A stretch of DNA of 64,000 nucleotides, taken from assembly GCA_027021705.1 (NCBI GenBank), contig JALUTT010000152.1:22109-86108 (forward strand), in the 5' to 3' direction. Both the position numbers and the translations under genes were made by a program. Of this stretch, positions 1 through 64,000 are shown one piece after another. Below the pieces are notes generated by a model. The model worked only from the letters and a program-made list of their open reading frames with translations, was not told the DNA's origin and did not search any database. This DNA is from Anaerolineae bacterium (lineage in GTDB: Bacteria; Chloroflexota; Anaerolineae; S140-20). The first letter of the stretch is position 1, and every line of letters starts with the position of its first letter.

Positions 1-1
1 C

Positions 2-1084
2 GGGCGCTACGGGAACCCGACGGTGACGGCTGCGGAGCAGAAGCTGGCCGCCCTGGAGGGCGGAGAGGCTGCGTTGCTTCTCTCCAGCGGCATGGCGGCA
101 GTGACCCTCGTTTTCCTCTCGTTCCTCTCGACCGGCACCCACCTGATCCTGACTGATGACTGTTACCGGCGCACCCGCCAGTTCGCCCGTCAGTTTCTCC
201 GGCGCTGGGGCATTGATGTGACTGTGGTGCCGATGGGCGACTATGAAGCGCTGGAGCAGGCCATCCGCCCCAAAACCCGCCTCATCTTCTCCGAGTCGCC
301 CACCAACCCCTATCTGCGGGTTCTGGACCTGCCGCGTGTGGTCGAGATCGCCCATCGTCACGGCGTTAAGGTGGCAGTGGACGCTACCTTCGCCACCCCC
401 ATCAACCAGCGTCCTCTGGAGTTCGGTGTGGACCTGGTGATCCACAGCGCGACCAAGTACCTGGGTGGTCATAACGATCTGCTGGCCGGCGTCGTCATTG
501 GCTCGGCTCCGCTGATCAACTTGCTGCGGGAGACCCAGGCCGTGGTGGGGGCTGTGCTGGACCCCCACACTGCCTACCTGCTGATCCGGGGGCTTAAGAC
601 GCTGGCCCTGCGGGTGGCCCACCAGAACGAGAGTGCTCTCCAAGTGGCCCGCTTCCTGGAGCACCATCCCTTGGTCCGTCGGGTCTACTACCCGGGCCTT
701 CCCAGCCACCCGGACCACGCCATCGCCATCGCCCAGATGGAGGGCTTCGGCGGCGTCGTTAGCTTTGAGTTGGCGACAGACCTGGCGGGCACCGTGGCCT
801 TCGTGGACGCTCTCCAGATCCCCCGCATCGGCCCCAGCCTGGGTGGGGTGGAGAGCTTGGTCAACCAGGTGGCCCTTACCTCCTACTACGACCTGGGGCC
901 GGAGGGATGGGCGGAGGTGGGTATCAGTGCCGGACTGGTCCGCCTGGCCGTCGGGGTCGAGGATCCTCAGGACCTCATCGCCGACCTGGCCCAGGCGCTG
1001 GAGGCGGCGGCCCGTGCCGATGCGCCTTCGGGGTGGCTGGAGGCGGTCTCTCCGGTCCCGCTGGAGCAGACCTCTACACCCTGA
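2..1084 (+). CDS. metB: PLP-dependent trans-sulfuration enzyme (cystathionine gamma-synthase / Cys-Met metabolism family), 5'-truncated by window edge
   Basis: Frame opens with GRYGNPT; SSGMAA, ESPTNP, HSATKYLGGHND (PLP lysine), SLGGVESL and LVRLAVGVED motifs. Confidence 0.8.
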   Translation, partial: GRYGNPTVTAAEQKLAALEGGEAALLLSSGMAAVTLVFLSFLSTGTHLILTDDCYRRTRQFARQFLRRWGIDVTVVPMGDYEALEQAIRPKTRLIFSESPTNPYLRVLDLPRVVEIAHRHGVKVAVDATFATPINQRPLEFGVDLVIHSATKYLGGHNDLLAGVVIGSAPLINLLRETQAVVGAVLDPHTAYLLIRGLKTLALRVAHQNESALQVARFLEHHPLVRRVYYPGLPSHPDHAIAIAQMEGFGGVVSFELATDLAGTVAFVDALQIPRIGPSLGGVESLVNQVALTSYYDLGPEGWAEVGISAGLVRLAVGVEDPQDLIADLAQALEAAARADAPSGWLEAVSPVPLEQTSTP

Positions 1085-1097
1085 GGCAGTCCGGCGG

Positions 1098-2570
1098 CTA
1101 TCCCATCATCGGGGTACCCCGCATCTCCATCGGCTGGCCCATCAGCCAGAGGGCCGCCAGCAGCAGGAGCAGCAGCAGGCCGGCCCAAGGCAGGAAAGCC
1201 TGCCAGGTTCGCTGGGGGGCGTCTTGAGCGGCCAGGCGGTAGGCCACCAACAGCGATCCGACCCAACCCAGGACGATGAAGCCCAACTCGAGAGGGAAGA
1301 GCCAGTCCATCGGGATCAGGGGGCCTGGGTAGGGGAGGCCGAAGTTGGCCCCTTGGGAGGGGAGCCCCACGCTTGCTCCCCCCAGCCTCGCCCACAGCCC
1401 ATGCAACGCGGGCAGAAAGGTCCAGAAGCCGGTCAGGAAGTGGAAGCTGTAGTGGGCCAGCCAGATGCCGAAGCCCAAGGGTACCAGGGCGTAGGCGTAG
1501 CGGGTCATCAGGGGGAGCAGCCCCCCGCGCAGGCCGGCCCAGCGGCGGGCCAGTCCGCCAGCCAACCCCAGGAGCAGCACCGGTTCGACGACGAGGGCGA
1601 TGATGAAGAGCAGCCCCAGCACCGGAGCCTCGGAGCGGGTCCCCAGCAGGTTTCCCAACCAGGCCTCTACCGTGTAGATGGGACTGACCATTCCGAAGGC
1701 GTTGAGCAAAGCTCCGAAGGTGAAGACGGCGGCCAGAGCGGCCAGGTCGGGACGTCGGGAGAAACGTCCGATGCCGGAGCGCCAGAGGCCGGACCAGAGC
1801 TCGCTGGCCGGCAGCCGGGGCAGGATGCCCACGTTGTCGTAGGGACAGGCGTGCACGCAGTCCAGGCAGAAGGTGCAGTCCATGTTCCCCACCTTTCGGG
1901 CCTGGAAGAGCCCTAGTTCACATCCCCGCTGTTTTCCTCTCCCACGGATGCAGTCCTTGGTCCGGCAGTCGGCGCAAACCTGAGGATCGCGCACTCGCAC
2001 CTCCAAGGGGGAGACCAGGGAGGCGACGAAGTTGAACTGGCCGATGGGGCAGAGGTACTTGCAGAAAGGGGCTCCCCGGAAGAGGCCATCTACCAGCAAG
2101 AGGATGACAAAGTAGGCGACGACGAGCCAGGCCGTCCACCAGGGGGTGGCCCACAGGTCGAAGAGTTCGTAGGCGAAGAGGAGCAGGACCAGCAGGAGGA
2201 TGCCCATCCCTTTGTGACGCAGCCGGCGAGGCCAAACCCACGTCGGACGGAGGAAGCGTCGGAGCAGGTTGCGGGGCAGCATAAAGGGGCAGGCTAGACA
2301 GAAGAGATTGCCCGCGACGAGCAGTGCCAGGATGATGAGCCCCCGGTAGTGAACCCAGGCCAAGACCGTGGCCAGGTTCCCAGAGGCCCGTTGTGGCCCC
2401 TGCAGCCCGTCCAGCACCATCAGCAGGGCGATCAGCGTCAAGGGGACTTGCAACGTTGTCCGAGCATGACGCCAGCGCAGGAAACGCCCCAGGCCCGGCA
2501 GGGCTATCAGATCCACGGACGTGGAAGCCGATGAAGGGGTGGAGGGGGAGAGGGTGGTCTGCGTCGTCAT
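1098..2570 (-). CDS. Polytopic membrane 4Fe-4S ferredoxin-type protein (FesM/NapH-like)
   Basis: Multiple TM segments; CxxxCP motifs (FCLACP, FCKYLCP); CADCRTKDC and CTFCLDCVHACP cluster motifs. Confidence 0.75.
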   Translation of the reverse strand: MTTQTTLSPSTPSSASTSVDLIALPGLGRFLRWRHARTTLQVPLTLIALLMVLDGLQGPQRASGNLATVLAWVHYRGLIILALLVAGNLFCLACPFMLPRNLLRRFLRPTWVWPRRLRHKGMGILLLVLLLFAYELFDLWATPWWTAWLVVAYFVILLLVDGLFRGAPFCKYLCPIGQFNFVASLVSPLEVRVRDPQVCADCRTKDCIRGRGKQRGCELGLFQARKVGNMDCTFCLDCVHACPYDNVGILPRLPASELWSGLWRSGIGRFSRRPDLAALAAVFTFGALLNAFGMVSPIYTVEAWLGNLLGTRSEAPVLGLLFIIALVVEPVLLLGLAGGLARRWAGLRGGLLPLMTRYAYALVPLGFGIWLAHYSFHFLTGFWTFLPALHGLWARLGGASVGLPSQGANFGLPYPGPLIPMDWLFPLELGFIVLGWVGSLLVAYRLAAQDAPQRTWQAFLPWAGLLLLLLLAALWLMGQPMEMRGTPMMG

Positions 2571-2592
2571 AGTGCGGATCCTCTCCTCCTGG

Positions 2593-3207
2593 TCACCGGG
2601 ACAACAGCTGCCGGATGTCGTAGGTGATGTCCTCAGCGGGGGTGCCGAAGGCGTGGCTCAACACCCAGCGTCCTTCCTGGTCGAGGAGGTAGGTCCGCGC
2701 CGTGTGGTTCACCAGGTAACTCGAGGCAGTCTCCGCAGTCGTCACCTTCTCGCGGTAGACGCCGAAGGCTTTGTAGACCGCCTCCAGTTCCTCGGGGGTG
2801 CCGGTGAGCCCGAAGAAGTCGGGGCTGAAGAGGGTGACGTGCTCTCTCAGCCGCTCCGGCGTGTCTCGCTCGGGGTCTACGGTGATGAAGACAAAGCGGA
2901 CTCGGTCGGCGTCATCTCCCAGCGCCTCACGGACTTGCTTCCAAGTGGACAAGGTCGCCGGGCAGACGTCGGGGCAGTGGGTGTAACCGAAGAAGAGGAG
3001 GACGATACGGCCTCGTTGGTCGCTGAGGCGGAAGGGCTGCCCGTCGTAGTTGGTGAGCACGAAGTCCGACGCCGGTTGGGGGGGCTGGATTACCGTCCCC
3101 CGGAAGGTGGGGGCCGATGACCCACAAGCGGTGAGCAGGAGTCCTATGACGAGGGTGACGAGGATGAGCCTCAGGTGGCACTGGAGTGAGCGAGTTGGTT
3201 GATGCAT
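2593..3207 (-). CDS. SCO1/SenC copper chaperone lipoprotein
   Basis: Lipobox LLTAC; FFGYTHCPDVCP, ITVDPERDT and a conserved His (VNHT). Confidence 0.92.
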   Translation of the reverse strand: MHQPTRSLQCHLRLILVTLVIGLLLTACGSSAPTFRGTVIQPPQPASDFVLTNYDGQPFRLSDQRGRIVLLFFGYTHCPDVCPATLSTWKQVREALGDDADRVRFVFITVDPERDTPERLREHVTLFSPDFFGLTGTPEELEAVYKAFGVYREKVTTAETASSYLVNHTARTYLLDQEGRWVLSHAFGTPAEDITYDIRQLLSR

Positions 3208-3241
3208 CGGATCGCTACCCTTTCATTTAGCTAGAGATTGG

Positions 3242-3541
3242 TTAGCTGGAGGTTGGTCGGAGAACGTTGCGGGTGCTTCCCAGGATGACTAGGCCGGCCC
3301 AAAAGGTGGCCGCCTCGGTCAGGTGGGGGGCCGGGACCACATCGGCAGCCGAAGGGGTGCGTTGGCAATCCCCAGGCCGAGCTGAAGGGCCGGCAGAAGC
3401 CCTGATCCGAGGGCGAAGTGCTGTAGTGGGCTTTCCCCGGGGCGGCGCACCACCCATCCCACCAGCACCGGGGCCAGGGGGGCGACGCCAAGGGCCACGT
3501 AGTAGAATTGTACTCGCCAGAGCGGAGAAGGCAAGTAGCAC
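3242..3541 (-). pseudogene. Possible frameshifted remnant of the C-terminal part of heme A synthase (CtaA/COX15)
   Basis: One frame reads LQLGLGIANAPLRLPMWSR and, after a shift in a C6 run near 3325-3330, continues HLTEAATFWAGLVILG. This resembles the last two CtaA helices (QxxLG...LP....HL..A..W). Lies next to ctaB. Confidence 0.4.
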
Positions 3542-3702
3542 CGTGGGATCGGGACGGTTTTGGGACGAGGGGCGATCTACCGTTGAGATAGCCTCAGGCC
3601 TCTCCGTGCTGATGGCCTCATCTCAGGAGAGGCTCCCGCGCCGACCGGCCGGCGCGGGAGCCTGGGCCCTTTGTGGGCTTGATAGGATGCGCGATACCCT
3701 CC

Positions 3703-4650
3703 CTACACCAGCGCATCCACGCAGATCATCACCAGCACGAGGGCGAGATAGAGGTTCGAGGCATGGAAGAGTTGGTAAGCCTTCTTGGCCTCGGGTCTCG
3801 CTGCTAACTGGAGGTTGTGTCCTAGCAGGACGACGGTCGCCGCGCTCACAGGCATCAGGTAGATCCAGCCCAGGGTCGGGTGCCCGGTCAACAGAAGGGC
3901 TGCCAGCGCTGTTGCCACCGTGTGCAGCAGCACCCATCGGGCCGCTGTGCGTCCCTCGACCTTGACCGGCAGCATGGGGATCCCCCCCCGGGCGTAGTCC
4001 TGCCGGTAGACCATCGCCAGGCTCCAGAAGTGGGTTGGCGTCCAGAGGAAGACGAGCAGGGCCAACACCACCGCTCCGGGGTCGTTCCAAGCCCTGGTCG
4101 CTGCGCTCCCGCTGAGGACGGCGGCGCTACCCGCCGCGCCCCCGATGACGATGTTCAGCAGGGTACGGGGTTTCAACCAGAGGGTGTAGATGCCCACGTA
4201 GATGGCAGCCCCCAACAGCAGGAAGAAGCCCAAGGCTGCATTGAAGGGCACCACGCCCAAGGCGGGGAGCAGGATCATCAGTGTGGCGACGTAGGGCACC
4301 CAGTCAGGACGGGTGATGGAGCCGGTCACCAGAGGGCGTTGGCGTGTGCGGACCATCAGCGAGTCGGTCTCCTTCTCCAAGTACTCGTTGAGAGCCGAGG
4401 CCCCGGCTGCCGAGAGCCCTCCGGTGACCAGGAGCAGCAGCAGGGGACCGGTGCCGGGCCACCCCCGTGCTCCCAAGAAGGCCCCACCTACGGCTGCGAA
4501 GAGGAGCAAGGCCACAATGCGCAGCTTGAAGAGCACCACCAGGGTCCGTGCAAGGGTGGCGATGGGTCGGCGAGGGGCGATCACGGTCTCCTTCAGCGAC
4601 CCCGTCTCTGGCCTCCCCTCAGCATCCACGGTCGTTACGAAGGTGTTCAT
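3703..4650 (-). CDS. ctaB: Protoheme IX farnesyltransferase (heme O synthase)
   Basis: KLRIVALL, DSLMVRTRQRPL, YTLWLKPRT, NIVIGGAAG, WTPTHFWSLA and DYARGGIPMLP motifs. Confidence 0.95.
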   Translation of the reverse strand: MNTFVTTVDAEGRPETGSLKETVIAPRRPIATLARTLVVLFKLRIVALLLFAAVGGAFLGARGWPGTGPLLLLLVTGGLSAAGASALNEYLEKETDSLMVRTRQRPLVTGSITRPDWVPYVATLMILLPALGVVPFNAALGFFLLLGAAIYVGIYTLWLKPRTLLNIVIGGAAGSAAVLSGSAATRAWNDPGAVVLALLVFLWTPTHFWSLAMVYRQDYARGGIPMLPVKVEGRTAARWVLLHTVATALAALLLTGHPTLGWIYLMPVSAATVVLLGHNLQLAARPEAKKAYQLFHASNLYLALVLVMICVDALV

Positions 4651-4711
4651 CCATCCTCCTTCTCCACGTCACGCGCTTTCAGGTGGGGGCGGTTGCCGGA
4701 GCGCAACGGGC

Positions 4712-5155
4712 CTATTCGCACTTCAGGTTGGCGATGAAAGCGGCCAGCAGGTCAATCTCTTCGTCGGTGAAGATCTGGCCGAAGTTTTGAGGCATAAGGT
4801 TTGCCGGGTAACCAGGCGCGATTTCGGCATTCGGGTCCAGGATGGACTCGCGCAGGAATTCGACATCCTCCTCGCCGGCCTGCACCTCCTCGGCAGGATC
4901 GCACCACGATGGTCCTATTGTGCCGGTTGCACCCTCGATGCCTGGGATGATGTGACACGAGCCGCATCCTCCCTTTTCGATCAGGGGCTGCGCCTGGTCT
5001 ACGGAGGGGGCAGGAGGCAGGTTGCCGGTGGTCTCCGCGGGGGTGGGGGCAGGGGTAGACCTTCCACAACCGCTGATCACAAGGGCCAGGATGACCAGGA
5101 TGCCGACCAGGAACGGAACCGCTTGGGCGAACTGGACCTGCTTTTGTCGGAACAT
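4712..5155 (-). CDS. Monoheme c-type cytochrome lipoprotein
   Basis: ATG 5155 follows GGGAGGAG; lipobox VISGC; CGSCH heme motif; LRESILDPNA...PGYPANLMP with axial Met. Confidence 0.85.
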   Translation of the reverse strand: MFRQKQVQFAQAVPFLVGILVILALVISGCGRSTPAPTPAETTGNLPPAPSVDQAQPLIEKGGCGSCHIIPGIEGATGTIGPSWCDPAEEVQAGEEDVEFLRESILDPNAEIAPGYPANLMPQNFGQIFTDEEIDLLAAFIANLKCE

Positions 5156-5168
5156 AGGTCTCCTCCCA

Positions 5169-5999
5169 TCAGCTTTTGGGGACAGGGTTCCCCGGCGTTC
5201 TCTGCTCCTTGCTGCTGATGTAGCGCAGGTAGCCACCGCCCAGGATCAAGGCGAAGATGAACCACTGGATGGCATACCCCAGATGGGGGCCGTCGGAGAG
5301 GTCGAACGAGGGCTCGCTCCGGTAGGGCAGGTGGGTTCCATCGTCGTCCGACGGGGCCTGCAGGATGTAGATGGGCAGCAGATCGTAGGGCATCTGGGCT
5401 TGCAGGGCCGGGATGTCAATCCGATACCAGGTGCTCTGGAACGAAGGAGAGGCGGCGGCCTTTCCGTCGGTCCTGCCCCGGGGCGGTGGCTGGGAGAGCT
5501 GGAGGAAGCCGGTGATGACGACGGTTCCCGGCTTGTCGAATTGGGACCATCGTTCGGGTGCGGCCTCGGCCTCCGGGATCCAGCCCCGGTCCACCAGCAC
5601 CGCTCGGTTGCTTCCCTCGATGCGCAGGGGAGCGACCAGGTGAATGCCCGGTGTTCCCATCCAGTTCTGGTAGAGCAGCGCGACCTGGCGGGTGAAGTCG
5701 AACTGCCCGCGCACGGTGACCCGGCGGTTTTTCAGGACGTTGGGGTCTGCTGGGAGGGGGGCATCGGTTAGATCCAACGGGGGCAAGGCCAGTTGCCGGG
5801 CGATCTGGCCATTACGGGCCCGGCGCTGTGCCAGCCGGTCCAATTGCCAGAAGCCCAGTCGCACCATAACGGCCATTGCTGCCAGTACCAGCAGTGTGGT
5901 CCACCACCACCGGCGACCGAAGGGGGTGAGCAGCGATCTTCCGAGGGCTCGGAGCTTCGCTGAGCTGGGTGTCCGGTCTTTACCGTTGCCCATGGGCAC
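5169..5999 (-). CDS. SURF1 family cytochrome oxidase assembly protein
   Basis: LGFWQLDR, VLVDRGWIP and HLGYAIQWF motifs. Confidence 0.92.
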   Translation of the reverse strand: MPMGNGKDRTPSSAKLRALGRSLLTPFGRRWWWTTLLVLAAMAVMVRLGFWQLDRLAQRRARNGQIARQLALPPLDLTDAPLPADPNVLKNRRVTVRGQFDFTRQVALLYQNWMGTPGIHLVAPLRIEGSNRAVLVDRGWIPEAEAAPERWSQFDKPGTVVITGFLQLSQPPPRGRTDGKAAASPSFQSTWYRIDIPALQAQMPYDLLPIYILQAPSDDDGTHLPYRSEPSFDLSDGPHLGYAIQWFIFALILGGGYLRYISSKEQRTPGNPVPKS

Positions 6000-6888
6000 G
6001 TCCTTCCAGGCCAGGGGCGATCATCGCCTCGTCGGTCGCCCATCGAGATTCGGGTAGCAAGGGCTTCTGGTCCTCTGCCTGGATCAGCCGGGTGATGAGG
6101 ATGAGGGCGGCGAGCAGGTACATCATGCTGCCTGGGATCCACATGATCACCCCACCCAGTCGCTGGTCGGCGATGGGGGTCATCCCCCAAGCCCGAGGGA
6201 TGGTGGCGTAGTAGGTGTAGATGGGCGTCTGGGCGAAGGCGATGGCAACTCCGGTGAGCATGTTGGGTGGTACGACGCTGAGCAGGTAGGCGAGGCGGGC
6301 CCCCTGCGAGAAGCGGTGCAGCCGTGGACCGGCGGCGGTGGCGTGCCACCAGAAGAGCATCCCTGAACCGAAGAAGCTGAGGTGCTCCAGATCATGCACC
6401 AGGTCGGAACGGAGGGCGGCGTTGTAAGCGCCGGGGTCGTGCCAGCCCAGAAAGATGGCGATGAAGAGCATCCAAGTCAGCCCCGGCGTGGTGGCCGTGC
6501 GCAGGAACTGTCGGAAGGGGGCCTGTCGGCGGAAGAGTCGGACGACTTCCTCCTGCACACCCGCCGGCAACCCCCACAGGATGAAGGGGAAGGGGTTGGC
6601 CGCCAGCAGGAGGGGCGGGGCCAGCATCATCAGGAGGAGATGCTGGATCATGTGGACGAAGAAGAGGTAGGAGCCCAAAGTATCAATGGGGGAGAGCAGG
6701 GCCAGGGCGAGGGCCGTCAGTCCTCCCATATAGGAGGCCAGCCTCCATCTAGCCGCGAGCCGTCCCCGGCCCTGCTGTCGCAGACGCCACCAGCCTCGGC
6801 CAAAGATCGCGCCGGCCAGGACGAGGACCAAGACGACCTCGGGCCGCCATTCCCAGGATCGCAACGCCAAACTCCAGCGTGGGTCCAC
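5980..6888 (-). CDS. ctaG: caa3-type cytochrome c oxidase assembly factor CtaG
   Basis: HMIQHLLLMMLAPPLL, WHDP, HDLEH and DQRLGGVIMWIPG motifs. Confidence 0.9.
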   Translation of the reverse strand: MDPRWSLALRSWEWRPEVVLVLVLAGAIFGRGWWRLRQQGRGRLAARWRLASYMGGLTALALALLSPIDTLGSYLFFVHMIQHLLLMMLAPPLLLAANPFPFILWGLPAGVQEEVVRLFRRQAPFRQFLRTATTPGLTWMLFIAIFLGWHDPGAYNAALRSDLVHDLEHLSFFGSGMLFWWHATAAGPRLHRFSQGARLAYLLSVVPPNMLTGVAIAFAQTPIYTYYATIPRAWGMTPIADQRLGGVIMWIPGSMMYLLAALILITRLIQAEDQKPLLPESRWATDEAMIAPGLEGRAHGQR

Positions 6889-6990
6889 GGACCTTCCTTT
6901 CGTTTCGTTGAACGCCCTCCGGGCACTCCGAGCGGATAATCCCCTTCCTTGGCCTGCCGGTGGGTGTCTTGGCAGGGGGCGACCTGACCG

Positions 6991-7563
6991 TCAGCGGACC
7001 ACGGTGCCCATCAGGTAGAGGGCGGGGTAGAAGAAGACCCAGATCACGTCTACGTAGTGCCAGTAGATGGCACAGGCCTCCACGCCCCAATGGCGCTCGG
7101 AGGAGTAGTGGCCTTTACGTCCGTTGTTCCAGACGATGAGGATGAAGATGACGCCGCTCAGGACGTGGAGGGCGTGCATCCCCGTCATCCCGAAGAGCAC
7201 CGCTCCGAAAGCTCCGTCCCAAGGCCGGATGTGGCCGCGCCACTCGAAGCCCACGACGCCGATGAGGAAGAGGATGCCCAGAGCGGCTGTGATAAGGAGG
7301 CTGTTGAGGAAGGTCCTGCGGTCATCGTGGGCGATGGCCATCTCGGCCCGGTTCATGAAGAAGCTGCTGAGCAAGAGGATGGACGTGATGGTCAGGCCCA
7401 GCGTCTGGTCGAGTTCAGGGCGGGTGTTGCCCCACAGGTAGAAGCGGGAGACGAAGAGCCCGCCGAACAAGAAGGCTTCAGAGATGAAGAAGAGCCACAA
7501 TCCCAAACGATTGTTGCGGAGCTGGTGTCGGTAGTCGGCCATCGTTGAGGCAATGGTGCTCAT
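6991..7563 (-). CDS. ctaE: Cytochrome c oxidase subunit III
   Basis: GLWLFFISEAFLF, TGMHALHV and YWHYVDVIW motifs. Confidence 0.93.
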   Translation of the reverse strand: MSTIASTMADYRHQLRNNRLGLWLFFISEAFLFGGLFVSRFYLWGNTRPELDQTLGLTITSILLLSSFFMNRAEMAIAHDDRRTFLNSLLITAALGILFLIGVVGFEWRGHIRPWDGAFGAVLFGMTGMHALHVLSGVIFILIVWNNGRKGHYSSERHWGVEACAIYWHYVDVIWVFFYPALYLMGTVVR

Positions 7564-7808
7564 CCGTGTCCTCCCTCGTCAGACCAGAGCAGCGAGATGT
7601 GCATGTAGTACTGCAGGATCAGGCCGGCCTTGAAGAGGCCGATGATGAGTAGGGCGACAATGGCTGTGCCACTGCGTCCAACGGCGAACTCGATGGCGGT
7701 CAGCACGGCCAGGGCGATTAGCACGATGGTTCCCAAGCGGTAGGCCGCTGCCCGTTTCTGGGCCAAGGCAGGTGTTGAAGGGGTCGTGCGTTTCTTTTCC
7801 AGTTCCAT
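7560..7808 (-). CDS. ctaF: Cytochrome c oxidase subunit IV
   Basis: LAVLTAIEF and KAGLILQYYMHI; ATG 7808 after GGAGG; sits between subunits I and III. Confidence 0.85.
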   Translation of the reverse strand: MELEKKRTTPSTPALAQKRAAAYRLGTIVLIALAVLTAIEFAVGRSGTAIVALLIIGLFKAGLILQYYMHISLLWSDEGGHG

Positions 7809-7824
7809 TGGATCACCTCCAAGC

Positions 7825-9723
7825 TCACTCAGACGCCCCTGAGGGCGCAAACTGGATGTAGGTTGAACCGGGCAAGCCGTAGTCGTAAGGATCGCCGACG
7901 ACGACGAAGGGACGGGCGTAGCTGTGCTCGGGCACGGGCGAAGGGATCTGCCATTCGGGCGAGCGGGATCGCCAGGGGTTGGCCTCGGCCACCTCGCCGG
8001 TCCGGGCGCTGCGCACCAGGTTGTAGAGCATCACAAGGATGGAGAGGCCGATGACGAAGCCGGCGATGGTGATGAGCAGATGGCCCGTCTCAATGCCCAA
8101 GGCGGGGTCGTAGTCCACGATGCGGCGGCGCATCCCCTTCAACCCCACGTCCATCTGGACCAACGTCTGCACCCAGAAGGCGGGTGTCATCAGCCAGAAG
8201 TGGAGCTTGCCCAGGGTCTCGTTGTACTTGCGGCCTGTAACCTTGGGGAACCAGTAGTAGATGGCGGCGAAGAAGGGGAAGACGAAGCCTCCGAACATCG
8301 TGGCGTGGAAGTGACCGACGATCCAATAGGTGTCGTGCAGGAAGAGGTCGGTGGTCACGGTGCCATTGGGCGGGCCGCTCAGGCCACCGAGGAGGAAGAC
8401 GGAAATGGCCCCTAGGACGAAGAGCATCGGGGTGGGGAAGGAGAGCTTGCCCTGCCATACGGTGGCCACCCAGCTGAAGAATTTGACGCCTGTAGGGACG
8501 GCTACCAGGAGCGTGCTATACATCATCGGCACGCGCAGGCCGGGGTCCATACCGGCGGTGAACATGTGGTGGGCCCAGACCAGGAAGCCGACTAGCGCGA
8601 TGGCCATGCTGGAGAGGGCAACCCATCGGTAGCCGAAGAGGGGCTTGCGGGCGAAGACGGGCAACAACTCGCTGATGATCCCCAGGCCGGGCAAGACGAA
8701 GATGTAGACCGCCGGGTGGGAGTAGAACCAGAAGAGGTGCTGGAAGAGGAGCACGTTGCCCGGCGGTGACCCTAGGGCGATGGCCTCAGGGCTCAGGTTC
8801 GGATTGAAGAAGCCCATCCCCAGCACCCGTTCGACCACCACCATCAGGAAGGAAAGGCCGATGAGCTGGGTGCCAGTCAGTTGGATGATGGAAGCGGCCA
8901 AGGAGGCCCAGACGAAGATGGGCATGCGGAAGAGGGTCATCCCCGGCGTGCGCATCCGCAGGATCGTGACGATGATGTTGATGGCCCCGAGAATGGACGA
9001 GAGCCCGACGAAGTAGACCCCCAGGAGGAATAGGGGCGTTCCCAGCGGCGACTGAACGCTCAAGGGGGGATAGCCGGTCCAGCCGGTGTTCCACCCGCCG
9101 ACGAACATAGCTGCCACGACCAGGATGGCCCCGGGCACGTTGACCCAGTAGCCCAAGGCGTTCAGGCGGGGGAAGGCCATATCCGATGCTCCGATCATCA
9201 GGGGCACCAGGTAGTTCATCATCCCGCTGACGCCCAGCAGGATGGCGGCGATCATCACGATGCCGTGGGCACTGATCATCGTGTTGAAGGTGGGGGCGTC
9301 CAGGAACTGAAGGCCGGGCTGGGTCAGCTCTGTTCGGAAGATCCAGGCCAGCAGGCCGGCCACCAGCATCAAGGCGATGCCCGTGACCACGTATTGGACG
9401 CCGATCACCTTGTGGCTGTAGTCCACGCTGAGGTAGCGGGTCCAGGCCGGCCGACCTTCCGGCGGTCCGTGGCGCATCGGCGTTTCCTCGCCTTTCACCC
9501 ACTTGAACCAGTCGGTGAAAGCCCCGACGCCCACCAGGAAGCTGATGACTCCAACCAGGGCGCCTGCTACCATCACCGGCTCGGCGTTCCAGGCTGGCAG
9601 TCCCAACAGGACCCGGATGGCCATCGTGAGCGCCATACCGAAGGCGGTTCCGGCGGCCTGAGCGATCAGACCCCGAACCAGTCCTAGGGAGAGCAGTATC
9701 CTCATAGTCATCTCCTCCTGCAT
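7825..9723 (-). CDS. ctaD: Cytochrome c oxidase subunit I, A2 type, with an N-terminal two-helix extension
   Basis: DMAFPRLN, GWTGYPPLS, WFYSHPAVY (YS = A2 signature), WAHHMF, VPTGVK and GHFH motifs. Confidence 0.97.
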   Translation of the reverse strand: MQEEMTMRILLSLGLVRGLIAQAAGTAFGMALTMAIRVLLGLPAWNAEPVMVAGALVGVISFLVGVGAFTDWFKWVKGEETPMRHGPPEGRPAWTRYLSVDYSHKVIGVQYVVTGIALMLVAGLLAWIFRTELTQPGLQFLDAPTFNTMISAHGIVMIAAILLGVSGMMNYLVPLMIGASDMAFPRLNALGYWVNVPGAILVVAAMFVGGWNTGWTGYPPLSVQSPLGTPLFLLGVYFVGLSSILGAINIIVTILRMRTPGMTLFRMPIFVWASLAASIIQLTGTQLIGLSFLMVVVERVLGMGFFNPNLSPEAIALGSPPGNVLLFQHLFWFYSHPAVYIFVLPGLGIISELLPVFARKPLFGYRWVALSSMAIALVGFLVWAHHMFTAGMDPGLRVPMMYSTLLVAVPTGVKFFSWVATVWQGKLSFPTPMLFVLGAISVFLLGGLSGPPNGTVTTDLFLHDTYWIVGHFHATMFGGFVFPFFAAIYYWFPKVTGRKYNETLGKLHFWLMTPAFWVQTLVQMDVGLKGMRRRIVDYDPALGIETGHLLITIAGFVIGLSILVMLYNLVRSARTGEVAEANPWRSRSPEWQIPSPVPEHSYARPFVVVGDPYDYGLPGSTYIQFAPSGASE

Positions 9724-9753
9724 TGTCTGTGGCGCAGCTTTCGAGGCTGCGTG

Positions 9754-11190
9754 CTACTGTCCCAGGCTCTGGATGTAAGCGATCAGGGCATCAATCTCTT
9801 CGGCAGAGAGCCGGTCCCCGTAGTCGGCAGGCATCACGTTGGCGGGGAAGCCTTGGACCAGGCGGGCGTTGGGGTCCACGATGGCTTCGCGGAGGTAAGC
9901 TTCGTCGGCCACCACCGTCGTCCCGTCGGCCAGGGTGCGTTCAGAGCCGTAGAGTCCCTGCCAAGTGGGGCCCACCAGGGTGGTGCCATCGGTGGAGTGG
10001 CATCCCAGACAGCCCTGGGTCGTGGCAATCTGAGCGCCCTGCTCGACCGGGGAGAGTTCGCCGGCGGGGGCGGTCTGGCCAGCGACCCAGGCCTCGAAGT
10101 CTGTCGGTTCCATCACGTTCACCTGACCCAGCATGTAAGCGTGTCCTGTACCGCACAGTTCTGCACAGCGCAGGACGTACTCGCCATCTTTCGTTGGCTT
10201 GATCCGCAGGGTCTTGACCTGTCCGGGCAGCGTGTCCTGCTTGATCCGAAACTCCGGCACCCAGAAGGAGTGGATGACATCCTGCGAGGTCAGTTTGAAA
10301 AGCACCTGGCGATCTCGGGGGAGGTTGAGTTCGTTAGAAGTGATGCCGTACTCTGGGTAGTCGAAGCGCCACCCGAACTGGAAGGCGGTGACTTCGACGA
10401 CCAGTTCCTGGGACTCCGGAGCGCCCATCTTGTTCAGGTCCTGGGCGGCCCAGGTGGCGAAGAAGAGGACGGTGCCCAGGGGCAGGAGGGTCCAGATCAC
10501 CTCCAGCGTGGTGTTGCCCCGGATGTACGTTCCTTCTCCTTCCTCCCCCGGTCGGCGACGGAAGACCACGATGCTGTAGAGGATGAAGACGACGATGAGG
10601 GAGAAGAGAAAGGCGATGACCAGGATTTGCCAGCGGAACATCCGGTCCACCAGCATCCCTTCTTCGCTGGCCAGAGGCGGCAGGAGAGGCATCTGGCTCA
10701 ACCCTGTGGCCACAATGGCCGTGACCGCTGCGACCAGCACTGCGACCGTGACAAGGTGTTTCATGTTGGCTCTCCTCCATTGACTGTGAGGGCTTGGCTC
10801 CTCCTTGGGCAAAGCCGGCGGTTCCTTCGCAAGTTCACCCTGCACCAAGGCTTCGCTGGCGACTCGAATGGCGTTCATCAAGTCTTCCAGCGTGGCCCGG
10901 TCCACCTGCCGTCGTTCGTAGACCTGCATTGAGCCGTCGGTGGGGCTGATCCGAATGAGGCAGGGTGCGACGTCCTCCAGCAGGCGGAAGGCGCTTTCCC
11001 GCATCTCCCCGGCTTCGGCGATGACCACCACCACGTCGGGAGAGAGGGTCCGCGCCGGCTCAAGGGCGGTTGTCGGATCGGGATACTTCCCCACGACCTC
11101 CACCCCGGGTTGTTGATCCAGTGCTGTTCGGATCCCCTGGTCGAAGAGGGGGTATTGGGAGATGATGAGAATGCGAGAGCGCATCGTCAA
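9754..11190 (-). CDS. ctaC: Cytochrome c oxidase subunit II with C-terminal cytochrome c (caa3 type), preceded in frame by a receiver-like domain; internal start at 10764
   Basis: LEVIWT, DVIHSFW, CuA motif CAELCGTGHAYM and heme motif CLGCH. ATG 10764 has RBS GGAGGAG. The first 142 codons are REC-like. Confidence 0.9.
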   Translation of the reverse strand: MTMRSRILIISQYPLFDQGIRTALDQQPGVEVVGKYPDPTTALEPARTLSPDVVVVIAEAGEMRESAFRLLEDVAPCLIRISPTDGSMQVYERRQVDRATLEDLMNAIRVASEALVQGELAKEPPALPKEEPSPHSQWRRANMKHLVTVAVLVAAVTAIVATGLSQMPLLPPLASEEGMLVDRMFRWQILVIAFLFSLIVVFILYSIVVFRRRPGEEGEGTYIRGNTTLEVIWTLLPLGTVLFFATWAAQDLNKMGAPESQELVVEVTAFQFGWRFDYPEYGITSNELNLPRDRQVLFKLTSQDVIHSFWVPEFRIKQDTLPGQVKTLRIKPTKDGEYVLRCAELCGTGHAYMLGQVNVMEPTDFEAWVAGQTAPAGELSPVEQGAQIATTQGCLGCHSTDGTTLVGPTWQGLYGSERTLADGTTVVADEAYLREAIVDPNARLVQGFPANVMPADYGDRLSAEEIDALIAYIQSLGQ

Positions 11191-11565
11191 AGCCTGGGAA
11201 GGCTGAGGAACACAGCGTATGCCGGATGTGAGAATCAGCCCTCTCGCAGGTCACGCGGTGGCCGGCGATAGCAACGGTCTATCAGAGGTTACCTATGACG
11301 CGCTTGAGGCCGTGGGGAGGACCTGCGGGAGGGTCCAGGTGGTCCCATTATGCATGGAGAGGAGCGGATTGTCCATCCTCCCTCAGAGGGGTTGGGGGGA
11401 TGATTCCGACCGGGGGAAGGGTGAGGAAGGGGTGAGGCCGGCTCATCCGAAAGGGTGAGGGGGATGGATGCCTAGGGCCGGCTTCCCAGGAGCGGGACCT
11501 TTTGGCGCAGGGATGTGGTATACTTCTTTCCCTCTACCCTCTCACTATGTACCCGGAGTACACTG

Positions 11566-12861
11566 ATGCACCAAGAACGGACACCGCCTTCGCGTCTGGC
11601 GTCATTGCAATACCGGGACTTTCGACTGCTCTGGTTGGGGCAGTTGGTCTCCACCACCGGCTCGCAGATGCAGCTCATCGCGGTCAACTGGCACATCTAC
11701 GAATTGCTCCGAGGGCAGACCTACATCCTCACGATCCTGGGGCGGGAGGTCAGGCTGGGAGCTGAGGCGCTGGGGTTGGGGACCCTGGGGCTGGTTCGCA
11801 TCCTCCCTATCATCCTCTTCGCCCTCCTGGGCGGGATGGTGGCGGACACCCGGGACCGCCGTCGGGTGCTGATGGGAACCCAGAGCACGGCTGGGCTCTT
11901 CGCCCTTCTCCTGGCTGCCGTCACGCTCTCCGGCAACGCCAGCGTCCCTGTCGTCTACCTGCTCACCGCCGCCGGCGCGGCGACGGCTGCCTTCGACGAA
12001 CCGGCCCGCCAGTCCCTGGTTCCCAACCTGGTGCCCCGCCGGCATCTGGCGAATGCGATCAGCCTCAACACGCTGCTCTGGTACGCCGCCACCATCATCG
12101 GCCCGGCGCTGGCGGGGGTGTTGGTGGGCGCTTTCCAGGTGGGCTTGGTCTACGCCCTCAGCGCTCTGGCCTTCGGGGCCGGCCTCGCGGCGCTGATGCC
12201 GATGGGCTACCGGAGTGGGGCGGCTGCCCAGGGGACCCGGCTGGGCTGGCGGGCATTGGTCGAGGGATTGCGTTTTACCTATCGCTCCCGCATCATTTGG
12301 AGCACGATGATGCTCGACTTCCTGGCGACCTTCTTCTCCTCGGCCCGCACGATGCTCCCCATTGTCGCGGGGGATGTGCTGGGGGTGGGCGCAGCGGGAT
12401 ACGGCCTGCTGGCTACGGCCCAGCCGGTGGGGGCTGTGCTCACCGGGGTGGTCCTCGCCTTGCGCCGGGAGATCCGCCGCCAGGGCCTGGTCCTACTCGT
12501 CAGCGTTGCCGTCTACGGTCTGGCCACGGCCCTCTTCGGTCTCTCTACAGTCTTTGCCCTTTCCTACCTCTTCTTCGGCATGACCGGCGCTGCCGACACC
12601 GTCTCCACCGTCATCCGGGGCACCATTCGGCAGCTGGTCACGCCGGATCACCTGCGCGGACGGATGACCAGCGTGAACATGATCTTCTTTATGGGCGGAC
12701 CCCAGTTGGGCGAGCTGGAGGCGGGCCTGGTGGCTTCCCTCTTTGGCGCTCCCCTCGCCATCGTCACGGGTGGCCTGGCGACGGTGCTGCTGACGGGGTG
12801 GATCGCCTGGCGCTATCCCCAGTTGCGGCGCTACGCGGGTGGCCTTGCCGAGCAACCTTGA
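11566..12861 (+). CDS. MFS transporter (DHA3/EntS-like)
   Basis: About 12 TM segments; RDFRLLWLGQLVS, GGMVADTRDRRR, PARQSLVP and PDHLRGR motifs. Confidence 0.88.
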   Translation: MHQERTPPSRLASLQYRDFRLLWLGQLVSTTGSQMQLIAVNWHIYELLRGQTYILTILGREVRLGAEALGLGTLGLVRILPIILFALLGGMVADTRDRRRVLMGTQSTAGLFALLLAAVTLSGNASVPVVYLLTAAGAATAAFDEPARQSLVPNLVPRRHLANAISLNTLLWYAATIIGPALAGVLVGAFQVGLVYALSALAFGAGLAALMPMGYRSGAAAQGTRLGWRALVEGLRFTYRSRIIWSTMMLDFLATFFSSARTMLPIVAGDVLGVGAAGYGLLATAQPVGAVLTGVVLALRREIRRQGLVLLVSVAVYGLATALFGLSTVFALSYLFFGMTGAADTVSTVIRGTIRQLVTPDHLRGRMTSVNMIFFMGGPQLGELEAGLVASLFGAPLAIVTGGLATVLLTGWIAWRYPQLRRYAGGLAEQP

Positions 12862-12885
12862 CTTTTTCCCGTTTTTCGCTAAGCT

Positions 12886-13224
12886 ATGGAGGCAAGAGGT
12901 CCAACCCCTTGGGAGGACAAGGAGATGACCCGGCTCTTCCCCGACACCAGTCCAGAGGCGGAGGCGGTGCTGCTCGAGGGGCTGCGCCGGCTTCCCCCGT
13001 GGCGCAAGCTGGAGATGGTCGGTCAACTGAACCAGGCGATGCGCCAACTGCTGCTCATCGGACTGCGCCAGCGCTACCCTGAAGCCTCTCCCCAGGAGCT
13101 GCGCCGTCGTCTGGCCGACCTGCTGCTGGGTCCTGAGCTGGCCGCCCGCGTCTACGGCCCCTTGGAGGCCGCCGATGCCGACCGAACCCATCACCATCAC
13201 GCTCAAAGTGATCGAGGCGCTTGA
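12886..13224 (+). CDS. Small helical protein, probable partner/antitoxin of the downstream nucleotidyltransferase
   Basis: DTSPEAE...RRLPPWRKL...RYPEASPQELRRRL pattern; overlaps the next ORF. Start may be 12925. Confidence 0.6.
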   Translation: MEARGPTPWEDKEMTRLFPDTSPEAEAVLLEGLRRLPPWRKLEMVGQLNQAMRQLLLIGLRQRYPEASPQELRRRLADLLLGPELAARVYGPLEAADADRTHHHHAQSDRGA

Positions 13225-13753
13225 TCGGCTGGGCATTCCCTACCTGATCGGCGGTTCCTTGGCCAGCGCCATTTACGGTGTGGCTCGAACCACGTTGGAT
13301 GCCGATCTGGTGGCCGATCTGCGCCCGGAGCATGCCGCTCCTCTGGCCCAGGCCCTGGGGGAGGAGTTCTACGTAGATGGGGAAGCGATCCTCGACGCGG
13401 TCCGTCGCCGGGGCAGTTTCAACGTCATCCACCTGGAGACGATGTTCAAAGTGGACATCTTCGTGCGCAAGGATCGCCCTTTCGACCGGTCTCAATTTCG
13501 CCGGCGTGTCCTTCAGCCGATCTCGACCGATCCCGAACGGATGGCTTACGTTGCGTCCCCCGAAGACACCGTTCTGGCGAAACTGGAGTGGTATCGGATG
13601 GGGCGGGAGGTCTCCCAACGACAGTGGCAGGACGTGCTGGGCATCCTGAAGGCGCAAGGGAAGCGTTTGGACTTGGCCTACCTACGGGATTGGGCGGAGA
13701 CTCTGGGCGTAGCCGATCTTTTAGAAGCCGCTTTGTCCGAAAGGGAGAGGTGA
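13175..13753 (+). CDS. Nucleotidyltransferase-fold protein (DUF6036/AbiEii-like)
   Basis: YLIGGSLAS..YG..RTTLDADLV, KVDIF, SPEDTVLAKL and QWQDV motifs. Confidence 0.7.
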   Translation: MPTEPITITLKVIEALDRLGIPYLIGGSLASAIYGVARTTLDADLVADLRPEHAAPLAQALGEEFYVDGEAILDAVRRRGSFNVIHLETMFKVDIFVRKDRPFDRSQFRRRVLQPISTDPERMAYVASPEDTVLAKLEWYRMGREVSQRQWQDVLGILKAQGKRLDLAYLRDWAETLGVADLLEAALSERER

Positions 13754-13800
13754 ACTTGGCAACGGGCGTCGCCAACCGGGGGAGGGTGACCGACAAGGAG

Positions 13801-14763
13801 ATGGGCCGCCGGCTGCTGTTGGGGCTCTTCTTCGGCTTTGTCGTCGTCCTCGGCCTCCTGTTCTACGCCGACCTGAGCGCCGTCCGTCACGCGCTGGGCC
13901 GATTCACCTGGGCCTATCTCCCGCTCATCCTGGGGCTGACGGCGATGAACTACCTGCTCCGTTTCGTCAAGTGGCATTACTACCTGCGGTTGGTGGGAGT
14001 GCGGGCTCTCTCCTGGCGGGAGAGCCTGGCTATCTTCCTGGCCGGCTTCTCGATGACACCCACGCCGGCCAAGGCGGGGGAGGCGGTGAAGGCCTATTGG
14101 CTCAAACAGATGGCCGGCACGCCTGTGGCCCGTACTCTACCGGTGGTGATGGCCGAACGGCTCAGCGATGGGCTGGCGATGTTGCTGTTGGCCTCCGCCG
14201 GCATCCTTGCCTATCCGGCCTATCGTCCCCTCTTCGCCGTCGTCCTGGGGGTGTTGGGGGCGGGCATCCTGCTCGTTCAGGCCCGGCCTCTGGCCCTGCG
14301 CCTGCTGATGCTGTTGGAGCGGCTGCCCCTGGTCGCCCGCTTCGGCCATAGCCTGCGGGCCTTCTACGAGAGCTGCTTCCGCCTGCTCCGCCTGCGGCCC
14401 CTCCTGCTGGCCGTGGGGCTGGGGACGATCTCCTGGGCCGGCGAGGGGGTTGCCTTCTACCTGGTGCTGGTCGGGTTGGGGCTATCGGCCTCTCCAACGT
14501 TGCTCTTTCAGGCCATCTTCATCCTGGCCTTCTCGACCATTATTGGTGCGGTCTCAACGCTGCCCGGTGGGCTGGGAGCGGCCGAGGTGAGCTTGGGCGC
14601 GATGTTGCAGCTTCTGGTTGGGCTGGAGCGAGGGCTGGCTGGCACGGCTACCCTGATGATCCGCCTGGGCACCCTCTGGTTCGGTGTCCTGTTAGGATTG
14701 CTGGTGCTGGCCCGGTACCACCGTCAGCTCTTCGGCGCGAGGGGAGTCCGTGGAGGCCGATGA
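13801..14763 (+). CDS. Lysylphosphatidylglycerol synthase TM / flippase-like protein (UPF0104)
   Basis: RFVKWHYYL, TPAKAGEAVK, ERLSDG, LPGGLGAAE and IRLGTLW motifs. Start may be 13750. Confidence 0.82.
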   Translation: MGRRLLLGLFFGFVVVLGLLFYADLSAVRHALGRFTWAYLPLILGLTAMNYLLRFVKWHYYLRLVGVRALSWRESLAIFLAGFSMTPTPAKAGEAVKAYWLKQMAGTPVARTLPVVMAERLSDGLAMLLLASAGILAYPAYRPLFAVVLGVLGAGILLVQARPLALRLLMLLERLPLVARFGHSLRAFYESCFRLLRLRPLLLAVGLGTISWAGEGVAFYLVLVGLGLSASPTLLFQAIFILAFSTIIGAVSTLPGGLGAAEVSLGAMLQLLVGLERGLAGTATLMIRLGTLWFGVLLGLLVLARYHRQLFGARGVRGGR

Positions 14764-14827
14764 GGCTTCTGCGTCTCACCCTCTTTGGGTTGAGTGGCTT
14801 TGCTATCTGCTGAACGGGAGGTGACTT

Positions 14828-15994
14828 ATGACGACAACGGAACAACCCCAGCATTTCCCCTGTCCCCAATGTGGAGCCGAACTGAACTGGGACCCATCTA
14901 GCCGAACCCTCTCTTGTGACTTCTGCGGCTACCAGCAGGCGGTCGGAGCCGATGAGCGCCCTGAGGATTTCGCCCGGCCCGCCATCAAGGAGCGCGACCT
15001 CTTTGCCTTCTTGCAGGAGAGCCAGGCGCAAAAGGCCCATGGTTATGGGGTGGAGACGAAGTCGGTCAAGTGCGAGAAGTGCGGGGCGACGGTGAGTGTG
15101 GATCCCAAGGTCACTTCGACGGAGTGCCCTTTCTGCGGTTCCAATCTGGTGCTGGAGCAGGCCCCCGACGAGGCCCTCATCCGGCCGGAATCCCTCATCC
15201 CCTTCCAGGTGGACCGGGAGACGGCGGTGCGCCGCTATCGGGAGTGGCTGGGCAAGGGGTGGTTCCATCCGGGTGACCTGAAGAAGCGGGCCGGCCAGTC
15301 CCGCATCTACGGCGTTTACCTGCCTTTCTGGACCTTCGATGCCCACGCTTCTTCGGATTGGCGGGCGGAGGCGGGCTATTACTACTACGAGACGGAGACC
15401 TACTGGACGACGGAGGATGGCAAGCAGGTGCAGAAGACGCGCCAGGTGCGCCGGACGCGCTGGGAGCCGGCCTGGGGACGTCATGAGCAGTTTTACGACG
15501 ATGTGCTCATCTATGCCACCCAGAGCGTCGAGCCCAAGCTGCTGGAGCGTATCTACCCCTTCGACACCAGCAAGCTGGTCCCCTACGATCCCCGCTACCT
15601 CTCCGGCTGGCAGGCGGAGCAGTACCAGATTGGACTGGAGGAGGGCTGGAAGCTGGCCGAGAAGCGGATCAAGGACAAGGAACGGGATGCTTGTGCCAAG
15701 CAAGTGCCGGGGGATACCTACCGCAACCTGCAGGTCAGCACCCGCCTTTCCAAGGTGACCTTCAAGCACGTGCTGCTGCCGGTTTGGATCGCGTCTTATC
15801 CCTATAAGGGCAAGGTCTACCGCTACTTGGTCAACGGCCAGACGGGGAAGATCTACGGCGAGAAGCCCATCAGTTGGATCCGGGTGGCCATCGCCGTCGT
15901 GGTGGTGCTGATCATCCTGGCCATTGTGGTCTACTTCCTCACACGCGGCGGCGGAGGCGGCAGCATGGGCTGGTTGCTGCTGGGGGCTGTCTGA
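14828..15994 (+). CDS. Double zinc-ribbon membrane-anchored protein
   Basis: CPQCG/CDFCG and CEKCG/CPFCG pairs; YLPFWTFD, LLPVW and VNGQTGK motifs; C-terminal TM. Confidence 0.75.
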   Translation: MTTTEQPQHFPCPQCGAELNWDPSSRTLSCDFCGYQQAVGADERPEDFARPAIKERDLFAFLQESQAQKAHGYGVETKSVKCEKCGATVSVDPKVTSTECPFCGSNLVLEQAPDEALIRPESLIPFQVDRETAVRRYREWLGKGWFHPGDLKKRAGQSRIYGVYLPFWTFDAHASSDWRAEAGYYYYETETYWTTEDGKQVQKTRQVRRTRWEPAWGRHEQFYDDVLIYATQSVEPKLLERIYPFDTSKLVPYDPRYLSGWQAEQYQIGLEEGWKLAEKRIKDKERDACAKQVPGDTYRNLQVSTRLSKVTFKHVLLPVWIASYPYKGKVYRYLVNGQTGKIYGEKPISWIRVAIAVVVVLIILAIVVYFLTRGGGGGSMGWLLLGAV

Positions 15995-16036
15995 GGACGT
16001 GATGAGGTGTAGGCTGTCCCGACGGTAACAGCAGCT

Positions 16037-16708
16037 ATGGAGACCTGGCGAGTAGAGCTTCACGCCCACACGATCTACTCCCGGGACTGCCTGGTGACCC
16101 CGGAGCAGATTGTCGCGGCCTGCCGGCGGAAGGGGATCCACCGGATTGTCGTTACCGATCACAACACCATCGCCGGCGCTGTGCGAGCCAGAGAGCTGGC
16201 GCCGGCGATGGTGATCGTGGGCGAGGAGATCATGACGACGCAGGGGGAGTTGCTGGCCTTCTTCGTCGAAGAAGAGGTGCCACCGGGTCTCTCCCCCCAG
16301 GAGACCATCGCCCGGCTTCGGGCCCAGGGGGCGGTCATCAGCGTCTCCCACCCCTACGACCGGCTGCGCAAGGGGGCCTGGCGGGAGGAGGACCTGCTGA
16401 CCATCATCGAGCAGGTGGATGCGCTGGAGGTCTTCAACGCCCGCTGCATCTTCCCCTCAGACAACGCGCGGGCGCTGGCCATAGCCCAGCGCTATGACCG
16501 GCTCCAGACCGTCGGCTCCGATGCCCACACGACGCGGGAGCTGGGCCAGGCGCTGGTGGAGATACCCCCCTTCAACGGGCCGGAGTCCTTCAAGGCGGCC
16601 TTGGCTCAGGCCCGCTTCCATACCCGCCTTAGCTCTCCGTTCATCCACTTCGCCTCTACATACGCCAAGTGGGTCAAGCGGCTTGGAATCGGGTATGGAA
16701 TCCGGTAA
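16037..16708 (+). CDS. PHP-domain phosphoesterase
   Basis: ELHAHTIYSRD, VTDHNT, GEEI, SHPY and GSDAH motifs. Confidence 0.88.
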   Translation: METWRVELHAHTIYSRDCLVTPEQIVAACRRKGIHRIVVTDHNTIAGAVRARELAPAMVIVGEEIMTTQGELLAFFVEEEVPPGLSPQETIARLRAQGAVISVSHPYDRLRKGAWREEDLLTIIEQVDALEVFNARCIFPSDNARALAIAQRYDRLQTVGSDAHTTRELGQALVEIPPFNGPESFKAALAQARFHTRLSSPFIHFASTYAKWVKRLGIGYGIR

Positions 16709-16726
16709 TTCCTCCCTCTGGCGATC

Positions 16727-19333
16727 TCATCCGTGTTGATTGCGCACCCACGCCTCTTCCGGCTGTAGGGCCTCGTGGCCGGCCGGTCGGATCTTGCGGT
16801 AGACCTGCTCTGGCGCGGCGACCTCCCCCTCCACCGTCAGCAGGCGTTGCAGCGGAATCCCGAAGAGCCGCTCGTTTTCCTCCAGGTAGGGCCGGATGAG
16901 GGCCCAGTCCTCGGCCTCCAGCGGGGCGAAGGCCCCCCCGTTAAGTTGGTCGTCGGTGATCCGGCGGTAGGGGTCCCGGATGTAGATGGCCCCTCCCGAG
17001 GCCAGCGAGAAGAGGTTCCCCCCGGGATAGGGGGTCTCCAGGTCCAGGAGGCGGCCATCCTCGTCGAAGGTGATGCCGTTCAGGATGACGAAGCCGCCCC
17101 CGTGGAGCGGGTCGCCGGCCATAAAGGACTCAGCCAGGTAGTCTAGGCAGGTGCCGTTGATGACGACGCGGGGCCGGCCCACAGCGTTGATCAGCGGCCG
17201 GCCGGCGGCGTTCCCCAGCACGTAGACCTCTCCGCCCTTGGCCGCATACATAAAGGTCTGTCCCACGTCCCCGTGCACAACCAGCTTTCCCCGCTTCATA
17301 ATCTGGGCCAACTGGTCCTGAGCCGTCCCGTGCACGATGACCTCGGCCCCGTCAATGCCCGAGGCCAGGTAGTCGCCGGAGAAGCCGTAGACGTCCACCC
17401 GCACGTCATCGGAGTTGGGCCCCAGCCCGTTGGCGATGAAGCGGTGGCCCCGCGTGTGGACGACGAGGAAGCGGCGGAACCCTCGCCGGTGCATCGCCAC
17501 GATCGTCCGGGCCAGGGACCCCTCCCCCTCCGGTGGGTAGCCCCGGGCATCTATCACCAGCACCTGATCGGGATGGAGGGGTTCCGGCTGGGGGCCGTCG
17601 CAGCCCATCCAGACGTAGCCCTCTGAAGGGGCGCGACGGATCGCCTCCACCACGCTGGCGAAGCTCTCATCCAGCAGCGAGAGCAGGCCGCTCCGCTTCA
17701 TCGAGCCCGTCGGGTAGTGGCGGTCCATCAGCAGCGAGAGCAGGCGGATGGTCCAGGCCCGCCCCTCGTCGTCGGTGGCCCGGTGCTCCAACGCCTCCAG
17801 GAAGCGGAGCAGGTCGGGGTAGTCCCAGGTGGGGATCCGCCGGCAGAGCCGGGTGAAGGCGTCCTCTGGGGAACCATCGAGGTCTGAGAGAGCTGAGGGG
17901 GCCACCGGAGCGCCGGCGATGGCCCCACCGCCGATGGGCCAGGGCGTGGGCGGACGCTTGGCGGGGTCCGGCGCGATGGCCCGTCCGAACTTGTCGGTGC
18001 AGCGGAGCGAGGCTGAAGCGCCGTTGGGCTGCACCGTGAAGATGAAGGCCCCGCCATCGGTGTGGCTGCCCCCCCGCGCGTTCCAGTAGAGGTCGGCCCG
18101 GGACCAGAAGCGGGGGTCCTCGGCCGACAGGCTCTCCAACGCCGCGTCAATGGCCTGCTTCTCCGAGGCGGCGAAACCGATGGCCTCGTGCCCCTGCTGG
18201 AGGGCGAAGACCTGGGGCCGGAGCATCGAGGTGTCGGTGATGCCGATGAGCCGGTAGGCTCGCTCGTTGGGGTCCGACTGCGCAATGAGGAAGAACCAGG
18301 GGCCGTCGGGGGAGCCGTGCATGTGGACGGTCTGGAGCATCCGGTAGACCCGCTGTTTCTCCGGCGGCAGCAGCGTGAAGTCCCGTTCCGTTGTGGGGGC
18401 CATCGCCTCGATGACGTACTCCAGCGGGTAGCCGTAGAGGCGGTGGTGGACGTCGAAGACGAGGACGGCGACCTCCGTGTCGGTCAGGAAGAGGGGGTAG
18501 ACCCCACGCTGGGCCAGGTAGGCGGTGATGGAGGCGTAATTGGCGAAGTCCCCGTTGTGGACCAGCGCCTCGTGCATCCCGATGAAGGGGTGAGCGCCGC
18601 CGGGATGCCAGACCCGCCCCTTGGTGGGATAGCGGTGGTGGCCGATCCAGACGTGGGCCCGCAGGTCCTCCAGGCGGTAGTAGCGGATCACGTCGTCGCC
18701 GTAGCCGACCATCTTGAGCACCAGCAGGTTCTTGCCGTGGGAGAGGACGAAGGCCCGCTTCTCACCGGTGGAGGAGTAGAAGGTCCGGTTGAGCCGGTAG
18801 CTATTCTGGTAGACGATCTCGTCCTCGACGGTGGTCCGCTCCCGCTCGCTCAGCCCCTGCTGCTGGAGGAAGCGCTCCCGCACCTGGGGCCGCACCCGCC
18901 CGAAGTAGCAGACGACCTCCGGCGGCGGGACCTCCAGGCCGGGGATGGCTCGGAAGTCGGGCAGGGTAGGGATGGGGAAGATGTGGTCCACGGCGAAGAC
19001 GGGCTCCACAAAGGACGATTCCACCTGACCGCGCACCGCAGGGTCCAGGTAGGCGATGGTCAGCAGGTAGTCCTGCTCCAGCACCTCCGGGGAGATGTCG
19101 AAGAAGCGGGGGTCCAGCCCCACGGCGGCGATGCCGCCCCCCTTGCCGTTGCCCCGGTTGCGCATCTGCCGGAGGGATTGCAGCAGGTGCCGGCCGGGGA
19201 TGGGGACGCTGGCGGCGATGCCGATCACGCCACACCCGCCCTCGGCGTCCTCTTTGCGCAGTGGGGGAATCTCCGGCCCTGCCAGCGTCCGTCGTGACCT
19301 GATCAACGCCTCAACGATGCTTTGCCTGCTCAC
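16727..19333 (-). CDS. Glutamate synthase-like subunit: class II glutamine amidotransferase plus C-terminal GXGXG domain
   Basis: EGGCGVIG (Ntn Cys after propeptide), HHRYPT, AHPF and HNGD motifs; C-terminal beta-helix repeats (GDYLASG, GDVGQTFMY, GNAAGRP). Confidence 0.85.
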   Translation of the reverse strand: MSRQSIVEALIRSRRTLAGPEIPPLRKEDAEGGCGVIGIAASVPIPGRHLLQSLRQMRNRGNGKGGGIAAVGLDPRFFDISPEVLEQDYLLTIAYLDPAVRGQVESSFVEPVFAVDHIFPIPTLPDFRAIPGLEVPPPEVVCYFGRVRPQVRERFLQQQGLSERERTTVEDEIVYQNSYRLNRTFYSSTGEKRAFVLSHGKNLLVLKMVGYGDDVIRYYRLEDLRAHVWIGHHRYPTKGRVWHPGGAHPFIGMHEALVHNGDFANYASITAYLAQRGVYPLFLTDTEVAVLVFDVHHRLYGYPLEYVIEAMAPTTERDFTLLPPEKQRVYRMLQTVHMHGSPDGPWFFLIAQSDPNERAYRLIGITDTSMLRPQVFALQQGHEAIGFAASEKQAIDAALESLSAEDPRFWSRADLYWNARGGSHTDGGAFIFTVQPNGASASLRCTDKFGRAIAPDPAKRPPTPWPIGGGAIAGAPVAPSALSDLDGSPEDAFTRLCRRIPTWDYPDLLRFLEALEHRATDDEGRAWTIRLLSLLMDRHYPTGSMKRSGLLSLLDESFASVVEAIRRAPSEGYVWMGCDGPQPEPLHPDQVLVIDARGYPPEGEGSLARTIVAMHRRGFRRFLVVHTRGHRFIANGLGPNSDDVRVDVYGFSGDYLASGIDGAEVIVHGTAQDQLAQIMKRGKLVVHGDVGQTFMYAAKGGEVYVLGNAAGRPLINAVGRPRVVINGTCLDYLAESFMAGDPLHGGGFVILNGITFDEDGRLLDLETPYPGGNLFSLASGGAIYIRDPYRRITDDQLNGGAFAPLEAEDWALIRPYLEENERLFGIPLQRLLTVEGEVAAPEQVYRKIRPAGHEALQPEEAWVRNQHG

Positions 19334-19385
19334 TGCCTCGCTCCTGTTCCGCTTGCATCACGCGACACGCAACGCGCGACACGCT

Positions 19386-20708
19386 TCACGCATCCCTTTT
19401 CTCGTACCGCAACAGGTCCCGCCGGCCCCGCAGGTCGCGCACGCTGCGCAGCCCCAGCCGGCGCAGGATCCCCTGAAGCTGCTGTTGGAAGGACCGGTAG
19501 AGGTTGCCGATCCGCTCGGCAGCCCAGTCGGGGTCCACCAACTGGGAGAGCTCCGGGTCCGTCGTCGTCAGCCCGAAGGGGCAGCCCCGCCCTCGCTCGC
19601 AGTTGCTACAGCGGGTGCACCCCAGGGCGATCAGCTCGGTGGTTCCCAGGATGCAGCCGTCGGCCCCCAGGGCGATGGCCTTGGCGACGTCGTAGGCGGT
19701 GCGGATGCCGCCGCTGGCCATCACGACCACCTCGTCCCGGATGCCTTCCTGCTCCAGGAAGCGGTGCACCTTGGGGATGGCCAACTCGATGGGCATGGCG
19801 ATGTTCTTTTTGGCGATCTCCGGGGCCGCTCCCGTGCCGCCGTAGCTGCCGTCCAGGTGGATGATGTGGGCGCCGGCGTAGTAGCTCCCCACGGCGACCA
19901 TGTCCACGTCGGTGGGGGTGGAGACCTTGACGGAGACCAGGGCCTCCGGGTTCATCGTCTTCACCCAGTCAATGTGCTTCTTGTGGTCCTCCACCGAGTA
20001 GACGCTGTGGAAGGGGAAGGGGGAGAAGAGGCTGACCCAGGGAACGCTCTCCCGCATCTTGGCCACGGCGACGGTTGCCTTGTCGCCCAACAGGTGGCCA
20101 CCTAGGCCGGGCTTGGCCCCCTGGGCGTACTTGAACTCGACGATGGGGGCCCACTGGACCGTCTCCTCCCGCACGCCGAACATCCCGGTGGCGATCTGGG
20201 TGATGACGTGATCCCGGTAGGGGATCAGGGAGTCGGGATAGCCGCCCTCGCCCGTGCAGGTGAAGATCTGCCACTGCTGGGCGGCCTTGGCCCGGGCCAC
20301 CATCACCTGCTCGCTGATGGAGCCGAAGGACATTCCGGCTCCGTACCAGGGCACCGGGATCTCGATCCGGCGGTCATAGGGCCGGCGGTTCAGGGGGATG
20401 GAGGTGTCCACCGGCTCCTCCTCCGGCAGCCACTGCTCCGGGGGCAGGAATTTGAAGTCGAGGCGGTCGAAGCCGCCGCCGGAGCGCCCGACCCGGTACT
20501 CCAGCCCGTTGTCGGGAGGGCGGCCCGACTCGGCCTGCAGCCAGGTGGCCAGGATCAAGTCGGCCGTCCAGCGGGCATCGCCCAGGGCCGGCGGTCGGTC
20601 GAAGGCCAGCGTGGGCCAGAGGTGGAAGCCCCGTCGTAGCGCCTCCACGTGCTTCTCGATCACCAGTTCCTCAGCCGTCTTGCCGGTCAGGTCCATCTTA
20701 CGCTCCAT
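19386..20708 (-). CDS. FMN-binding glutamate synthase subunit with 3Fe-4S motif
   Basis: GMSFGSIS, TGEGG, QIATGMFGV, KYAQGAKPGLGGHL, DGSYGGTGAAP, SGGIR and CTRCSNCERGRGCP motifs. Confidence 0.9.
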   Translation of the reverse strand: MERKMDLTGKTAEELVIEKHVEALRRGFHLWPTLAFDRPPALGDARWTADLILATWLQAESGRPPDNGLEYRVGRSGGGFDRLDFKFLPPEQWLPEEEPVDTSIPLNRRPYDRRIEIPVPWYGAGMSFGSISEQVMVARAKAAQQWQIFTCTGEGGYPDSLIPYRDHVITQIATGMFGVREETVQWAPIVEFKYAQGAKPGLGGHLLGDKATVAVAKMRESVPWVSLFSPFPFHSVYSVEDHKKHIDWVKTMNPEALVSVKVSTPTDVDMVAVGSYYAGAHIIHLDGSYGGTGAAPEIAKKNIAMPIELAIPKVHRFLEQEGIRDEVVVMASGGIRTAYDVAKAIALGADGCILGTTELIALGCTRCSNCERGRGCPFGLTTTDPELSQLVDPDWAAERIGNLYRSFQQQLQGILRRLGLRSVRDLRGRRDLLRYEKRDA

Positions 20709-22104
20709 AGCCCTCAATCCCTGCAAAGGCTTCGCGCTCCAGGTCCTGCTGGAACATAGCGCGGCCCAGTTCACCGCGCAGCCGTCGCACCTCCCGCAGC
20801 CCCATCGCGCCCAGGATCTCCAGGAGTTGGTCGCGCCAGGAGGCGACCAGGTTCTTCAGCCGCTGCACCCCCCAGGTCCTCTCCAGCCGGGGGAAGGTGA
20901 CGCGGGCCGTCTCCCGGTCTACGCATTCCCCCTCGAAGCGGGCCTGGAGGGCTACCCAGAGGGCAGTGTCCAAGGCGACGGCGTCCAGCCCGCTGATGAT
21001 CGCCTTGGGGACGTGCTCCGCCATGACGATGCCGCCGCTGCCGATGAGCGTCACCTCCTCGCGCCGGCCCGCCTTCACCAGCCGCCAGTGGGTCTCCTGG
21101 ATCAGGTCCATAGCGAAGCGACCATCCACCTGTCCGTGGTAGTTGGCCTCCAGGTGGAAGAGGCGGACGCCTCGCTCCACCAGCGGCATCAAGTCGCTGC
21201 CCAGGGGTAGACGGACGGCGATGAGGCTGTCGGGGAAGCGCCGGCGCAGGGCCTGGTAGCGGGTCTCGTCCCATCCCTGCAGCATCAGCATCGGCGGCGG
21301 GTCGGAGAGCCTTTCCAACCTGTCCAACAGGGAATCGTCCCCTGGGCTGATCCAGGGGACGATGGAGGGGCCGCTCAGGGAGAGGCGGAGGGCCAAGTCC
21401 AGAGGGACGATGGCCAGCGTCTCGACTTGGCAGGCGGCTTCGGCGAGGATGGGGAGCAGTTGGGCCGCCGGAGCCGAGGCGGGTGGGGCGTCGAAGAGGA
21501 AGGGGACCTGAGTGGAGATGACGCGGGGCAGCGGGCCGGTCGGCTCCCCGCCGTTGTGGAACTCCAGGAAGGGGGGCTTCTCGCCCAGGTCCACCGCCGT
21601 GGAGATGTACTCCCGGCCGTGGATGCCGTCCCGCGTCGGGCGGACGATCTCCGACATATCGGTCCACATCCCGTCCCAGCCAGCGCCGCCGAAGGGACCC
21701 CGGTAGCCGGCGCCGCGCACGGGCACCCGCCCGGTGCGGGCCTCGTAGAGGATGGTGTCCACGTACTCGGGCTTGATGTAGGCGTCGCCCAGCCGCGCTT
21801 GGTCAGGGTGGGGGAGGATCTGGACCACCTCGGGGTGCTCGACGGTGCAGCGGAGGCAGCCTACGCAGAGTTCCTCGCGGGGGGCAAGCCCGCCCACGGG
21901 CCGGGAGTAGACGCCGTAGACGCAGGGTCGGCTCAGGGCCACGCGGAGGTTGCCCCGGTGAGCGAGGACCTCTTTGAGCGCCATCGCCAGGAGGCGGTGC
22001 TTCTTCACCCTTACCCGGAAGCGGGGCGGGTGGGGGACCAGGTCCGGCGTCAGCCGGGTCTCGATGTGGTAGCGGTGGTAGGCAGGCATCACAGTCGCAG
22101 TCAT
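20698..22104 (-). CDS. Divergent second glutamate synthase FMN-domain-like subunit with N-terminal Fe-S motif
   Basis: CVYGV..CVGCLRC, GAGYRGPF, IGSGGI, HVPKAII and EILGAMGLREVRRLRGE motifs; lacks GAKPG and the C-terminal Cys triad. Confidence 0.75.
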   Translation of the reverse strand: MTATVMPAYHRYHIETRLTPDLVPHPPRFRVRVKKHRLLAMALKEVLAHRGNLRVALSRPCVYGVYSRPVGGLAPREELCVGCLRCTVEHPEVVQILPHPDQARLGDAYIKPEYVDTILYEARTGRVPVRGAGYRGPFGGAGWDGMWTDMSEIVRPTRDGIHGREYISTAVDLGEKPPFLEFHNGGEPTGPLPRVISTQVPFLFDAPPASAPAAQLLPILAEAACQVETLAIVPLDLALRLSLSGPSIVPWISPGDDSLLDRLERLSDPPPMLMLQGWDETRYQALRRRFPDSLIAVRLPLGSDLMPLVERGVRLFHLEANYHGQVDGRFAMDLIQETHWRLVKAGRREEVTLIGSGGIVMAEHVPKAIISGLDAVALDTALWVALQARFEGECVDRETARVTFPRLERTWGVQRLKNLVASWRDQLLEILGAMGLREVRRLRGELGRAMFQQDLEREAFAGIEGYGA

Positions 22105-22216
22105 TGGCCTCTTCCTGTTCCCGGATGTTCCCCAAAGCAGCGGGCCAGGCCTCTACGCCTGGCCCTCCGGTGGCACGGAAGTAGGGGCAGCGGTGCAAGG
22201 GTTGGTTGATGGGGGA

Positions 22217-22245
22217 AATATAGACCTTTTTGCGCGGTTTGTCAA
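22217..22245 (-). promoter_or_regulatory. Sigma70-type promoter of the glutamate synthase-like operon
   Basis: TTGACA-17 nt-TATATT on the minus strand. Confidence 0.7.
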
Positions 22246-22258
22246 GCCTCTTGCGCCC

Positions 22259-22331
22259 GGTGATTACCCATATCTTGGAGATAGGGTGAGAAATTCGTGG
22301 ACGGCCTGCTACGGACCACTTTTCGCACTTT
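22259..22331. repeat. GGTGATT-ended MITE-like repeat, internally deleted copy
   Basis: GGTGATTACCCATATCTTGGAGATAG matches the reverse complement of about 32101-32127; it is followed by GTGAGAAATTCGTGGACGGCCTGCTACGGACCACT, shared with 53790-53823. Confidence 0.8.
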
Positions 22332-22402
22332 TTTCGATCCTACCCGTATGGTTTTGGCCGTTTCTGCGTTATAAAGGGTGAGAGAGAGGGGCAGGGAAGC
22401 CA

Positions 22403-22942
22403 ATGACGAACGAAGCCGCTTTGCTGGAACGAGCCAAAGCTTACGATCCCGAGGCCCTGGCGGAACTCTACGACCGCTACGCGCCCAGGATCTACGCCTA
22501 CATCTACCGGCGTCTGGGCGACGCTGCCCTGGCCGAGGACTTGACGGGCGAACTCTTCCTGCGGGTGTTGCGGGCCATTCGGAACGAGCAGACCTGGCGC
22601 GGCTCCTTCGTCGCTTGGCTTTACCGCATCGCTCACAACCTGGTGGTGGATCACCTTCGTCGGCAGCCGGCCCTGCCCCCTCTCTCCCTGAGCGACGCCT
22701 TGGTGGCTCCCGAAGGTGATCCCGCCACCGCCGTTGAAGCGATCCTGACCCAGGAGCGGCTTCGGACGGCCCTCAGCCTCCTCACGCCGGAGCAGCAGGA
22801 AGTCTTGGCCTTGCGCTTTGGCGAGGGGCTGACAGCCCGGGAGACCGCCCAGGTAATGCAGAAGACCACCGGGGCCGTCGAGGCCCTTCAGCGTCGCGCC
22901 CTGGCCTCGCTGCGACGCATCCTGGTGGGAGAGGAACGATGA
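22403..22942 (+). CDS. ECF sigma factor
   Basis: LYDRYAPRIYAYI, AEDLTGELF, WLYRIAHN and region-4 QQEVLALRF motifs. Confidence 0.93.
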   Translation: MTNEAALLERAKAYDPEALAELYDRYAPRIYAYIYRRLGDAALAEDLTGELFLRVLRAIRNEQTWRGSFVAWLYRIAHNLVVDHLRRQPALPPLSLSDALVAPEGDPATAVEAILTQERLRTALSLLTPEQQEVLALRFGEGLTARETAQVMQKTTGAVEALQRRALASLRRILVGEER

Positions 22943-24342
22943 CCTCAACGAACAACAGCCTGGAACGGGAACTGAAGCAGTTCTACGCACAGGTGCCCCC
23001 GCCGCCGGGAGGACTGGCCGCAGGCCGGGAGCGGCTCCTGGCAGAAGCAGCCCGCCTGAGGGCCCAGACTTCTGCCCTTTCTCTCCCCACTGCTCACACG
23101 ACCGAGACACAACGACCCCGAGGGAGGTATAGGATGAAACTCTTTCTGGCTTACAAGCTCATCGCCGCTGTGGTGGCGATCGTTATGGGAGTCACCGTGG
23201 TCGGCGGCGGAATCGCCTTCGCAGCCGCCGACAGCCTGCCGGGGGAACCCCTCTACCCGGTGAAACTGGCGGTAGAGGATCTCCGCCTGGCCCTGACAAC
23301 CGATCCGGCAGAACGGGCGGAGCTGATGATGGCCTTCGTCGCCGAGCGGGCTCAGGAGATGCAGCAACTGGTAGCTCAGGGACGGCCGGTGCCGGACGAA
23401 GTGGTTGTCCGGATGGCCAATCAGGCCGAAGAGGCGATGGCCCAGATCGCCAAAGCCCGGCCGGAGCAGGTCACTGCCCTGCTGGAGCAGATGGTCGAGC
23501 GAACGCGCACTCAGCAGCAGGTGCTGGAGCAGGTGCAGGCTATCGCTCCGGAAGAGGCCCAGCCGGCGCTGGACCATGCCCTGGAGGTGACGGAGCGGGC
23601 CTATCAGACCGCTACAACTGCCCTGACCGACCCTCAGCGCTTCCGGGAGACCCACCGTTACCGTGACGAGGGGACGCCGGGTCCTCGCGGGGATGAATCC
23701 CCTCTGCCGACCCCAGGGCTGCCCTGTGAAGAGTGTACACCGGAGCCGACGCGGGAGCGGGAGCACGAGGGAGGGCCTATGCCGATTACCTCTACGGTGA
23801 CGCCGGGTTATCCCTGCGAGGAGTGCACGCCGGAGCCGACGCGGGAGCGGGAGCACGAGAGGGAGCCTATGCCGATCACCTCTACGGTGACGCCGGGTTA
23901 TCCCTGCGAGGAGTGCACGCCGGAGCCGACGCGGGAGCGGGAGCACGAAGGAGGGCCTATGCCGATCACCTCTACGGTGACGCCGGGCTATCCCTGCGAG
24001 GAGTGCACGCCGGAGCCCACCCACGTGCCGAGCTATCCGTGCGAGGAGTGCACGCCGGAACCTACCCATACGCCGTATCCCACGCCTTATCCTACGGCTG
24101 AGCCGGAGCCTACCCATACACCCGATCATCCGTGTGAAGACTGCATGCCGGAGCCTACCAATACGCCCTATCCGACGGCTACCCCCATGCCTACGTCTAC
24201 GCCGTATCCTACGGCCACATCGGCGCCCGCTCACACGCCAGAACCGCCGTGTGAGGACTGCACACCGGAGCCCACCGACACACCCGAACCTGAGCACACA
24301 CCACAGCCAACGCATCCTCCGGGGCGCGATGATGGCCACTGA
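22939..24342 (+). CDS. Anti-sigma-like membrane protein with DUF5667-type domain and Cys-containing Pro/Thr/Glu repeats
   Basis: ATGA overlap with the sigma gene; a TM segment followed by SLPGEPLYPVK; seven PCE[ED]C motifs. Confidence 0.75.
   Translation: MTSTNNSLERELKQFYAQVPPPPGGLAAGRERLLAEAARLRAQTSALSLPTAHTTETQRPRGRYRMKLFLAYKLIAAVVAIVMGVTVVGGGIAFAAADSLPGEPLYPVKLAVEDLRLALTTDPAERAELMMAFVAERAQEMQQLVAQGRPVPDEVVVRMANQAEEAMAQIAKARPEQVTALLEQMVERTRTQQQVLEQVQAIAPEEAQPALDHALEVTERAYQTATTALTDPQRFRETHRYRDEGTPGPRGDESPLPTPGLPCEECTPEPTREREHEGGPMPITSTVTPGYPCEECTPEPTREREHEREPMPITSTVTPGYPCEECTPEPTREREHEGGPMPITSTVTPGYPCEECTPEPTHVPSYPCEECTPEPTHTPYPTPYPTAEPEPTHTPDHPCEDCMPEPTNTPYPTATPMPTSTPYPTATSAPAHTPEPPCEDCTPEPTDTPEPEHTPQPTHPPGRDDGH
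23722..24020 (+). repeat. Coding tandem repeat, 90-bp unit, about 3.3 copies
   Basis: CCCTG[TC]GA[AG]GAGTG starts at 23722, 23812, 23902 and 23992 (unit PCEECTPEPTREREHExxPMPITSTVTPGY). Confidence 0.92.
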
Positions 24343-24375
24343 GCTCCCATCCAGGTGTCCGGCGGCAGTTTTCCA

Positions 24376-24410
24376 GGCCCTCCTCCCCCTCCGGGGTAGG
24401 GGGGCCTTTT
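24376..24410 (+). terminator. Probable intrinsic terminator
   Basis: GC-rich imperfect hairpin (AGGCCCTCCT...AGGGGGGCCT) followed by T run after the DUF5667 gene. Confidence 0.55.
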
Positions 24411-24469
24411 CCGTTGTGGTATACCGTTGTGGTATAATCGTCGCTGGGAAAATCGTAAGGAGGTGGGTC

Positions 24470-24931
24470 GTGCGGTTGTGTGTTGTGGGAATCGGCAACC
24501 GATGGGCCTCTGATGACGGCGTTGGGCCGGAGGTGGTGCACCGGCTTCAGGCCGAGGTCCCGCCGGGCTGCCCCGTCACCTTCGCCACGCTCCCCCAGGC
24601 CGATCCGGCGCTGCTGGAGCTGATGGAGCGGTGCGACCGGTTGATCCTGGTGGATGCAGTGGTCAGCGGCGCGCCGCCGGGGACGGTGCATCGGGAGAGG
24701 TGGCGCCCCGGCCTCCTGGAGGAGCGGGGGGTAGAGCGGGCTTCCTCCCACGGCCTGGGCCTGCGAGAGGTGCTGGAACTGGCGGCCACGCTGGGGCGGC
24801 TGCCGGTCCAGGTGGAGCTGTGGGGGGTTGAGATCGTCTCTACGGCACCGGGGGAAGGGCTCTCGCCGGCCGTTGCCGCAGCCCTGCCCGCCATCGTTGC
24901 CCAACTCCGCCAGGAATTGGAAGAGGCGTGA
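24470..24931 (+). CDS. Hydrogenase maturation protease (HycI/HybD family)
   Basis: VVGIGNRWASDDGVG, LILVDAV..G..PGT and SSHGLGL motifs; GTG after AAGGAGG; TGGTATAAT upstream. Confidence 0.88.
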   Translation: MRLCVVGIGNRWASDDGVGPEVVHRLQAEVPPGCPVTFATLPQADPALLELMERCDRLILVDAVVSGAPPGTVHRERWRPGLLEERGVERASSHGLGLREVLELAATLGRLPVQVELWGVEIVSTAPGEGLSPAVAAALPAIVAQLRQELEEA

Positions 24932-24937
24932 TCGGGG

Positions 24938-26209
24938 TCATCCACCCCCAACCTGGAATTCCGGTGCCCACCGGCGGGGTGTGTCGTCCACGCCCTGCAG
25001 GATCGCGAAGGCGAGGAGGATCAGGACCAGCAGGGTGGCGACGGCGGCGGGCCGGCCCCACCCCATCGTGTCCACGATGAAACCCCACAGGAAGGGGCCG
25101 ACGATGCTGGCGAAACGGCCCACCATGCTGTAGAGGCCGTAGAACTCCCCCACGTAGCGGGGAGGCGACAGGCGCAGCATGTAGGGGCGGTCGGCCGCCC
25201 ACGTCCCACCCAGGGCAACCCCCGACGTGCAGGCGATGATCCAGAAGAGGAGCTGGGGCAGGTCCAGGAGGGAGACCAGCACCGCCCCGCCCAGCACCCC
25301 CATCCACATCCCCAGGACCAGGTTGAGGGAGCGTTTGGGGCCGATGCGGTCCACGACGACGCCCCAGACGAAGCCCCCCACCACGGCGAAGACGATGGCT
25401 GCCAGGATCATCACCTGGACCTGCTCCTCGGTGAAGTTGACCTCGTTGGTGGCGTAGATGCCCATGAAGACGATGAGGGTGTTGACGGGGTCGGTGTAGA
25501 AGATGCGTCCGATGAGGAAGCGCAGGAGGCCGGGGAACTGACGGGCGTGTTGCACCGTGCGCATCACCTGGGAGAGGGCTCCGGTGATGACCTGGGTGGT
25601 GATGGGGCGGGCTTCGCGGGGCCGCTCGCGCACGAAGAGGAAGCAGGGCAGGGCGAAGACGAGGAAGAGCAGAGCGCTGAGGCGGAAGAGCCCGACGTAG
25701 CCGATGCGGTCCAGCAAGAGCAGACCGCTGCCCACGCCGATGAAGCTCCCCATGTAGCCCAGGCCGATCCCCAGCCCACCGATCCGCCCCCGGTTCTCCT
25801 CGGTGCTGACCTCGGGGAGCAGGGCGTCGTAGAAGATCAGCCCGGCCTGGAACATGTAGTTGGCGACGACGAAGAAGAGCAGCGACAGGAGCAGGCCACC
25901 GGTGCCCAGCAGGGCGGTGAAGCCGATGCAGAGCAGGCTGGAGGCGATCAGGAAGGGCATGCGCCGCCCCGCCTGGTCCGACAACGCCCCCAGGATGGGC
26001 GCCGACAGGAACATCAGCAGCATCGAGAGGGCGTTGGCGTTGCCGTAATCGGCATCCGTCCCCCCCATCACGTTAACGACCCAGAGGGAGAAGTAGAGGG
26101 AGACGATGTTCATCGAGAAGATGGTGTTGGCCAGGTCGTAGAGCGCCCAGGAGAGGACGCTCAGGCGGGTGGGACGGTGGGGCGGGGCGGCGCGAACGGT
26201 TGGAGCCAT
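24938..26209 (-). CDS. MFS transporter (Atg22/UMF1-like)
   Basis: SWALYDLANTIF, PILGALSD, FYDALLP and GEFYGLY motifs. Confidence 0.85.
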   Translation of the reverse strand: MAPTVRAAPPHRPTRLSVLSWALYDLANTIFSMNIVSLYFSLWVVNVMGGTDADYGNANALSMLLMFLSAPILGALSDQAGRRMPFLIASSLLCIGFTALLGTGGLLLSLLFFVVANYMFQAGLIFYDALLPEVSTEENRGRIGGLGIGLGYMGSFIGVGSGLLLLDRIGYVGLFRLSALLFLVFALPCFLFVRERPREARPITTQVITGALSQVMRTVQHARQFPGLLRFLIGRIFYTDPVNTLIVFMGIYATNEVNFTEEQVQVMILAAIVFAVVGGFVWGVVVDRIGPKRSLNLVLGMWMGVLGGAVLVSLLDLPQLLFWIIACTSGVALGGTWAADRPYMLRLSPPRYVGEFYGLYSMVGRFASIVGPFLWGFIVDTMGWGRPAAVATLLVLILLAFAILQGVDDTPRRWAPEFQVGGG

Positions 26210-26237
26210 AGGACCTCCTGGGGAGACGGCGGGTCAC

Positions 26238-26354
26238 GGGCCGGTGTGGAAGCCGTCTGGGGCCGGCATGGGAACCGGCCCCATGGATGGTTGGTATGAG
26301 GCCCGGCCAGGCCGGTACGGACACCGACCTGGCCGGTGTGGGAACCAGCCCTAC
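26238..26354. repeat. Cluster of four GTAG-type REP-like palindromes
   Basis: Four variants of GGCCGGT/C-N6-ACCRGCC near 26238, 26260, 26310 and 26331; the last reads GTAGGGCTGGTTCCCACACCGGCC on the minus strand. Confidence 0.6.
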
Positions 26355-28957
26355 GGGTGGTTGCGCAGGACCAGCGGGAGGAAGGTCTGGTAGGCGGTGG
26401 CCAGGTCTCCCACCTCAGTCCGGTAGAGCCCGTAGTCCGTACCTACGAAGAGGTAGGTGGTGTCGGCTTCGGCAGCAGCCCGGCGGACCTCGGCGGCGTT
26501 GAGCAGGGCGACCTGCCCGGCCCCCTCGGCCTTGGGCAGCATCACCGTGCCGCCCGAGACCACCAGCCGGGCCCCGATCCCGTAGCGCCCGGCACTGTCG
26601 TAGGGGAAGACGGTGAAGTAGTCCACCCCGCCGGAGAGGGAGGCGGTGTAGCTGGTGGAGGCCGCCGTGAGCGTGACCACCGCGTTCCCCTCCACGGAGG
26701 TGCGAGGCGGCGCCGTCGTGCTGTGGCGGATGTGGACGCCTTGGAACCGAGGGCCTGTCGGGTTGGTCCAGCTCAGCACCACCTGTCCTCCCGTCACCGT
26801 CCCCGTCAGGTTCGACACCGGCGCGGGGGGCAGGATGGGCAGGAGGATGCGCTGGATGGGCTCGGCCGCGGCCGCGGGCGGGCTGGTGAGCTGAACCCAG
26901 TGGAGGCCGCCGTCCTTGGAGTAGAAGACGCGGGTGCGGGAGGCGGCGAAGATGATGTTGCGGAGGGCCGGGTGGACGGCGATGGCCTGGAAGGCCCCGT
27001 CACCTCCCGGCGGCGTGCGGTCCTCCCACGAAAGGCCCCCGTCGGTGGAGCGGTAGAGGCGCGGGTTGGGGCCTCCGGTGCCAACCCAGATGTGCTGGGG
27101 ATCGTTGGGGTCAACGGCCAGGCCCTCCACGGAGGCGGTGATGGGGTTGGTGATCGTGGCCAGGAGCTGCCAGCTTCCCGTGCTGGTGCGGCTGACGACC
27201 CCGCCGAACATGCCACCGCCGAAGTCGGTGTGGTTGCGGAAGTCTCCCAGGCCGGCGTAGGCCAGGCCGCCCGTGGCGAAGACCACCACCCGGGCCGGCG
27301 TGGTGTAGGGCAGGGTGCCGTAGCTGGCGCTGTAGTCGGTCGTGTGCTGGCTCCACGTCGTGCCGCCATCGGTGGACTCCCACAGCCCGCCGTAGGGCTG
27401 CTCTTGCCCTCCGCCCGGGGGGATGTGGTGGGCGCCCACGGCGGCGTAGACCCGATTGCCGTCGGCGGGGTCCACGGCGATGGTGTTGATGAAGGCGGCG
27501 CACTGACCGCTGCACCCGCTGCTCTCGATGCGGCTGCGGAGGGAGGGATTGCCCAGGTTCTGGGTCGTGTCGCCGTAATCGTCGCTGAAGAGCTCGCCCA
27601 GGAAGACCTTGCGGGTGTTGGCGGCCTCGTAATAGGGAGCCAGGGCCGCTCCGCCGAAGTGGCTCCCCACCGGCTGGGAGGGGGTGCCGGGGACGTAGCC
27701 CAGGGGGAACTCCCACTGCTGCCCGCCGTTGAAGGAACGGCCTATCCCGCTCTTGGTGTTGACGAAGTAGAGGCCCAGGTCGCGCGGGTTCTGGGTGAAG
27801 TCCTGGACGACGACGCCGTCAATCCCCGTGTTGACGGGGAAGAAGGTGTTGCCGCCGTCGGTGCTGCGGTTGATGCCCTGGTCAATGGCCCCGAACATCG
27901 TGTAGGGCGCGGTGGGGTAGATGGCCAGGTGGCTGTTGCCGGCCCCGAAGCCCAGCGGCGAGAAAGTCAGGCCGTCGTCGGACCGCATCCCGCCGGCGTA
28001 GACGGTCTGGGTGAGGACCGGGTGGAAGACGATGTAGCCCACGCCGGCCGCGTTGCTGTAGAGCTGGGTCCAGGAGACGCCTCCGTCGTCGCTGCGGTAG
28101 AGGGCCTGCTGGCCGGTGTCTCCGGTGCCCGCGTAGACCACGCCGCTGATGTGGGGGCTGACGCCCAGGGCGGTGATGTTCTGCATCTTGTGGCTGCTGG
28201 TGACCCCGCCGCTGCTGGTGATGAAGTTGAGGGGGGCGATGGGGCTGACGTAGACCTCGTTGTCGGTGGCGGCGAAGAGCCTCCCGTTGATCTTGTCCAC
28301 GGCCAGCGCGGTGACCTGGCAGCCGTGACAGGGGAGGGTCGTCGTGCTCCACGTCGCACCCCCATCCCGGCTGCGGGCCACCGTCTCGCCCGCCCCCAGT
28401 ACCGTCAGGCTGCCGCTGACCACCAGCCGTGCCCAGCCGAAGATGCCGGGCGGGTAGGGGACGTTGTGCCAGGTGGTGCCCCCGTCGGCGCTGGTGATCA
28501 CCCCGCGCTCGCTCACCGCCCAGACGATGCGGCCGGTGGTGTTGACGGCCAGGGCCTGGACGCTGGCGGTGTAGATCCCCTCCCAGGTGAGGCCCCCGTC
28601 GGTGCTGCGGTAGAGGCCACGCCCGGAGGTCGTGCCGGCGTAGACCGTGCCCGTCGGCGGGTTGGTGTTGGGGTCAATGGCAATGGCCGAGACCACCGCG
28701 CCGTAGACCCCCAGGTTCTCCCACGTTCGGGTGATGATGCCCTGGGTGGCCGATGCGGGGGCTGTCGGGGCCGGCAGGGGCTCCGACCGGGCGATGCCTA
28801 CGAAGGCGAGCAGGGTCAAGACCAGGGTTCCCAGGCCAAAGGCCCAGGAGAGGCCCAGATGCCCAAGCCGGCGGCCAAAGGGCAGCCCTGCTCCTCGGTG
28901 GATTCGGTTGGCCGATAACTCCTGAGACGAAACCTCCGCTGATCTTACCTCGTCCAT
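26351..28957 (-). CDS. Secreted BNR/Asp-box beta-propeller protein with FN3-like domain and C-terminal FLPLVLR motif
   Basis: Many S[TAD]DGGxTW Asp-boxes; PAPVSNLT..VVLSWTNP..YFTVFPYD FN3-like segment; hydrophobic N-terminal signal. Confidence 0.85.
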   Translation of the reverse strand: MDEVRSAEVSSQELSANRIHRGAGLPFGRRLGHLGLSWAFGLGTLVLTLLAFVGIARSEPLPAPTAPASATQGIITRTWENLGVYGAVVSAIAIDPNTNPPTGTVYAGTTSGRGLYRSTDGGLTWEGIYTASVQALAVNTTGRIVWAVSERGVITSADGGTTWHNVPYPPGIFGWARLVVSGSLTVLGAGETVARSRDGGATWSTTTLPCHGCQVTALAVDKINGRLFAATDNEVYVSPIAPLNFITSSGGVTSSHKMQNITALGVSPHISGVVYAGTGDTGQQALYRSDDGGVSWTQLYSNAAGVGYIVFHPVLTQTVYAGGMRSDDGLTFSPLGFGAGNSHLAIYPTAPYTMFGAIDQGINRSTDGGNTFFPVNTGIDGVVVQDFTQNPRDLGLYFVNTKSGIGRSFNGGQQWEFPLGYVPGTPSQPVGSHFGGAALAPYYEAANTRKVFLGELFSDDYGDTTQNLGNPSLRSRIESSGCSGQCAAFINTIAVDPADGNRVYAAVGAHHIPPGGGQEQPYGGLWESTDGGTTWSQHTTDYSASYGTLPYTTPARVVVFATGGLAYAGLGDFRNHTDFGGGMFGGVVSRTSTGSWQLLATITNPITASVEGLAVDPNDPQHIWVGTGGPNPRLYRSTDGGLSWEDRTPPGGDGAFQAIAVHPALRNIIFAASRTRVFYSKDGGLHWVQLTSPPAAAAEPIQRILLPILPPAPVSNLTGTVTGGQVVLSWTNPTGPRFQGVHIRHSTTAPPRTSVEGNAVVTLTAASTSYTASLSGGVDYFTVFPYDSAGRYGIGARLVVSGGTVMLPKAEGAGQVALLNAAEVRRAAAEADTTYLFVGTDYGLYRTEVGDLATAYQTFLPLVLRNHP

Positions 28958-28987
28958 GCTGACAACCCTCCTTCTCAGTGATGCTGG

Positions 28988-29221
28988 TCAACGAATGTTG
29001 AACGAATCAACGGATTGTGCTCGATTTTCCTCACCGACTCGGCTTTCTGAGAGTCCGGGGTGGTGTTGGTCAACGAATGATGAACGAATAAACGAATAAC
29101 GAATGGACCACGGGAATTCGTTTATTCGTTCTTCCATTCGTTGACGATATTGTACCCCAAGAACGGAGGCAGCGCAACGACCGTAGCCAATCCGCTCAAT
29201 CCGCTCCCCCAATCTGTTGAC
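28988..29221. repeat. Nested palindromic AACGAAT/ATTCGTT element
   Basis: Inner hairpin 29069-29145 (GTCAACGAATG..AACGAATAAACGAAT / ATTCGTTTATTCGTT..CATTCGTTGAC); looser outer arms 28988-29017 and 29188-29221. Confidence 0.75.
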
Positions 29222-29247
29222 AGCCATCCGCTGGTGTGCGCATCTGC

Positions 29248-29300
29248 TTGACGGGATCGGGCTTTTGTGCTAGAATATCCCCCAGGGGGGGATGGGGATA
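29248..29300 (+). promoter_or_regulatory. merA promoter with overlapping CsoR/RcnR-type G/C-tract operator
   Basis: TTGACG-17 nt-TAGAAT (29248-29276), immediately followed by ATCCCCC-AGG-GGGGGAT. Confidence 0.65.
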
Positions 29301-29349
29301 GGCCGGGATTAGCAAGGGGAACAGAAAACTTGACAAATGAGGAGAGCCA

Positions 29350-31041
29350 ATGAGCTCACAACAGCGTATCGCTCTGCGCGTCGAAGGGATGACCTGTGAT
29401 TCCTGCGCCGCCCACGTCACCCGCGCCCTGCAGGGGGTGCCCGGCGTCGTCACCGTGGAGGTGCCGGGCTGGCAGTCGGCCCAGGCCCAGGTGGTGGCCG
29501 AGGCCGGCGTTCCCGACGAGGTCCTGGTTCGGGCCGTCGAGGCCGCCGGCTATCGGGCCGCCGTCCGAGAACGCCGGCCCCTCGAGCGGGAGGAGAGCCG
29601 GAGGGAGGTCCTGGGAGGCTTTCGGCTCCAGGGCCGCGGCCCCTTCGACCTGATGGTCATCGGGGGTGGGTCGGCCGGCTTCGCCGCGGCCATCCGTGGG
29701 GCGGAGTTGGGTGCGCGGGTGGGGATGGTGAACGATGGGGCCATCGGCCTCGGCGGCACCTGCGTCAACATCGGCTGTGTCCCCAGCAAGACCCTCATCC
29801 GCACGGCCGAGGCGTGGCACAAGGCCGGCCATCACCCCTTCACCGGGGTGCACACCCGCCAGGAGCGCCTCGACTGGTCCCAGGTTATCGCTCAGAAGGA
29901 CGAGCTGGTGAGGGAGCTCCGCCAGGCCAAGTACAGCGACGTGCTCCGGGCCTATCCCCAGATCACCCTCATCGAAGGGCGGGCCCGCTTCAACGATGAT
30001 GGAACCGTCTCCGTCGGCGACGAGGTCTATCGGGCCGACAAGTACGTGATCACGACCGGGGCTCGCCCCCGCCTGCCCGACCTGCCGGGGGCCGACGAGG
30101 TCGAAGTGCTGACCAGCACCACGGCGATGGCCCTGCCAACCCAGCCCCGATCCCTCATCGTCCTGGGCGGGCGCTTCGTGGCCCTGGAGCTGGGGCAGAC
30201 CTTCGCCCGCTTTGGAACCGAGGTGACGATCCTGCAACGGAGCACCCGCATCATCCCCCAGCACGAGCCGGAGATCGGCGAGGCTCTGCGGGGCTACCTG
30301 GAGGATGAAGGGCTCACCGTGGTCACCGGCGTGCGGCTGCTGGCGCTGCGGGCCGAGGGCGATGAGAAGGTGGTCGTCGCAGAGGTGAGGGGCCGGGTGC
30401 GGGAGTTTCGCGCCCAGGAGGTGATGGCCGCCCTGGGGCGCGTTCCGAACACCGACGGCCTGGGGCTCGTGGAGGCCGGCGTTGCGCTGGGGTCGAAAGG
30501 GGAGGTGCTGGTGGATGCGACGATGCAGACCTCCAATCCCGACATCTACGCAGCCGGCGACGTCACGGCCCTGGCCAACTACGTCTACGTGGCCGCGATG
30601 GGGGGGGTGATCGCGGCCGAGAACGCCCTGACCGGCACCCAGCGGCGTCTGGACCTGTCGGTGCTGCCGGAGGTGATGTTCACCGATCCCCAGGTGGCCA
30701 CCGTGGGGCTGACCGAAGCCCAGGCCCGCCGGCTGGGCCACCAGGTCAAGACCGTCGTCCTGCCCCTGGAGCACGTGCCCCGGGCGCTGGCGGCGCGGGA
30801 TACGCGGGGGCTGATCAAGGTGGTTGCCGACCAGGCGACGGACCGGCTGCTGGGGGTCCACCTGCTGGCCGCCGAGGCCGGCGAGGTGGTCCAGACGGCC
30901 GCGATGGCCCTGCGGTACGGGGCCCGGGTGGCCGACCTGACGCAGATGCTCTTCCCCTACCTGACGATGGTGGAGGGGCTGAAGCTGGCGGCCCTGGCCT
31001 TCGAGAAGGACGTGACCAAGTTGAGTTGCTGCGCGGGGTAG
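29350..31041 (+). CDS. merA: Mercuric reductase
   Basis: N-terminal HMA GMTCDSC; GGGSAG FAD motif; GGTCVNIGCVPSK; FPYLTMVEGLKLAA; C-terminal LSCCAG. Confidence 0.95.
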   Translation: MSSQQRIALRVEGMTCDSCAAHVTRALQGVPGVVTVEVPGWQSAQAQVVAEAGVPDEVLVRAVEAAGYRAAVRERRPLEREESRREVLGGFRLQGRGPFDLMVIGGGSAGFAAAIRGAELGARVGMVNDGAIGLGGTCVNIGCVPSKTLIRTAEAWHKAGHHPFTGVHTRQERLDWSQVIAQKDELVRELRQAKYSDVLRAYPQITLIEGRARFNDDGTVSVGDEVYRADKYVITTGARPRLPDLPGADEVEVLTSTTAMALPTQPRSLIVLGGRFVALELGQTFARFGTEVTILQRSTRIIPQHEPEIGEALRGYLEDEGLTVVTGVRLLALRAEGDEKVVVAEVRGRVREFRAQEVMAALGRVPNTDGLGLVEAGVALGSKGEVLVDATMQTSNPDIYAAGDVTALANYVYVAAMGGVIAAENALTGTQRRLDLSVLPEVMFTDPQVATVGLTEAQARRLGHQVKTVVLPLEHVPRALAARDTRGLIKVVADQATDRLLGVHLLAAEAGEVVQTAAMALRYGARVADLTQMLFPYLTMVEGLKLAALAFEKDVTKLSCCAG

Positions 31042-31044
31042 GGC

Positions 31045-31932
31045 CTACGGAGGGGCATCCAGGCCCAGGTACTCGACGATGGCCTGAAGGAAGGTCTCCA
31101 GCACCTCGATGCGGTGGGGCAGCGTTCGATGCACCTCGCGGGGGTCCACCCGCCAGTAGATGTGGACGAGCAGGTTGCGGAAGCGGGCCATATCGGCCAT
31201 CACGTCGGCCACGTCCGGCGGGAGGATTCCCCCTCGGGCCAGGCTCTGGAAGACGGAAGCGTAGTCCTCGGCGATGGGAAGCCCCAGCGTGGCGATGAGG
31301 TGATTGCCGATGTTCAGGCAGCACTCGGTGGCCGTCTGGAGCCGTCGTTCCACAACGTCCTGGGCGTCGCTATCGGCCAGGTAGGCTGCTTCGGAGAGCC
31401 GGGCTTTCTCCCGGAGCTTGCGCAGGTCGGCGTCGAGCCGGCGGAGCTGTTCCAGGACCTTCTCACGGTTCACGGCCATAGCAGCCCCTTTCGGTTGTCG
31501 GAGCTGGCGGACGAAAGCCGCCAATGCCTCCTGCTTCAGGCGGCGGGCTTCGGGGTAGAGGGCGAGGACCCGCTCACGGAAGGCGGCCTCACCCCCGCCA
31601 TCGGCGGGGGAAAGCCGTCGTCCCTCCGTGAGCACGGTAAAGGCCAGGGTAGGGGGGGCCTGGCGCAAGTTGATCAGCGTGAAGTCATCGCTCTCCAGAA
31701 GGCGGCTCAGCCGGCGATAGAGGGTCTGGTCCAGGACCTCCATCGCTTCCCGGTCCAGGGCTTCCAAGGGAAGGTAGGCCAGGTCCAGGTCACTCAGGGG
31801 AGTGGCTTCCTCACGGCTGTAGGAGCCGAACAGGAAGAGGACGAGCCGGTCGGCCAGGTCGGCCGCCAGCGCTTCCAGCAGGGGAAGTTTCTCCCGGTAA
31901 AGGGGTCGGGTTCTCTGAAGCTTGTGGACCAT
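31045..31932 (-). CDS. Fused MNT nucleotidyltransferase-HEPN (MntA-HepT/DUF86) toxin-antitoxin protein
   Basis: FGSYSREEATPLSDLD (GSX10DXD) and RNLLVHIY (RX4HXY) occur in one ORF. Confidence 0.85.
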   Translation of the reverse strand: MVHKLQRTRPLYREKLPLLEALAADLADRLVLFLFGSYSREEATPLSDLDLAYLPLEALDREAMEVLDQTLYRRLSRLLESDDFTLINLRQAPPTLAFTVLTEGRRLSPADGGGEAAFRERVLALYPEARRLKQEALAAFVRQLRQPKGAAMAVNREKVLEQLRRLDADLRKLREKARLSEAAYLADSDAQDVVERRLQTATECCLNIGNHLIATLGLPIAEDYASVFQSLARGGILPPDVADVMADMARFRNLLVHIYWRVDPREVHRTLPHRIEVLETFLQAIVEYLGLDAPP

Positions 31933-31986
31933 TGGGTAGCCCTCGCTGCCCGTATTGTACCTTCTGTGGGCTTTCCAGTCAACCGG

Positions 31987-32127
31987 CGAGTGAGCGAGAG
32001 AGTGGTCCATAGCAGGCCGTCCACGAATTTCTCACAAATGCACGAATGAGGCGGTCCTTAATTCGTGTATTCGTGCCCCATTCGTGGACGGCTAGTCTCT
32101 CTATCTCCAAAGATATGGGTAATCACC
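31987..32127. repeat. GGTGATT-ended MITE-like repeat (one terminus missing)
   Basis: About 5 differences over about 110 nt versus the reverse complement of 53726-53836; ends GGGTAATCACC. Confidence 0.88.
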
Positions 32128-32143
32128 GGAACCGGTTAGGAGC

Positions 32144-32276
32144 GGTGATGACCCACGAGTGAGCGAGGGAACGGGCCGTGGTGGGCCGTCCGCGAATCCT
32201 CACGAATGCACGAATGGGTCGGACTCTAGTCCGTGTATTCGTGCCCCATTCGTGGACGGCTATCCCGATAATCACC
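32144..32276. mobile_element. GGTGAT...ATCACC MITE-like element, full-length diverged copy
   Basis: Inverted termini GGTGAT/ATCACC; internal CACGAAT/ATTCGTG hairpin; GGTTAGGAG on both sides (32134-32142 and 32279-32287). Confidence 0.7.
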
Positions 32277-32299
32277 AAGGTTAGGAGGGAGGTGTGCGT

Positions 32300-33037
32300 A
32301 TGAAGGAGCGAACGGGCTGGAGCTGGAGTCTGGGGGGCTCCGTGATCGCCAGTCTCTGCTGCTTTGGGCCGGCGGTGGCCGCCCTCGTCGGCGTCGGTGG
32401 GGCCTCATTCCTGCTGGGCCTGACGCGCTACCGGCTGCCGCTGCTGATCATCGGCCTGGGCTTCGCCCTCCTGGGGGTGGGCATGGCCCTGCGCCAGAGC
32501 GCCCGGACTTGTGACCGGGAGCAGCACCGGCGCAACCTGTGGCGCTTCCCCACGGTGACGCTGATCACCTTTGTGGCGACCTATGGTCTGCTGACCTACG
32601 TCTTTCCCGTGGCCGTCTACAACGTCCTGGGGGCTACGTCGGGGATCCGGGAAGTACGGTCGGAGCGTCCGGCGGCTCCTGCGCCGGCCTCGCCATCCCA
32701 GCTTCCCGACGATGCCGCGCCGAGCCGCTCCGCCCCGGCGCAGGAGGCCCTGCCGCTGTCGCAGGAAGGGCCGGCGCCGGCAACGCCTACGCCGGAGGCA
32801 GGACTGCGGCGGGTGACCCTGGCCGTCAGCGGGATGACCTGAAGCGGCTGCGTGGCTGCCGTGCGCAGCATCCTCCTGCAGCAGCCGGGCGTCGTCGAGG
32901 CCGGGGCCGACTTGCGGCGACAGCAGGGATGGGCGGTCTACGACCCGGCCCGGATCGCGCCCCAGGATCTGGCCGATGCCCTCTCGCCCTACTATCCGAG
33001 CCGGGTGGTCGAAGACCGGCCCTACACAGAGCAGTGA
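32300..33037 (+). CDS. MerT-like transporter fused to an HMA domain; predicted selenoprotein (UGA 32840-32842 = Sec)
   Basis: ASLCCFGP TM motif. ORFs 32294-32842 and 32852-33037 are in frame; the junction reads GGG ATG ACC TGA AGC GGC TGC = GMT-U-SG-C, followed by HMA-like ..PGVVEA...WAVYDP. Confidence 0.8.
32845..32887 (+). promoter_or_regulatory. Candidate bacterial SECIS element
   Basis: Upper stem GCTGC-CGTGC-GCAGC (32855-32869) with loop 17 nt after UGA and G at loop position 2; lower stem CGGCTGC/GCAGCCG. Confidence 0.5.
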
Positions 33038-33050
33038 GCGAGGAGGAAAG

Positions 33051-33386
33051 ATGTCCGACGTGACGACCAAGCTGATCGTTCGCGCCCCGGCGGCGACGGA
33101 GACGAAGGTCTACCTGACGCCGGAGGTGGAGAAGAACCTGGATGTCCGGCTGGCCCGCATCGAGGGGCACGTCCGCTCCATCCGCCGGATGCTGGCGGAA
33201 CATCAGGACTGCAATAGCCTGCTGATCCAGATGGCGGCGGTCCGGGCGGCGATGACCCAGGCGATGGCCAAGCTGCTGGAAGGGCACATCGAGACTTGCG
33301 TGACCGAGTGCGTGGCGACCGAGGAAGGGGCAGATGCCCTGGCCGGCCTGAAGAAGGCCCTGGCCATCGTGCTCAAGAGCACGTAG
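33051..33386 (+). CDS. CsoR/RcnR family metal-sensing repressor
   Basis: RLARIEGHVRSIRRM..DC..LLIQMAAVRAA..LLEGHIETCV (C-H-C ligands); RBS GAGGAGG. Confidence 0.9.
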   Translation: MSDVTTKLIVRAPAATETKVYLTPEVEKNLDVRLARIEGHVRSIRRMLAEHQDCNSLLIQMAAVRAAMTQAMAKLLEGHIETCVTECVATEEGADALAGLKKALAIVLKST

Positions 33387-33474
33387 GGCGGTCGGCGGGC
33401 GACGAGGGGCGGGGGTACCGGTGAGCGGATCGGCGGGGCTGATCTATCAGGAGGGGCTTGCTAGGGAAAGACAA

Positions 33475-33536
33475 CCGCGCTGAGGGAGCCGCGGGGCCGA
33501 TTCTGGGAACCCGAAGGCCCTCGCTTCTCAGCGCGG
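33475..33536. terminator. Long hairpin between convergent genes (bidirectional terminator or REP-like)
   Basis: CCGCGCTGAG...CTCAGCGCGG outer stem with inner GGGCC/GGCCC pairing. Confidence 0.5.
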
Positions 33537-33572
33537 AAGGGTCGCATTGGATTGGCCTTTCTGTGGCTTCGG

Positions 33573-34019
33573 TTAGGCGGGAGCCTCCTCGGTCCCTGCC
33601 TTTTCCCCTTCAGCTTTGCTTATCAGTTCCTCGCGCTTGCGGGCGGCTGCCTTCTTGCCCTCCTCGATGGCCTCCTGGACCCGCTCCTTCTGCTGCTGGA
33701 CGACGATCTTACCCCGTTCCTGGACCTCCTCGACGCGCTGGCGGGCTTCGGTGGCCAGTTCCTCGGCCTTCTGACGGGCTTCGGCTGCCGCTTCCTCGGC
33801 CCGTTTGCGGGCCTCGGCCGCCGCCTCTTCAGCCCGCTTGCGGGCCTCTTCTTTCAGCGTTTCCGCCCGGGTGCGGAGTTCGATGCTGCGCTCCCGCAGG
33901 CGGGCCCGAGTTTCCTCCCCTGACTGAGGGGCCAGGATCAACGCTGTGGCTGCCCCTACCAGCGCTCCCACCACGAAGCCGGCCAGAAAGGCTCCGACAT
34001 CTCCCGTATGCTCACTCAT
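33573..34019 (-). CDS. YtxH-domain protein
   Basis: FLAGFVVGALVGAATALILAPQSGEETR followed by an A/E/K/R coiled coil. Confidence 0.88.
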   Translation of the reverse strand: MSEHTGDVGAFLAGFVVGALVGAATALILAPQSGEETRARLRERSIELRTRAETLKEEARKRAEEAAAEARKRAEEAAAEARQKAEELATEARQRVEEVQERGKIVVQQQKERVQEAIEEGKKAAARKREELISKAEGEKAGTEEAPA

Positions 34020-34039
34020 TGTACACCTCCTGTTCGCTC

Positions 34040-34294
34040 TCACGAGTAAGTCCGGTCTCCCACGGTCATCCTGTCCATAGGGCGGAGCAAGGCGATGGGC
34101 ACCATCTCCGCCAAAGTAGGCGTATAGAAGGATATGTAAAGGGTGTCGCTTAGTTCGTCATAATCTAGAACAAATGTTTCGTCGTTCATCTCTGGGTGGT
34201 TGGTAGGAGCTGTAATGTGCTCCCACCGTTCATAAGTGAGATAAATTGCATTGCCGTAACGGTCATAAACCGTCCATCGTCGCCCGCCGGTCAT
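34040..34294 (-). pseudogene. Collapsed toxin-antitoxin remnant: toxin-like N-terminus joined to a DUF2283-like fragment
   Basis: AT-richer segment; DRYGNAIYLTYERWEHI...HPEM, then LDYDELSDTLYISF, then unrelated sequence. Confidence 0.5.
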
Positions 34295-34331
34295 AGGCTT
34301 CCTGCGGTTCTGGGGGTGGGCGGTTGCGATG

Positions 34332-34751
34332 TTACTTGCGGCGAGGGGCGAGGCGGATGAGGACTTGGAGGGCCCGGCGTGCCCCCGCCGCGTAGCTGGC
34401 GGCCGTGATGGCGGGAGAGGTGACCTGCCGGCTGACGAACTCGGTGGTCCCTTTCACCGTGTTCAAGGTCTCATTCGTCGTGCGCAGGATCGGTCGGACC
34501 TCCTCGCGCAGCATCCGAGTCAGCGTCCAGAGCTGGTAGACCAGGATGGCCAGCAGGGTGAGGATAATCAGGCTTTCCACCGCCAGCACGATGATGAAGA
34601 GGTCGCGGATGGTCGCCGTCGTCTCCGGGTGGCCCAAGAGGAAGATCACCCCCAAGACCAGCAGGATCAAAGCGACGACGACGGCGAGGATGATCCAGGT
34701 CTTGAGAGGGATGCGCCGTTTTTTGCCTTGGGAGGAATTTCGCTCATTCAT
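34332..34751 (-). CDS. Membrane protein (DUF948-like)
   Basis: Two TM segments then EVRPIL..TNETLNTVKGTTEFVS; adjacent to the YtxH gene. Confidence 0.65.
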   Translation of the reverse strand: MNERNSSQGKKRRIPLKTWIILAVVVALILLVLGVIFLLGHPETTATIRDLFIIVLAVESLIILTLLAILVYQLWTLTRMLREEVRPILRTTNETLNTVKGTTEFVSRQVTSPAITAASYAAGARRALQVLIRLAPRRK

Positions 34752-34763
34752 AGTTTCATTATA

Positions 34764-35024
34764 TCACGATTTCGTGAAAATCGCAACCAAAAACGCGAGC
34801 ATTACGGCACCCAATCCTCCTGCCAGCACCTGCAGGGGGCCGATGCGCCCCAGGGAGACCGCCATCGCCTGTCCCAAGAAGTGCCCCAGGGCGAAGCCGA
34901 CCCACGCCGCGACGGTGCGGTAGAGCAGGAGGCGACCTCCCCCCCGGCGGAGCAGGTGGATGACCGCCGCCAGGAGGGTGGAGAGCACAAAAGCCAGAAC
35001 CAGAGATGGAGGCAGTGGAAGCAT
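34764..35024 (-). CDS. Small membrane protein
   Basis: Three hydrophobic segments; GGAG RBS; lies in the operon. Confidence 0.65.
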   Translation of the reverse strand: MLPLPPSLVLAFVLSTLLAAVIHLLRRGGGRLLLYRTVAAWVGFALGHFLGQAMAVSLGRIGPLQVLAGGLGAVMLAFLVAIFTKS

Positions 35025-35038
35025 AGCTCCGCCGGGAT

Positions 35039-36145
35039 TCAGCGCGTGATGATGCCACCCCCCAGCACCTCATCGTCCTGGTAGAAGACGATGCTCTGGC
35101 CGGGTGTGACGCCCCGCTGGGGCTCGTCGAACCGGACCTCCACGTCGCCGTCCGGGAGCGGGATGACGGTGACCGGCGTCTCGGGGGCCCGGTAGCGGAT
35201 CTGGGCCTGGGCCCGAAAGGGAGCCTCGGGGGCCTGACCGCGGATCCAGTGGACCTGGGTCGCCCGGCAGGTGCGTCGCCGGAGCGCCTCGGCCGGCCCC
35301 ACGATGAGGGCGTTCTCCGCCGGGTCCAGGGCCACGACGTAGAGGGGCTGTGGGGCCTCGCCGGGCCGGCCCGGTCGGGCGGTGAGGCCGAGCCCCTTCC
35401 GCTGCCCGACGGTGTAGAAGGGCAGCCCCCGGTGTTCCCCCAGCACCCGGCCGGCCAGGTCACGGATGGGGCCGGGGCGGATCGTCTCCGGGGCCTGGCG
35501 CTGGAGGAAGCGGCGGTAGTCCTCGTCGGCGACGAAGCAGAGGTCCTGACTCTCCGCCCGCTCGGCCACAGGCAGCCCCATCTCGCGGGCCATCTGGCGC
35601 ACCCGGGCTTTGGTGTAGCTCCCCACCGGGAAGAGGGTGTGGGCCAGCGCGTGCTGGTCCAGCCGGTAGAGGGCGTAGGACTGGTCCTTGGGCCGGTCCA
35701 CGCCCCGCAGCAGGCGGTAGGTGCCGCCCTCGTGGCGGATGCGGGCGTAGTGGCCGGTGGCCAGGTAGTCGGCCCCCAGGGCCAGGGCTCGGTTCAGGAG
35801 CCAGCCGAAGCGGATCCGCTGGTTGCAGAGGATGCAGGGATTGGGCGTGCGGCCGGCCGCGTACTCGGCGATGAAGTAGGCGACCACCTCCCGACGGAAG
35901 CGCTCGGCGACGTTGACCAGGTGGAAGGGGATCTCCAGGATGTCGGCCACCCGCTGGGCGACGTACTGGGCGTCCAGCGTGCAGCAACGGTTGGCCGGCC
36001 CCTGTCCGTTGTCGGCCTCGCTCCAGAGGCGGAGCATCATCCCGATGACCTGATGCCCCTGCCGGACCAGGAGGGCCGCGGCCACCGAACTGTCTACGCC
36101 GCCGCTCATGGCGACGACGATCCGTCGTCGCTCCTGAGAGGTCAC
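35039..36145 (-). CDS. mnmA: tRNA 2-thiouridylase MnmA
   Basis: AMSGGVDSS, GRTPNPCILCN, ATGHYA, KDQSY, ESQDLCF, YTVGQRKG and TPGQS motifs; GTG 36145. Confidence 0.96.
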   Translation of the reverse strand: MTSQERRRIVVAMSGGVDSSVAAALLVRQGHQVIGMMLRLWSEADNGQGPANRCCTLDAQYVAQRVADILEIPFHLVNVAERFRREVVAYFIAEYAAGRTPNPCILCNQRIRFGWLLNRALALGADYLATGHYARIRHEGGTYRLLRGVDRPKDQSYALYRLDQHALAHTLFPVGSYTKARVRQMAREMGLPVAERAESQDLCFVADEDYRRFLQRQAPETIRPGPIRDLAGRVLGEHRGLPFYTVGQRKGLGLTARPGRPGEAPQPLYVVALDPAENALIVGPAEALRRRTCRATQVHWIRGQAPEAPFRAQAQIRYRAPETPVTVIPLPDGDVEVRFDEPQRGVTPGQSIVFYQDDEVLGGGIITR

Positions 36146-36147
36146 CT

Positions 36148-37338
36148 TCAGCTTCCCCCCGGTGCCCCGATGGGGCTCATCTCCCGCAGCCGTTCGACCA
36201 GGGGGGGCAGGACCTCCAGCACGGCGTCCACATCCTCCTCCCGGTTCTGGTGGCCGAAGGTGAAGCGGAGTCCGCCGACGCCCCACTCGTAGGGGAGCCC
36301 CATCGCCTGCAGGACGGAGGAGGGCTCAGGATCGCCCGTTGTGCAGGCGGAGCCGGTGCTGGCAGCGATCCCCTCCAGGTCCAGTCCCAGCAGCAGGGCT
36401 TCCCCATCCACACCCCGGATGGCGAAGCTGGCGTTGTGGGGCAGCCGCTGGGTGGGGTGGCCGGTCAACTGGATGTCAGGGATGCGCTCCAGCAGCCCTT
36501 CGATGAGCCGGTCGCGCAGGCGGCGCAGCCGGGCGTTCTCCTCCTCCCGGTTGGTCCGGGTGAGGCGCAGGGCGGTGGCCAGGCCGACGATGCCGGCGAC
36601 GTTGACGGTGCCGGGCCGGTGCCCCCGCTCGTGGCCGCCGCCGGTCAGGGCCGGGACCAGCTTGGTCCCCCGCCGGACGTAGAGGACGCCGACGCCCTTG
36701 GGGCCGTAGAATTTGTGGGCAGAGAGGGCCAGCAGGTCCACGTTCAGGGCCTGCACGTCCAGGTCGAGGGTGCCGCCGGCCTGCACCGCGTCGGTGTGGA
36801 AGGGGATCTGGTGCTCGCGGGCGATGCGACCGATCTCGGCGATGGGCTGGATGGTGCCGACCTCGTTGTTGGCGTACATCACGCTGATGAGGATGGTCTC
36901 CTTGCGCAGGGCGGCCCGCACGTCGTCGGGGTCCACCATCCCGTAGCGGTCCACGGGCAGAAAGGTGACCTCGAAGCCGAAGAGGTCCCGGAGCTGCTCG
37001 GCGGTGTGGCTGACGGCGTGGTGTTCGATGGCGGTGGTGATGATGTGGTGGCCCCGGCCGGCCTTGCGGGCGGCCCAGGCGATCCCCCGCAGGGCCAGGT
37101 TGTCCGACTCGGTGCCGCAACTGGTGAAGACGATCTCGGTGGGGTGGCAGTTCAGCTCGGCGGCCACTTGGGCGCGGGCCTCCTCCAGGGCACGGGCGGC
37201 CTGCCGGCCGAATTCGTGCAGGGAGGCGCTGTTCCCGTAGATCTCGTTCCAGTAGGGGGCCATCGCTTCGACCACCCGGGGGTCCACCGGTGTCGTCGCC
37301 GCGTGGTCCAGGTAGATCCGTCGTCGGGTCTTCATCAC
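36148..37338 (-). CDS. iscS: Cysteine desulfurase (IscS/NifS)
   Basis: YLDHAATTP, NNEVGT, HTDAVQ, SAHKFYGPKG and STGSAC motifs. Confidence 0.93.
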   Translation of the reverse strand: MMKTRRRIYLDHAATTPVDPRVVEAMAPYWNEIYGNSASLHEFGRQAARALEEARAQVAAELNCHPTEIVFTSCGTESDNLALRGIAWAARKAGRGHHIITTAIEHHAVSHTAEQLRDLFGFEVTFLPVDRYGMVDPDDVRAALRKETILISVMYANNEVGTIQPIAEIGRIAREHQIPFHTDAVQAGGTLDLDVQALNVDLLALSAHKFYGPKGVGVLYVRRGTKLVPALTGGGHERGHRPGTVNVAGIVGLATALRLTRTNREEENARLRRLRDRLIEGLLERIPDIQLTGHPTQRLPHNASFAIRGVDGEALLLGLDLEGIAASTGSACTTGDPEPSSVLQAMGLPYEWGVGGLRFTFGHQNREEDVDAVLEVLPPLVERLREMSPIGAPGGS

Positions 37339-37724
37339 GGCTCGTCCTGCTCCTTTGTTTGGAGTTTCTGCCGGGCGAATGCCAGAAACTCCCGCACGGC
37401 TTTCTCCGGCTGCTTGCTAAGATGGCTTTCCGTCACGTGGTCCTCACGGCCGTTGTGAAAGTGATGCGGAAAGGTGCTGACAGACTCCCATCGCTTATGG
37501 GGGGCATTATCGTGGCGGTAGATCGTGCCATCAATGGCTTGTCGTTCCCAGTGATAACTGTATCGTCCAAGCAGTTTCAACGAGAACCAGATGTCTATGA
37601 AGCTACCATCTACGAGGATGATGCGGAGCTCGTTGACATCAGGTGTGAAGGTTTCCACAACGATGTCGGCGAACTCTAGTTCAGCGATCTCCCGGAGTCT
37701 TTCAATGTCTACTAGGTTCATCAA
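37335..37724 (-). CDS. TumE/DUF6516-like putative toxin
   Basis: YSYHW..IYRHDNAPH..STFPHHFH; lower GC than flanks. Confidence 0.72.
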   Translation of the reverse strand: MMNLVDIERLREIAELEFADIVVETFTPDVNELRIILVDGSFIDIWFSLKLLGRYSYHWERQAIDGTIYRHDNAPHKRWESVSTFPHHFHNGREDHVTESHLSKQPEKAVREFLAFARQKLQTKEQDEP

Positions 37725-38010
37725 AGGCCTCGAGGAGTTTGAGAAGGCGATCTCGCTTGTACTCTAAGTGGTCTAGGCGTTGCAGGTCTCGCCAGCTATC
37801 GGCTTCCTCGAGAGTGCCATTCCGATAACGGGCTTCCATATCTTCGACGCTTGAAACTCCGTAACGGCCAATGATCTGAAATATCTCAGCCCTGACTTGC
37901 CGAAGTTGGTGCTCCAAGAGAGTTCGCAACCCCTGTCTTAGCGCGTCCTCTTCGGAGATATGGAGCTCTTGGGCTACGGCCTTTAGCATCGTCTGGGTTT
38001 TGGGCGTCAT
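37702..38010 (-). CDS. Putative antitoxin partner
   Basis: RYGVSSVEDM..GTLEE..WRDLQRLDHLE; overlaps the toxin-like gene; same lower GC. Confidence 0.62.
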   Translation of the reverse strand: MTPKTQTMLKAVAQELHISEEDALRQGLRTLLEHQLRQVRAEIFQIIGRYGVSSVEDMEARYRNGTLEEADSWRDLQRLDHLEYKRDRLLKLLEAFDEPSRH

Positions 38011-38102
38011 AAGACGTTCCTCGCTAGTTCAAGGAGCTTTTCCTTCGTGGTCCTGGAGTATTCTAGCATGGAGGGCGGAGGGCGTCAACGGACGGCAGCA
38101 CC

Positions 38103-38585
38103 TCACGAAGCGCTGGCCATCTCCCGCAGGGCCTGAAGGGCCAGGCGGACGCTGTCGTCCGGGCGCACCCGCACCCGCCGGTCCACGATGCGCCCCTCCT
38201 CGTCAATGACGAAGTGGCTGCGCAGCACGCCCATATAGGTCCGCCCGAAGCTCTTCTTCTCCCCCCACACGCCGTACTTCTCGGCGATGGCGTGATCCTC
38301 GTCCACCAGCAGGTGGAAGGGGAGGTCGTGCTTTGCCCTGAACTTCTGGTGGCTTGCCTGTCCGTCGGGGCTGACACCCAGGACGACGGCGTTGAGGGCC
38401 GTCAGCTCGTCGTAGTGGTCTCGAAAGCCCACCGCCTGCCGGGTGCAGCCGGGGGTGTTGTCCTTGGGGTAGAAGTAGAGGACGACGCGCTTGCCTCGGA
38501 AATCGCTCAGCCGCACGGTCTCGCCCGTGTCGGTGAGCGCCTCGAAGTCCGGGGCCAGATCGCCGATCTCGGGTTGGGTGGTCAT
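38103..38585 (-). CDS. bcp: Peroxiredoxin BCP/PrxQ
   Basis: YFYPKDNTPGCT, GVSPD and RSHFVIDEEG motifs. Confidence 0.93.
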   Translation of the reverse strand: MTTQPEIGDLAPDFEALTDTGETVRLSDFRGKRVVLYFYPKDNTPGCTRQAVGFRDHYDELTALNAVVLGVSPDGQASHQKFRAKHDLPFHLLVDEDHAIAEKYGVWGEKKSFGRTYMGVLRSHFVIDEEGRIVDRRVRVRPDDSVRLALQALREMASAS

Positions 38586-38641
38586 CGCTCCCTCCTGTGG
38601 TCAGGTCTCTCCGGTACGGATGGGTCCGGGGGATGAGGGGC

Positions 38642-39487
38642 TTATGCCCGCAGGCTGCGCAGGACCCGCAGGTTCTCGATGTCCTCGTGCAGGTCGGCGC
38701 TCTTGGGCGTCTCCAGCAGGCCCGGCAGCTCGGCCAGCCGCTCGTCGTTCAGCAGGAGCCGGAAAGCCTCCAGCCCCAGCTTCCCCTGGCCGATGTGAGC
38801 GTGGCGGTCCTTGCGGGAGCCCAGGTCTCCCTTGCTGTCGTTCAGGTGGACGACTTTCAGCCGCTCCAGGCCGATGATGGCGTCGAAGGCGTCCATCGTC
38901 TCCCGGTAGCCTTCGGGGGTGCGGATCTCGTAGCCGGCGGCGAAGACGTGGCAGGTGTCGTAGCAGACGCCCAACCGCTCCCCCTGGGGCGTGTTCTCCA
39001 ACAGCCAGGCCAGGTGCTCGAAGCGGTAGCCCAGGTTCGTCCCCTGGCCGGCCGTCGTCTCCAGGAGGATTTGGGTCTTGTAGCCGGGCGTCTGCTCGTG
39101 GACCCAGCCCAGGGCTTCGGCCACCCGGGCCAGCCCTGCCTCCTCGCCGCTTCCCGTGTGGGAGCCGGGGTGGAGCACCAGGTAGGGCACCCCCAGCACC
39201 TCGCTGCGCTGGACTTCGTCCAGCAGGGCCTCCCGGGATTTCAGCCACAGCTCCTCCTGGGGCGTTCCCAGGTTGATCAGGTAGGCGGCGTGGGCGACCA
39301 CCGGGTAGATGTCGCCCCGGGCGGCCTCTTCGTGGAAGCGCTCGACTTCCTTGGCCGTGTAGGGTTTGCCCTTCCACTGGCGGCTGCTCTTGAGGAAGAT
39401 CTGAATGGCGTCGCAGCCGGCCTTCCGGCCCAGGGCAAAGGCGCGGTAGACGCCGCCGGCGATGGACATGTGGGCACCAAGGCGCAT
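38642..39487 (-). CDS. nfo: Endonuclease IV
   Basis: GAHMSIAGG, HAAYLINL, HPGS, LETTAGQG, DTCH, HLNDSK, DRHAHIG and LETP motifs. Confidence 0.96.
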   Translation of the reverse strand: MRLGAHMSIAGGVYRAFALGRKAGCDAIQIFLKSSRQWKGKPYTAKEVERFHEEAARGDIYPVVAHAAYLINLGTPQEELWLKSREALLDEVQRSEVLGVPYLVLHPGSHTGSGEEAGLARVAEALGWVHEQTPGYKTQILLETTAGQGTNLGYRFEHLAWLLENTPQGERLGVCYDTCHVFAAGYEIRTPEGYRETMDAFDAIIGLERLKVVHLNDSKGDLGSRKDRHAHIGQGKLGLEAFRLLLNDERLAELPGLLETPKSADLHEDIENLRVLRSLRA

Positions 39488-39534
39488 AGAAACCTCCCGG
39501 CGTGTTACGTGTTGCGTGCTGCGGATGGAGCAGG

Positions 39535-40368
39535 TCAGGGGAGGGCGGGGCGGGCCTCCCGCTCCACCAATCGGCGGTAGCGAGCCAGCAGTTCCTGCGT
39601 CACCGGGCCCGGCTTCCCCTCCCCGATGGGGGTGTCGTCAATGCGCACCACGGGCATCACCTCGCGGGAGGAGCTGGTGATGAAGGCTTCGTCGAGGGTG
39701 TCCAGTTCCTCCCGGCGGATGGGGCGCAGGCGCACCGGCAGGAGGGGCCGGGCCAGTTCCAGGACGATGGCCCGGGTGATCCCCTCCAGGACCTGGGCGC
39801 CGGCCGTGTAGAGCACCCCCTCCCGGAGGGCGAAAAAGTTGCTGGTGAGCCCCTCCAGGAGCTCCCCCGCCGGCCCCACCCTCAGCGCTTCGTGGATGCC
39901 CGGGGGCAGTTGCTCGTAGACCCGGCGGGAGGGGGCGATGAAGGCGGTCGTCTTGGCGCGGGGGTGCTGGCGCTGCAGGGGCACGGTGGTGCAGGCCACC
40001 CCCTCTTCGTATAGCGATGATGGGTATGGCGCGAAAGGTTCGATCGCCACGTAGAGCTGATGGGGCCGGGCGAAGGTCCAGATCAGCCGCAGGCGGGATT
40101 CGGGGAAGCCGGCCCGTGCCACCGCTGCCGCCAATGCCCGCCGGGCCTCCTGGCGATCCAGCGGACCGTTGTAGCCCAGCAGCCGGGCCGAACGTTCCAG
40201 GCGGTCCAGGTGGGCCTCCAGCCGCAGGAAGCGGTCACCCCCATACGTCCGCATCGTGGTGTAGGCCCCCTGGGGGAGGGCCAGCGTGGCCTCCCGGAGG
40301 GTGCGGGCGGAGGTCGGCAGTTCTACCAGGCCCTGCGGGTCCGCCCGAAACAGGCGCACTTTCGTCAT
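39535..40368 (-). CDS. Aminotransferase class IV family protein
   Basis: GAYTTMR, LEAHLDRLERSA, AKTT, EGLTSNFF, LEGITR and EAFITSSSR motifs. Confidence 0.88.
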   Translation of the reverse strand: MTKVRLFRADPQGLVELPTSARTLREATLALPQGAYTTMRTYGGDRFLRLEAHLDRLERSARLLGYNGPLDRQEARRALAAAVARAGFPESRLRLIWTFARPHQLYVAIEPFAPYPSSLYEEGVACTTVPLQRQHPRAKTTAFIAPSRRVYEQLPPGIHEALRVGPAGELLEGLTSNFFALREGVLYTAGAQVLEGITRAIVLELARPLLPVRLRPIRREELDTLDEAFITSSSREVMPVVRIDDTPIGEGKPGPVTQELLARYRRLVEREARPALP

Positions 40369-40505
40369 CGTCACCTCGTTGTGGTCCCAGGCACTGCCTG
40401 CAAGTATAACACGGAACTCCCCGACTGCCAACGGGAGATTGCCGTTTTTGTAGATACGGAGTATAATTATCCGCCAACCGCCCACGTGATTGAGGAAAGG
40501 GAACG

Positions 40506-40949
40506 ATGATCCTGGAGATACCGACCGAGATTCTGGAGCAGATCCACGCCCACGGCGAGCAAGCCTACCCCGAGGAGGGGGCCGGCCTCCTGCTGGGGAG
40601 GGAGGAGGACGACCGCCGACAGGTGGTGGCCATCCTGACCCTGCCCAACGCCCGCGAGGCCTCCGCTCGCCACCATCGCTACCTGATCACCCCGGAGGAC
40701 ATGCTGCGGGGCGAGCAGGAGGCGATCCGTCGGGGGCTGGACGTGATCGGTGTGTTTCACTCCCATCCCGATCACCCCAGCCGGCCCTCCGACTTCGACC
40801 GTACCTGGGCGTTGCCCTGGTTCTCCTACGTCATCACCAGCGTGCAGCAAGGGCGAGCCGTGGAAAGCCGCTCCTGGCGGCTGTCGGATGACCGGGCGCG
40901 GTTTCTGGAGGAGCAGATCGTGGTGCGCGGGGCGGGGGGTGGGGAGTAA
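40506..40949 (+). CDS. JAB/Mov34 (M67) metallopeptidase, Mec/QbsD-like
   Basis: YPEEGAGLL and FHSHPDHPSRPSDFD (JAMM motif). Confidence 0.92.
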   Translation: MILEIPTEILEQIHAHGEQAYPEEGAGLLLGREEDDRRQVVAILTLPNAREASARHHRYLITPEDMLRGEQEAIRRGLDVIGVFHSHPDHPSRPSDFDRTWALPWFSYVITSVQQGRAVESRSWRLSDDRARFLEEQIVVRGAGGGE

Positions 40950-41028
40950 GGGGCAAGTTGCAAGTTGCAAGGGGCAAGAAGCAAGAACAAGGAGTTAGGT
41001 GCAATCGCCTTGAAGGGAGCCTTTAGAA

Positions 41029-41547
41029 ATGTTTACTAAAACATCACCTCACAAGTATAAAATTCTTTACACTCTGCTTTTGACAATGCTCTCCTCTGTT
41101 GTGCTGCTTAGTGCGTGTGGTCCACGAGAAATAGAACTGCCTTTTGAAACCATTGAGCGATCCAACTATAGCCCGCGATATGAGAAGAAAAAACCAGGGT
41201 TGATGATCATCGCCACCGAAGACGAGATAAACCAATTAATTGGCTTTGTCACCCCTAAAGCAATAAGCCGGTTGCAGGAGATTGATTATAACAAGTACTT
41301 TGTTGTGGTTGCTTTCCTGGGTTGGTATCGCAAAGTCCATGAGGGCATTCGCGTCGAACAAGTTATTTGCCGGAACAATTCAATCTCTATCTATGCGCAG
41401 GTGGGAGAGCTTACGGGTAAAGATGCCATATCTTCTCCTTACCAGGTAATTAAAGTGCAAAAAGTGGGACGATGGGGTGCGGAGATTGATTTCGCTTTGG
41501 TGATTGATAGAAACACGGTAGCATCACAGTCACACTATATTCCCTAA
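41029..41547 (+). CDS. Lipoprotein with PrcB C-terminal-like domain
   Basis: Lipobox LLSAC; VVVAFLG..GIRVEQV..ISSPYQVIKV pattern. Confidence 0.6.
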   Translation: MFTKTSPHKYKILYTLLLTMLSSVVLLSACGPREIELPFETIERSNYSPRYEKKKPGLMIIATEDEINQLIGFVTPKAISRLQEIDYNKYFVVVAFLGWYRKVHEGIRVEQVICRNNSISIYAQVGELTGKDAISSPYQVIKVQKVGRWGAEIDFALVIDRNTVASQSHYIP

Positions 41548-43775
41548 TGCCACACCAAATATCTCAGTATTCTGTAGGGAAGAAAAGGATGAACAGACGA
41601 ATCGCATCTAATATCTTAACAGCTCTTTTTGTCCTCGGCCTTGCGGTTTTTGCTTTCTTCAACCGCCCATCTGCCCGGACGCAAGTCCTCTCGGCCTCTT
41701 TTGACTCGCCGCTAACGATTCCTGAGACGTTCGATTCACCTTTACCTACCCCTACTCCTTCTCCCACACTCTTACGAGGGCCATCAGAGGCGGCTCAGAA
41801 AGCCTTGCATTATATTGCTCAACGTGGAGGTATCTCACCTCAAGAGTTGGTCGTTGTCACTGACCATCCAGCAGTATATCCAAATCTGGGGCGTAAATTC
41901 CAAGTGGTAACGATATTGGACATCAGACCCGAAGGACGATTCTACAGCTTGCTGGTGGACTTGGACAACGGCCATATCGAAGAGGACTTGGCAGCCGTTC
42001 GTGAAGCCGAGGAGAAGGTCTACCTGGACCGCTATGGGAGGTTGGAACCAGCCCTCTACAAGCGGTTGCAGGAGGTTGATGAAGGAGAGGTTTTACCGGT
42101 TGCTATTTGGGTGGCCGGAAAGTCTCAACGCAGCCAGGAAGATCTCTTTACTGCTGTAGCGGCCCGGTTTCCCGAAGCACGGGCGGCGCTAGCTCGTTCC
42201 GGCAAGCCATGGGATGTGGAAGACTCCGAGTTGGCTGCCCGCATCAAGGCCGAATACAACCGGTTAAGTGCAACAAATACGACAGCACGGATTGAGCCGC
42301 TGCTTAGTTATTTGAAGCAGCAGGGAGTCGAAATAAGGACTTATGGCGCATTACCCTCAGTGACGGCCCGGCTGACGAAGCACCAAATACTGGAATTATC
42401 TCGATATGAGGAAGTGGCAGTGATATATCTGATTGAAGAAGAAGGCCATAAAGATTTGGACGTTGCCGTTCCCGCTGGCTTGGTGCCCGTTGTGTGGGAT
42501 CGAGGATTTGACGGTTCCGGAGTTTCCATAGCTATTCTTGAAAGCGGAAATATCGATTCCAACGTAACTTGCCTGAACATATCCGATACGCGAAACTCTC
42601 CTCAAGGTACCGATGCTCATAAGACGCAGGTAGCGGCTATATCTGCCTGTGATCACAATACGTATAGGGGGGTAGCTCCAGGAGCAACATTGTTAGATGC
42701 TGGATTCGATAGGAGTGGTTGGATCACTTCGCAGGAAGATGCCGTTGATGCGCTACGTTGGGCGGTTGAATCACCTTACATGGCATCGGTGGTAAACATA
42801 AGTGAAGGTTGGGAAGAGGATAATTACATACACTGGACTGACCGGGCTTTCGACTACTGGGCGCGTCACGAGTTTGTTTTAATCACCAAGTCGGCCGGAA
42901 ATAGTGGTGATAGCATCACCTCACCGGGCAAAGGGTGGAATCTCTTGACAGTGGGAGGATTTGATGATCATGACACCATTGGATGGGGGGATGATACGAT
43001 ATTTGCCCTCTCCGCATACTCCAATCCAGTAAGCCTAAGCGGGGACCGAGAAAAGCCTGAGATTGTAGCACCTGCTGTAGATATCACAACCATCAGCGCA
43101 GGGAACAATCTTGTAATCGGAACTGGTACCAGCTACGCAGCTCCTCAGGTGGCAGGGCTTGCTGCTTTGTTGATAGACCGGAACAGCGCTTTATCAGCTT
43201 GGCCTGAAGCCATCCGAGCGATCATTATGGCTTCGGCTACTCACAACATAGTCGGCCCAACAGGAATTCCCACAGGGCAGGAATTACAAGATGGTGCCGG
43301 TGCGATCAATGCAGCTTTTGCCGACGATATCGCTCAAAATCGCAATACTTCTCCGACTACCCCCTGCGAGGAATCTTGTTGGTGGGGGGCGGGAACAAGT
43401 GGGGTGTCAGAAGGTGACTATCTGTATCGCTACTTCAATGCGACCGCTGGTCAGTACATTCGCGTTGCTATCTCTTGGTGGTCTCGAGCCGATTCTCCGG
43501 GCAATAATTACACCTTCGACCGCCTGGATACCGACCTGAATCTGGGGGTTCAATACTTCAACGGTAGTTGGTGGGAATGGGTGCCCGGTGCCTGGTCGGC
43601 CAGTTGGGACAATAACTACGAACTGGTGGAGCTTGTCGCGCCGGAGACGGGGAGTTACCGAATTGCTGTGCATAAAGCGCATGTCTACAATAACGAGACA
43701 AGTAACTTTGTCGGGATTGCACTGCTCAAACTGCATCAGGCTTATCTTCCGATAGTAATGAGGAACTATCCTTGA
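41547..43775 (+). CDS. Secreted S8 subtilase with C-terminal YLPIVMR motif
   Basis: IAILESG, AHKTQVA, KSAGN, KPEIVAP, GTSYAAPQVAG and GAGAINA motifs; signal peptide. Start may be 41589. Confidence 0.9.
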   Translation: MPHQISQYSVGKKRMNRRIASNILTALFVLGLAVFAFFNRPSARTQVLSASFDSPLTIPETFDSPLPTPTPSPTLLRGPSEAAQKALHYIAQRGGISPQELVVVTDHPAVYPNLGRKFQVVTILDIRPEGRFYSLLVDLDNGHIEEDLAAVREAEEKVYLDRYGRLEPALYKRLQEVDEGEVLPVAIWVAGKSQRSQEDLFTAVAARFPEARAALARSGKPWDVEDSELAARIKAEYNRLSATNTTARIEPLLSYLKQQGVEIRTYGALPSVTARLTKHQILELSRYEEVAVIYLIEEEGHKDLDVAVPAGLVPVVWDRGFDGSGVSIAILESGNIDSNVTCLNISDTRNSPQGTDAHKTQVAAISACDHNTYRGVAPGATLLDAGFDRSGWITSQEDAVDALRWAVESPYMASVVNISEGWEEDNYIHWTDRAFDYWARHEFVLITKSAGNSGDSITSPGKGWNLLTVGGFDDHDTIGWGDDTIFALSAYSNPVSLSGDREKPEIVAPAVDITTISAGNNLVIGTGTSYAAPQVAGLAALLIDRNSALSAWPEAIRAIIMASATHNIVGPTGIPTGQELQDGAGAINAAFADDIAQNRNTSPTTPCEESCWWGAGTSGVSEGDYLYRYFNATAGQYIRVAISWWSRADSPGNNYTFDRLDTDLNLGVQYFNGSWWEWVPGAWSASWDNNYELVELVAPETGSYRIAVHKAHVYNNETSNFVGIALLKLHQAYLPIVMRNYP

Positions 43776-43808
43776 GGCAAAACAGAGAAGACAGAGAAGA
43801 TGGATTGC

Positions 43809-43890
43809 GCCTAATCCCTCGCTACAGCCGACTGCTCCCTCGGCGGCTTCACCGTCTCGGTCGCAGCGGATGAACTCAATGCTGTTAGGA
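43809..43890 (+). other. attC-like recombination site
   Basis: R'' GCCTAAT, 5-nt spacer, L'' GCTACAGC, CG(A)CTGC/GCAGCG stem, L' GATGAAC, R' GTTAGGA; 82 bp. Confidence 0.72.
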
Positions 43891-43898
43891 GGAGACTG

Positions 43899-44216
43899 AT
43901 GCCAATTCTACGACTTCCTACGCCTTTACGACCCTACGCCGATGGTCAGCGGGAGGTTGCGGTCCAGGGTGAGACGGTGGCCGAGGTTCTCAAGGACCTG
44001 ACGGCCCGTTACCCGGCCCTGCGTCCGCACCTCTTCGACGATGGGGGCGAACTGCGGCCTTTTGTCAACCTCTTTCTGAACGACGAGGACATCCGCTACC
44101 TGCAGGGGGTGGAGACCCGCCTGGAGGAAGGGGATCGTCTGATGATCGTGCCCAGCATTGCCGGCGGCACGAACCGGGAGGGATCCGATGGCTGCGCTAC
44201 CAGAGCTTTCGCGTGA
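43899..44216 (+). CDS. MoaD/ThiS/CysO ubiquitin-like sulfur carrier with a C-terminal extension after GG
   Basis: LPTPLR, FVNLFLNDEDIR and IVPSIAGG, followed by 15 further residues. Confidence 0.9.
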   Translation: MPILRLPTPLRPYADGQREVAVQGETVAEVLKDLTARYPALRPHLFDDGGELRPFVNLFLNDEDIRYLQGVETRLEEGDRLMIVPSIAGGTNREGSDGCATRAFA

Positions 44217-45348
44217 GGAGATCCTGCGCTACTCCCGCCATCTGCTCATCCCTGAGGTAGGGCTGGAGGGGCAGCGCAAGTTGAAGGCGGCTTCTGTGCT
44301 GGTAGTGGGCACGGGGGGGTTGGGCTCTCCCGTCGCCCTCTACCTGGCCGCGGCCGGCGTCGGTCACATTGGCCTGGTGGACTACGACGTGGTGGATGCG
44401 TCCAACCTGCAGCGGCAGGTGATCCACGGTACCTCCCGTCTGGGTGACCTGAAGGTCGAATCGGCCCGGGACCGGCTGCTGGACCTCAATCCCGACATCG
44501 AGGTGGAGATCTACAACGAGGTCCTCACCTCGGAGAACGCGATGCGCATCGCCGAGGGGTACGACATCATCCTTGACGGCACCGACAACTTTCCCACCCG
44601 TTACCTGGTGAACGACCTCTGTGTGCTGACGGGCAAGCCCAACGTCTACGGGTCTATCTTCCGCTTTGAAGGGCAGGTCTCCATCTTCGACGCCCGGCGG
44701 GGTCCTTGCTACCGGTGTCTCTTCCCCGAGCCTCCGCCGCCGGGCATGGTTCCCTCCTGCGCCGAGGGAGGGGTGTTGGGGGTGCTGCCGGGGACCATCG
44801 GGACCCTCCAGGCTACCGAGGCCCTCAAGCTCATCCTGGGCATTGGGACGCCGCTCATTGGGCGGCTCTTGCTCTACGATGCCCTCGATATGTCCTTCGA
44901 GTTCGTCCAGTTGCGCAAGAACCCCCACTGCAAGGTCTGCGGTCCCAACCCCGAGGTGACGGAGCTGATTGACTACGAGGCCTTCTGCGGGATGCCGGCC
45001 CACGACCGGGACGAGGGGACGGCCGGCGCGGGGTGGGACATCGAGCCTCGGGAGCTGGCCGAGCGGCTCAAGCGCGGCGACCGCATCCGGCTGATTGACG
45101 TGCGAGAGCCCCACGAGTTGAAGATCTCCCGGCTGGAGGGTGCGGAGCTGATCCCGCTGGGGCAGTTGGCTGCTCGCCTCTCAGAGCTGGACAGCGCCGA
45201 GGAGATCGTCCTCTTCTGCCGGTCGGGCTCCCGCTCGGCCCGGGCGCTGGAGCTCCTGGTCAGCGCCGGCTTCCGCAAGGTGAAGAACCTCAAGGGCGGG
45301 CTGAACGCCTGGGCCCGCGAAGTGGACCCCAATGTGCCGGTTTACTGA
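44188..45348 (+). CDS. moeB: MoeB/MoeZ adenylyltransferase with rhodanese domain
   Basis: RYSRHL, GTGGLG, SNLQRQ, PCYRC and SCAEGGVLG motifs; rhodanese DVRE..CRSGSRS. Confidence 0.92.
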   Translation: MAALPELSREEILRYSRHLLIPEVGLEGQRKLKAASVLVVGTGGLGSPVALYLAAAGVGHIGLVDYDVVDASNLQRQVIHGTSRLGDLKVESARDRLLDLNPDIEVEIYNEVLTSENAMRIAEGYDIILDGTDNFPTRYLVNDLCVLTGKPNVYGSIFRFEGQVSIFDARRGPCYRCLFPEPPPPGMVPSCAEGGVLGVLPGTIGTLQATEALKLILGIGTPLIGRLLLYDALDMSFEFVQLRKNPHCKVCGPNPEVTELIDYEAFCGMPAHDRDEGTAGAGWDIEPRELAERLKRGDRIRLIDVREPHELKISRLEGAELIPLGQLAARLSELDSAEEIVLFCRSGSRSARALELLVSAGFRKVKNLKGGLNAWAREVDPNVPVY

Positions 45349-45377
45349 CGAGCGGGCGAGAAGCCCTGGATGCCTAT

Positions 45378-45402
45378 GGGACGGCCTTCGGGCCGTCCCT
45401 TT
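45378..45402 (+). terminator. Intrinsic terminator
   Basis: GGGACGGCC-TTCG-GGCCGTCCC followed by TTT. Confidence 0.7.
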
Positions 45403-45448
45403 GCCTTCTTGCCCGGCAGGCTTCTGAACCCCTATGGGACGGGCCGGC

Positions 45449-45481
45449 CATTCGTGCATTTGTGACAATTTATGGACGGCC
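45449..45481. repeat. Fragment of the CACGAAT/ATTCGTG MITE-like family
   Basis: CATTCGTGCATTTGTGACAATTTATGGACGGCC resembles 53777-53809. Confidence 0.6.
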
Positions 45482-45602
45482 AATAAGACGGCCAATAACC
45501 GCCGTTTTTGTGGTACAATGCTTGGTGAGCGCCGCACCCCAGGGACGGCGTCGTCATTCCCAAGAAGCCATTCCAAGAGGTCGTCCAATCAAGGAGAGGA
45601 TT

Positions 45603-46091
45603 ATGGCGAAGTGTAGCAATTGCGGAGCGAATGTGTCCAACCGCGACCGGGTCTGCTCCTACTGTGGCGCACGAAACCCGGAATTCCAACCGCCGATGGA
45701 CGAGGTCAACGTGTTACTCGAGCAAGGCATGGAGGCCTATCGGCAGGCGCGGTATGCCCAAGCGATCGAGCATTTCCGCCAAGCCATTGCCCAAGACCCT
45801 CAGGTGTTCAACGCCTATTTCTACCTAGCAGCGAGTTTGAGCGCGTTGGGACGGGAGAGAGAGGCGATTGAAGCGATGAAGAAAGCCCAGAAGATCCGCC
45901 CGGGCAGTTCGGTCACCTATTACAATCTGGCGCTGCTGTACAAGCGGACGGGACGGGCCAGGGAAGCGCGAAAGTGCCTGCAGGATGCGCTGAGAAGGGT
46001 GGACTCCGATGTGGCCTTGGAGAGCCCGGAGAAGATGAGGCAGAGGATCGAAAGGGAGTTGAGAGACCTCGATCGGCGTGGTGGCCGATGA
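45603..46091 (+). CDS. Zinc-ribbon plus TPR protein
   Basis: CSNCG..CSYCG then TPR helices; RBS AAGGAGAGG. Confidence 0.8.
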   Translation: MAKCSNCGANVSNRDRVCSYCGARNPEFQPPMDEVNVLLEQGMEAYRQARYAQAIEHFRQAIAQDPQVFNAYFYLAASLSALGREREAIEAMKKAQKIRPGSSVTYYNLALLYKRTGRAREARKCLQDALRRVDSDVALESPEKMRQRIERELRDLDRRGGR

Positions 46092-46128
46092 CCCGCCGGC
46101 TCTGAGGGCAGCGTCGCTGGAGTTGGAG

Positions 46129-47028
46129 ATGAACGTCCTTCTGCTGTTGGTCCTGGGCACCCTGTGGGGAGCCTCGTACCTCTTCATCAAGGTCACCGTG
46201 GCCGAGGTGCCGGCGTTGACCCTGGTCGCCGGGCGGCTGACGCTGGCCGCCCTTGTGATGGGGGCGGTGCTGCGCCTCCGGGGGCTCTCGATGCCCCGGA
46301 CACGACGGCTGTGGAGGGTCTACACCGTGCTGGCCCTTCTGAACGCTGCCATCCCCTATTCCCTCATCTCCTGGGGCGAGCAGTACATCCCCAGCGGGTT
46401 AGCCGCCCTTCTGCAGGCGACGACGCCCATCTTCACCGTGCTCCTGGCCCAGATGGTCGCCGCCGATGAAGGCGTCACGCCGGCCAAGGTGGCTGGCGTG
46501 GTCATCGGCTTCGTGGGGGTGGGCCTCCTGATGGTGCCCGACCTGCGGCAGGGGGTCCGGGCCAGCCTGCTGGGCCAGTTGGCCATCGTTGGCTCCTCCC
46601 TCTGCTACGCCGGCGCTGCCCTCTACGCCCGCAGCCGGTTGCGGGGACAGCCCCCTCTCCTCACGGCGATGGGCCAGCTCACAATGGGCGTCGCCCTGAT
46701 GCTCCCCGCCAGCCTGCTCTTGGACCGCCCCTTCGCTCTCTCCCCCTCCCTCCCGGCCCTGGGGGCCTGGGCGAGCCTGAGCTTGCTGGGGACCGTGGTG
46801 GCCTACATCCTCTACTTCACCCTCATCGAGCGGACCAGCGCCACCTTCGCCACGATGGTGACCTACATCATCCCGGTCAACGGACTGCTGCTGGGGGCGC
46901 TGGTGCTGAAGGAGCGGCTGGACGCCACGCTGGTGGGCAGCCTGGCCCTCATCCTCGTGGGGGTGTTGCTGGTGAACGAGAGTTGGCGGCTCGTCTGGCA
47001 ACCCTCTGATCGGGCGGCGGCACGGTGA
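46129..47028 (+). CDS. EamA/DMT family transporter
   Basis: LWGASYLFIK, GEQYIPSGLAA and VTYIIPV motifs; about 10 TM segments. Confidence 0.9.
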   Translation: MNVLLLLVLGTLWGASYLFIKVTVAEVPALTLVAGRLTLAALVMGAVLRLRGLSMPRTRRLWRVYTVLALLNAAIPYSLISWGEQYIPSGLAALLQATTPIFTVLLAQMVAADEGVTPAKVAGVVIGFVGVGLLMVPDLRQGVRASLLGQLAIVGSSLCYAGAALYARSRLRGQPPLLTAMGQLTMGVALMLPASLLLDRPFALSPSLPALGAWASLSLLGTVVAYILYFTLIERTSATFATMVTYIIPVNGLLLGALVLKERLDATLVGSLALILVGVLLVNESWRLVWQPSDRAAAR

Positions 47029-47067
47029 GGTTGCTCCGACCCCTTCGCCGCTCGCCCGGCGATCCGC

Positions 47068-47871
47068 CTACCAGGGCCGAGCGACGACCCCCAACCCAAA
47101 GCGAAGCCCCATCAGACCGACGAAGAGGAGTGTGACCAGCCCGACGGCCAGCCAGTCCCGGCCCGTGAAGCGGATCTCCCGCCAGACGGTCCGAGGGCGT
47201 GGGGAGCCGAAGCCCCGGGCGGCCAGGGCCATCGCCAGGGCGTCGCTGAGTCGCAGGGCGGCGATGATGACGGCGACCAGGACGGGCAGGTAGGCCCGCG
47301 CCCGCTGGAGGAAGTTCCGGGCCTCGGGCTGCCAGCCTCGGGCCTGCTGGGCCTCCCGGATGCTGACGAAGAGGCCGTAGCCTGTGGGCAGGTAGCGCAG
47401 GGCCAGGCTAAAGGTCAGGCCCCAGGTGTAGGGCAACCCCAGGCGGACGAGCCCCTGCACCAGTCGGCCCTGGTCCGTCGTCAGGAGCAAGCCGGTGGTG
47501 ACGACGGCCAGGACATTGGCCCGCAGGGCGAAGCTGATCCCCTCCAGGATTCCCCCCACCGTCAGCCGCAGCGGTCCCAGGGCCAGCAAGGGGGCTCCCC
47601 GGGCGGCCGGGCCGAAGCTGGCCGAGAAGAAGGGCTGCAGGAGGAGGATGGCCAAGGTCAGCGGGGCCATCCGGGCCCAGACCCAGCGCAGCCGGGCCAC
47701 CGGGACCTGGGCGGAGAGGAGGATCAGGTGCAGGGCGATCAGCAGGCCGGCCAGCAGGAGCAGGTGGGGGATCAGCAGCGCGGCCAGGGTGATCAGCAGC
47801 ACCCCCCAGAGCTTCGTCCGGGGGTCCAGCCGATGTAGCCAGGATGAGCGGGGGACGTAGAGGTCGAACAT
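47068..47871 (-). CDS. ecfT: ECF transporter T component
   Basis: LHRLDPRTKL, ALRYLP, AQQARG and LAARGF motifs. Confidence 0.9.
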   Translation of the reverse strand: MFDLYVPRSSWLHRLDPRTKLWGVLLITLAALLIPHLLLLAGLLIALHLILLSAQVPVARLRWVWARMAPLTLAILLLQPFFSASFGPAARGAPLLALGPLRLTVGGILEGISFALRANVLAVVTTGLLLTTDQGRLVQGLVRLGLPYTWGLTFSLALRYLPTGYGLFVSIREAQQARGWQPEARNFLQRARAYLPVLVAVIIAALRLSDALAMALAARGFGSPRPRTVWREIRFTGRDWLAVGLVTLLFVGLMGLRFGLGVVARPW

Positions 47872-47877
47872 CGCGCG

Positions 47878-48735
47878 TCAGTGGGCCACCGGAGCGGCCG
47901 ATTGCCGGCTTCCCAGGCGTTGGAGGAACTCCTGGCAGAAGTCGTCCACGGTCAGACTATCCCCGCGCATTCCCTGGGGGCGGAGGGTCTGGGCGAGGCG
48001 GGTGATGGGCGGGGGTTCCAGGCCGGCTTCCTGCAACACCTCCCGCCGGGTCAGGACTTGCCGGGGAGGGCCGTCGGCCACCACCCGGCCCGCCTGGAGC
48101 ACGACCATCCGCTGGGCCAGGGGGAGCAGGTCGGCCAGGTTGTGGGTGACGACGAGGAGGGTGCGGCCCTGCCGGTGCATTTCGTGTAGCCATCCAAGGG
48201 TCTCTTCGGTGGCCCGCCGGTCCAGGCCGACGGTCGGCTCATCCAGCACCAGGATGGGCGGGTCCATCGCGGCCACCGAGGCCAGCGTCACCCGGCGGCG
48301 CAGGCCGTAGCTGAGCACCGAGGGGGGGTGATCGGCCAGGGCGGTCAGGCCGAAGCGGGCCAGGGCGGCCTCGACCCGCTCCTCGACTTCGGCCGGGGGG
48401 AGCCCCAGGTTGTGGGGGCCGAAGGCGACCTCCTGACGGACGGTGGGGCTGAAGATCTGCCGCTCTGGGCGTTGGAAGAGAAAGCCCACCCAGTGGGCCA
48501 GCTCGCCCACCGAGCGGGTGGCCGTCTCCTGGCCGTAGACGAGGACGCGGCCCTGGCGGGGGCGCAGCAGCCCGATGAAGTGCTTGACCAGCGTCGTCTT
48601 GCCGGAGCCGTTGGCCCCGGCCAGGATGAGGAACTGGCCGACGGGCACCTCCAGGTCTACGCCTCGTAGCACCGGGGGATCGTCGTCGTAGCCGAACCAG
48701 AGGGCTTGGGCCTGGAGGGCTGGGGGGTCAGCCAT
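47878..48735 (-). CDS. ECF transporter ATPase
   Basis: GANGSGKTT, EVAFGP, LSYG and LDEPT motifs. Confidence 0.9.
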   Translation of the reverse strand: MADPPALQAQALWFGYDDDPPVLRGVDLEVPVGQFLILAGANGSGKTTLVKHFIGLLRPRQGRVLVYGQETATRSVGELAHWVGFLFQRPERQIFSPTVRQEVAFGPHNLGLPPAEVEERVEAALARFGLTALADHPPSVLSYGLRRRVTLASVAAMDPPILVLDEPTVGLDRRATEETLGWLHEMHRQGRTLLVVTHNLADLLPLAQRMVVLQAGRVVADGPPRQVLTRREVLQEAGLEPPPITRLAQTLRPQGMRGDSLTVDDFCQEFLQRLGSRQSAAPVAH

Positions 48736-49627
48736 CGCCAGCGGCCCCTTGCAGCAGTGGGCTCAGGACGGCGTGGGCCTCCCGAGGGGTGAGGAAGTCC
48801 AGAGGGACCTCCAGGGCGCGGCTCAGGCGGTCGGCCAGGTGGGCCATCTGGGGGGAGGCGACGCCGGCCTCCCGCAGCGCCTCTGTCTGGCGGAAGAGCC
48901 AGCGGGGAGGGCCGTCCAGGGCGATGCGGCCCTGGTGGAGGACGACGACACGGTCGGCGAAGGCGGCGATCACGTCGGGGTCGCTCTCGACCATCACGAT
49001 GGTGGTGGGGGCGGCCCGGTCGTGGGGCCCGCGCTCGCGGAGGGCCTTCAGGGCCTGAATCACCTCCCGGCGTCCCAGGGGGTCCAGCCCGCTGATGGGC
49101 TCGTCGAGCACCAGGATGGCGGGGCGCATGGCCAGGACGACGGCCAGGGCCAGGCGGCGCTGCTCCCCACCAGAGAGGGTGCTGGGAGGGCGATGTCGGT
49201 GGGCCAGCAGGCCGACGGTCGCCAGCGCTTCCTCGACCCGGCGACCGATCTCGGCCGGGGGCACCCCTTGGGCCTCCAGCCCCCAGGCGACCTCTTCCTC
49301 AACGCTCATGGTGAAGAGCTGGTTCTCGACCTCCTGGAAGGTGATGCCCACGACGTCGGCCAGGGCCGGGGGAGGGCTGTGGCGCACGTCCCGACCGGCC
49401 ACCCAGACCTCTCCCTCCAGCCATCCCCCGGTCAGATGGGGGGCCAGGCCGGCCAGGATGCGGCAGAGGGTGGTCTTGCCCACCCCACTGGCCCCCATCA
49501 CCCCTAGGAAGGTGCCGGCCTCCACCGTCAGGTCCAGCCCGTCCAGCAGCCAGGTCGCCGGGGTGTCCGGCGAGAGGGGCGGGTAGGCGAAGCGGAGCCC
49601 TTGCAGTCGGATGACGATGTCGGTCAC
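48728..49627 (-). CDS. ECF transporter ATPase
   Basis: GASGVGKTT, LSGGEQRR and LDEP motifs. Confidence 0.9.
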   Translation of the reverse strand: MTDIVIRLQGLRFAYPPLSPDTPATWLLDGLDLTVEAGTFLGVMGASGVGKTTLCRILAGLAPHLTGGWLEGEVWVAGRDVRHSPPPALADVVGITFQEVENQLFTMSVEEEVAWGLEAQGVPPAEIGRRVEEALATVGLLAHRHRPPSTLSGGEQRRLALAVVLAMRPAILVLDEPISGLDPLGRREVIQALKALRERGPHDRAAPTTIVMVESDPDVIAAFADRVVVLHQGRIALDGPPRWLFRQTEALREAGVASPQMAHLADRLSRALEVPLDFLTPREAHAVLSPLLQGAAGDG

Positions 49628-49700
49628 GGCGATCTCGATCTCCCTCCGGGTCCTTCGGGATTGCCGCGCCCATTGCGGGCGCCGGGCGTGGAGGGCGGGG

Positions 49701-50249
49701 CTATGAGCCCTCTCCCGGCCCCTGGGGCGGGCGGAACTGGCCGAAGCGGACCAGCGGCGGGTAGGCCTCCCGGACGGCCAGGTAGAGGGGGATGCCGATG
49801 ACGGCTCCGCTGAGGGCCTGGATGGTGTTGGGGATGACCTCTGTCGCGGCCATGGCGAAGCCCATCAAGATGGTGCCGGCGATCAGGTAGCCGGGGACGA
49901 GGATGAGCCCGCCGGCGATGGTGGCGGCGATGAGGCCGACCAGACCGGGGCGGCGGCGGGCGATCTGGGCGGCAACCCAGGCCTGAGCGCCGTGGATCAG
50001 CAGGCTGTAGATGGCCCACTGGCTGTAGCCGGAGGTCAGGTCGGCCAGGGCGGTGCCCAGCCCGGCGGCGGCAGCGCCCACCAGGGGGCCGAAGGCGAAA
50101 GCGGTGAAGTAGACGCCGGCGTCGCCCAGGTGGATGTAGCCCTTGACAGGCGTGGGGATCTGGACCAGACGGGTCATCAGGTAGACGATGACCGCCATCA
50201 CGGCGATCAGCGCCAACCGGCGGGGGTCGGTCTTTCGGTGCTCCATCAT
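49701..50249 (-). CDS. ECF transporter S component (HmpT/PdxU-like, substrate uncertain)
   Basis: QIPTP..GYIHLGD..FGP..GTALADL..GY..WA pattern. Confidence 0.85.
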   Translation of the reverse strand: MMEHRKTDPRRLALIAVMAVIVYLMTRLVQIPTPVKGYIHLGDAGVYFTAFAFGPLVGAAAAGLGTALADLTSGYSQWAIYSLLIHGAQAWVAAQIARRRPGLVGLIAATIAGGLILVPGYLIAGTILMGFAMAATEVIPNTIQALSGAVIGIPLYLAVREAYPPLVRFGQFRPPQGPGEGS

Positions 50250-50315
50250 CTGCCTCCTTATGAGGGGTGGAGATTTCGCGCCCGTATTCTACCACAACCG
50301 GACCGAAGGGCAACT

Positions 50316-50437
50316 GTATCTATTCAGCCTACCCTCCCGCAGGTCACCGGTCGAGGGCGCTTTCAGCCCCGATGGGCTATTGGAAGCACGGTTTCACGTC
50401 GGAAACGCGCCGAACCTGCGGGGGGGTGAACAGTTAC
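50316..50437. mobile_element. 122-bp MITE with 8-bp target-site duplication
   Basis: GGGCAACT at 50308-50315 and 50438-50445; terminal IRs GTATCTATTCAGCC vs GTAACTGTTCACCC (11/14); internal CCCGCAGGT/ACCTGCGGG stem. Confidence 0.82.
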
Positions 50438-50517
50438 GGGCAACTCGAAACCGATGAGAGGTGCTCGTAGGCTCCCTCGTCCCGATGCTCTGGGCGGGAA
50501 CAGGGGGAACGGCCGGC

Positions 50518-51177
50518 CTACGACCGAGACATCGGAGGAGATGGAGGGGGGCTGTCCTGCTCAACCTCCTCGGGGGAGCTGCCGGGAGGCTTTTCAGAAC
50601 GATCGGCAAACAACCTCCCAAACAGCCACCTGAACTGGAACAGGAGAGGAATGGCGAGGACCCCCAAGCCTACCAGGAGGGTAGGGGAGGCGGCGATGAG
50701 GAGGCCAAGGGCGAAGAGGAGGCAAGGGGGCAGGACACTGATGAAGATCAGCTTTATGCCCAGATTGAGGTCGGATGGCGGTGCCGAGCGGCTGATGAGT
50801 GCGTAAACGACGATCGCGATTCCTATCAGAAAGGAGAACGGGGCGACTAGGAGGCTGATACCGAACAGAGAACAGGCTATGCCGGCCACCGGCATATAGA
50901 TGAGAGGGGCGATCAGGAACAAGGCGATGGTAGAGATGTAGCCGACCCCTGCGATGGGGTGGAACCGGAAGGCGATGAGCAGGGCAACCCCGTTCACGAT
51001 CCAGGGCAGGAGCCGGATGTAGAGGTGGATCCGGTCGGGGTTGGAGGACTGGTCGGCGATCGAGGTGAGCCGGCTGGTCAGAGCCTGCAGGACAATGTAG
51101 GCGGCGAGAAAAGTGAGGCCGCCGATATAGAACTTGAATTGCGCCTTTGCAAAATTGTTGGAGGAGCCTTTGGTCAT
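50518..51177 (-). CDS. Hypothetical membrane protein
   Basis: Several TM segments; ATG after AAGGAG. Confidence 0.6.
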   Translation of the reverse strand: MTKGSSNNFAKAQFKFYIGGLTFLAAYIVLQALTSRLTSIADQSSNPDRIHLYIRLLPWIVNGVALLIAFRFHPIAGVGYISTIALFLIAPLIYMPVAGIACSLFGISLLVAPFSFLIGIAIVVYALISRSAPPSDLNLGIKLIFISVLPPCLLFALGLLIAASPTLLVGLGVLAIPLLFQFRWLFGRLFADRSEKPPGSSPEEVEQDSPPPSPPMSRS

Positions 51178-51296
51178 AGGGAGCTCCTTGAACGGCGACC
51201 CCGGAGCACGTCGCCGACATCTCCATCTGGAGCTCATCCCGGCTTCCCCTCAAGACTTTGGGGATGCGCCCGAGCATCGGCGGCCCCCTGGACCGG

Positions 51297-52223
51297 TTAT
51301 CCCTGGGCCAAGATCGCTTTCAGGACCTTCTTGTCCACCTGGAGCAGGCCCACAGCCGGGAGGCGCGTGGTCAGCAGACGCCAGTTGGCCTCTTCGGCGA
51401 AGATTTCTTTGAAAAGAGAAAGGGCTTCGTCCACCCTGCCCAGGTTGACCAGGGAGACGGCGTGCCAGTACTTCATCTCCAAGTTGTCGGGGGCCAGGGC
51501 TTCGGCGGCGCTGTAGGCTCGGAGGGCTCCTTCCACATCGTTCCGCTCCATCGCCTGGTCGCCCTGGTTCATGTGCTCGTAGGCCCGGAAGAGCCGGAGC
51601 AGTCGCTTGAGCTCCCGGACGGGGTCCGGGTGATCCTCCACCCGCAGGTCTATGGCCCTGTCCTCCCACACCTTGCCCGTTGGCTCTCCCCGCACGACCA
51701 GCAGGGCCGCCGATTGCCGCCCCCGGATGTCGCCGCCGGCCGCCTCTCCTGCTTCCAGGGCCGCGACCAGCCGCTCGGCCAGCGGCCCCTCGCTGGTCTC
51801 GAAGGCCTCGGCCATCGCCGGCCAGACCTGGCTGTTCAGCATTAGGTTGGCCTGGACGGCGAAGCCGTCTCCCACGTAGTGGCCGGCTTCGGGGATGCAG
51901 CGGGAGCCGGTGTGGACCGCCACGTGGCCCTGGGCATCCACGATGGCCACCTGTCGGACATCTCGCCCCTCGTCGGCTTCGATCAGCGCTTCCAGGACCT
52001 GAGGGGCGGTCTGCCCCTCGCGGAGCATCGCCAGCCCCTGGGGGCCGAAGGCGACGTTCACGAAGGATTGGGTGGCGATGGCCCCGACGCCGGCCTCGGC
52101 CCAGGGGACGATGGAGCCGACGGAGAACCAGTGGGATTGGACGGCGACCCCCATCTCGCCGCTCTCGGGGTCACGGGCGACGATGGAGTAGGTGTGAACG
52201 GGCCTGTTGACGGGAGGGAACAT
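51297..52223 (-). CDS. DUF1028 Ntn-hydrolase-like protein with TPR
   Basis: HTYSIVARD..GVAVQS, GAIATQ, GGDIRGRQSAA and DLRVEDHPDPV motifs. Confidence 0.88.
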   Translation of the reverse strand: MFPPVNRPVHTYSIVARDPESGEMGVAVQSHWFSVGSIVPWAEAGVGAIATQSFVNVAFGPQGLAMLREGQTAPQVLEALIEADEGRDVRQVAIVDAQGHVAVHTGSRCIPEAGHYVGDGFAVQANLMLNSQVWPAMAEAFETSEGPLAERLVAALEAGEAAGGDIRGRQSAALLVVRGEPTGKVWEDRAIDLRVEDHPDPVRELKRLLRLFRAYEHMNQGDQAMERNDVEGALRAYSAAEALAPDNLEMKYWHAVSLVNLGRVDEALSLFKEIFAEEANWRLLTTRLPAVGLLQVDKKVLKAILAQG

Positions 52224-52246
52224 CGCACCTTTCCTCTACGGCAGGT

Positions 52247-53596
52247 CTACGGCAGGTGTCGCCAACTGCTCCCCTCCGGCCCCAGCTCCCACACGCCTCC
52301 GTCCAAGGCCCGGATGTAGGTGAGGTTGTACTTGGGCCGTGAGGTGCGCTGAATGGCCATTGGATAGCCCCACTCCGGGTCCACGGCCCAGCCCAGCCGG
52401 TCGCGGACGCCGGGCCGTTCGCGCCAAACGAGGCCAAAGCCTCGCACGGGCTGGTAGAGGCCCGGCGGCGGTACGATGCTAGGGTCGGATTCCGGCTCCC
52501 CTTCGTCCCACTCGTCCACGTAGGCCACCCAGGCGGGCTGCTGTCCATCGTCGAAGAGGACGTAGATGCGGTCCTCCGCCTTGCTCCAGAGCATCACGCC
52601 GCGCTCGAAGTGTTCCTCGGCCCCATCGGTCTGGAGGGGATCGCTGCGGGGGCACTCGTCGGGGGCGGGGGTGAAGAACCAGGTGCTGGGACAGCGCAGC
52701 GGGATGGTGAGGGTGGCCTGGGCCTGGCGCTCGGCAGCGTCGAAGACGAAGAGGACGAACTGCTCCTGGTTGCGGGCTTCGGTAGGGATGGTGTAGGACA
52801 TGGAGCCGGTCACGCTGACCTCCCAGGAGTTGCCCAGTTGACCGGTGGGCATCAGGTGGTAGAGGACGGCCCGAACGCCCCCGCTGGACTCCCACTCCAG
52901 GGTGATGGTGTCGCCTGGATCGGCTTCGGTCACGTCGGCGCGGAAGTAGGCGATGGTCGGGGGTTCGCCGGGCGGCGGGGTGGGGGTGGGGGTTGCGGTG
53001 GGCTCCGGCGCGGCGACGACCTGGATGCGGACGAACATCCGGGTGCCGAAGCGCTGGCCGGTGGGGGTCTGCATCTGCCAGTAGCCGGTGTAGGTGCCCG
53101 GCTCGTCGGGGGCGACCAGGGCGACGCTGAGGTCCACGGTGGACCCGGCGGCGGTGGAGGGCACCGAGACGCTGGCCGGTCCTCCCATCCGGTCGCCGGC
53201 GTCGAAGACCCAGGTGAAGCCTTCATCCCAGTCGCAGGTGCCGCTGTTGCGCACCCGCCAGACCTTGACGAAGGAGGTGCCGGGGGCCAGTTCGGTGTCG
53301 TCGGGGATGGTGATGTCGGCGACGAAGGCGGCGTCGTAGGTGCAGCCGGGGGTGGCGGTGGCCTGGGCGATGGCTGTGGACGGGGGCTGCGTCGCCGGGC
53401 TCGTCGCCGGGGCCGCCGGTGGCGAAGGCGTCCCGGGTGGGCTGGCTGCCGGAGGGGTTCCTGCCAGCGCCGTCAGGGTGGCCTGGACGGCGGCCTCGAA
53501 GGTGGCGGTGGCGTCACCCCGGCGGGGGGTGGAGATGGTGCAGGCCATCGCCGGCACCAGGAAAAACGCGAGCAGGAGGGGCCATCGTTTTCTCAT
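52247..53596 (-). CDS. Lipoprotein with NBR1-Ig-like domain
   Basis: Lipobox AMAC; FVADITIPD..FVKVWRVRNSGTCDW..YTGYWQM; C-terminal PVRGFGLVW..LGWA. Confidence 0.78.
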   Translation of the reverse strand: MRKRWPLLLAFFLVPAMACTISTPRRGDATATFEAAVQATLTALAGTPPAASPPGTPSPPAAPATSPATQPPSTAIAQATATPGCTYDAAFVADITIPDDTELAPGTSFVKVWRVRNSGTCDWDEGFTWVFDAGDRMGGPASVSVPSTAAGSTVDLSVALVAPDEPGTYTGYWQMQTPTGQRFGTRMFVRIQVVAAPEPTATPTPTPPPGEPPTIAYFRADVTEADPGDTITLEWESSGGVRAVLYHLMPTGQLGNSWEVSVTGSMSYTIPTEARNQEQFVLFVFDAAERQAQATLTIPLRCPSTWFFTPAPDECPRSDPLQTDGAEEHFERGVMLWSKAEDRIYVLFDDGQQPAWVAYVDEWDEGEPESDPSIVPPPGLYQPVRGFGLVWRERPGVRDRLGWAVDPEWGYPMAIQRTSRPKYNLTYIRALDGGVWELGPEGSSWRHLP

Positions 53597-53725
53597 CGTC
53601 GTTGTCTCCTCAGGAGCAACCCTTGCCTGGCGGGAGGCCATCGGCGGGATGGGAAGGAGAGCGTTGTCCTGTCTACGCTATTATACCCTAAACTTTCTGT
53701 ACTTGCCAGGCGTCGGGGAGCGAGG

Positions 53726-53849
53726 GAGACTAGCCGTCCACGAATGGGGCACGAATACACGAATGAAGGACCGCCTCATTCGTGCATTGGTGAGAAATTC
53801 TGGACGGCCTGCTACGGACCACTCTCTCGCTCACTTGTGGGGAATCACC
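53726..53849. repeat. GGTGATT-ended MITE-like repeat
   Basis: Near-identical inverted copy of 31988-32098; ends GGGGAATCACC. Confidence 0.88.
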
Positions 53850-53908
53850 GAATTCCTCTGGCTTGTCTGTTTATGACAGAAATGTTATAATTTGTTCTGG
53901 AGGGTGTG

Positions 53909-54053
53909 ATGACGTGGCGTGTTGAAGTCTATCGAGACCGCAGAGGAATCAGCTCTGTCGAGGAGTTCATTGCGTTTCCTCCAGCGGGTGGCGGAGGCGC
54001 TGGATGCTCACTTGGTGATCCGCCTGGTTCCGAAGGACAAGGAAAAGGTCTAG
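53909..54053 (+). pseudogene. Internally deleted RelE/HigB(Gp49-like)-XRE toxin-antitoxin remnant
   Basis: MTWRVEVYRDRRGISSVEEFI joined out of frame to FLQRVAEALDAHLVIRLVP*; TTGTCT-17-TATAAT promoter upstream. Confidence 0.6.
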
Positions 54054-54120
54054 GCGGAAGTTGAGGATCGAGGGTCCCAGGCCCGCCCAGCCAAGGCGGG
54101 CCTGGGTGGTTGGATGGGAT

Positions 54121-57100
54121 CTACGGCACCCTCATCACCGGCACCTGGGCGAAGTCGTCCGGCCCCAGGTTGTCCATGTTGGGCTCCTGGGAGGGAGGAT
54201 AGGCGCTCAGCAGCTCCTCTTGGGTCGGGGTGGCGTCGGCCGGCCAGGCCAGGTCCACGATCCGGGTGTGGTTGGTGTCGTCGGGCCCGCCGCCCATCCG
54301 CCACTGCTTGGCTTGCTTCTCCACCTCCCGCACCCGCCAGACGCCGGGGGCGGGGAACCCCTCCTGGCTCAGCACCACGGCCACGTACCCCCATTGGCTC
54401 GGATCGGCCTCCTCGCCGAAGAGGGCCTTGGGCACCCGCAGGGTGACGGTGCGCTTGTCAGGGTTGACCACCGTCTTGAAGGAGCCCTTGACCTGCTTGA
54501 GCTCCCCCGACTCGTCCACCGTCCAGACCTGTTGCAGCCACCCTTCGACCCACAGGGCGTACTCCCACCCATAGCCTTCCTCTAGAGCGGCGTTGCGCCC
54601 CGGCAGGAGGAGCCGGCGTCCGGTCCCTGCGCCGGGGTCCAGGTCAATGTAGACGTCGAAGGTCTGGAGCGAGAGGTTGATGGGCGACCCCCACGGGTTG
54701 GGGATGGGGCCGTAGAGGGTGAAGCGGAAGACGATGTTCTTCTCGTCCTCGCCCACGACGAAGCTCTTCAAATCGAAGACCTGGGGGGTGAAGACGGCGT
54801 CGAGGGGGTAGGTGTAGGAGCCGGGGCCGTGGTCGTCGCCCTCGGGGTCCTTCACCTCCAGCAGGACGGTGACGGGCCGGACCTCGGGCAGGACGACGCG
54901 CAGCGGCCCGGAGGCGGGGGTGGTGGCGACGTCCTGGGAGCCTTGGCTCACTACGACGGCCAGGTTGAGGATGTCGCCGGCCTCCAGGTCGCCCAGGGCC
55001 TCCAGGGGCACGGCCAGCTCCAGGCTCGTCTCCCCCACGCCGGCCTGGGCGAGCGGGCGGGGTTCGATCCACTCGTTGCGCCCGTCGGCCTGGCTCAGGG
55101 TGGCGGTGAGGAAGGTCCCGTTGCGCAGGGAGACCTCGGCCAGGTGGGTGGCCCGGAACCCCAGGAAGGTCCGGGGCTCGGCGGCCACGCCCAGGCGGGA
55201 GAAGGGGTTGGCCTCGGTCGCGGCGGGGCTGGAGAGGTAGATGCCCACGTAGGCTTCTTCCCCCAGCGCCTTCCAGGGCTGCCGGCCGTCCACCCGCAGG
55301 TAGAGGTTCCCGGCGTCGAAGCCGTAGTAGATGGCCTGCACCACGCCGTCGCCGGGGGCTTCGTAGAGGCCGGCCAAGGCCCACTCGTCGGGGGAGACCT
55401 CACCGTCCGGGGAGGGGGTGAAGGTCCGCTCCATCCCCCGGGTGGGGGCCACGGCCTGGCGGGGGATGATGGGCGCGTCGAGGAAGGGCGGGGGCTCCCG
55501 GTCCAGGGAGAGGTACACCTCTTTGAGCAGCGAGCGGAAGGCGAAGTCGAAGTAGTCGTCCTGGCCGGAGTCCTGGTCGGAGCCGTACCACCAGAACCAG
55601 TCGGAGCCCTCGGCCAGGTAGAGGAAGTCCAGCGCCCGCTCCAGCGCCTCGGGCGGAGCGGTGCGCCGCCTGTAGAGGTCGTACTCGGCCACGAAGGTGC
55701 GCACTTTGAGCAGGTATTCCCAGGCCGTGTTCTCCTCGGGCTCGCCGATCCAGGTGGCGAAGTCGGGGCTGAACCAACACCCCGGCCAGAGGTGCTCCAG
55801 CGATCGCGGCTCAGGGAACCGCTCCAGGAACTCCGAAGGCGTGATCGTCTCGATGGTCTCGGCCTCGGAGAGGTTGCGGTAGAGGGCGTGGAGGAAGTCC
55901 TTTCCGTCGTTGTCGTACCACTCCCAGGCGTTCTCCCCGTCCAGGATGATGGTCACTAGGTGAGGCCCTTCGGCCCCGCTCGCCTGGAGCCGGTCTCGGA
56001 TCCGCTCCAGCCGTTGCATCAGGTCCTTGGCGGCCAGCTCGCCCGGCATGCCCGAGTAGGTGAAGCCCACTTTGTCCGAGATGAGCCGGTCGCGGAAGAG
56101 GATGGCGACGGGCCGCTGGTCCTGGAAGCGCACGGAGTAGGGCCGGTAGAGGAGGTCGGCTTCCTGGACGGTGTCCTGGGCGTCGCGGGTGAAGCTGTCA
56201 ATGCCCAGGGAGGCGGCCAGCACGTCCTCGCCGGAGGCCATCCAGAGGAAGCCGGCGTCGGAGACGAGCTTCACGATCTCCTGGGCGACGGCGCCCTCCG
56301 AGGGCCACAGCCCCCGGGGCTTGCGTCCAAAGTGGGCCTCGTAGACCTCCACGGCCTTTTGGAGCTGGGCGCTGGCGTCGTTGGGGAAGGAGAAGCGCTG
56401 GGGCAGCTTGGCCGAGGGGTCCCCGACGGCGGCCAGCTTGGTGTCGTAGAGCAGGGGCAGGATGGGGTGGGCGTAGGGGGTGGTGGTGATCTCGATCTGT
56501 CCCCGGTCCTGGAGTTCCTTGTGCTTGGGGATGACGGCCCGGATCACCTCCCGCGCCTTGTCGAAGACGATCTGCTTGTCGGCCTCGCTGAAGTCCCGCC
56601 CCTTCTCCACCAGCCCCTTCAGCGGCTCCTGAGCCAGGAAGTCGGGATCGAACCAGGCCAGGTTGAACCAGACCTGGAGGTCCCGGAAGTCCTGGGTGGT
56701 GAAGCTCTGGAGGGCCTTTTCGATGGTCTCCTCGTCGGTGGAACGGCCTCGCTTGTCCAGCAGTTCCTTGTAGCGGGGGAAGCGGGCGATGACGTGGTCC
56801 CAGTTGGCGTCGAAGAAGCGGCGCAGGAGGAACCGCTTGTCGTCGTCGGTGAGTTGGTCGGCCGGCTTCTCCGCCAGCACCCAGTAGATGTCCTTGGCCC
56901 CGTTGGCGAAATCGTCCAACTGGCGGATCAGGCTGGGGGTGAGGTTGAAGGTGACGTGGACGTCGGGGTACTGGTCCAGCATCGCCACCATGTCGTAGTA
57001 GTCCTTGGTGGCGTGGACCCGCACCCAGGGCCGGGTGTAGACGCCGGTCTCCGGGTCCTTGTAGTAGAGGGGCTGGTGCTGGTGCCAGATGATGGCGACG

Positions 57101-57231
57101 TAGAGGGGCATTTCCTCCGCCCCAGGCGTGGGAGAGGGGGCCGGCGGTGACGGGATGGGGGAAGGGGTGGGCTGGGGCCGCGCACAGCCGACGAGGATGG
57201 ACAGGACGATGAGGAAGAAGAAACGACGCAT
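54121..57231 (-). CDS. GH57 amylopullulanase lipoprotein with C-terminal glucodextranase/DOMON-like domain
   Basis: Lipobox LVGC; WHQHQP, WPSEG, LDGENAWE, AEGSDWFWW and DPEGDDHGPGSYTYP motifs. Confidence 0.92.
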   Translation of the reverse strand: MRRFFFLIVLSILVGCARPQPTPSPIPSPPAPSPTPGAEEMPLYVAIIWHQHQPLYYKDPETGVYTRPWVRVHATKDYYDMVAMLDQYPDVHVTFNLTPSLIRQLDDFANGAKDIYWVLAEKPADQLTDDDKRFLLRRFFDANWDHVIARFPRYKELLDKRGRSTDEETIEKALQSFTTQDFRDLQVWFNLAWFDPDFLAQEPLKGLVEKGRDFSEADKQIVFDKAREVIRAVIPKHKELQDRGQIEITTTPYAHPILPLLYDTKLAAVGDPSAKLPQRFSFPNDASAQLQKAVEVYEAHFGRKPRGLWPSEGAVAQEIVKLVSDAGFLWMASGEDVLAASLGIDSFTRDAQDTVQEADLLYRPYSVRFQDQRPVAILFRDRLISDKVGFTYSGMPGELAAKDLMQRLERIRDRLQASGAEGPHLVTIILDGENAWEWYDNDGKDFLHALYRNLSEAETIETITPSEFLERFPEPRSLEHLWPGCWFSPDFATWIGEPEENTAWEYLLKVRTFVAEYDLYRRRTAPPEALERALDFLYLAEGSDWFWWYGSDQDSGQDDYFDFAFRSLLKEVYLSLDREPPPFLDAPIIPRQAVAPTRGMERTFTPSPDGEVSPDEWALAGLYEAPGDGVVQAIYYGFDAGNLYLRVDGRQPWKALGEEAYVGIYLSSPAATEANPFSRLGVAAEPRTFLGFRATHLAEVSLRNGTFLTATLSQADGRNEWIEPRPLAQAGVGETSLELAVPLEALGDLEAGDILNLAVVVSQGSQDVATTPASGPLRVVLPEVRPVTVLLEVKDPEGDDHGPGSYTYPLDAVFTPQVFDLKSFVVGEDEKNIVFRFTLYGPIPNPWGSPINLSLQTFDVYIDLDPGAGTGRRLLLPGRNAALEEGYGWEYALWVEGWLQQVWTVDESGELKQVKGSFKTVVNPDKRTVTLRVPKALFGEEADPSQWGYVAVVLSQEGFPAPGVWRVREVEKQAKQWRMGGGPDDTNHTRIVDLAWPADATPTQEELLSAYPPSQEPNMDNLGPDDFAQVPVMRVP

Positions 57232-57246
57232 AGGGTCTGCTCCTGC

Positions 57247-58709
<1,463 letters not shown>

Positions 58710-58713
<4 letters not shown>

Positions 58714-59612
58714 CCTTTGACTCCTCCCAGGGTGAGGCCGCTGATGAGCCACTTGGATGAGTAGAGGAAGAGGGCCATCACGGGGATGGCGATCAGGATG
58801 GAGGCGGCGGCGAACTTCCCCCAGGCCACGGTGAACTGGCCGGCGTAGGTCCAAATGCCCAGGGGCCAGGTGTAGAGTTTGGCGTTCTGGAGCACCACCC
58901 GGGCCACAATGTACTCGCTCCAGGAGCCCATAAAGTTGAAGAGAAAGGCGATGGCCAGGGCGGGGGTGGAGAGGGGGAGCACGACGCGGAAGAAGGCCCC
59001 CATCCGGCTGGCCCCGTCAATCATCGCCGCTTCCTCTAGGTCGGGGGGGATGGTGTCGTAGTACCCCTTGAGGAGCCAGATGCTGAAGGGCACGGAACCC
59101 ACCGAGTAGGCGATGATGAGGCCCAGGTAGGTGTTGATGAGCCGCAGCCGGATCAGCATGATGTAGAGGGGCAGGAGCAGCATGGCCGCCGGGATGAACT
59201 GGGTGGTGAGCAGGAAGACCAGCCCGACCCCGCGCCCCGGAAATTTGAAGCGGGAGAAGGCGTAGGCGGCGGTGGAGGCCAGGGCGACCCCGATGAGGGC
59301 GGTGGTGAGGCTGATGGTCAGGCTGTTCCAGATCCACAGGAAGAAGTCCGACGGGCGCTTCAGTTCCGGGTTGCCGAAGAGCACCTCCCGGTAGTTGTCC
59401 AGCGTGGCGTCGGGGGGGATGATGGCCAGGCTGGTGGAGAGGAGCCGGTCACCCGGGCGCAGGGAGATGGCGAAGACCCGCAGGATCGGGTAGACGGCGA
59501 TGACGCAGGCGAGGATGAGGGCGAGGTGGATGAGCAGCCGCTTGAAGGGGCTATCGCCCCGGGCCCGCACGAAGAAGCGCTTCCAGCGAGGGGATGACTT
59601 TTTCTGCATCAC
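58710..59612 (-). CDS. Sugar ABC permease (MalG-like)
   Basis: AAYAFSRFKF and EAA motif LEEAAMIDGAS. Confidence 0.9.
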
Positions 59613-60631
59613 TCATACACCCCTTTCAGACCACCACTGACCCGGATGTAGACGATGGCGAAGATCAGCAGGAAGGCGAAGATGACCAGAGCGAAGGCGG
59701 CGGCAAATCCGTAACGGTAGAACTGAAAGGCGGCCTTGTACATCGAGCTGACCAGAATGTCCGTCTTCTCCTGGGGGCCGCCGCCGGTGATGAGCCAGAT
59801 GACCTCCAGCCGGTTGAAGGTCCAAACGGTCCCCAGGATGACGGCGGGGGTGAGCACCGGGCGCAGCAAGGGCAGGGTGATGTGGCGGAACCGCTGCCAG
59901 TTGGAAGCCCCGTCAATCTCGGCGGCCTCGTAGAACTCCTGGGAGATGGACTGGAGACCGCCCAGGATGATGACCATCATAAAGGGGATGCCCAGCCAGA
60001 TGTTGGAGAGGACCACCGAGACGAAGGCCCAGAAGGGGTCCTGCTTCCAAGGGAGGGGGGAGAGGCCAAGGTTGCGCAGGATGAGGTTGAACATCCCGTA
60101 GCGGTAGTCGAACTCGTTGCGCAGCGCCATGGCCGCGATGACGGTGGGGATGGCCCAGGGGAAGACCAACAGGGTGCGGTAGAGGCCGCGCAGCCGCATC
60201 GGGCGGTTGAGGAGCAGCGCCAAGGCCATCCCCCCGGTCACGTGGAAGAAGACGTTGATGGCCGTCCAGAGGATGGTCCGCAGAAGCACCTCCCAGAAGG
60301 AGGCTTCGTGGGCCACCGTGCTGGTGAAGACGTTGACGAAGTTGCGGATGCCGTATCGGAGCCCAAAAGAGGGGTTCTGGGCGGTCTTCATGCTCATGTT
60401 GGTGAAGGCCAGGTAGATGTCAAAGGCGAAAGGGTAGAGGATGAGAAAGAGGACGCCTAGGAAAGCGGGGGCCAGGAGCATGTAGGCCAAGGCCCGAGGG
60501 CTGTGCAGCCAGCGGTTCAGCACCAGGTAGAGGATGGCTTCGGTCCCCAGGATGATGAAGGCGATGAGGAGGACAAACTTGCCGATCTGGGCGACGGTGT
60601 TGAGCATGATCTCGGGAGTCAGGCTGATCAT
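59609..60631 (-). CDS. Sugar ABC permease (MalF-like)
   Basis: PWAIP, WLGIPFMM and YEAAEIDGAS..FRHITLP motifs. Confidence 0.9.
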   Translation of the reverse strand: MISLTPEIMLNTVAQIGKFVLLIAFIILGTEAILYLVLNRWLHSPRALAYMLLAPAFLGVLFLILYPFAFDIYLAFTNMSMKTAQNPSFGLRYGIRNFVNVFTSTVAHEASFWEVLLRTILWTAINVFFHVTGGMALALLLNRPMRLRGLYRTLLVFPWAIPTVIAAMALRNEFDYRYGMFNLILRNLGLSPLPWKQDPFWAFVSVVLSNIWLGIPFMMVIILGGLQSISQEFYEAAEIDGASNWQRFRHITLPLLRPVLTPAVILGTVWTFNRLEVIWLITGGGPQEKTDILVSSMYKAAFQFYRYGFAAAFALVIFAFLLIFAIVYIRVSGGLKGVYE

Positions 60632-60679
60632 GGGCCTTCTCCGTCAGAGATGCAGTAGAACAGGGGGCCGGGGAAGGAG

Positions 60680-60712
60680 TTCCGAGGGAGGGTAGGGAGC
60701 CCTCCCTCGGAA
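60680..60712. other. Perfect 13-bp intercistronic hairpin after the solute-binding gene
   Basis: TTCCGAGGGAGGG-N7-CCCTCCCTCGGAA; probably stabilises or attenuates mRNA. Confidence 0.65.
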
Positions 60713-60726
60713 TGCCATTTGTCTAG

Positions 60727-62052
60727 CTAACCACCCTGCATCTCCTGGACGCAGCGGGTGGCTTCCTCCTGCATCTTGGCGGCGGCTTCCTCGGGGGTGA
60801 TGGAGTCCGCCATGACCGCTTCTAGGTTGGGCCGCATGGCGTCCCAGGCGCAGCGCATCTCAGGCGCGGCCGGCATACCCCGCCCCTTCTGGAGCTGCGC
60901 CATCGAGCCGGCCAGGATGGGGTCGGAGGTGATGGCGGGGTCGTTCTGGAGTTCCTTGTTGGAGGGCAGCCGCTTGAACTTCTCCAGCCACTGCTTCTGC
61001 ACCTCCTTGGAGCACATATACTCGACGAAGGTCTTGACCGCCGCCAGCTTGTCGGGGTCGTCCTTGACCTGCTTGCTGACCATCCAGTACTTGCCCGAGG
61101 TCATCGGGCTGGGCCAGCCGTAGCCGGGGATCTCGGGGATGGGGGCCACACCCAGCTTATCGCCCAGGGCCTCGGCGTAGCCGCCCAAGGACCAGTCGCC
61201 GTTGATGATCATCGCTGCCTTGCCCTCCTTGAAGAGGGTGTCGGCGCAGTTGTAGTCGCACTCCACGGGGACGATCTTGTGGGTCCACTTGAGGTCGTGG
61301 ACGAACTGCAGGGCCTTGACGACGGCCTCGCTCCCCAGGTCGGGCTCGTCCTTCTCGTTCAACGGCCAGCCGCCGAACCCGCCGATCCAGGGGGCCAGCC
61401 AGAAGGGCTCGTTGAGGTTGTAGGCGAATCCCCACTGGTCGGGTTCCCCGTCGCCGTCCTCGTCCTTGGTGAGCCCCTTGGCCATCTCGATCAGCTCGTC
61501 GGTGGTCTTGGGGGGCTCGGAGACCAGGTCCTTGTTGTAGAGGAGCATCAGGTGGTTGCCGTAGTTGTCGGGCACACCCCAGTCTACGCCGGCCACCCGA
61601 GAGGCCTGGATGGCGAGGGGGTCAAGGGTATCCAGGAACGCCTTGTCGAAGACCTCATCAATGGGCAGGACCAGTTGCAGGGAGCTGAAGGGGCCGGCGA
61701 AGTCGTTGGGGACGCGGACCAACTCCGGTGCTGCACCTGCCAGCCCAGCCGTCTGGAACTGGTCCCGCAGTTCCTCGTTCCCGTAGTGGACCCGCTCGAC
61801 GGTGATGTTGGGGTGCTCCTCCATGAACTTGTTGACCAGCTCATCGAGGAAGACGTCTACCTCGTCCCCCTCCTGCTCCCAGTAGACGATCTTCACCTCC
61901 TTGGGAGGCGGAGGGGAGGTTGGGGTAGCAGCCTCACCGGCCTTGGCGGGAGCGGTGGTGGGCGTGGGGGTGGCTGCAGGCTTGCACTGGGTCAGGGCCA
62001 GTGCGGCCAGCAGGGCCAGTCCCAGCATCAGGTAAGAAATTCTCTTCTTCAT
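60727..62052 (-). CDS. Maltodextrin ABC solute-binding lipoprotein (MalE-like)
   Basis: Lipobox LTQC; LLYNKDLV..PPKTTDEL, FKEGKAAMIINGDW and MPAAPEM..W motifs. Confidence 0.88.
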   Translation of the reverse strand: MKKRISYLMLGLALLAALALTQCKPAATPTPTTAPAKAGEAATPTSPPPPKEVKIVYWEQEGDEVDVFLDELVNKFMEEHPNITVERVHYGNEELRDQFQTAGLAGAAPELVRVPNDFAGPFSSLQLVLPIDEVFDKAFLDTLDPLAIQASRVAGVDWGVPDNYGNHLMLLYNKDLVSEPPKTTDELIEMAKGLTKDEDGDGEPDQWGFAYNLNEPFWLAPWIGGFGGWPLNEKDEPDLGSEAVVKALQFVHDLKWTHKIVPVECDYNCADTLFKEGKAAMIINGDWSLGGYAEALGDKLGVAPIPEIPGYGWPSPMTSGKYWMVSKQVKDDPDKLAAVKTFVEYMCSKEVQKQWLEKFKRLPSNKELQNDPAITSDPILAGSMAQLQKGRGMPAAPEMRCAWDAMRPNLEAVMADSITPEEAAAKMQEEATRCVQEMQGG

Positions 62053-62202
62053 CGTTAGTCCTCCTTCTACAGTCTAGGTGGTTGTTCCTCGAGTTGTACA
62101 GCATCGGCCTCTTGGGCCGGTACAGCCGGGGAGGGGAGGGAACAGACGGATAGGTGGTTCCCCCAGGCCGTTGAGGGGAAGGGAGGCCGCTCCGACGGTG
62201 TC

Positions 62203-63237
62203 TCAGGCCGGAGGGGGCCCCACCGAAGCACGCATGACCAACTGGGTGGGCAGCACCACGTGTTCGAGGAGCGGCTCCTCGCCCAGAAGGCGGATCAACA
62301 GTTCGGCAGCTTGTTCACCCTTTCCTCTGCTAGGCTGGTAGACGGTGGTCAGGGGAGGAGTAGCGATCTGGGCTTCAGGTACGTCGTCGTATCCCACGAT
62401 GGAGAGCCGGGAAGGGACTTCGACGCCGTGCTCCTGGGCTGCTTTGAGGACGCCTAGGGCGATGATGTCGCTCATCGCCACCACCGCTGTCGGTCGGGGG
62501 GAGTGTTGCCAGAGCCGTTGAAAGGCGCGACGTCCGCCGTCCAGGGTGTTTTCACACTCCAGAATGCAGATGTCGGGGTGGTCGGGGGTGAGCCCAACGG
62601 TGGCCAGGGCTTCGGCGTACCCTTCCATACGCCATTTCATCGTGCTCTTCCACCGCTGCCAGACGCCGTTTTCGCCGGACTCGAAGCCTAGGATGGCGAT
62701 GCGGCGGTGGCCGTGGCCCAGGACATGCTGCATCACAGCCTGTGCGCCGGAGCGGTCGTCAACGTTGACACTGGGCACGTCGGGGAGGGGCTCGCTGTCC
62801 ACGGTGACGAAGGGGGTATCCCGGCGGCGCAGCAACTCGACCACCGGGTCGTGGGCGTCCAGCCCCATCACCACGAAGCCGTCTACGGCAGCTCTGTCCA
62901 CCGCCTTCCTCAAAGAGCCCTGGATGGGGGGGGCCAGCAGGACGAAGAAGCCTTCTTCCAGACAGGCCTGCCCCACGCCTTGCAGGAAGTGGATGAAGAA
63001 GGGGTTTTCCAGCATAGTGGCCACGTCCTGGGGTACCAGCACGCCTATGACACCGGTCCGCCGGGTGCTCAGGCTTCGAGCGATGGGGTGGGGAGCGTAT
63101 CCCAGTTCACGGGCTACCTGGAGAATGCGCTCGGCGGTAGCTTTGGAGAGGCGAGAGGGATCGTTGAAGGCAAAGGAGACGGCGGTTTTCGATACGCCGG
63201 CCCGTTCGGCTATCTCTTTGATGGTCACCCGGGCCAT
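62203..63237 (-). CDS. LacI family transcriptional regulator
   Basis: TIKEIAERAGVSKTAVS HTH; SIVGYDD and PLTTVYQP motifs. Confidence 0.95.
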   Translation of the reverse strand: MARVTIKEIAERAGVSKTAVSFAFNDPSRLSKATAERILQVARELGYAPHPIARSLSTRRTGVIGVLVPQDVATMLENPFFIHFLQGVGQACLEEGFFVLLAPPIQGSLRKAVDRAAVDGFVVMGLDAHDPVVELLRRRDTPFVTVDSEPLPDVPSVNVDDRSGAQAVMQHVLGHGHRRIAILGFESGENGVWQRWKSTMKWRMEGYAEALATVGLTPDHPDICILECENTLDGGRRAFQRLWQHSPRPTAVVAMSDIIALGVLKAAQEHGVEVPSRLSIVGYDDVPEAQIATPPLTTVYQPSRGKGEQAAELLIRLLGEEPLLEHVVLPTQLVMRASVGPPPA

Positions 63238-63253
63238 CGGCGCTCCCCCTCGT

Positions 63254-63311
63254 TTACTAAACCGTTTTAGTAACTCGACGATACTATATCACGTTTCTGG
63301 GGACTTGTCAA
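63254..63311 (-). promoter_or_regulatory. Sigma70 promoter and LacI-type operator
   Basis: TTGACA-17-TATAGT on the minus strand; palindrome TTACTAAA-CCGT-TTTAGTAA at 63254-63273. Confidence 0.8.
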
Positions 63312-63323
63312 GGGAGATTTCAC

Positions 63324-63407
63324 GGATGATCACCCATAAGTGGGCGCGAGAGTGGTCCGTAGCGGGCCGTCCACGAATTTCTCGCGAATGCACGAATCGG
63401 AATCACC
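63324..63407. repeat. Shortened GGTGAT-family MITE-like copy
   Basis: GAGAGTGGTCCGTAGCGGGCCGTCCACGAATTTCTCGCGAATGCACGAAT, ending GGAATCACC. Confidence 0.8.
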
Positions 63408-64000
63408 TTGATGAAGTGCTAGGAGGGGAAGAGCCGATGAGCCGCAGGAAGAGGCGGATTCCCTGCTGAACAATGCGGGCGGGGTAGCGGTATTGCGGTG
63501 CAGGGAGGGCAACATCCGTGGCCGGGGATTGTCGCACGACCATGGGCAGGTAGATGAAGTGGTCGGGTGTGGGTTGCGGAGCCGGCGTGGATTCGGATGT
63601 TGGTGTCGGCGTGGGGGTAAGGGTTGGGGATGCAGGTAGTGGCGTGTTGGTGGCGGTGGGTGTAGCGGTCACCGCAGGCGTGGCCGTTGGGGTGTTGGTG
63701 GGCACAGACGTGTTGGTCGGCGTGGGAGTGCTGGTCGCCGTCGCCGTAGGCGCGGCCGTGCTGGTCGGCGTGGGCGTCGGCGTGTCGGTGGGGGTTGGTG
63801 TCGGCGTTGGGGTGTTGGTTGCCGTCGGGGTGTTGGTGGCCGTGGGCGTGGGGGAGGCAGTGTTGGTGGCCGTCGGCGTCGGCGTGTCGGTGGGGGTTGG
63901 TGTCGGCGTTGGGGTGTTGGTCGCCGTCGGCGTTGGTGTGGCCGTAGGTGTGGCCGTGGACGTTGGCGTCGGTGTGAGCGTCGGCATCGGCGGCGTGCCG
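63403..64000 (-). CDS. C-terminus of a secreted protein with Pro/Thr linker and YLPMVVR motif (5' end outside window)
   Basis: (TP)n low-complexity tract followed by [11 protein letters not shown]. Confidence 0.75.

Follow-up and report, generated by a model that had tools for sequence, protein, structure and literature searches.

The window analysed here, a stretch of 64,000 nucleotides, carries on its forward strand a single gene for a MerT-like membrane domain, a linker and a C-terminal HMA domain (32300..33037; 245 codons and a TGA stop, as delimited by the sequence, the ORF list and the translation). The ORF listing cuts this gene into two pieces, 32294..32842 and 32852..33037, which share one frame, and a TGA at 32840-32842 stands in the codon series ...AGC GGG ATG ACC TGA AGC GGC TGC.... 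When that TGA is read as U, positions 32300-33034 translate into a protein of 245 residues containing ...LAVSGMT-U-SGCVAAV.... A first-pass annotation had described one gene split by the ORF track with its halves in frame, and both the ORF list and the read-through translation bear this out. It had also placed the sole TGA at the first Cys of the HMA motif, compared this with a GMTCDSC in MerA some 3.4 kb upstream, and counted about 64 HMA-like codons beyond it: the sequence GMT-U-SGC, a PF00403 match that spans the TGA and a GMTCDSC near the N-terminus of MerA (29350-31041) agree with that description, and exactly 64 codons lie between this TGA and the terminal TGA at 33035..33037. The start codon, an ATG at 32300 (+), lies 7 nt after the Shine-Dalgarno-like run GGAGGGAGG; P0002, a database protein that is the window’s own product in truncated form, begins at the identical Met.

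Domain architecture

The MerT-like membrane domain (residues 1-110; 32300..32629, +) was delimited by hhalign, by Pfam MerT matches in relatives, by AF2 helices and by charge count. Helices are predicted at residues 12-40, 45-70 and 73-113, with a Cys-Cys pair at residues 20-21 of helix 1 (32357-32362). Comparison of our family alignment (A3) with an alignment of MerT and MerTP sequences using hhalign gave 99.8% and an E-value of 2.7e-30 over 181 columns, a score to which the HMA region contributes; the SLCCxGP of the family aligns with the SxCCxGP of MerT. The MerT-like assignment made at first pass thus holds at the level of profile comparison. Against the Pfam MerT model (PF02411), the window protein has no match at E 0.01, seven of the nine family members match weakly (best E 1.6e-5), and the window protein falls below the cut-off of the MerT model NF010314 (18.1 bits versus 150). 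MerT of Tn501 and Tn21 has a second Cys pair in its cytoplasmic loop, whereas in this family the only conserved Cys of the Arg-rich loop that connects helices 2 and 3 is Cys71 (32510-32512).

A Pro/Ala/Ser-rich linker follows (residues 111-167; 32630..32800, +), gapped and unconserved in the family alignment, differing in length among orthologs and modelled by AF2 with pLDDT below 50 at residues 113-165. The HMA domain, of MerP/CopZ-like type (residues 168-245; 32801..33034, +), is found in all nine family members and is matched by PF00403 at residues 173-228, across the TGA, with 31.2 bits against a gathering threshold of 24.8. In the AF2 model it adopts a beta-alpha-beta-beta-alpha-beta fold with pLDDT 91-96, in which strand 1 (residues 170-176) precedes the TGA and residue 181, encoded by the TGA, sits in the metal loop that joins strand 1 to helix 1.

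A conserved TGA and a conserved reading frame beyond it

The TGA at 32840..32842 (+) replaces the first Cys of GMTCxxC, and the sequence GMT-TGA-SGC occurs in all eight orthologous loci for which DNA was available (the window and seven distinct loci); these were found with only two peptide patterns, so the family occurs in at least as many genomes as counted here. The loci come from different assemblies and share 43-62% protein identity. The TGA, the downstream frame and the hairpin described below all recur in the seven other, independent loci, as does the terminal TGA stop, and the HMA frame after the TGA is conserved in the orthologs (...SPYYPxQVxDDQP). A whole-protein search of 60 relatives returned no ortholog, only ATPase HMA domains and two other TGA-bearing HMA matches.

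Protein records extend this picture. Among 15 database homologs (P0015, the window’s own truncated product, one ATPase fragment and 12 others), those 12 stop exactly at ...GMT and show 40-59% identity; they make up 12 of the 13 non-self MerT-like homologs, and a TGA is deduced for them from the shared end of their protein records. Fourteen of 150 cluster representatives likewise end at the GMT residue. The alignment of homologs suggested at first pass places Cys in the TGA column of more distant homologs: P0015, which is full length, and P0027 read GMYCPAC, and L053 reads GMYCPRC. MerT-HMA fusions with a Cys-form GMxCxxC motif account for 43 of the 150 representatives and are single fused proteins.

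A recent nonsense mutation (pseudogene) or an error of sequencing or assembly would fit the annotation of the gene as truncated and, for a single window taken alone, the DNA itself. We regard its probability as negligible. Close relatives, which at first pass were to be checked for TGC or TGT, retain TGA in every one of the eight loci, in spite of their different assemblies and protein identities of only 43-62%, and that end point is shared by the 12 further homologs and by 14 of the 150 cluster representatives. Sequencing error, also raised at first pass, is contradicted by independent assemblies and by contigs of all four runs examined, which all agree with the window at 32840-32842, even though two of the runs depart from it elsewhere. 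The reading as mutation or error was accordingly rejected as refuted by conservation, and the divergence of the loci excludes one erroneous common source. In runs X1-X3, additional contigs from other organisms match just 32834-32871/98, the core of the hairpin. The runs holding this DNA are labelled as hydrothermal-vent metagenomes.

Across the eight loci, many residues encoded by the 64 codons after the TGA are invariant while synonymous sites vary, a pattern that requires the downstream part to be translated. This protein-level conservation weighs against a second alternative, in which the UGA mainly terminates and the product is a MerT-like protein of 180 residues, with the HMA domain rare, absent or made as a separate protein. 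Gene callers give the 180-residue form everywhere, MerT is known to transport Hg even when MerP is missing, and Sec insertion is generally inefficient. Yet a downstream ORF beginning at GTG 32852 would lack strand 1, the first ligand and a ribosome-binding site, and the Cys forms in 43 of 150 representatives are single fused proteins; we therefore consider termination as the main outcome very unlikely.

A conserved SECIS-like hairpin

A two-stem, SECIS-like hairpin (32846..32886, +) lies 6-47 nt after the TGA, with an outer stem at 32846-32851/32881-32886, an inner stem at 32855-32859/32865-32869 and an apical loop CGUGC (32860-32864) that starts 17 nt past the UGA. The stem-loop noticed at first pass recurs, together with the TGA and the frame, in seven other independent loci, which goes beyond chance. 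RNAalifold predicts this hairpin unaided, and the window’s own minimum-energy fold is the same two-stem structure. It pairs in all sequences, with base pairing intact in 77 of 77 cells of the hairpin alignment; four pairs vary only to wobble pairs, and one pair is compensatory, being C-G in four and U-A in three of the seven distinct sequences through synonymous GGC/GGT and CAG/CAA exchanges. The compensatory change, seen in three related sequences, may have arisen only once, and shuffles match the observed pairing in 20 of 500 cases.

Codons +5..+10, which form the hairpin core, are frozen at synonymous sites: for degenerate codons with an invariant amino acid, codon identity between pairs of sequences averages 0.90 at +5..+10 versus 0.46 at +17..+60. 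The free energy of single sequences is not better than that of shuffled GC-rich sequence (z from +0.14 to -1.7, and +1.5 over 91 nt), so that support for the hairpin rests on conservation. An alternative hairpin can form, in which GCUGCGNG pairs with UGCGCAGC around a loop GCUGCCG, and it is this fold that has the lowest energy in L044 and L045. An Rfam scan of 32700-33100 with E-values up to 10 found no SECIS family and returned two chance-level matches only, to a miRNA and a snoRNA. The bSECISearch model looks for a hairpin shortly after the UGA with G or U in its apical loop, and the conserved hairpin with its loop CGUGC has both features.

Selenocysteine machinery

A search for the Sec machinery, proposed at first pass, recovered every component from the genome: selA (566.1 bits), selB (349.8 bits) and selD (375.9 bits), all above their cut-offs, and a tRNA-Sec(UCA) with anticodon TCA (72.5 bits). 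Neither selA nor selB has internal stops; selD also encodes a Sec form, with one in-frame TGA at the known Sec site of that protein. Both selA and selB exceed their cut-offs in all five genomes carrying orthologs, a co-occurrence that does not discriminate because selA is present in 91 of the 121 genomes sampled from the phylum (a sample that includes the unpublished G096).

UGA has been reassigned in some uncultured bacteria, and the codon might accordingly specify an ordinary amino acid (Cys, Trp or Gly) here, by a changed code or by near-cognate read-through without Sec machinery. Such decoding strikes us as hardly credible: TGA also stops the window gene and all seven orthologs, the genome holds a complete Sec machinery, the conserved hairpin stands at SECIS distance, and internal TGA codons are absent from selA and selB and limited in selD to one at its known Sec site. 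We are highly confident that this single gene encodes a selenoprotein with MerT-HMA architecture, in which the sequence evidence would have selenium actually inserted at residue 181.

Three tests had been set at first pass, covering the Sec machinery, the codon in close relatives and sequencing error, and none of them refuted the selenoprotein reading.

Genomic neighbourhood and choice of metal

Upstream on the same strand lies merA, encoding mercury(II) reductase (29350..31041, +), identified by TIGR02053 at equivalog level (560.8 bits versus a cut-off of 454.45) and by Pfam domains; its product has an HMA domain (GMTCDSC) at the N-terminal end and a CC pair at the C-terminal end. Between merA and the selenoprotein gene of the window lies a convergent MntA/HepT gene. 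A merA gene is found directly upstream in five of the eight loci, including L042, L043, L044 and L047, and this synteny upholds the mercury context proposed at first pass.

Downstream, a gene for a metal-sensing repressor of the CsoR family (33051..33386, +; PF02583, 76.3 bits; ligand pattern Cys...His-x3-Cys) begins 14 nt past the selenoprotein stop and is preceded by GAGGAGG. The NCBIfam RicR, FrmR and RcnR models match its product, all below their cut-offs. Genes of this family also occur near the orthologs in L042, L043 and L023. Upstream of merA, directly after a TAGAAT hexamer, the palindrome ATCCCCC-A-GGGGGGGAT (29277..29295) is a candidate operator for the CsoR-family repressor; similar boxes are present in L043 (upstream of merA), L044 (two boxes) and L023. 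No merR was found among the five window ORFs scanned, and L051 has a MerR-family gene downstream.

The same selenoprotein might instead handle Cu(I) or another soft metal, as a CsoR-regulated copper system with an external Sec/Cys domain. Several observations point that way: the CsoR-family gene 14 nt after the stop, with its Cys/His/Cys ligand set of Cu(I) type and its counterparts near the L042, L043 and L023 orthologs; matches of the HMA domain to PDB sequences, which comprise Cu-ATPase metal-binding domains, MerP and CopZ, the closest being the Cu-ATPase domains (E-values down to 1.4e-33, summed over several repeats, with MerP at 3.5e-6); and NCBIfam CopZ models that score about equal to MerP on the window protein. 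Set against these are an equivalog-level MerA with its C-terminal CC pair directly upstream in five of eight loci, an N-terminal domain homologous to MerT with MerTP_fusion as the best NCBIfam match, and the lack of any obvious benefit from copper import. The candidate CsoR operator, moreover, precedes merA itself, so the regulator may respond to Hg. We judge a role in copper or other soft-metal handling unlikely, though not remote. Uptake of Hg(II) is the likeliest role because five of the eight loci have a bona fide merA immediately upstream, and mercury, rather than copper or another soft metal, is probably the substrate.

Comparison with known families

Among catalogued families, NF045683 (‘MerT/CopZ fusion-like heavy metal transport selenoprotein’), which we compared by model only, shows the same order of MerT and HMA/CopZ domains, and its profile positions ~150-233 match HMA domains. 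The window protein scores 23.1 bits, where the model's cut-off is 375; no family member does better than E 1.6e-9, and the cut-off was reached in none of 301 sampled genomes of the phylum (unpublished G282, G201 and G096 included). The N-terminal part of NF045683 resembles canonical MerT, as seen in P0123 (196 bits), which also matches PRK13751, whereas the window clade is only distantly MerT-like. The Cys-form MerTP fusion NF033556 likewise joins MerT to a C-terminal MerP-like HMA domain, over the 181 columns of the hhalign comparison, and is the top NCBIfam model for all nine family members (best E 2.7e-20), with the window protein below its cut-off (54.9 bits versus 180). The window family differs from it in having Sec for the first Cys, a long disordered linker and one conserved Cys in the cytoplasmic loop. 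NCBIfam NF041115 (‘UxxU_metal_bind’) also scored the window protein below its cut-off (45.6 bits versus 95).

Excerpts of published sources list a Sec-containing ‘Mercuric transport protein MerP’, a ‘Putative mercuric transport protein’ (PF02411, ABB16073.1, C/SxxU) and a ‘Cation-transporting ATPase E1-E2’ (ABB15669.1) with UxxC in its HMA domain (PMC2398784, PMC9312934, PMC13188914), and the excerpted text of a preprint includes MerT-family CU selenoproteins (bioRxiv 10.1101/2022.07.06.499078). Like the window protein, the Sec forms named in these excerpts have Sec at a position that provides a metal ligand in HMA or MerT proteins. Some are stand-alone MerP proteins or domains of ATPases, and others are MerT whose own motif contains the Sec; in the window protein, a divergent MerT is joined to a MerP-like domain that carries the Sec, and the family lies in merA-linked loci of genomes labelled Chloroflexota. 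Our literature search on bacterial heavy metal-associated selenoproteins with SECIS found nothing. Since MerP, MerT and HMA proteins with Sec have been catalogued before, the idea of a hidden selenoprotein is less new than it appeared at first pass, and the window clade is an uncatalogued branch of a known type.

Discussion

We propose that SelB and tRNA-Sec would decode the UGA at 32840-32842 as Sec, with the hairpin 6 nt downstream as their guide, and that a flexible linker of ~55 residues would tether a MerP/CopZ-type HMA domain with a Sec-x-x-Cys metal loop on what is probably the outer face of the membrane. In the order of metal hand-over that we infer, the outer Sec/Cys pair would capture Hg(II) and pass it to the Cys-Cys pair of helix 1, from which the metal would move on to Cys71 of the cytoplasmic loop and may then reach the HMA domain of the MerA encoded upstream, for reduction to Hg(0).

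In the classical MerT/MerP/MerA pathway of Tn21 and Tn501, a Cys-pair relay runs from an outer HMA protein to the helix-1 CC pair of MerT and on to MerA. The relay proposed here and the adjacent merA are features shared with that pathway; in the window, by contrast, the proteins are fused, one ligand is Sec, and a CsoR-family gene with a CsoR-type palindrome may take the place of MerR and its operator.

A more far-reaching reading joins three elements. A CsoR-family repressor instead of MerR might sense Hg(II), acting in front of merA at the ATCCCCC-N-GGGGGGGAT box; the selenolate of the tethered HMA domain might bind Hg(II) outside the cell more tightly and faster than MerP does, as a Sec-Cys capture site; and selenium might gate the system, with the full transporter made when selenium is available and a bare MerT-like channel of 180 residues when it is not. 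Taken together, this combination is speculative and, in our estimate, rather improbable. If true, it would describe a mer system of vent-dwelling Chloroflexota that departs in three ways from the textbook.

The clade is annotated throughout as a truncated hypothetical protein, as in P0002, the 12 homologs and 14 of 150 representatives, and none of the 13 truncated representatives scanned was caught by a curated NCBIfam model at E 1e-25. A model for the clade would correct these truncated records and add the family to selenoproteome counts. For the biology of the Chloroflexota-labelled genomes that carry it, the gene would put selenium at the entry of mercury detoxification, and the linked CsoR-type regulator, together with the box before merA, may indicate mer regulation of a type other than MerR. 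With this gene, the long-discussed antagonism between Hg and Se would become testable within a single small domain, through a comparison of the Sec and Cys forms of residue 181.

Selenocysteine coding of the MerT–HMA gene

The gene at 32300–33037 (plus strand), a fusion of MerT-like and heavy-metal-associated (HMA) domains, is a real, well-supported selenoprotein gene. As the first-pass annotation held, the ORF list splits it into two parts in the same frame (32294..32842 and 32852..33037); the local sequence reads ...GCC GTC AGC GGG ATG ACC TGA AGC GGC TGC GTG..., with the TGA at 32840–32842, followed by 64 codons up to a terminal TGA at 33035–33037. Translation of 32300–33034 with TGA as U gives 245 residues (...RRVTLAVSGMT-U-SGCVAAVRSILLQQPGV...), from an ATG located 7 nt 3′ of GGAGGGAGG that is also the start of P0002, the truncated product as it stands in the database. 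The Pfam HMA model matches across the TGA (residues 173–228; 31.2 bits against a gathering threshold of 24.8), and the GMTCDSC motif with which the site had been compared is present in MerA (29350–31041). Five agreeing lines of evidence—selenocysteine (Sec) machinery, conservation of the TGA, the DNA of relatives, Cys forms and lack of sequencing error—make it very probable, as judged from sequence, that this TGA is decoded as selenocysteine.

The genome has the capacity for such decoding, with selA (566.1 bits), selB (349.8 bits summed), selD (375.9 bits) and tRNA-Sec (72.5 bits) all found, the last classed by ARAGORN as tRNA-SeC with anticodon tca. Its selD (locus L010, G000:C41; features at about 1330–1460 and 1531) carries its own in-frame TGA at the active-site position (...SCAG-U-ASK) and has about a dozen tandem GGCGTGA-like heptamers ahead of it.

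Conservation of the TGA and Cys-containing homologs

A word-indexed protein search returned 15 matches: the window's own 180-residue product, 12 proteins (40–59% identity) that terminate precisely at ...GMT, one full-length homolog with GMYCPAC (P0015; 36% identity) and an ATPase fragment. DNA of relatives from species genomes (L042–L047) and metagenomes (L050, L051) provided seven distinct loci, L050 and L043 encoding an identical protein. The first-pass annotation had proposed alignment of homologs to see whether the TGA is kept: all seven loci and the window have GMT-TGA-SGC, with the frame open through a conserved HMA domain to a second TGA at the end, and Cys occupies the aligned position in P0015, in a second protein homolog (P0027) and at locus L053. 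At E up to 0.001, a profile search yielded 632 relatives among 1.84 billion cluster representatives; of the 150 listed, 14 stop where Sec would be encoded (12 at GM[TS], two at DKMT), 43 are MerT–HMA fusions with GMxCxxC and 93 are MerT-only or fragments. Sequencing error is ruled out by contigs from four of four runs, which carry 0, 0, 2 and 3 differences, none at 32840–32842; two of the four runs covering the TGA are possibly the source of the window DNA.

In metagenome runs X1–X3, the match between the window and several contigs from other organisms is confined to 32834–32898, over the TGA and the core of the hairpin that follows it. Their flanks read as homologs that have diverged, one example being ...ATLAIEG ahead of the match and ILLFQQPGVLDA beyond it; several organisms in those samples therefore carry the family. 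At L023 (G039:C166; minus strand, about 271–1020 and 1037–1901) a related arrangement of separate genes runs from a zf_CopZ protein through a CsoR-family repressor and a secreted HMA protein, itself a UxxC candidate (GWT-TGA-NGC), to a small MerT-like membrane protein whose frame overlaps. In a genome of the same class, a further HMA match (G022:C14:18016-18204) lies in an open frame of 158 codons and contains a single in-frame TGA.

An RNA hairpin downstream of the TGA

The stem-loop noted earlier after the TGA is recovered as a two-stem hairpin by RNAalifold on 64 nt, starting at the Thr codon, aligned across orthologs: the outer stem pairs 32846–32851 with 32881–32886 and the inner stem 32855–32859 with 32865–32869, enclosing the loop CGUGC. 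Per-column identity in this alignment is 90%, although the proteins are 45–62% identical, and codons +5 to +10 (GCT GCC GTG CGC AGC ATC) are nearly frozen (mean pairwise codon identity 0.90, versus 0.46 at +17 to +60, for amino-acid-invariant degenerate codons). The X1–X3 contigs of other organisms match at 32834–32871 or 32834–32898 only, the hairpin core. Pairing holds in 77 of 77 cells, as against 16–58% in slid controls, and was reached by 20 of 500 shuffles. Six pairs are invariant and four show one-sided changes, to wobble pairs only; one is compensated by synonymous GGC/GGT and CAG/CAA changes (C-G in four of the seven distinct sequences and U-A in three), the latter three sequences being related to one another. 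The loop starts 17 nt 3′ of the UGA with G in second position, both in agreement with the bacterial SECIS model. In single sequences the hairpin's energy is no better than that of shuffles; in L044 and L045 the minimum-energy fold is an alternative hairpin, which uses the first GGCUGC repeat; and Rfam gave no match to the region.

Protein architecture

The N-terminal domain is MerT-like by sequence comparison: hhalign against a canonical MerT/MerTP alignment gave 99.8% (E 2.7e-30), aligning SLCCxGP with SxCCxGP, and Pfam MerT matches seven of nine family members, with no match in the window protein itself. AlphaFold2, run on a nine-row alignment, gave three helices (residues 12–40, 45–70 and 73–113; pLDDT 56–75), a disordered linker (113–165) and a confident HMA domain (170–241; pLDDT 91–96), with residue 181, the Sec, in the loop joining strand 1 and helix 1. 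Charged residues (six Lys/Arg in loop 2 versus two in loop 1) favour an N-terminus and loop 2 inside, a pattern that predicts the HMA domain outside, as MerP; the cytoplasmic loop has a single conserved Cys only.

Gene neighbourhood and candidate operator

On the MerA equivalog model (cut-off 454.45) the merA of the window reaches 560.8 bits, and merA lies immediately 5′ of the ortholog in L042, L043, L044 and L047. The L042 merA (789–2465) is spread over three overlapping frames (789–1283, 1133–2431 and 1812–2465), a pattern suggestive of frameshifts or of errors in the assembly. Between merA and the selenoprotein gene, the window has a convergent MntA/HepT gene and, filling the spacer before the latter gene, a repeat of about 135 nt in two copies. 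The MntA/HepT gene (31045–32010, minus strand; 321 codons) encodes an MntA-like nucleotidyltransferase, which at 57.3 bits narrowly misses the cut-off of 60, fused to a HepT RNase toxin domain (110.9 bits); L043, L044 and L047 are without it at the corresponding position. The tandem repeat copies (31982–32115 and 32151–32283; 77–79% identical) contain inverted repeats CACGAAT...ATTCGTG, and an ACGAAT-rich repeat of another kind, whose inverted repeat is at 29079–29097/29116–29134, lies 5′ of merA.

A CsoR-family gene begins 14 nt past the selenoprotein stop, and others of the family are found close to L042, L043 and L023. Its place is taken in the Anaerolineae-labelled loci L044–L047 by a conserved ORF of 137–139 codons directly 3′ of the ortholog (L044 1917–2333, L045 3816–4226, L046 3834–4250, L047 1804–2220) that matches nothing in Pfam at E 1e-5. 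L044 and L045 also have redoxin, DsbD_TM or CcmH, and MerE-like genes beside the ortholog; the thiol-reducing neighbours would suit the maintenance of an exported Sec/Cys pair.

In front of merA, the palindrome ATCCCCC-A-GGGGGGGAT (29277–29295) stands immediately 3′ of TAGAAT, and recurs in L043 (about 345), L044 (about 893 and 4275) and L023 (about 13). Its general form, ATCCCC(C)-N1-5-GGGG(GGG)AT, adjoins -10-like hexamers (TAGAAT, TAAAAT) before merA or the Sec gene. It resembles the C-tract/G-tract operators of CsoR/RcnR repressors, a likeness suggesting that a CsoR-family rather than a MerR-family regulator may control the mer genes.

Substrate, mechanism and relation to known selenoproteins

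Mercury is the probable substrate: most likely, the outer Sec–Cys pair would capture Hg(II), and the metal would be relayed via the helix-1 Cys-Cys pair and then Cys71 to MerA. Copper is the main alternative, because the regulator is of CsoR type and the top matches of the HMA domain are Cu-ATPase-like.

Selenoproteins of this kind are already known, and the window gene is an uncatalogued one. MerP, a 'putative mercuric transport protein' (PF02411) and the HMA domain (UxxC) of a P-type ATPase are listed as Sec forms in tables of PMC2398784, PMC9312934 and PMC13188914, and a small set of MerT-related selenoproteins appears in bioRxiv 10.1101/2022.07.06.499078. The window protein falls under the cut-offs of NF045683 ('MerT/CopZ fusion-like heavy metal transport selenoprotein'; 23.1 bits, cut-off 375), NF041115 ('UxxU_metal_bind'; 45.6 bits, cut-off 95) and MerTP_fusion (54.9 bits, cut-off 180) alike. 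At E 1e-25 no NCBIfam model is matched by any of the 13 truncated representatives that were scanned, and among 301 genomes sampled from the phylum (three of them unpublished) none reaches the NF045683 cut-off. The value of the gene lies mainly in annotation and in offering a clean Sec-versus-Cys test case for mercury handling.

Follow-up and report, generated by a model that had tools for sequence, protein, structure and literature searches.

The 64,000-nucleotide stretch of an Anaerolineae genome analysed here (the window) carries a single integron gene cassette of 2890 bp (40995..43884, + strand), inserted between the first two genes of a conserved three-gene housekeeping unit, and contigs from near-identical strains show the same locus without it. 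We consider it very probable that the cassette is a SALIN, placed off-platform by an integron integrase (IntI) at a secondary (attG) site. The process has already been described, and the window provides a clean natural example of it in Anaerolineae.

Borders and genomic setting of the cassette

The cassette stands apart in composition, with a GC content of 0.50 over 40995-43884, where its flanks have 0.68 and 0.65 and the genome as a whole 0.66, and with a GC3 of 0.45 and 0.50 in its two cargo genes as opposed to 0.87, 0.71 and 0.86 in the neighboring JAB, MoaD and MoeZ genes. The left crossover triplet, G↓TT (40994..40996, + strand; the arrow marks the crossover), consists of a target-derived G followed by the first two bases of the cassette, so that the junction reads G(40994)↓TTAGGTGCAATC. 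The right junction reads GCTG(43884)↓TTAGGAGG, beyond which the target-derived DNA (43885..43898, + strand; TTAGGAGGAGACTG) contains the AGGAGG ribosome-binding site of moaD. At the R'' side, GATTGCGCCTAAT (43803-43815) is complementary to the start of the block at 11 of 13 positions, and the remaining two positions are G-T wobbles (top strand). Both the lower-GC block of 2.9 kb and the 11/13 pairing between block start and R'' side had been claimed in an earlier reading made from the sequence alone, and both are borne out. A low-GC toxin-antitoxin islet at 37335-38010 was considered as a second cassette and rejected; it has no attC match, and the stop codon of the toxin abuts the start of the next gene.

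The interrupted unit begins with a Prok-JAB peptidase gene (40506..40949, + strand; Pfam PF14464, 89 bits), for which the NCBIfam desampylase model reaches 63 bits, under its cut-off. It continues with a ThiS/MoaD (SAMP1-like) sulfur-carrier gene (43899..44216, + strand), whose product carries a GG at residues 89-90 and a further 15 residues as a tail, and with a gene for a MoeB/MoeZ-type adenylyltransferase bearing a rhodanese domain (ThiF+rhodanese; 44158..45348, + strand; alternative start ATG 44188). Upstream of JAB lies a putative promoter-like site, TTGCCG-17-TATAAT (40439..40467, + strand), which is the only + strand match of a consensus scan in 38000-45600; the same scan returned no + strand site inside the cassette. 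A terminator-like hairpin (45378..45399, + strand) is found 3' of MoeZ. The second terminator-like match, at 43151-43166 inside the S8 gene of the cassette, is weak (5 pairs, 3 of them G-C), and none was found at the 3' end of the cassette or in attC. The cassette has no + strand promoter-like site of its own, and we infer that the JAB promoter serves the cargo genes by read-through; transcription would then have to pass through the cassette to arrive at moaD-moeZ.

The target, GTTAGGA, lies 45 bp past the JAB stop codon and directly before the moaD ribosome-binding site, in a JAB-MoaD spacer that measures 59 bp without the cassette. This spacer also holds a GCAAGNN heptamer tandem repeat (40953..40989, + strand), located outside the cassette. 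About 60 arrays of the heptamer occur genome-wide, with further matches in other contigs and genomes, and the GCAAG-rich stretch was therefore ruled out as an attI-like site. JAB sits just upstream of MoaD in 61 of 79 non-self metagenome loci, with a median gap of 20 bp and a gap of at most 120 bp in 53 of the 61. The cargo genes are present at none of these 79 loci, and nothing cassette-like lies between JAB and MoaD in any of four class-level relatives. The metagenome contig scan with MoaD, which returned the source contig and otherwise nothing closer than 71%, yields gene order only; the same-family genomes G001-G003 gave no usable locus.

The attC site and a copy of the cassette in an integron array

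The attC site occupies 43809..43890 (+ strand), with R'' GCCTAAT at 43809-43815 and R' G↓TTAGGA at 43884-43890, and its hairpin was modeled on the bottom strand. A covariance model (R1) built solely from eight attC sites of other genomes matches it with 57.9 bits (E 5e-11) over 43803-43892 on the minus strand, a score of which a large part is sequence likeness to six same-type model sequences. Nineteen of the 23 model pairs are standard and four non-standard, both bulged positions are there, and the model recovers the bottom-strand hairpin architecture of R box, spacer, L box with bulged bases and variable loop. The sequence-only reading had placed an 82-bp attC-like site at the end of the block and had suggested checking 43800-43895 against an attC model; the match falls there, and the R''-R' span is indeed 82 bp.

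With filters off, the model's next-best score in the 64-kb window reaches 12.8 bits (E about 1), and nothing exceeds 14.1 bits in the remaining contig (its first 22.3 kb), which leaves the window site as the sole attC match on the whole 86-kb contig. The model also found no attC in the 438 kb of unrelated metagenome DNA that hold the 79 loci, where it returned a single 26-bit palindrome. An own-genome search for the IntI family gave no IntI-like match on the contig of the window, C152. The cassette is thus solo, with a single attC and neither another attC nor an intI nearby, in agreement with the earlier claim that the window lacks both. Sites of the attC type from five other genomes could be aligned with it. 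Paired cells make up 84.8% of the model alignment, and compensatory changes occur in 12 of its 23 pairs, a degree of pairing and covariation reached by 0 of 500 shuffles, with slid controls at 24-40%.

On its own, the window attC shows no folding advantage over shuffled sequence on either strand (z +0.3 to +0.9); its integrated form reaches −12.2 kcal/mol (z +0.4) and its circular form −15.0 kcal/mol (z −0.65). Because several array-resident attC sites of the same type fold equally weakly, this single-sequence result neither supports nor refutes function. The core-site consensus is RYYYAAC for R'' and G↓TTRRRY for R'. R'' agrees with it at 6 of 7 positions, the final C being replaced by T, and R' agrees at 6 of 7 as integrated (GTTAGGA) and at 7 of 7 with the cassette's own start (GTTAGGT). 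Judged from these letters, the AAC>AAT change in R'' could possibly immobilize the cassette. The C-G pair of the AAC triplet is invariant in 8/8 model sites and AAC is present in all 14 own-genome attC sites printed, which favors this idea, whereas the occurrence of AAT in one attC of genome G021 and the equally weak folds of array-resident sites count against it. Excess decay of the window attC was also considered and dropped, as its three private changes, all GC>AT, fall within the range of 0 to 10 seen in six other same-type sites.

The same two cargo genes recur within a cassette array on contig C67 of another Anaerolineae genome, G011, the only contig returned when genome contigs were scanned with the S8 protein. 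There they are flanked by attC matches that score 74.2 and 86.4 bits, a third attC being truncated by the start of the contig, and the genome encodes an IntI that scores 329 bits against the TIGR02249 cut-off of 265. IntI above this cut-off is present in all five genomes with related attC sites (329-497 bits). Between G011 and the window, the lipoproteins are 52% identical, the S8 proteins 79% identical over 564 residues and the cassettes 74% identical in DNA. This homology has sharp limits, rising at the left border from 7/30 identical positions upstream to 17/19 from the G onward and dropping at the right border from 52/60 before the GTT to 11/30 after it. Pairing between the start of the cassette and the extension of its own R'' covers 13/13 positions in G011, against 11/13 plus the two G-T pairs in the window; one of the changes that separate the two genomes here is compensatory, and the circular-form attC of G011 folds at −35.9 kcal/mol (z −7.3). 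The low-GC block is a genuine integron gene cassette, as the sequence-only reading had held, and both the G011 homology limits and the empty-site joints described below bound the mobile unit at the G↓TT crossover points. It was very probably drawn from a pool common to Anaerolineae integrons.

Empty sites, host integron remains and the origin of the insertion

In each of the runs X3 and X4, which come from one study, a single Logan contig joins 40996 to 43887 and skips exactly 2890 bp between the G↓TT triplets; flank pieces of these runs are about 96-99% identical to the window. The shorter sides of the joints measure 37 and 49 nt, with three ambiguous letters, and this left side lies mainly in the heptamer repeat found about 60 times in the genome (likeness threshold 88). 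Such relatives with an empty site had been proposed as a check, along with the prediction that excision would rejoin JAB to moaD-moeB, and the X3 and X4 contigs show just this uninterrupted joint. The locus combines the GWT consensus of an attG (G↓TTAGGA) with an uninterrupted site in relatives, as expected from the claimed insertion at a secondary GWT-like site.

Logan contigs of the source run, X1, cross both junctions (pieces 40949-43595 and 43566-43935), although these are not independent data, and depth is even, at about 67, across flanks and block. In a minor contig of the same run, at a depth of 6.5, 2880 bp are absent and the 9 bases that open the cassette remain. Run X2, which belongs to a different study, crosses the right junction (43639-44400, 7 differences), and its lack of coverage in 41070-43480 is a hole that carries no conclusion. 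The natural population may hold three alleles, namely the occupied site, the empty site and a 2880-bp deletion with a 10-nt scar.

Elsewhere in the genome, attC clusters are found on contigs C22, C39, C102, C83, C120, C42 and C36, in arrays that carry CCTAAC...GTTAGG cores. The only intI, at C176:3703-4017, is an internally deleted remnant that matches residues 163-226 and 346-387 of the G021 IntI and lacks residues 227-345; no intact intI was found in the assembly, which is 94.9% complete. A genome-wide look for intI and attC, also suggested by the earlier reading, thus yields attC arrays away from the window and an integrase in remnant form only. The IntI-family search also returned Xer-type recombinases on other contigs. 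One of these, a 334-aa recombinase on C36, was rejected as IntI; it is XerD-like and matches in pieces of 61 and 42 bits, against the cut-off of 265. Because the sole detectable intI is the deleted remnant, the genome itself probably no longer mobilizes the cassette. With the host intI dead, three such alleles would imply an integrase acting in trans or a loss that needs no integrase.

The favored mechanism is one in which the folded attC of a circular cassette recombined with the genomic attG through an integron integrase, and a crossover at G↓TT would have set 2890 bp into the 59-bp spacer, oriented like the operon. We infer a recent gain in the lineage, precise loss from the relatives being less likely. 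Were the cassette instead ancestral, with the X3 and X4 strains having lost it by precise IntI-mediated excision, only the direction of the event would differ, and such excision would recreate the exact X3/X4 joint. Precise-site excision of genome-inserted cassettes is reported in the account of Loot et al. (10.1101/2022.09.11.507474), and the minor source-run contig with 2880 bp skipped resembles a secondary loss. The cargo GC3 of 0.45-0.50 beside neighbors at 0.71-0.87, however, gives no sign of long residence, cassette-like content is found in 0/79 metagenome JAB-MoaD loci and 0/4 class-level relatives, and occupancy differs only among strains about 96-99% identical; we therefore regard loss as unlikely.

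The several attC clusters and the decayed intI of this genome would also fit a cassette that is the last remnant of an array or platform (a CALIN eroded to one cassette), or that was moved by rearrangement or insertion-sequence transfer, and rearrangement and intI loss are both given as sources of attC clusters without integrase (PMC4889954). We find this very improbable at a locus where the flanks form one conserved three-gene unit, 59 bp of gap remain once the cassette is subtracted, precisely one cassette is missing from the empty-site joint, and the 86-kb contig has no other attC and no IntI-family match. The missing fold of the attC alone and the absence of any Rfam match in the cassette region could be taken to mean that the block is an islet gained by horizontal transfer outside any integron, with a hairpin-like sequence at its 3' end that merely resembles attC. 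Rfam is equally blank on clear textbook attC arrays, though, which makes its negative weightless for attC, and this reading is very improbable in view of the orthologous copy in the array of an IntI-bearing genome, the borders exact at G↓TT and the start that covaries with R''. An assembly chimera is scarcely credible: the genome is metagenome-assembled and a repeat adjoins the left junction, but the source-run contigs, for all their dependence on the same data, cross both junctions, X2 crosses the right one and depth stays even through flanks and block.

Cargo, target choice and relation to known systems

The first cargo gene (41029..41547, + strand) encodes a 172-aa PrcB_C-like lipoprotein with the lipobox LLSAC. 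The protein has no match in Pfam, including PF14343, even at E 10; PF14343 is carried by two of its six non-self homologs, and an Atlas cluster that is 96% PrcB_C matches it with a score of 0.91 and 199 shared features. A29 and C30 are invariant. The second gene (41547..43775, + strand; likelier start ATG 41589) encodes an S8 subtilase (PF00082, 95.7 bits; E 8e-15 against PDB subtilases) that starts with a membrane anchor or signal and has a PPC-like domain at its C terminus. Solved subtilases align with it at His (DAHKT), Asn (AGNSG) and Ser (GTSYAAP), and the position of the catalytic Asp is occupied by Glu (AILESG vs IIDTG), as it also is in the G011 copy (AILEDG). The cargo is most likely a cell-surface protease with an accessory lipoprotein. 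An environmental bacterium could in this way acquire a surface protease module where no platform exists, borrowing the expression of a host operon.

The classical cases of secondary-site insertion are class 1 integron cassettes, found at GWTMW/GTT-like sites on plasmids and carrying resistance genes. The window cassette resembles them in having recombined at a core-site-like sequence outside attI, and differs from them in its chromosomal site, environmental host and non-resistance cargo. For SALINs, Loot et al. describe a GWT target and the expression of inserted cassettes near resident promoters, and attG insertion has been shown mostly in laboratory assays (10.1101/2022.09.11.507474). As in their description, the window has a lone cassette with a single attC, neither intI nor attI nor another attC in its vicinity, and a G↓TT (GWT) crossover in ordinary chromosomal DNA, and its orientation and position 3' of a resident promoter would allow promoterless expression. 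In contrast to the E. coli or Vibrio assays of that work, the present case occurs in nature, in Anaerolineae (Chloroflexota); it has a two-gene, 2.9-kb cargo, a host whose intI is a deleted remnant and a target that matches the full R'-like core GTTAGG. With the cassettes of sedentary chromosomal integrons and CALINs (PMC4889954) it shares the attC architecture and, in all likelihood, a common cassette pool, but unlike them it is solo and embedded in a housekeeping transcription unit that is conserved.

A single attC site has long been difficult to distinguish from a false positive (Cury et al. 2016, PMC4889954). The array copy, solo copy and empty site together form a fully delimited natural before/after pair in a little-studied phylum, while existing knowledge of the integron mechanism is unchanged by it. 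Together with the attC and the target, the IntI genes of G021 and G040, which are candidates for intact copies, also make up a defined substrate set for studying target choice by a non-proteobacterial integrase.

A second solo cassette, on C36, is inserted at the same GTTAGG motif. As the 628 GTTAGG sites amount to 0.25% of the GWT sites of the genome, the position of both cassettes at this motif suggests a target narrower than GWT. It is conceivable, if doubtful, that off-platform insertion in this Anaerolineae integron lineage departs from the near-random GWT targeting of IntI1 and prefers the GTTAGG core, and that the three alleles segregate. Under such a preference, promoterless cassettes would tend to land before ribosome-binding sites in operons, where their transcription would be immediate and the gene 3' of them would retain its ribosome-binding site. 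GTTAGG is rare in this genome of 66% GC and can overlap the Shine-Dalgarno-like GGAGG.

Structure and cargo of the interrupted operon

The 2890-bp block at 40995–43884 lies within what its two flanks show to be one gene unit. The unit opens with a Prok-JAB peptidase gene (40506–40949, plus strand; the gene 5′ of it is on the opposite strand) and continues beyond the block with a ThiS/MoaD or SAMP1-like carrier (43899–44216, plus strand) and a MoeB/MoeZ-type adenylyltransferase with a rhodanese domain (plus strand, ending at 45348). The carrier has a GG followed by a 15-residue tail, and carrier precursors with such a tail are the kind trimmed by JAB peptidases. A consensus scan of 38000–45600 gave a sole plus-strand promoter-like match at 40439–40467, a terminator-like hairpin 3′ of MoeZ (45378–45399, plus strand), and a second, weak terminator-like match of five pairs within the S8 gene of the block (43151–43166). 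The same scan found no plus-strand promoter-like match within the block and no terminator-like match at its 3′ end, and the cargo would be co-transcribed with the operon.

The block is lower in GC, as the sequence-only reading had noted: 0.50 vs 0.65–0.68 in the flanks and 0.66 in the genome, with GC3 of 0.45 and 0.50 in its two genes vs 0.87, 0.71, and 0.86 in neighboring genes. Its two reading frames run in the same direction. The first (41029–41547, plus strand) encodes a 172-residue protein with the lipoprotein signal LLSAC; PF14343 (PrcB_C) is present in two of its six non-self homologs, and the Atlas lead is the PrcB_C family too. The second (41547–43775, plus strand) encodes a subtilase (S8; PF00082, 95.7 bits) whose N terminus is a hydrophobic anchor and which also has a weak PPC domain. 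A surface protease with an accessory lipoprotein is the likeliest function, because the lipoprotein leads point to PrcB_C, and PrcB is the lipoprotein partner of a treponemal subtilase. In an alignment with solved subtilases, the protein retains the His, Asn, and Ser, and a glutamate occupies the position of the catalytic aspartate (AILESG at ~42540–42560 in the window and AILEDG in the related Anaerolineae genome G011, vs IIDTG in the solved subtilases).

Two other features lie 5′ of the block. Tandem GCAAGNN heptamers (GCAAGGG/GCAAGTT) occupy 40953–40989 and recur at ~60 other places in the genome, in stretches of up to 95 bp on both strands, with matches also in the Anaerolineae genomes G029, G025, G018, and G028. 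A low-GC (~0.52) minus-strand islet at 37335–38010, flanked by peroxiredoxin and class-V aminotransferase genes, holds a TumE-family toxin (PF20126, 64 bits) and a 102-residue upstream frame; the covariance model described below found no attC there.

The attC site and its relatives in the host genome

The 82-bp element at the end of the block (43809–43890, GCCTAAT ... G|TTAGGA) folded alone no better than shuffled sequence and had no match in Rfam, a negative that carries no weight because Rfam misses textbook attC arrays too. When 40 related genomes were searched at the DNA level, the element alone matched places in G025, G021, G007, and G040 at 77–93%. The cores of these related elements read CTAAC/CCAAC ... 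GTTRGG; their inner palindrome is imperfect, and their middle section varies in length. Two of them gave the classical attC hairpin fold (z −7.2 and −4.3). We built a covariance model from eight related attC sites, none of them taken from the window, with a 7-bp R box and a 16-bp L box bearing two bulged bases. In its alignment, 84.8% of cells are paired and 12 of the 23 pairs show compensatory changes; none of 500 shuffles reached this, and slid controls gave 24–40%. Against this model the window site scored 57.9 bits (E 5e-11), which bears out the attC-like site proposed from sequence alone. The accompanying claim that the window lacks a second attC also held, since an unfiltered scan of the 64 kb gave no other score above 12.8 bits. 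The other 22.3 kb of the contig gave nothing above 14.1 bits, and 438 kb of unrelated metagenome DNA yielded one 26-bit palindrome.

Elsewhere in the host genome, the model found attC clusters: five sites at E 0.001 or better at the end of contig C22, four on C39, two each on C102 and C83, two to three on C120, and one each on C42 and C36. The contigs bearing them are lower in GC (0.55–0.60). R″ reads CTAAC or CCAAC in all 14 own-genome sites inspected, and R′ reads GTTAGG in 12 of them. The best IntI match in the genome (C176:3703–4017, L001) aligns to residues 163–226 and 346–387 of the G021 IntI (75% and 79% identity) without the intervening 119 residues or the N-terminal part; judged by this sequence, it is an intI pseudogene. 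Next to it are proS and a stretch of low GC (0.515) that carries a weak attC (16 bits, C176:98–231). Each of the five genomes that carry related attC sites has an IntI above the curated cut-off, vs none of 14 control genomes.

A second solo cassette-like islet of ~2.65 kb (C36 ~32950–35660, L042:5006–7661; GC 0.55–0.62) comes after an asparagine synthase gene. It holds a lipoprotein-like frame and a 608-residue Golvesin_C-domain frame and ends in a single attC (48.5 bits). Its edges (left GGGGAG|TTAGGT, right G|TTAGGT) carry the GTTAGG motif seen in the window, which accounts for 628 of the 250,215 GWT sites in the genome.

An array ortholog and the question of mobility

The whole block is present in G011 at 74% DNA identity, where the two cargo genes lie on contig C67 between attC matches of 74.2 and 86.4 bits. 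The contig start truncates a third attC, and the adjoining cassettes hold two small unannotated frames and another lipoprotein-like frame. When the comparison is anchored on the GTT triplets, identity shifts sharply at them, from 7/30 outside to 17/19 inside at the left junction and from 11/30 outside to 52/60 inside at the right. In G011, the first 13 cassette bases and the 13 bases that end the cassette's own R″ are fully complementary. For the window we reproduced the reported 11/13 match of block start and R″ side, and the other two positions are G–T pairs; one position differs in both partners between the two cassettes in a compensating way. The S8 frame is unbroken in the window, whereas the G011 copy (L010:1321–3543) is spread over three reading frames; the affected stretch is its first 180 codons, with frameshifts or sequencing errors. 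In the vent metagenome X3, a 303-nt contig matches the S8 3′ end (43592–43737) at ~90% (15 differences in 146), which suggests a further diverged copy of the cassette in that community.

The cassette has possibly been immobilized, as the sequence-only reading proposed from the AAC>AAT change in R″. AAC stands in all eight model sites and all 14 own-genome sites, yet a G021 site carries the same AAT. Folded as the circular form, the window attC reaches −15.0 kcal/mol (z −0.65) vs −35.9 (z −7.3) for its G011 ortholog, and four of the 23 model pairs are broken; however, other array sites fold as weakly, and only three changes are private to the window site. The host intI is dead, which would also favor immobilization.

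Empty sites and the proposed insertion

The JAB gene lies directly upstream of MoaD in 61 of 79 non-self metagenome loci, with a median gap of 20 bp (≤60 bp in 45, 61–120 bp in eight, 121–400 bp in seven, and 1307 bp in one); 16 of the 18 loci without JAB have <3.5 kb of sequence on the upstream side of MoaD. The cargo genes are absent from all 79. In the class-level genomes G015, G016, and G037, JAB and MoaD are immediately adjacent or within ~130 bp of each other, and in G038 one small unrelated frame separates the two. The gap in the window is 2949 bp, or 59 bp without the cassette. The genome and metagenome contig collections yielded no close relative; the best MoaD match besides the source contig is 71% identical.

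The empty site predicted in the sequence-only reading appeared in X3 and X4, vent metagenomes from one study different from the source study. One contig in each joins 40996 to 43887 and skips 2890 bp, the shorter sides being 37 and 49 nt with three ambiguous letters; the flank pieces differ from the window at 6/441 up to 11/284 positions. The evidence for the joint is one contig per run at a likeness threshold of 88, and its left side is mostly repeat. Because TTAGG is shared by both ends, the joint fits G40994|T and G43884|T as the crossover points. In X2, from another study, the right junction is spanned with the cassette present, and the source run (X1) covers both junctions at even depth.

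These results confirm the solo cassette and support its interpretation as an off-platform insertion. The passages on single attC sites lacking integrases (SALINs) in 10.1101/2022.09.11.507474 count 3400 in 2469 RefSeq genomes, describe their formation at genomic secondary (attG) sites with a GWT target, and hold that such a cassette is expressed when it lands near a resident promoter and can be excised. The window cassette resembles the SALINs described there in its single attC without an integrase and its G|TT target. PMC4889954 already reports integrons in Chloroflexi; isolated attC sites had earlier been discounted there as potential false positives. The simplest account is a SALIN formed by insertion at an attG site, presumably catalyzed by IntI; the event would be a gain here or a precise loss elsewhere. 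The evidence supports the cassette as a well-delimited new case of this known process.

A minor X1 contig (depth 6.5 vs ~67) joins 41003 to 43884, skipping 2880 bp and retaining the first nine cassette bases plus G; it may be the scar left by a cassette deletion or come from a variant strain.
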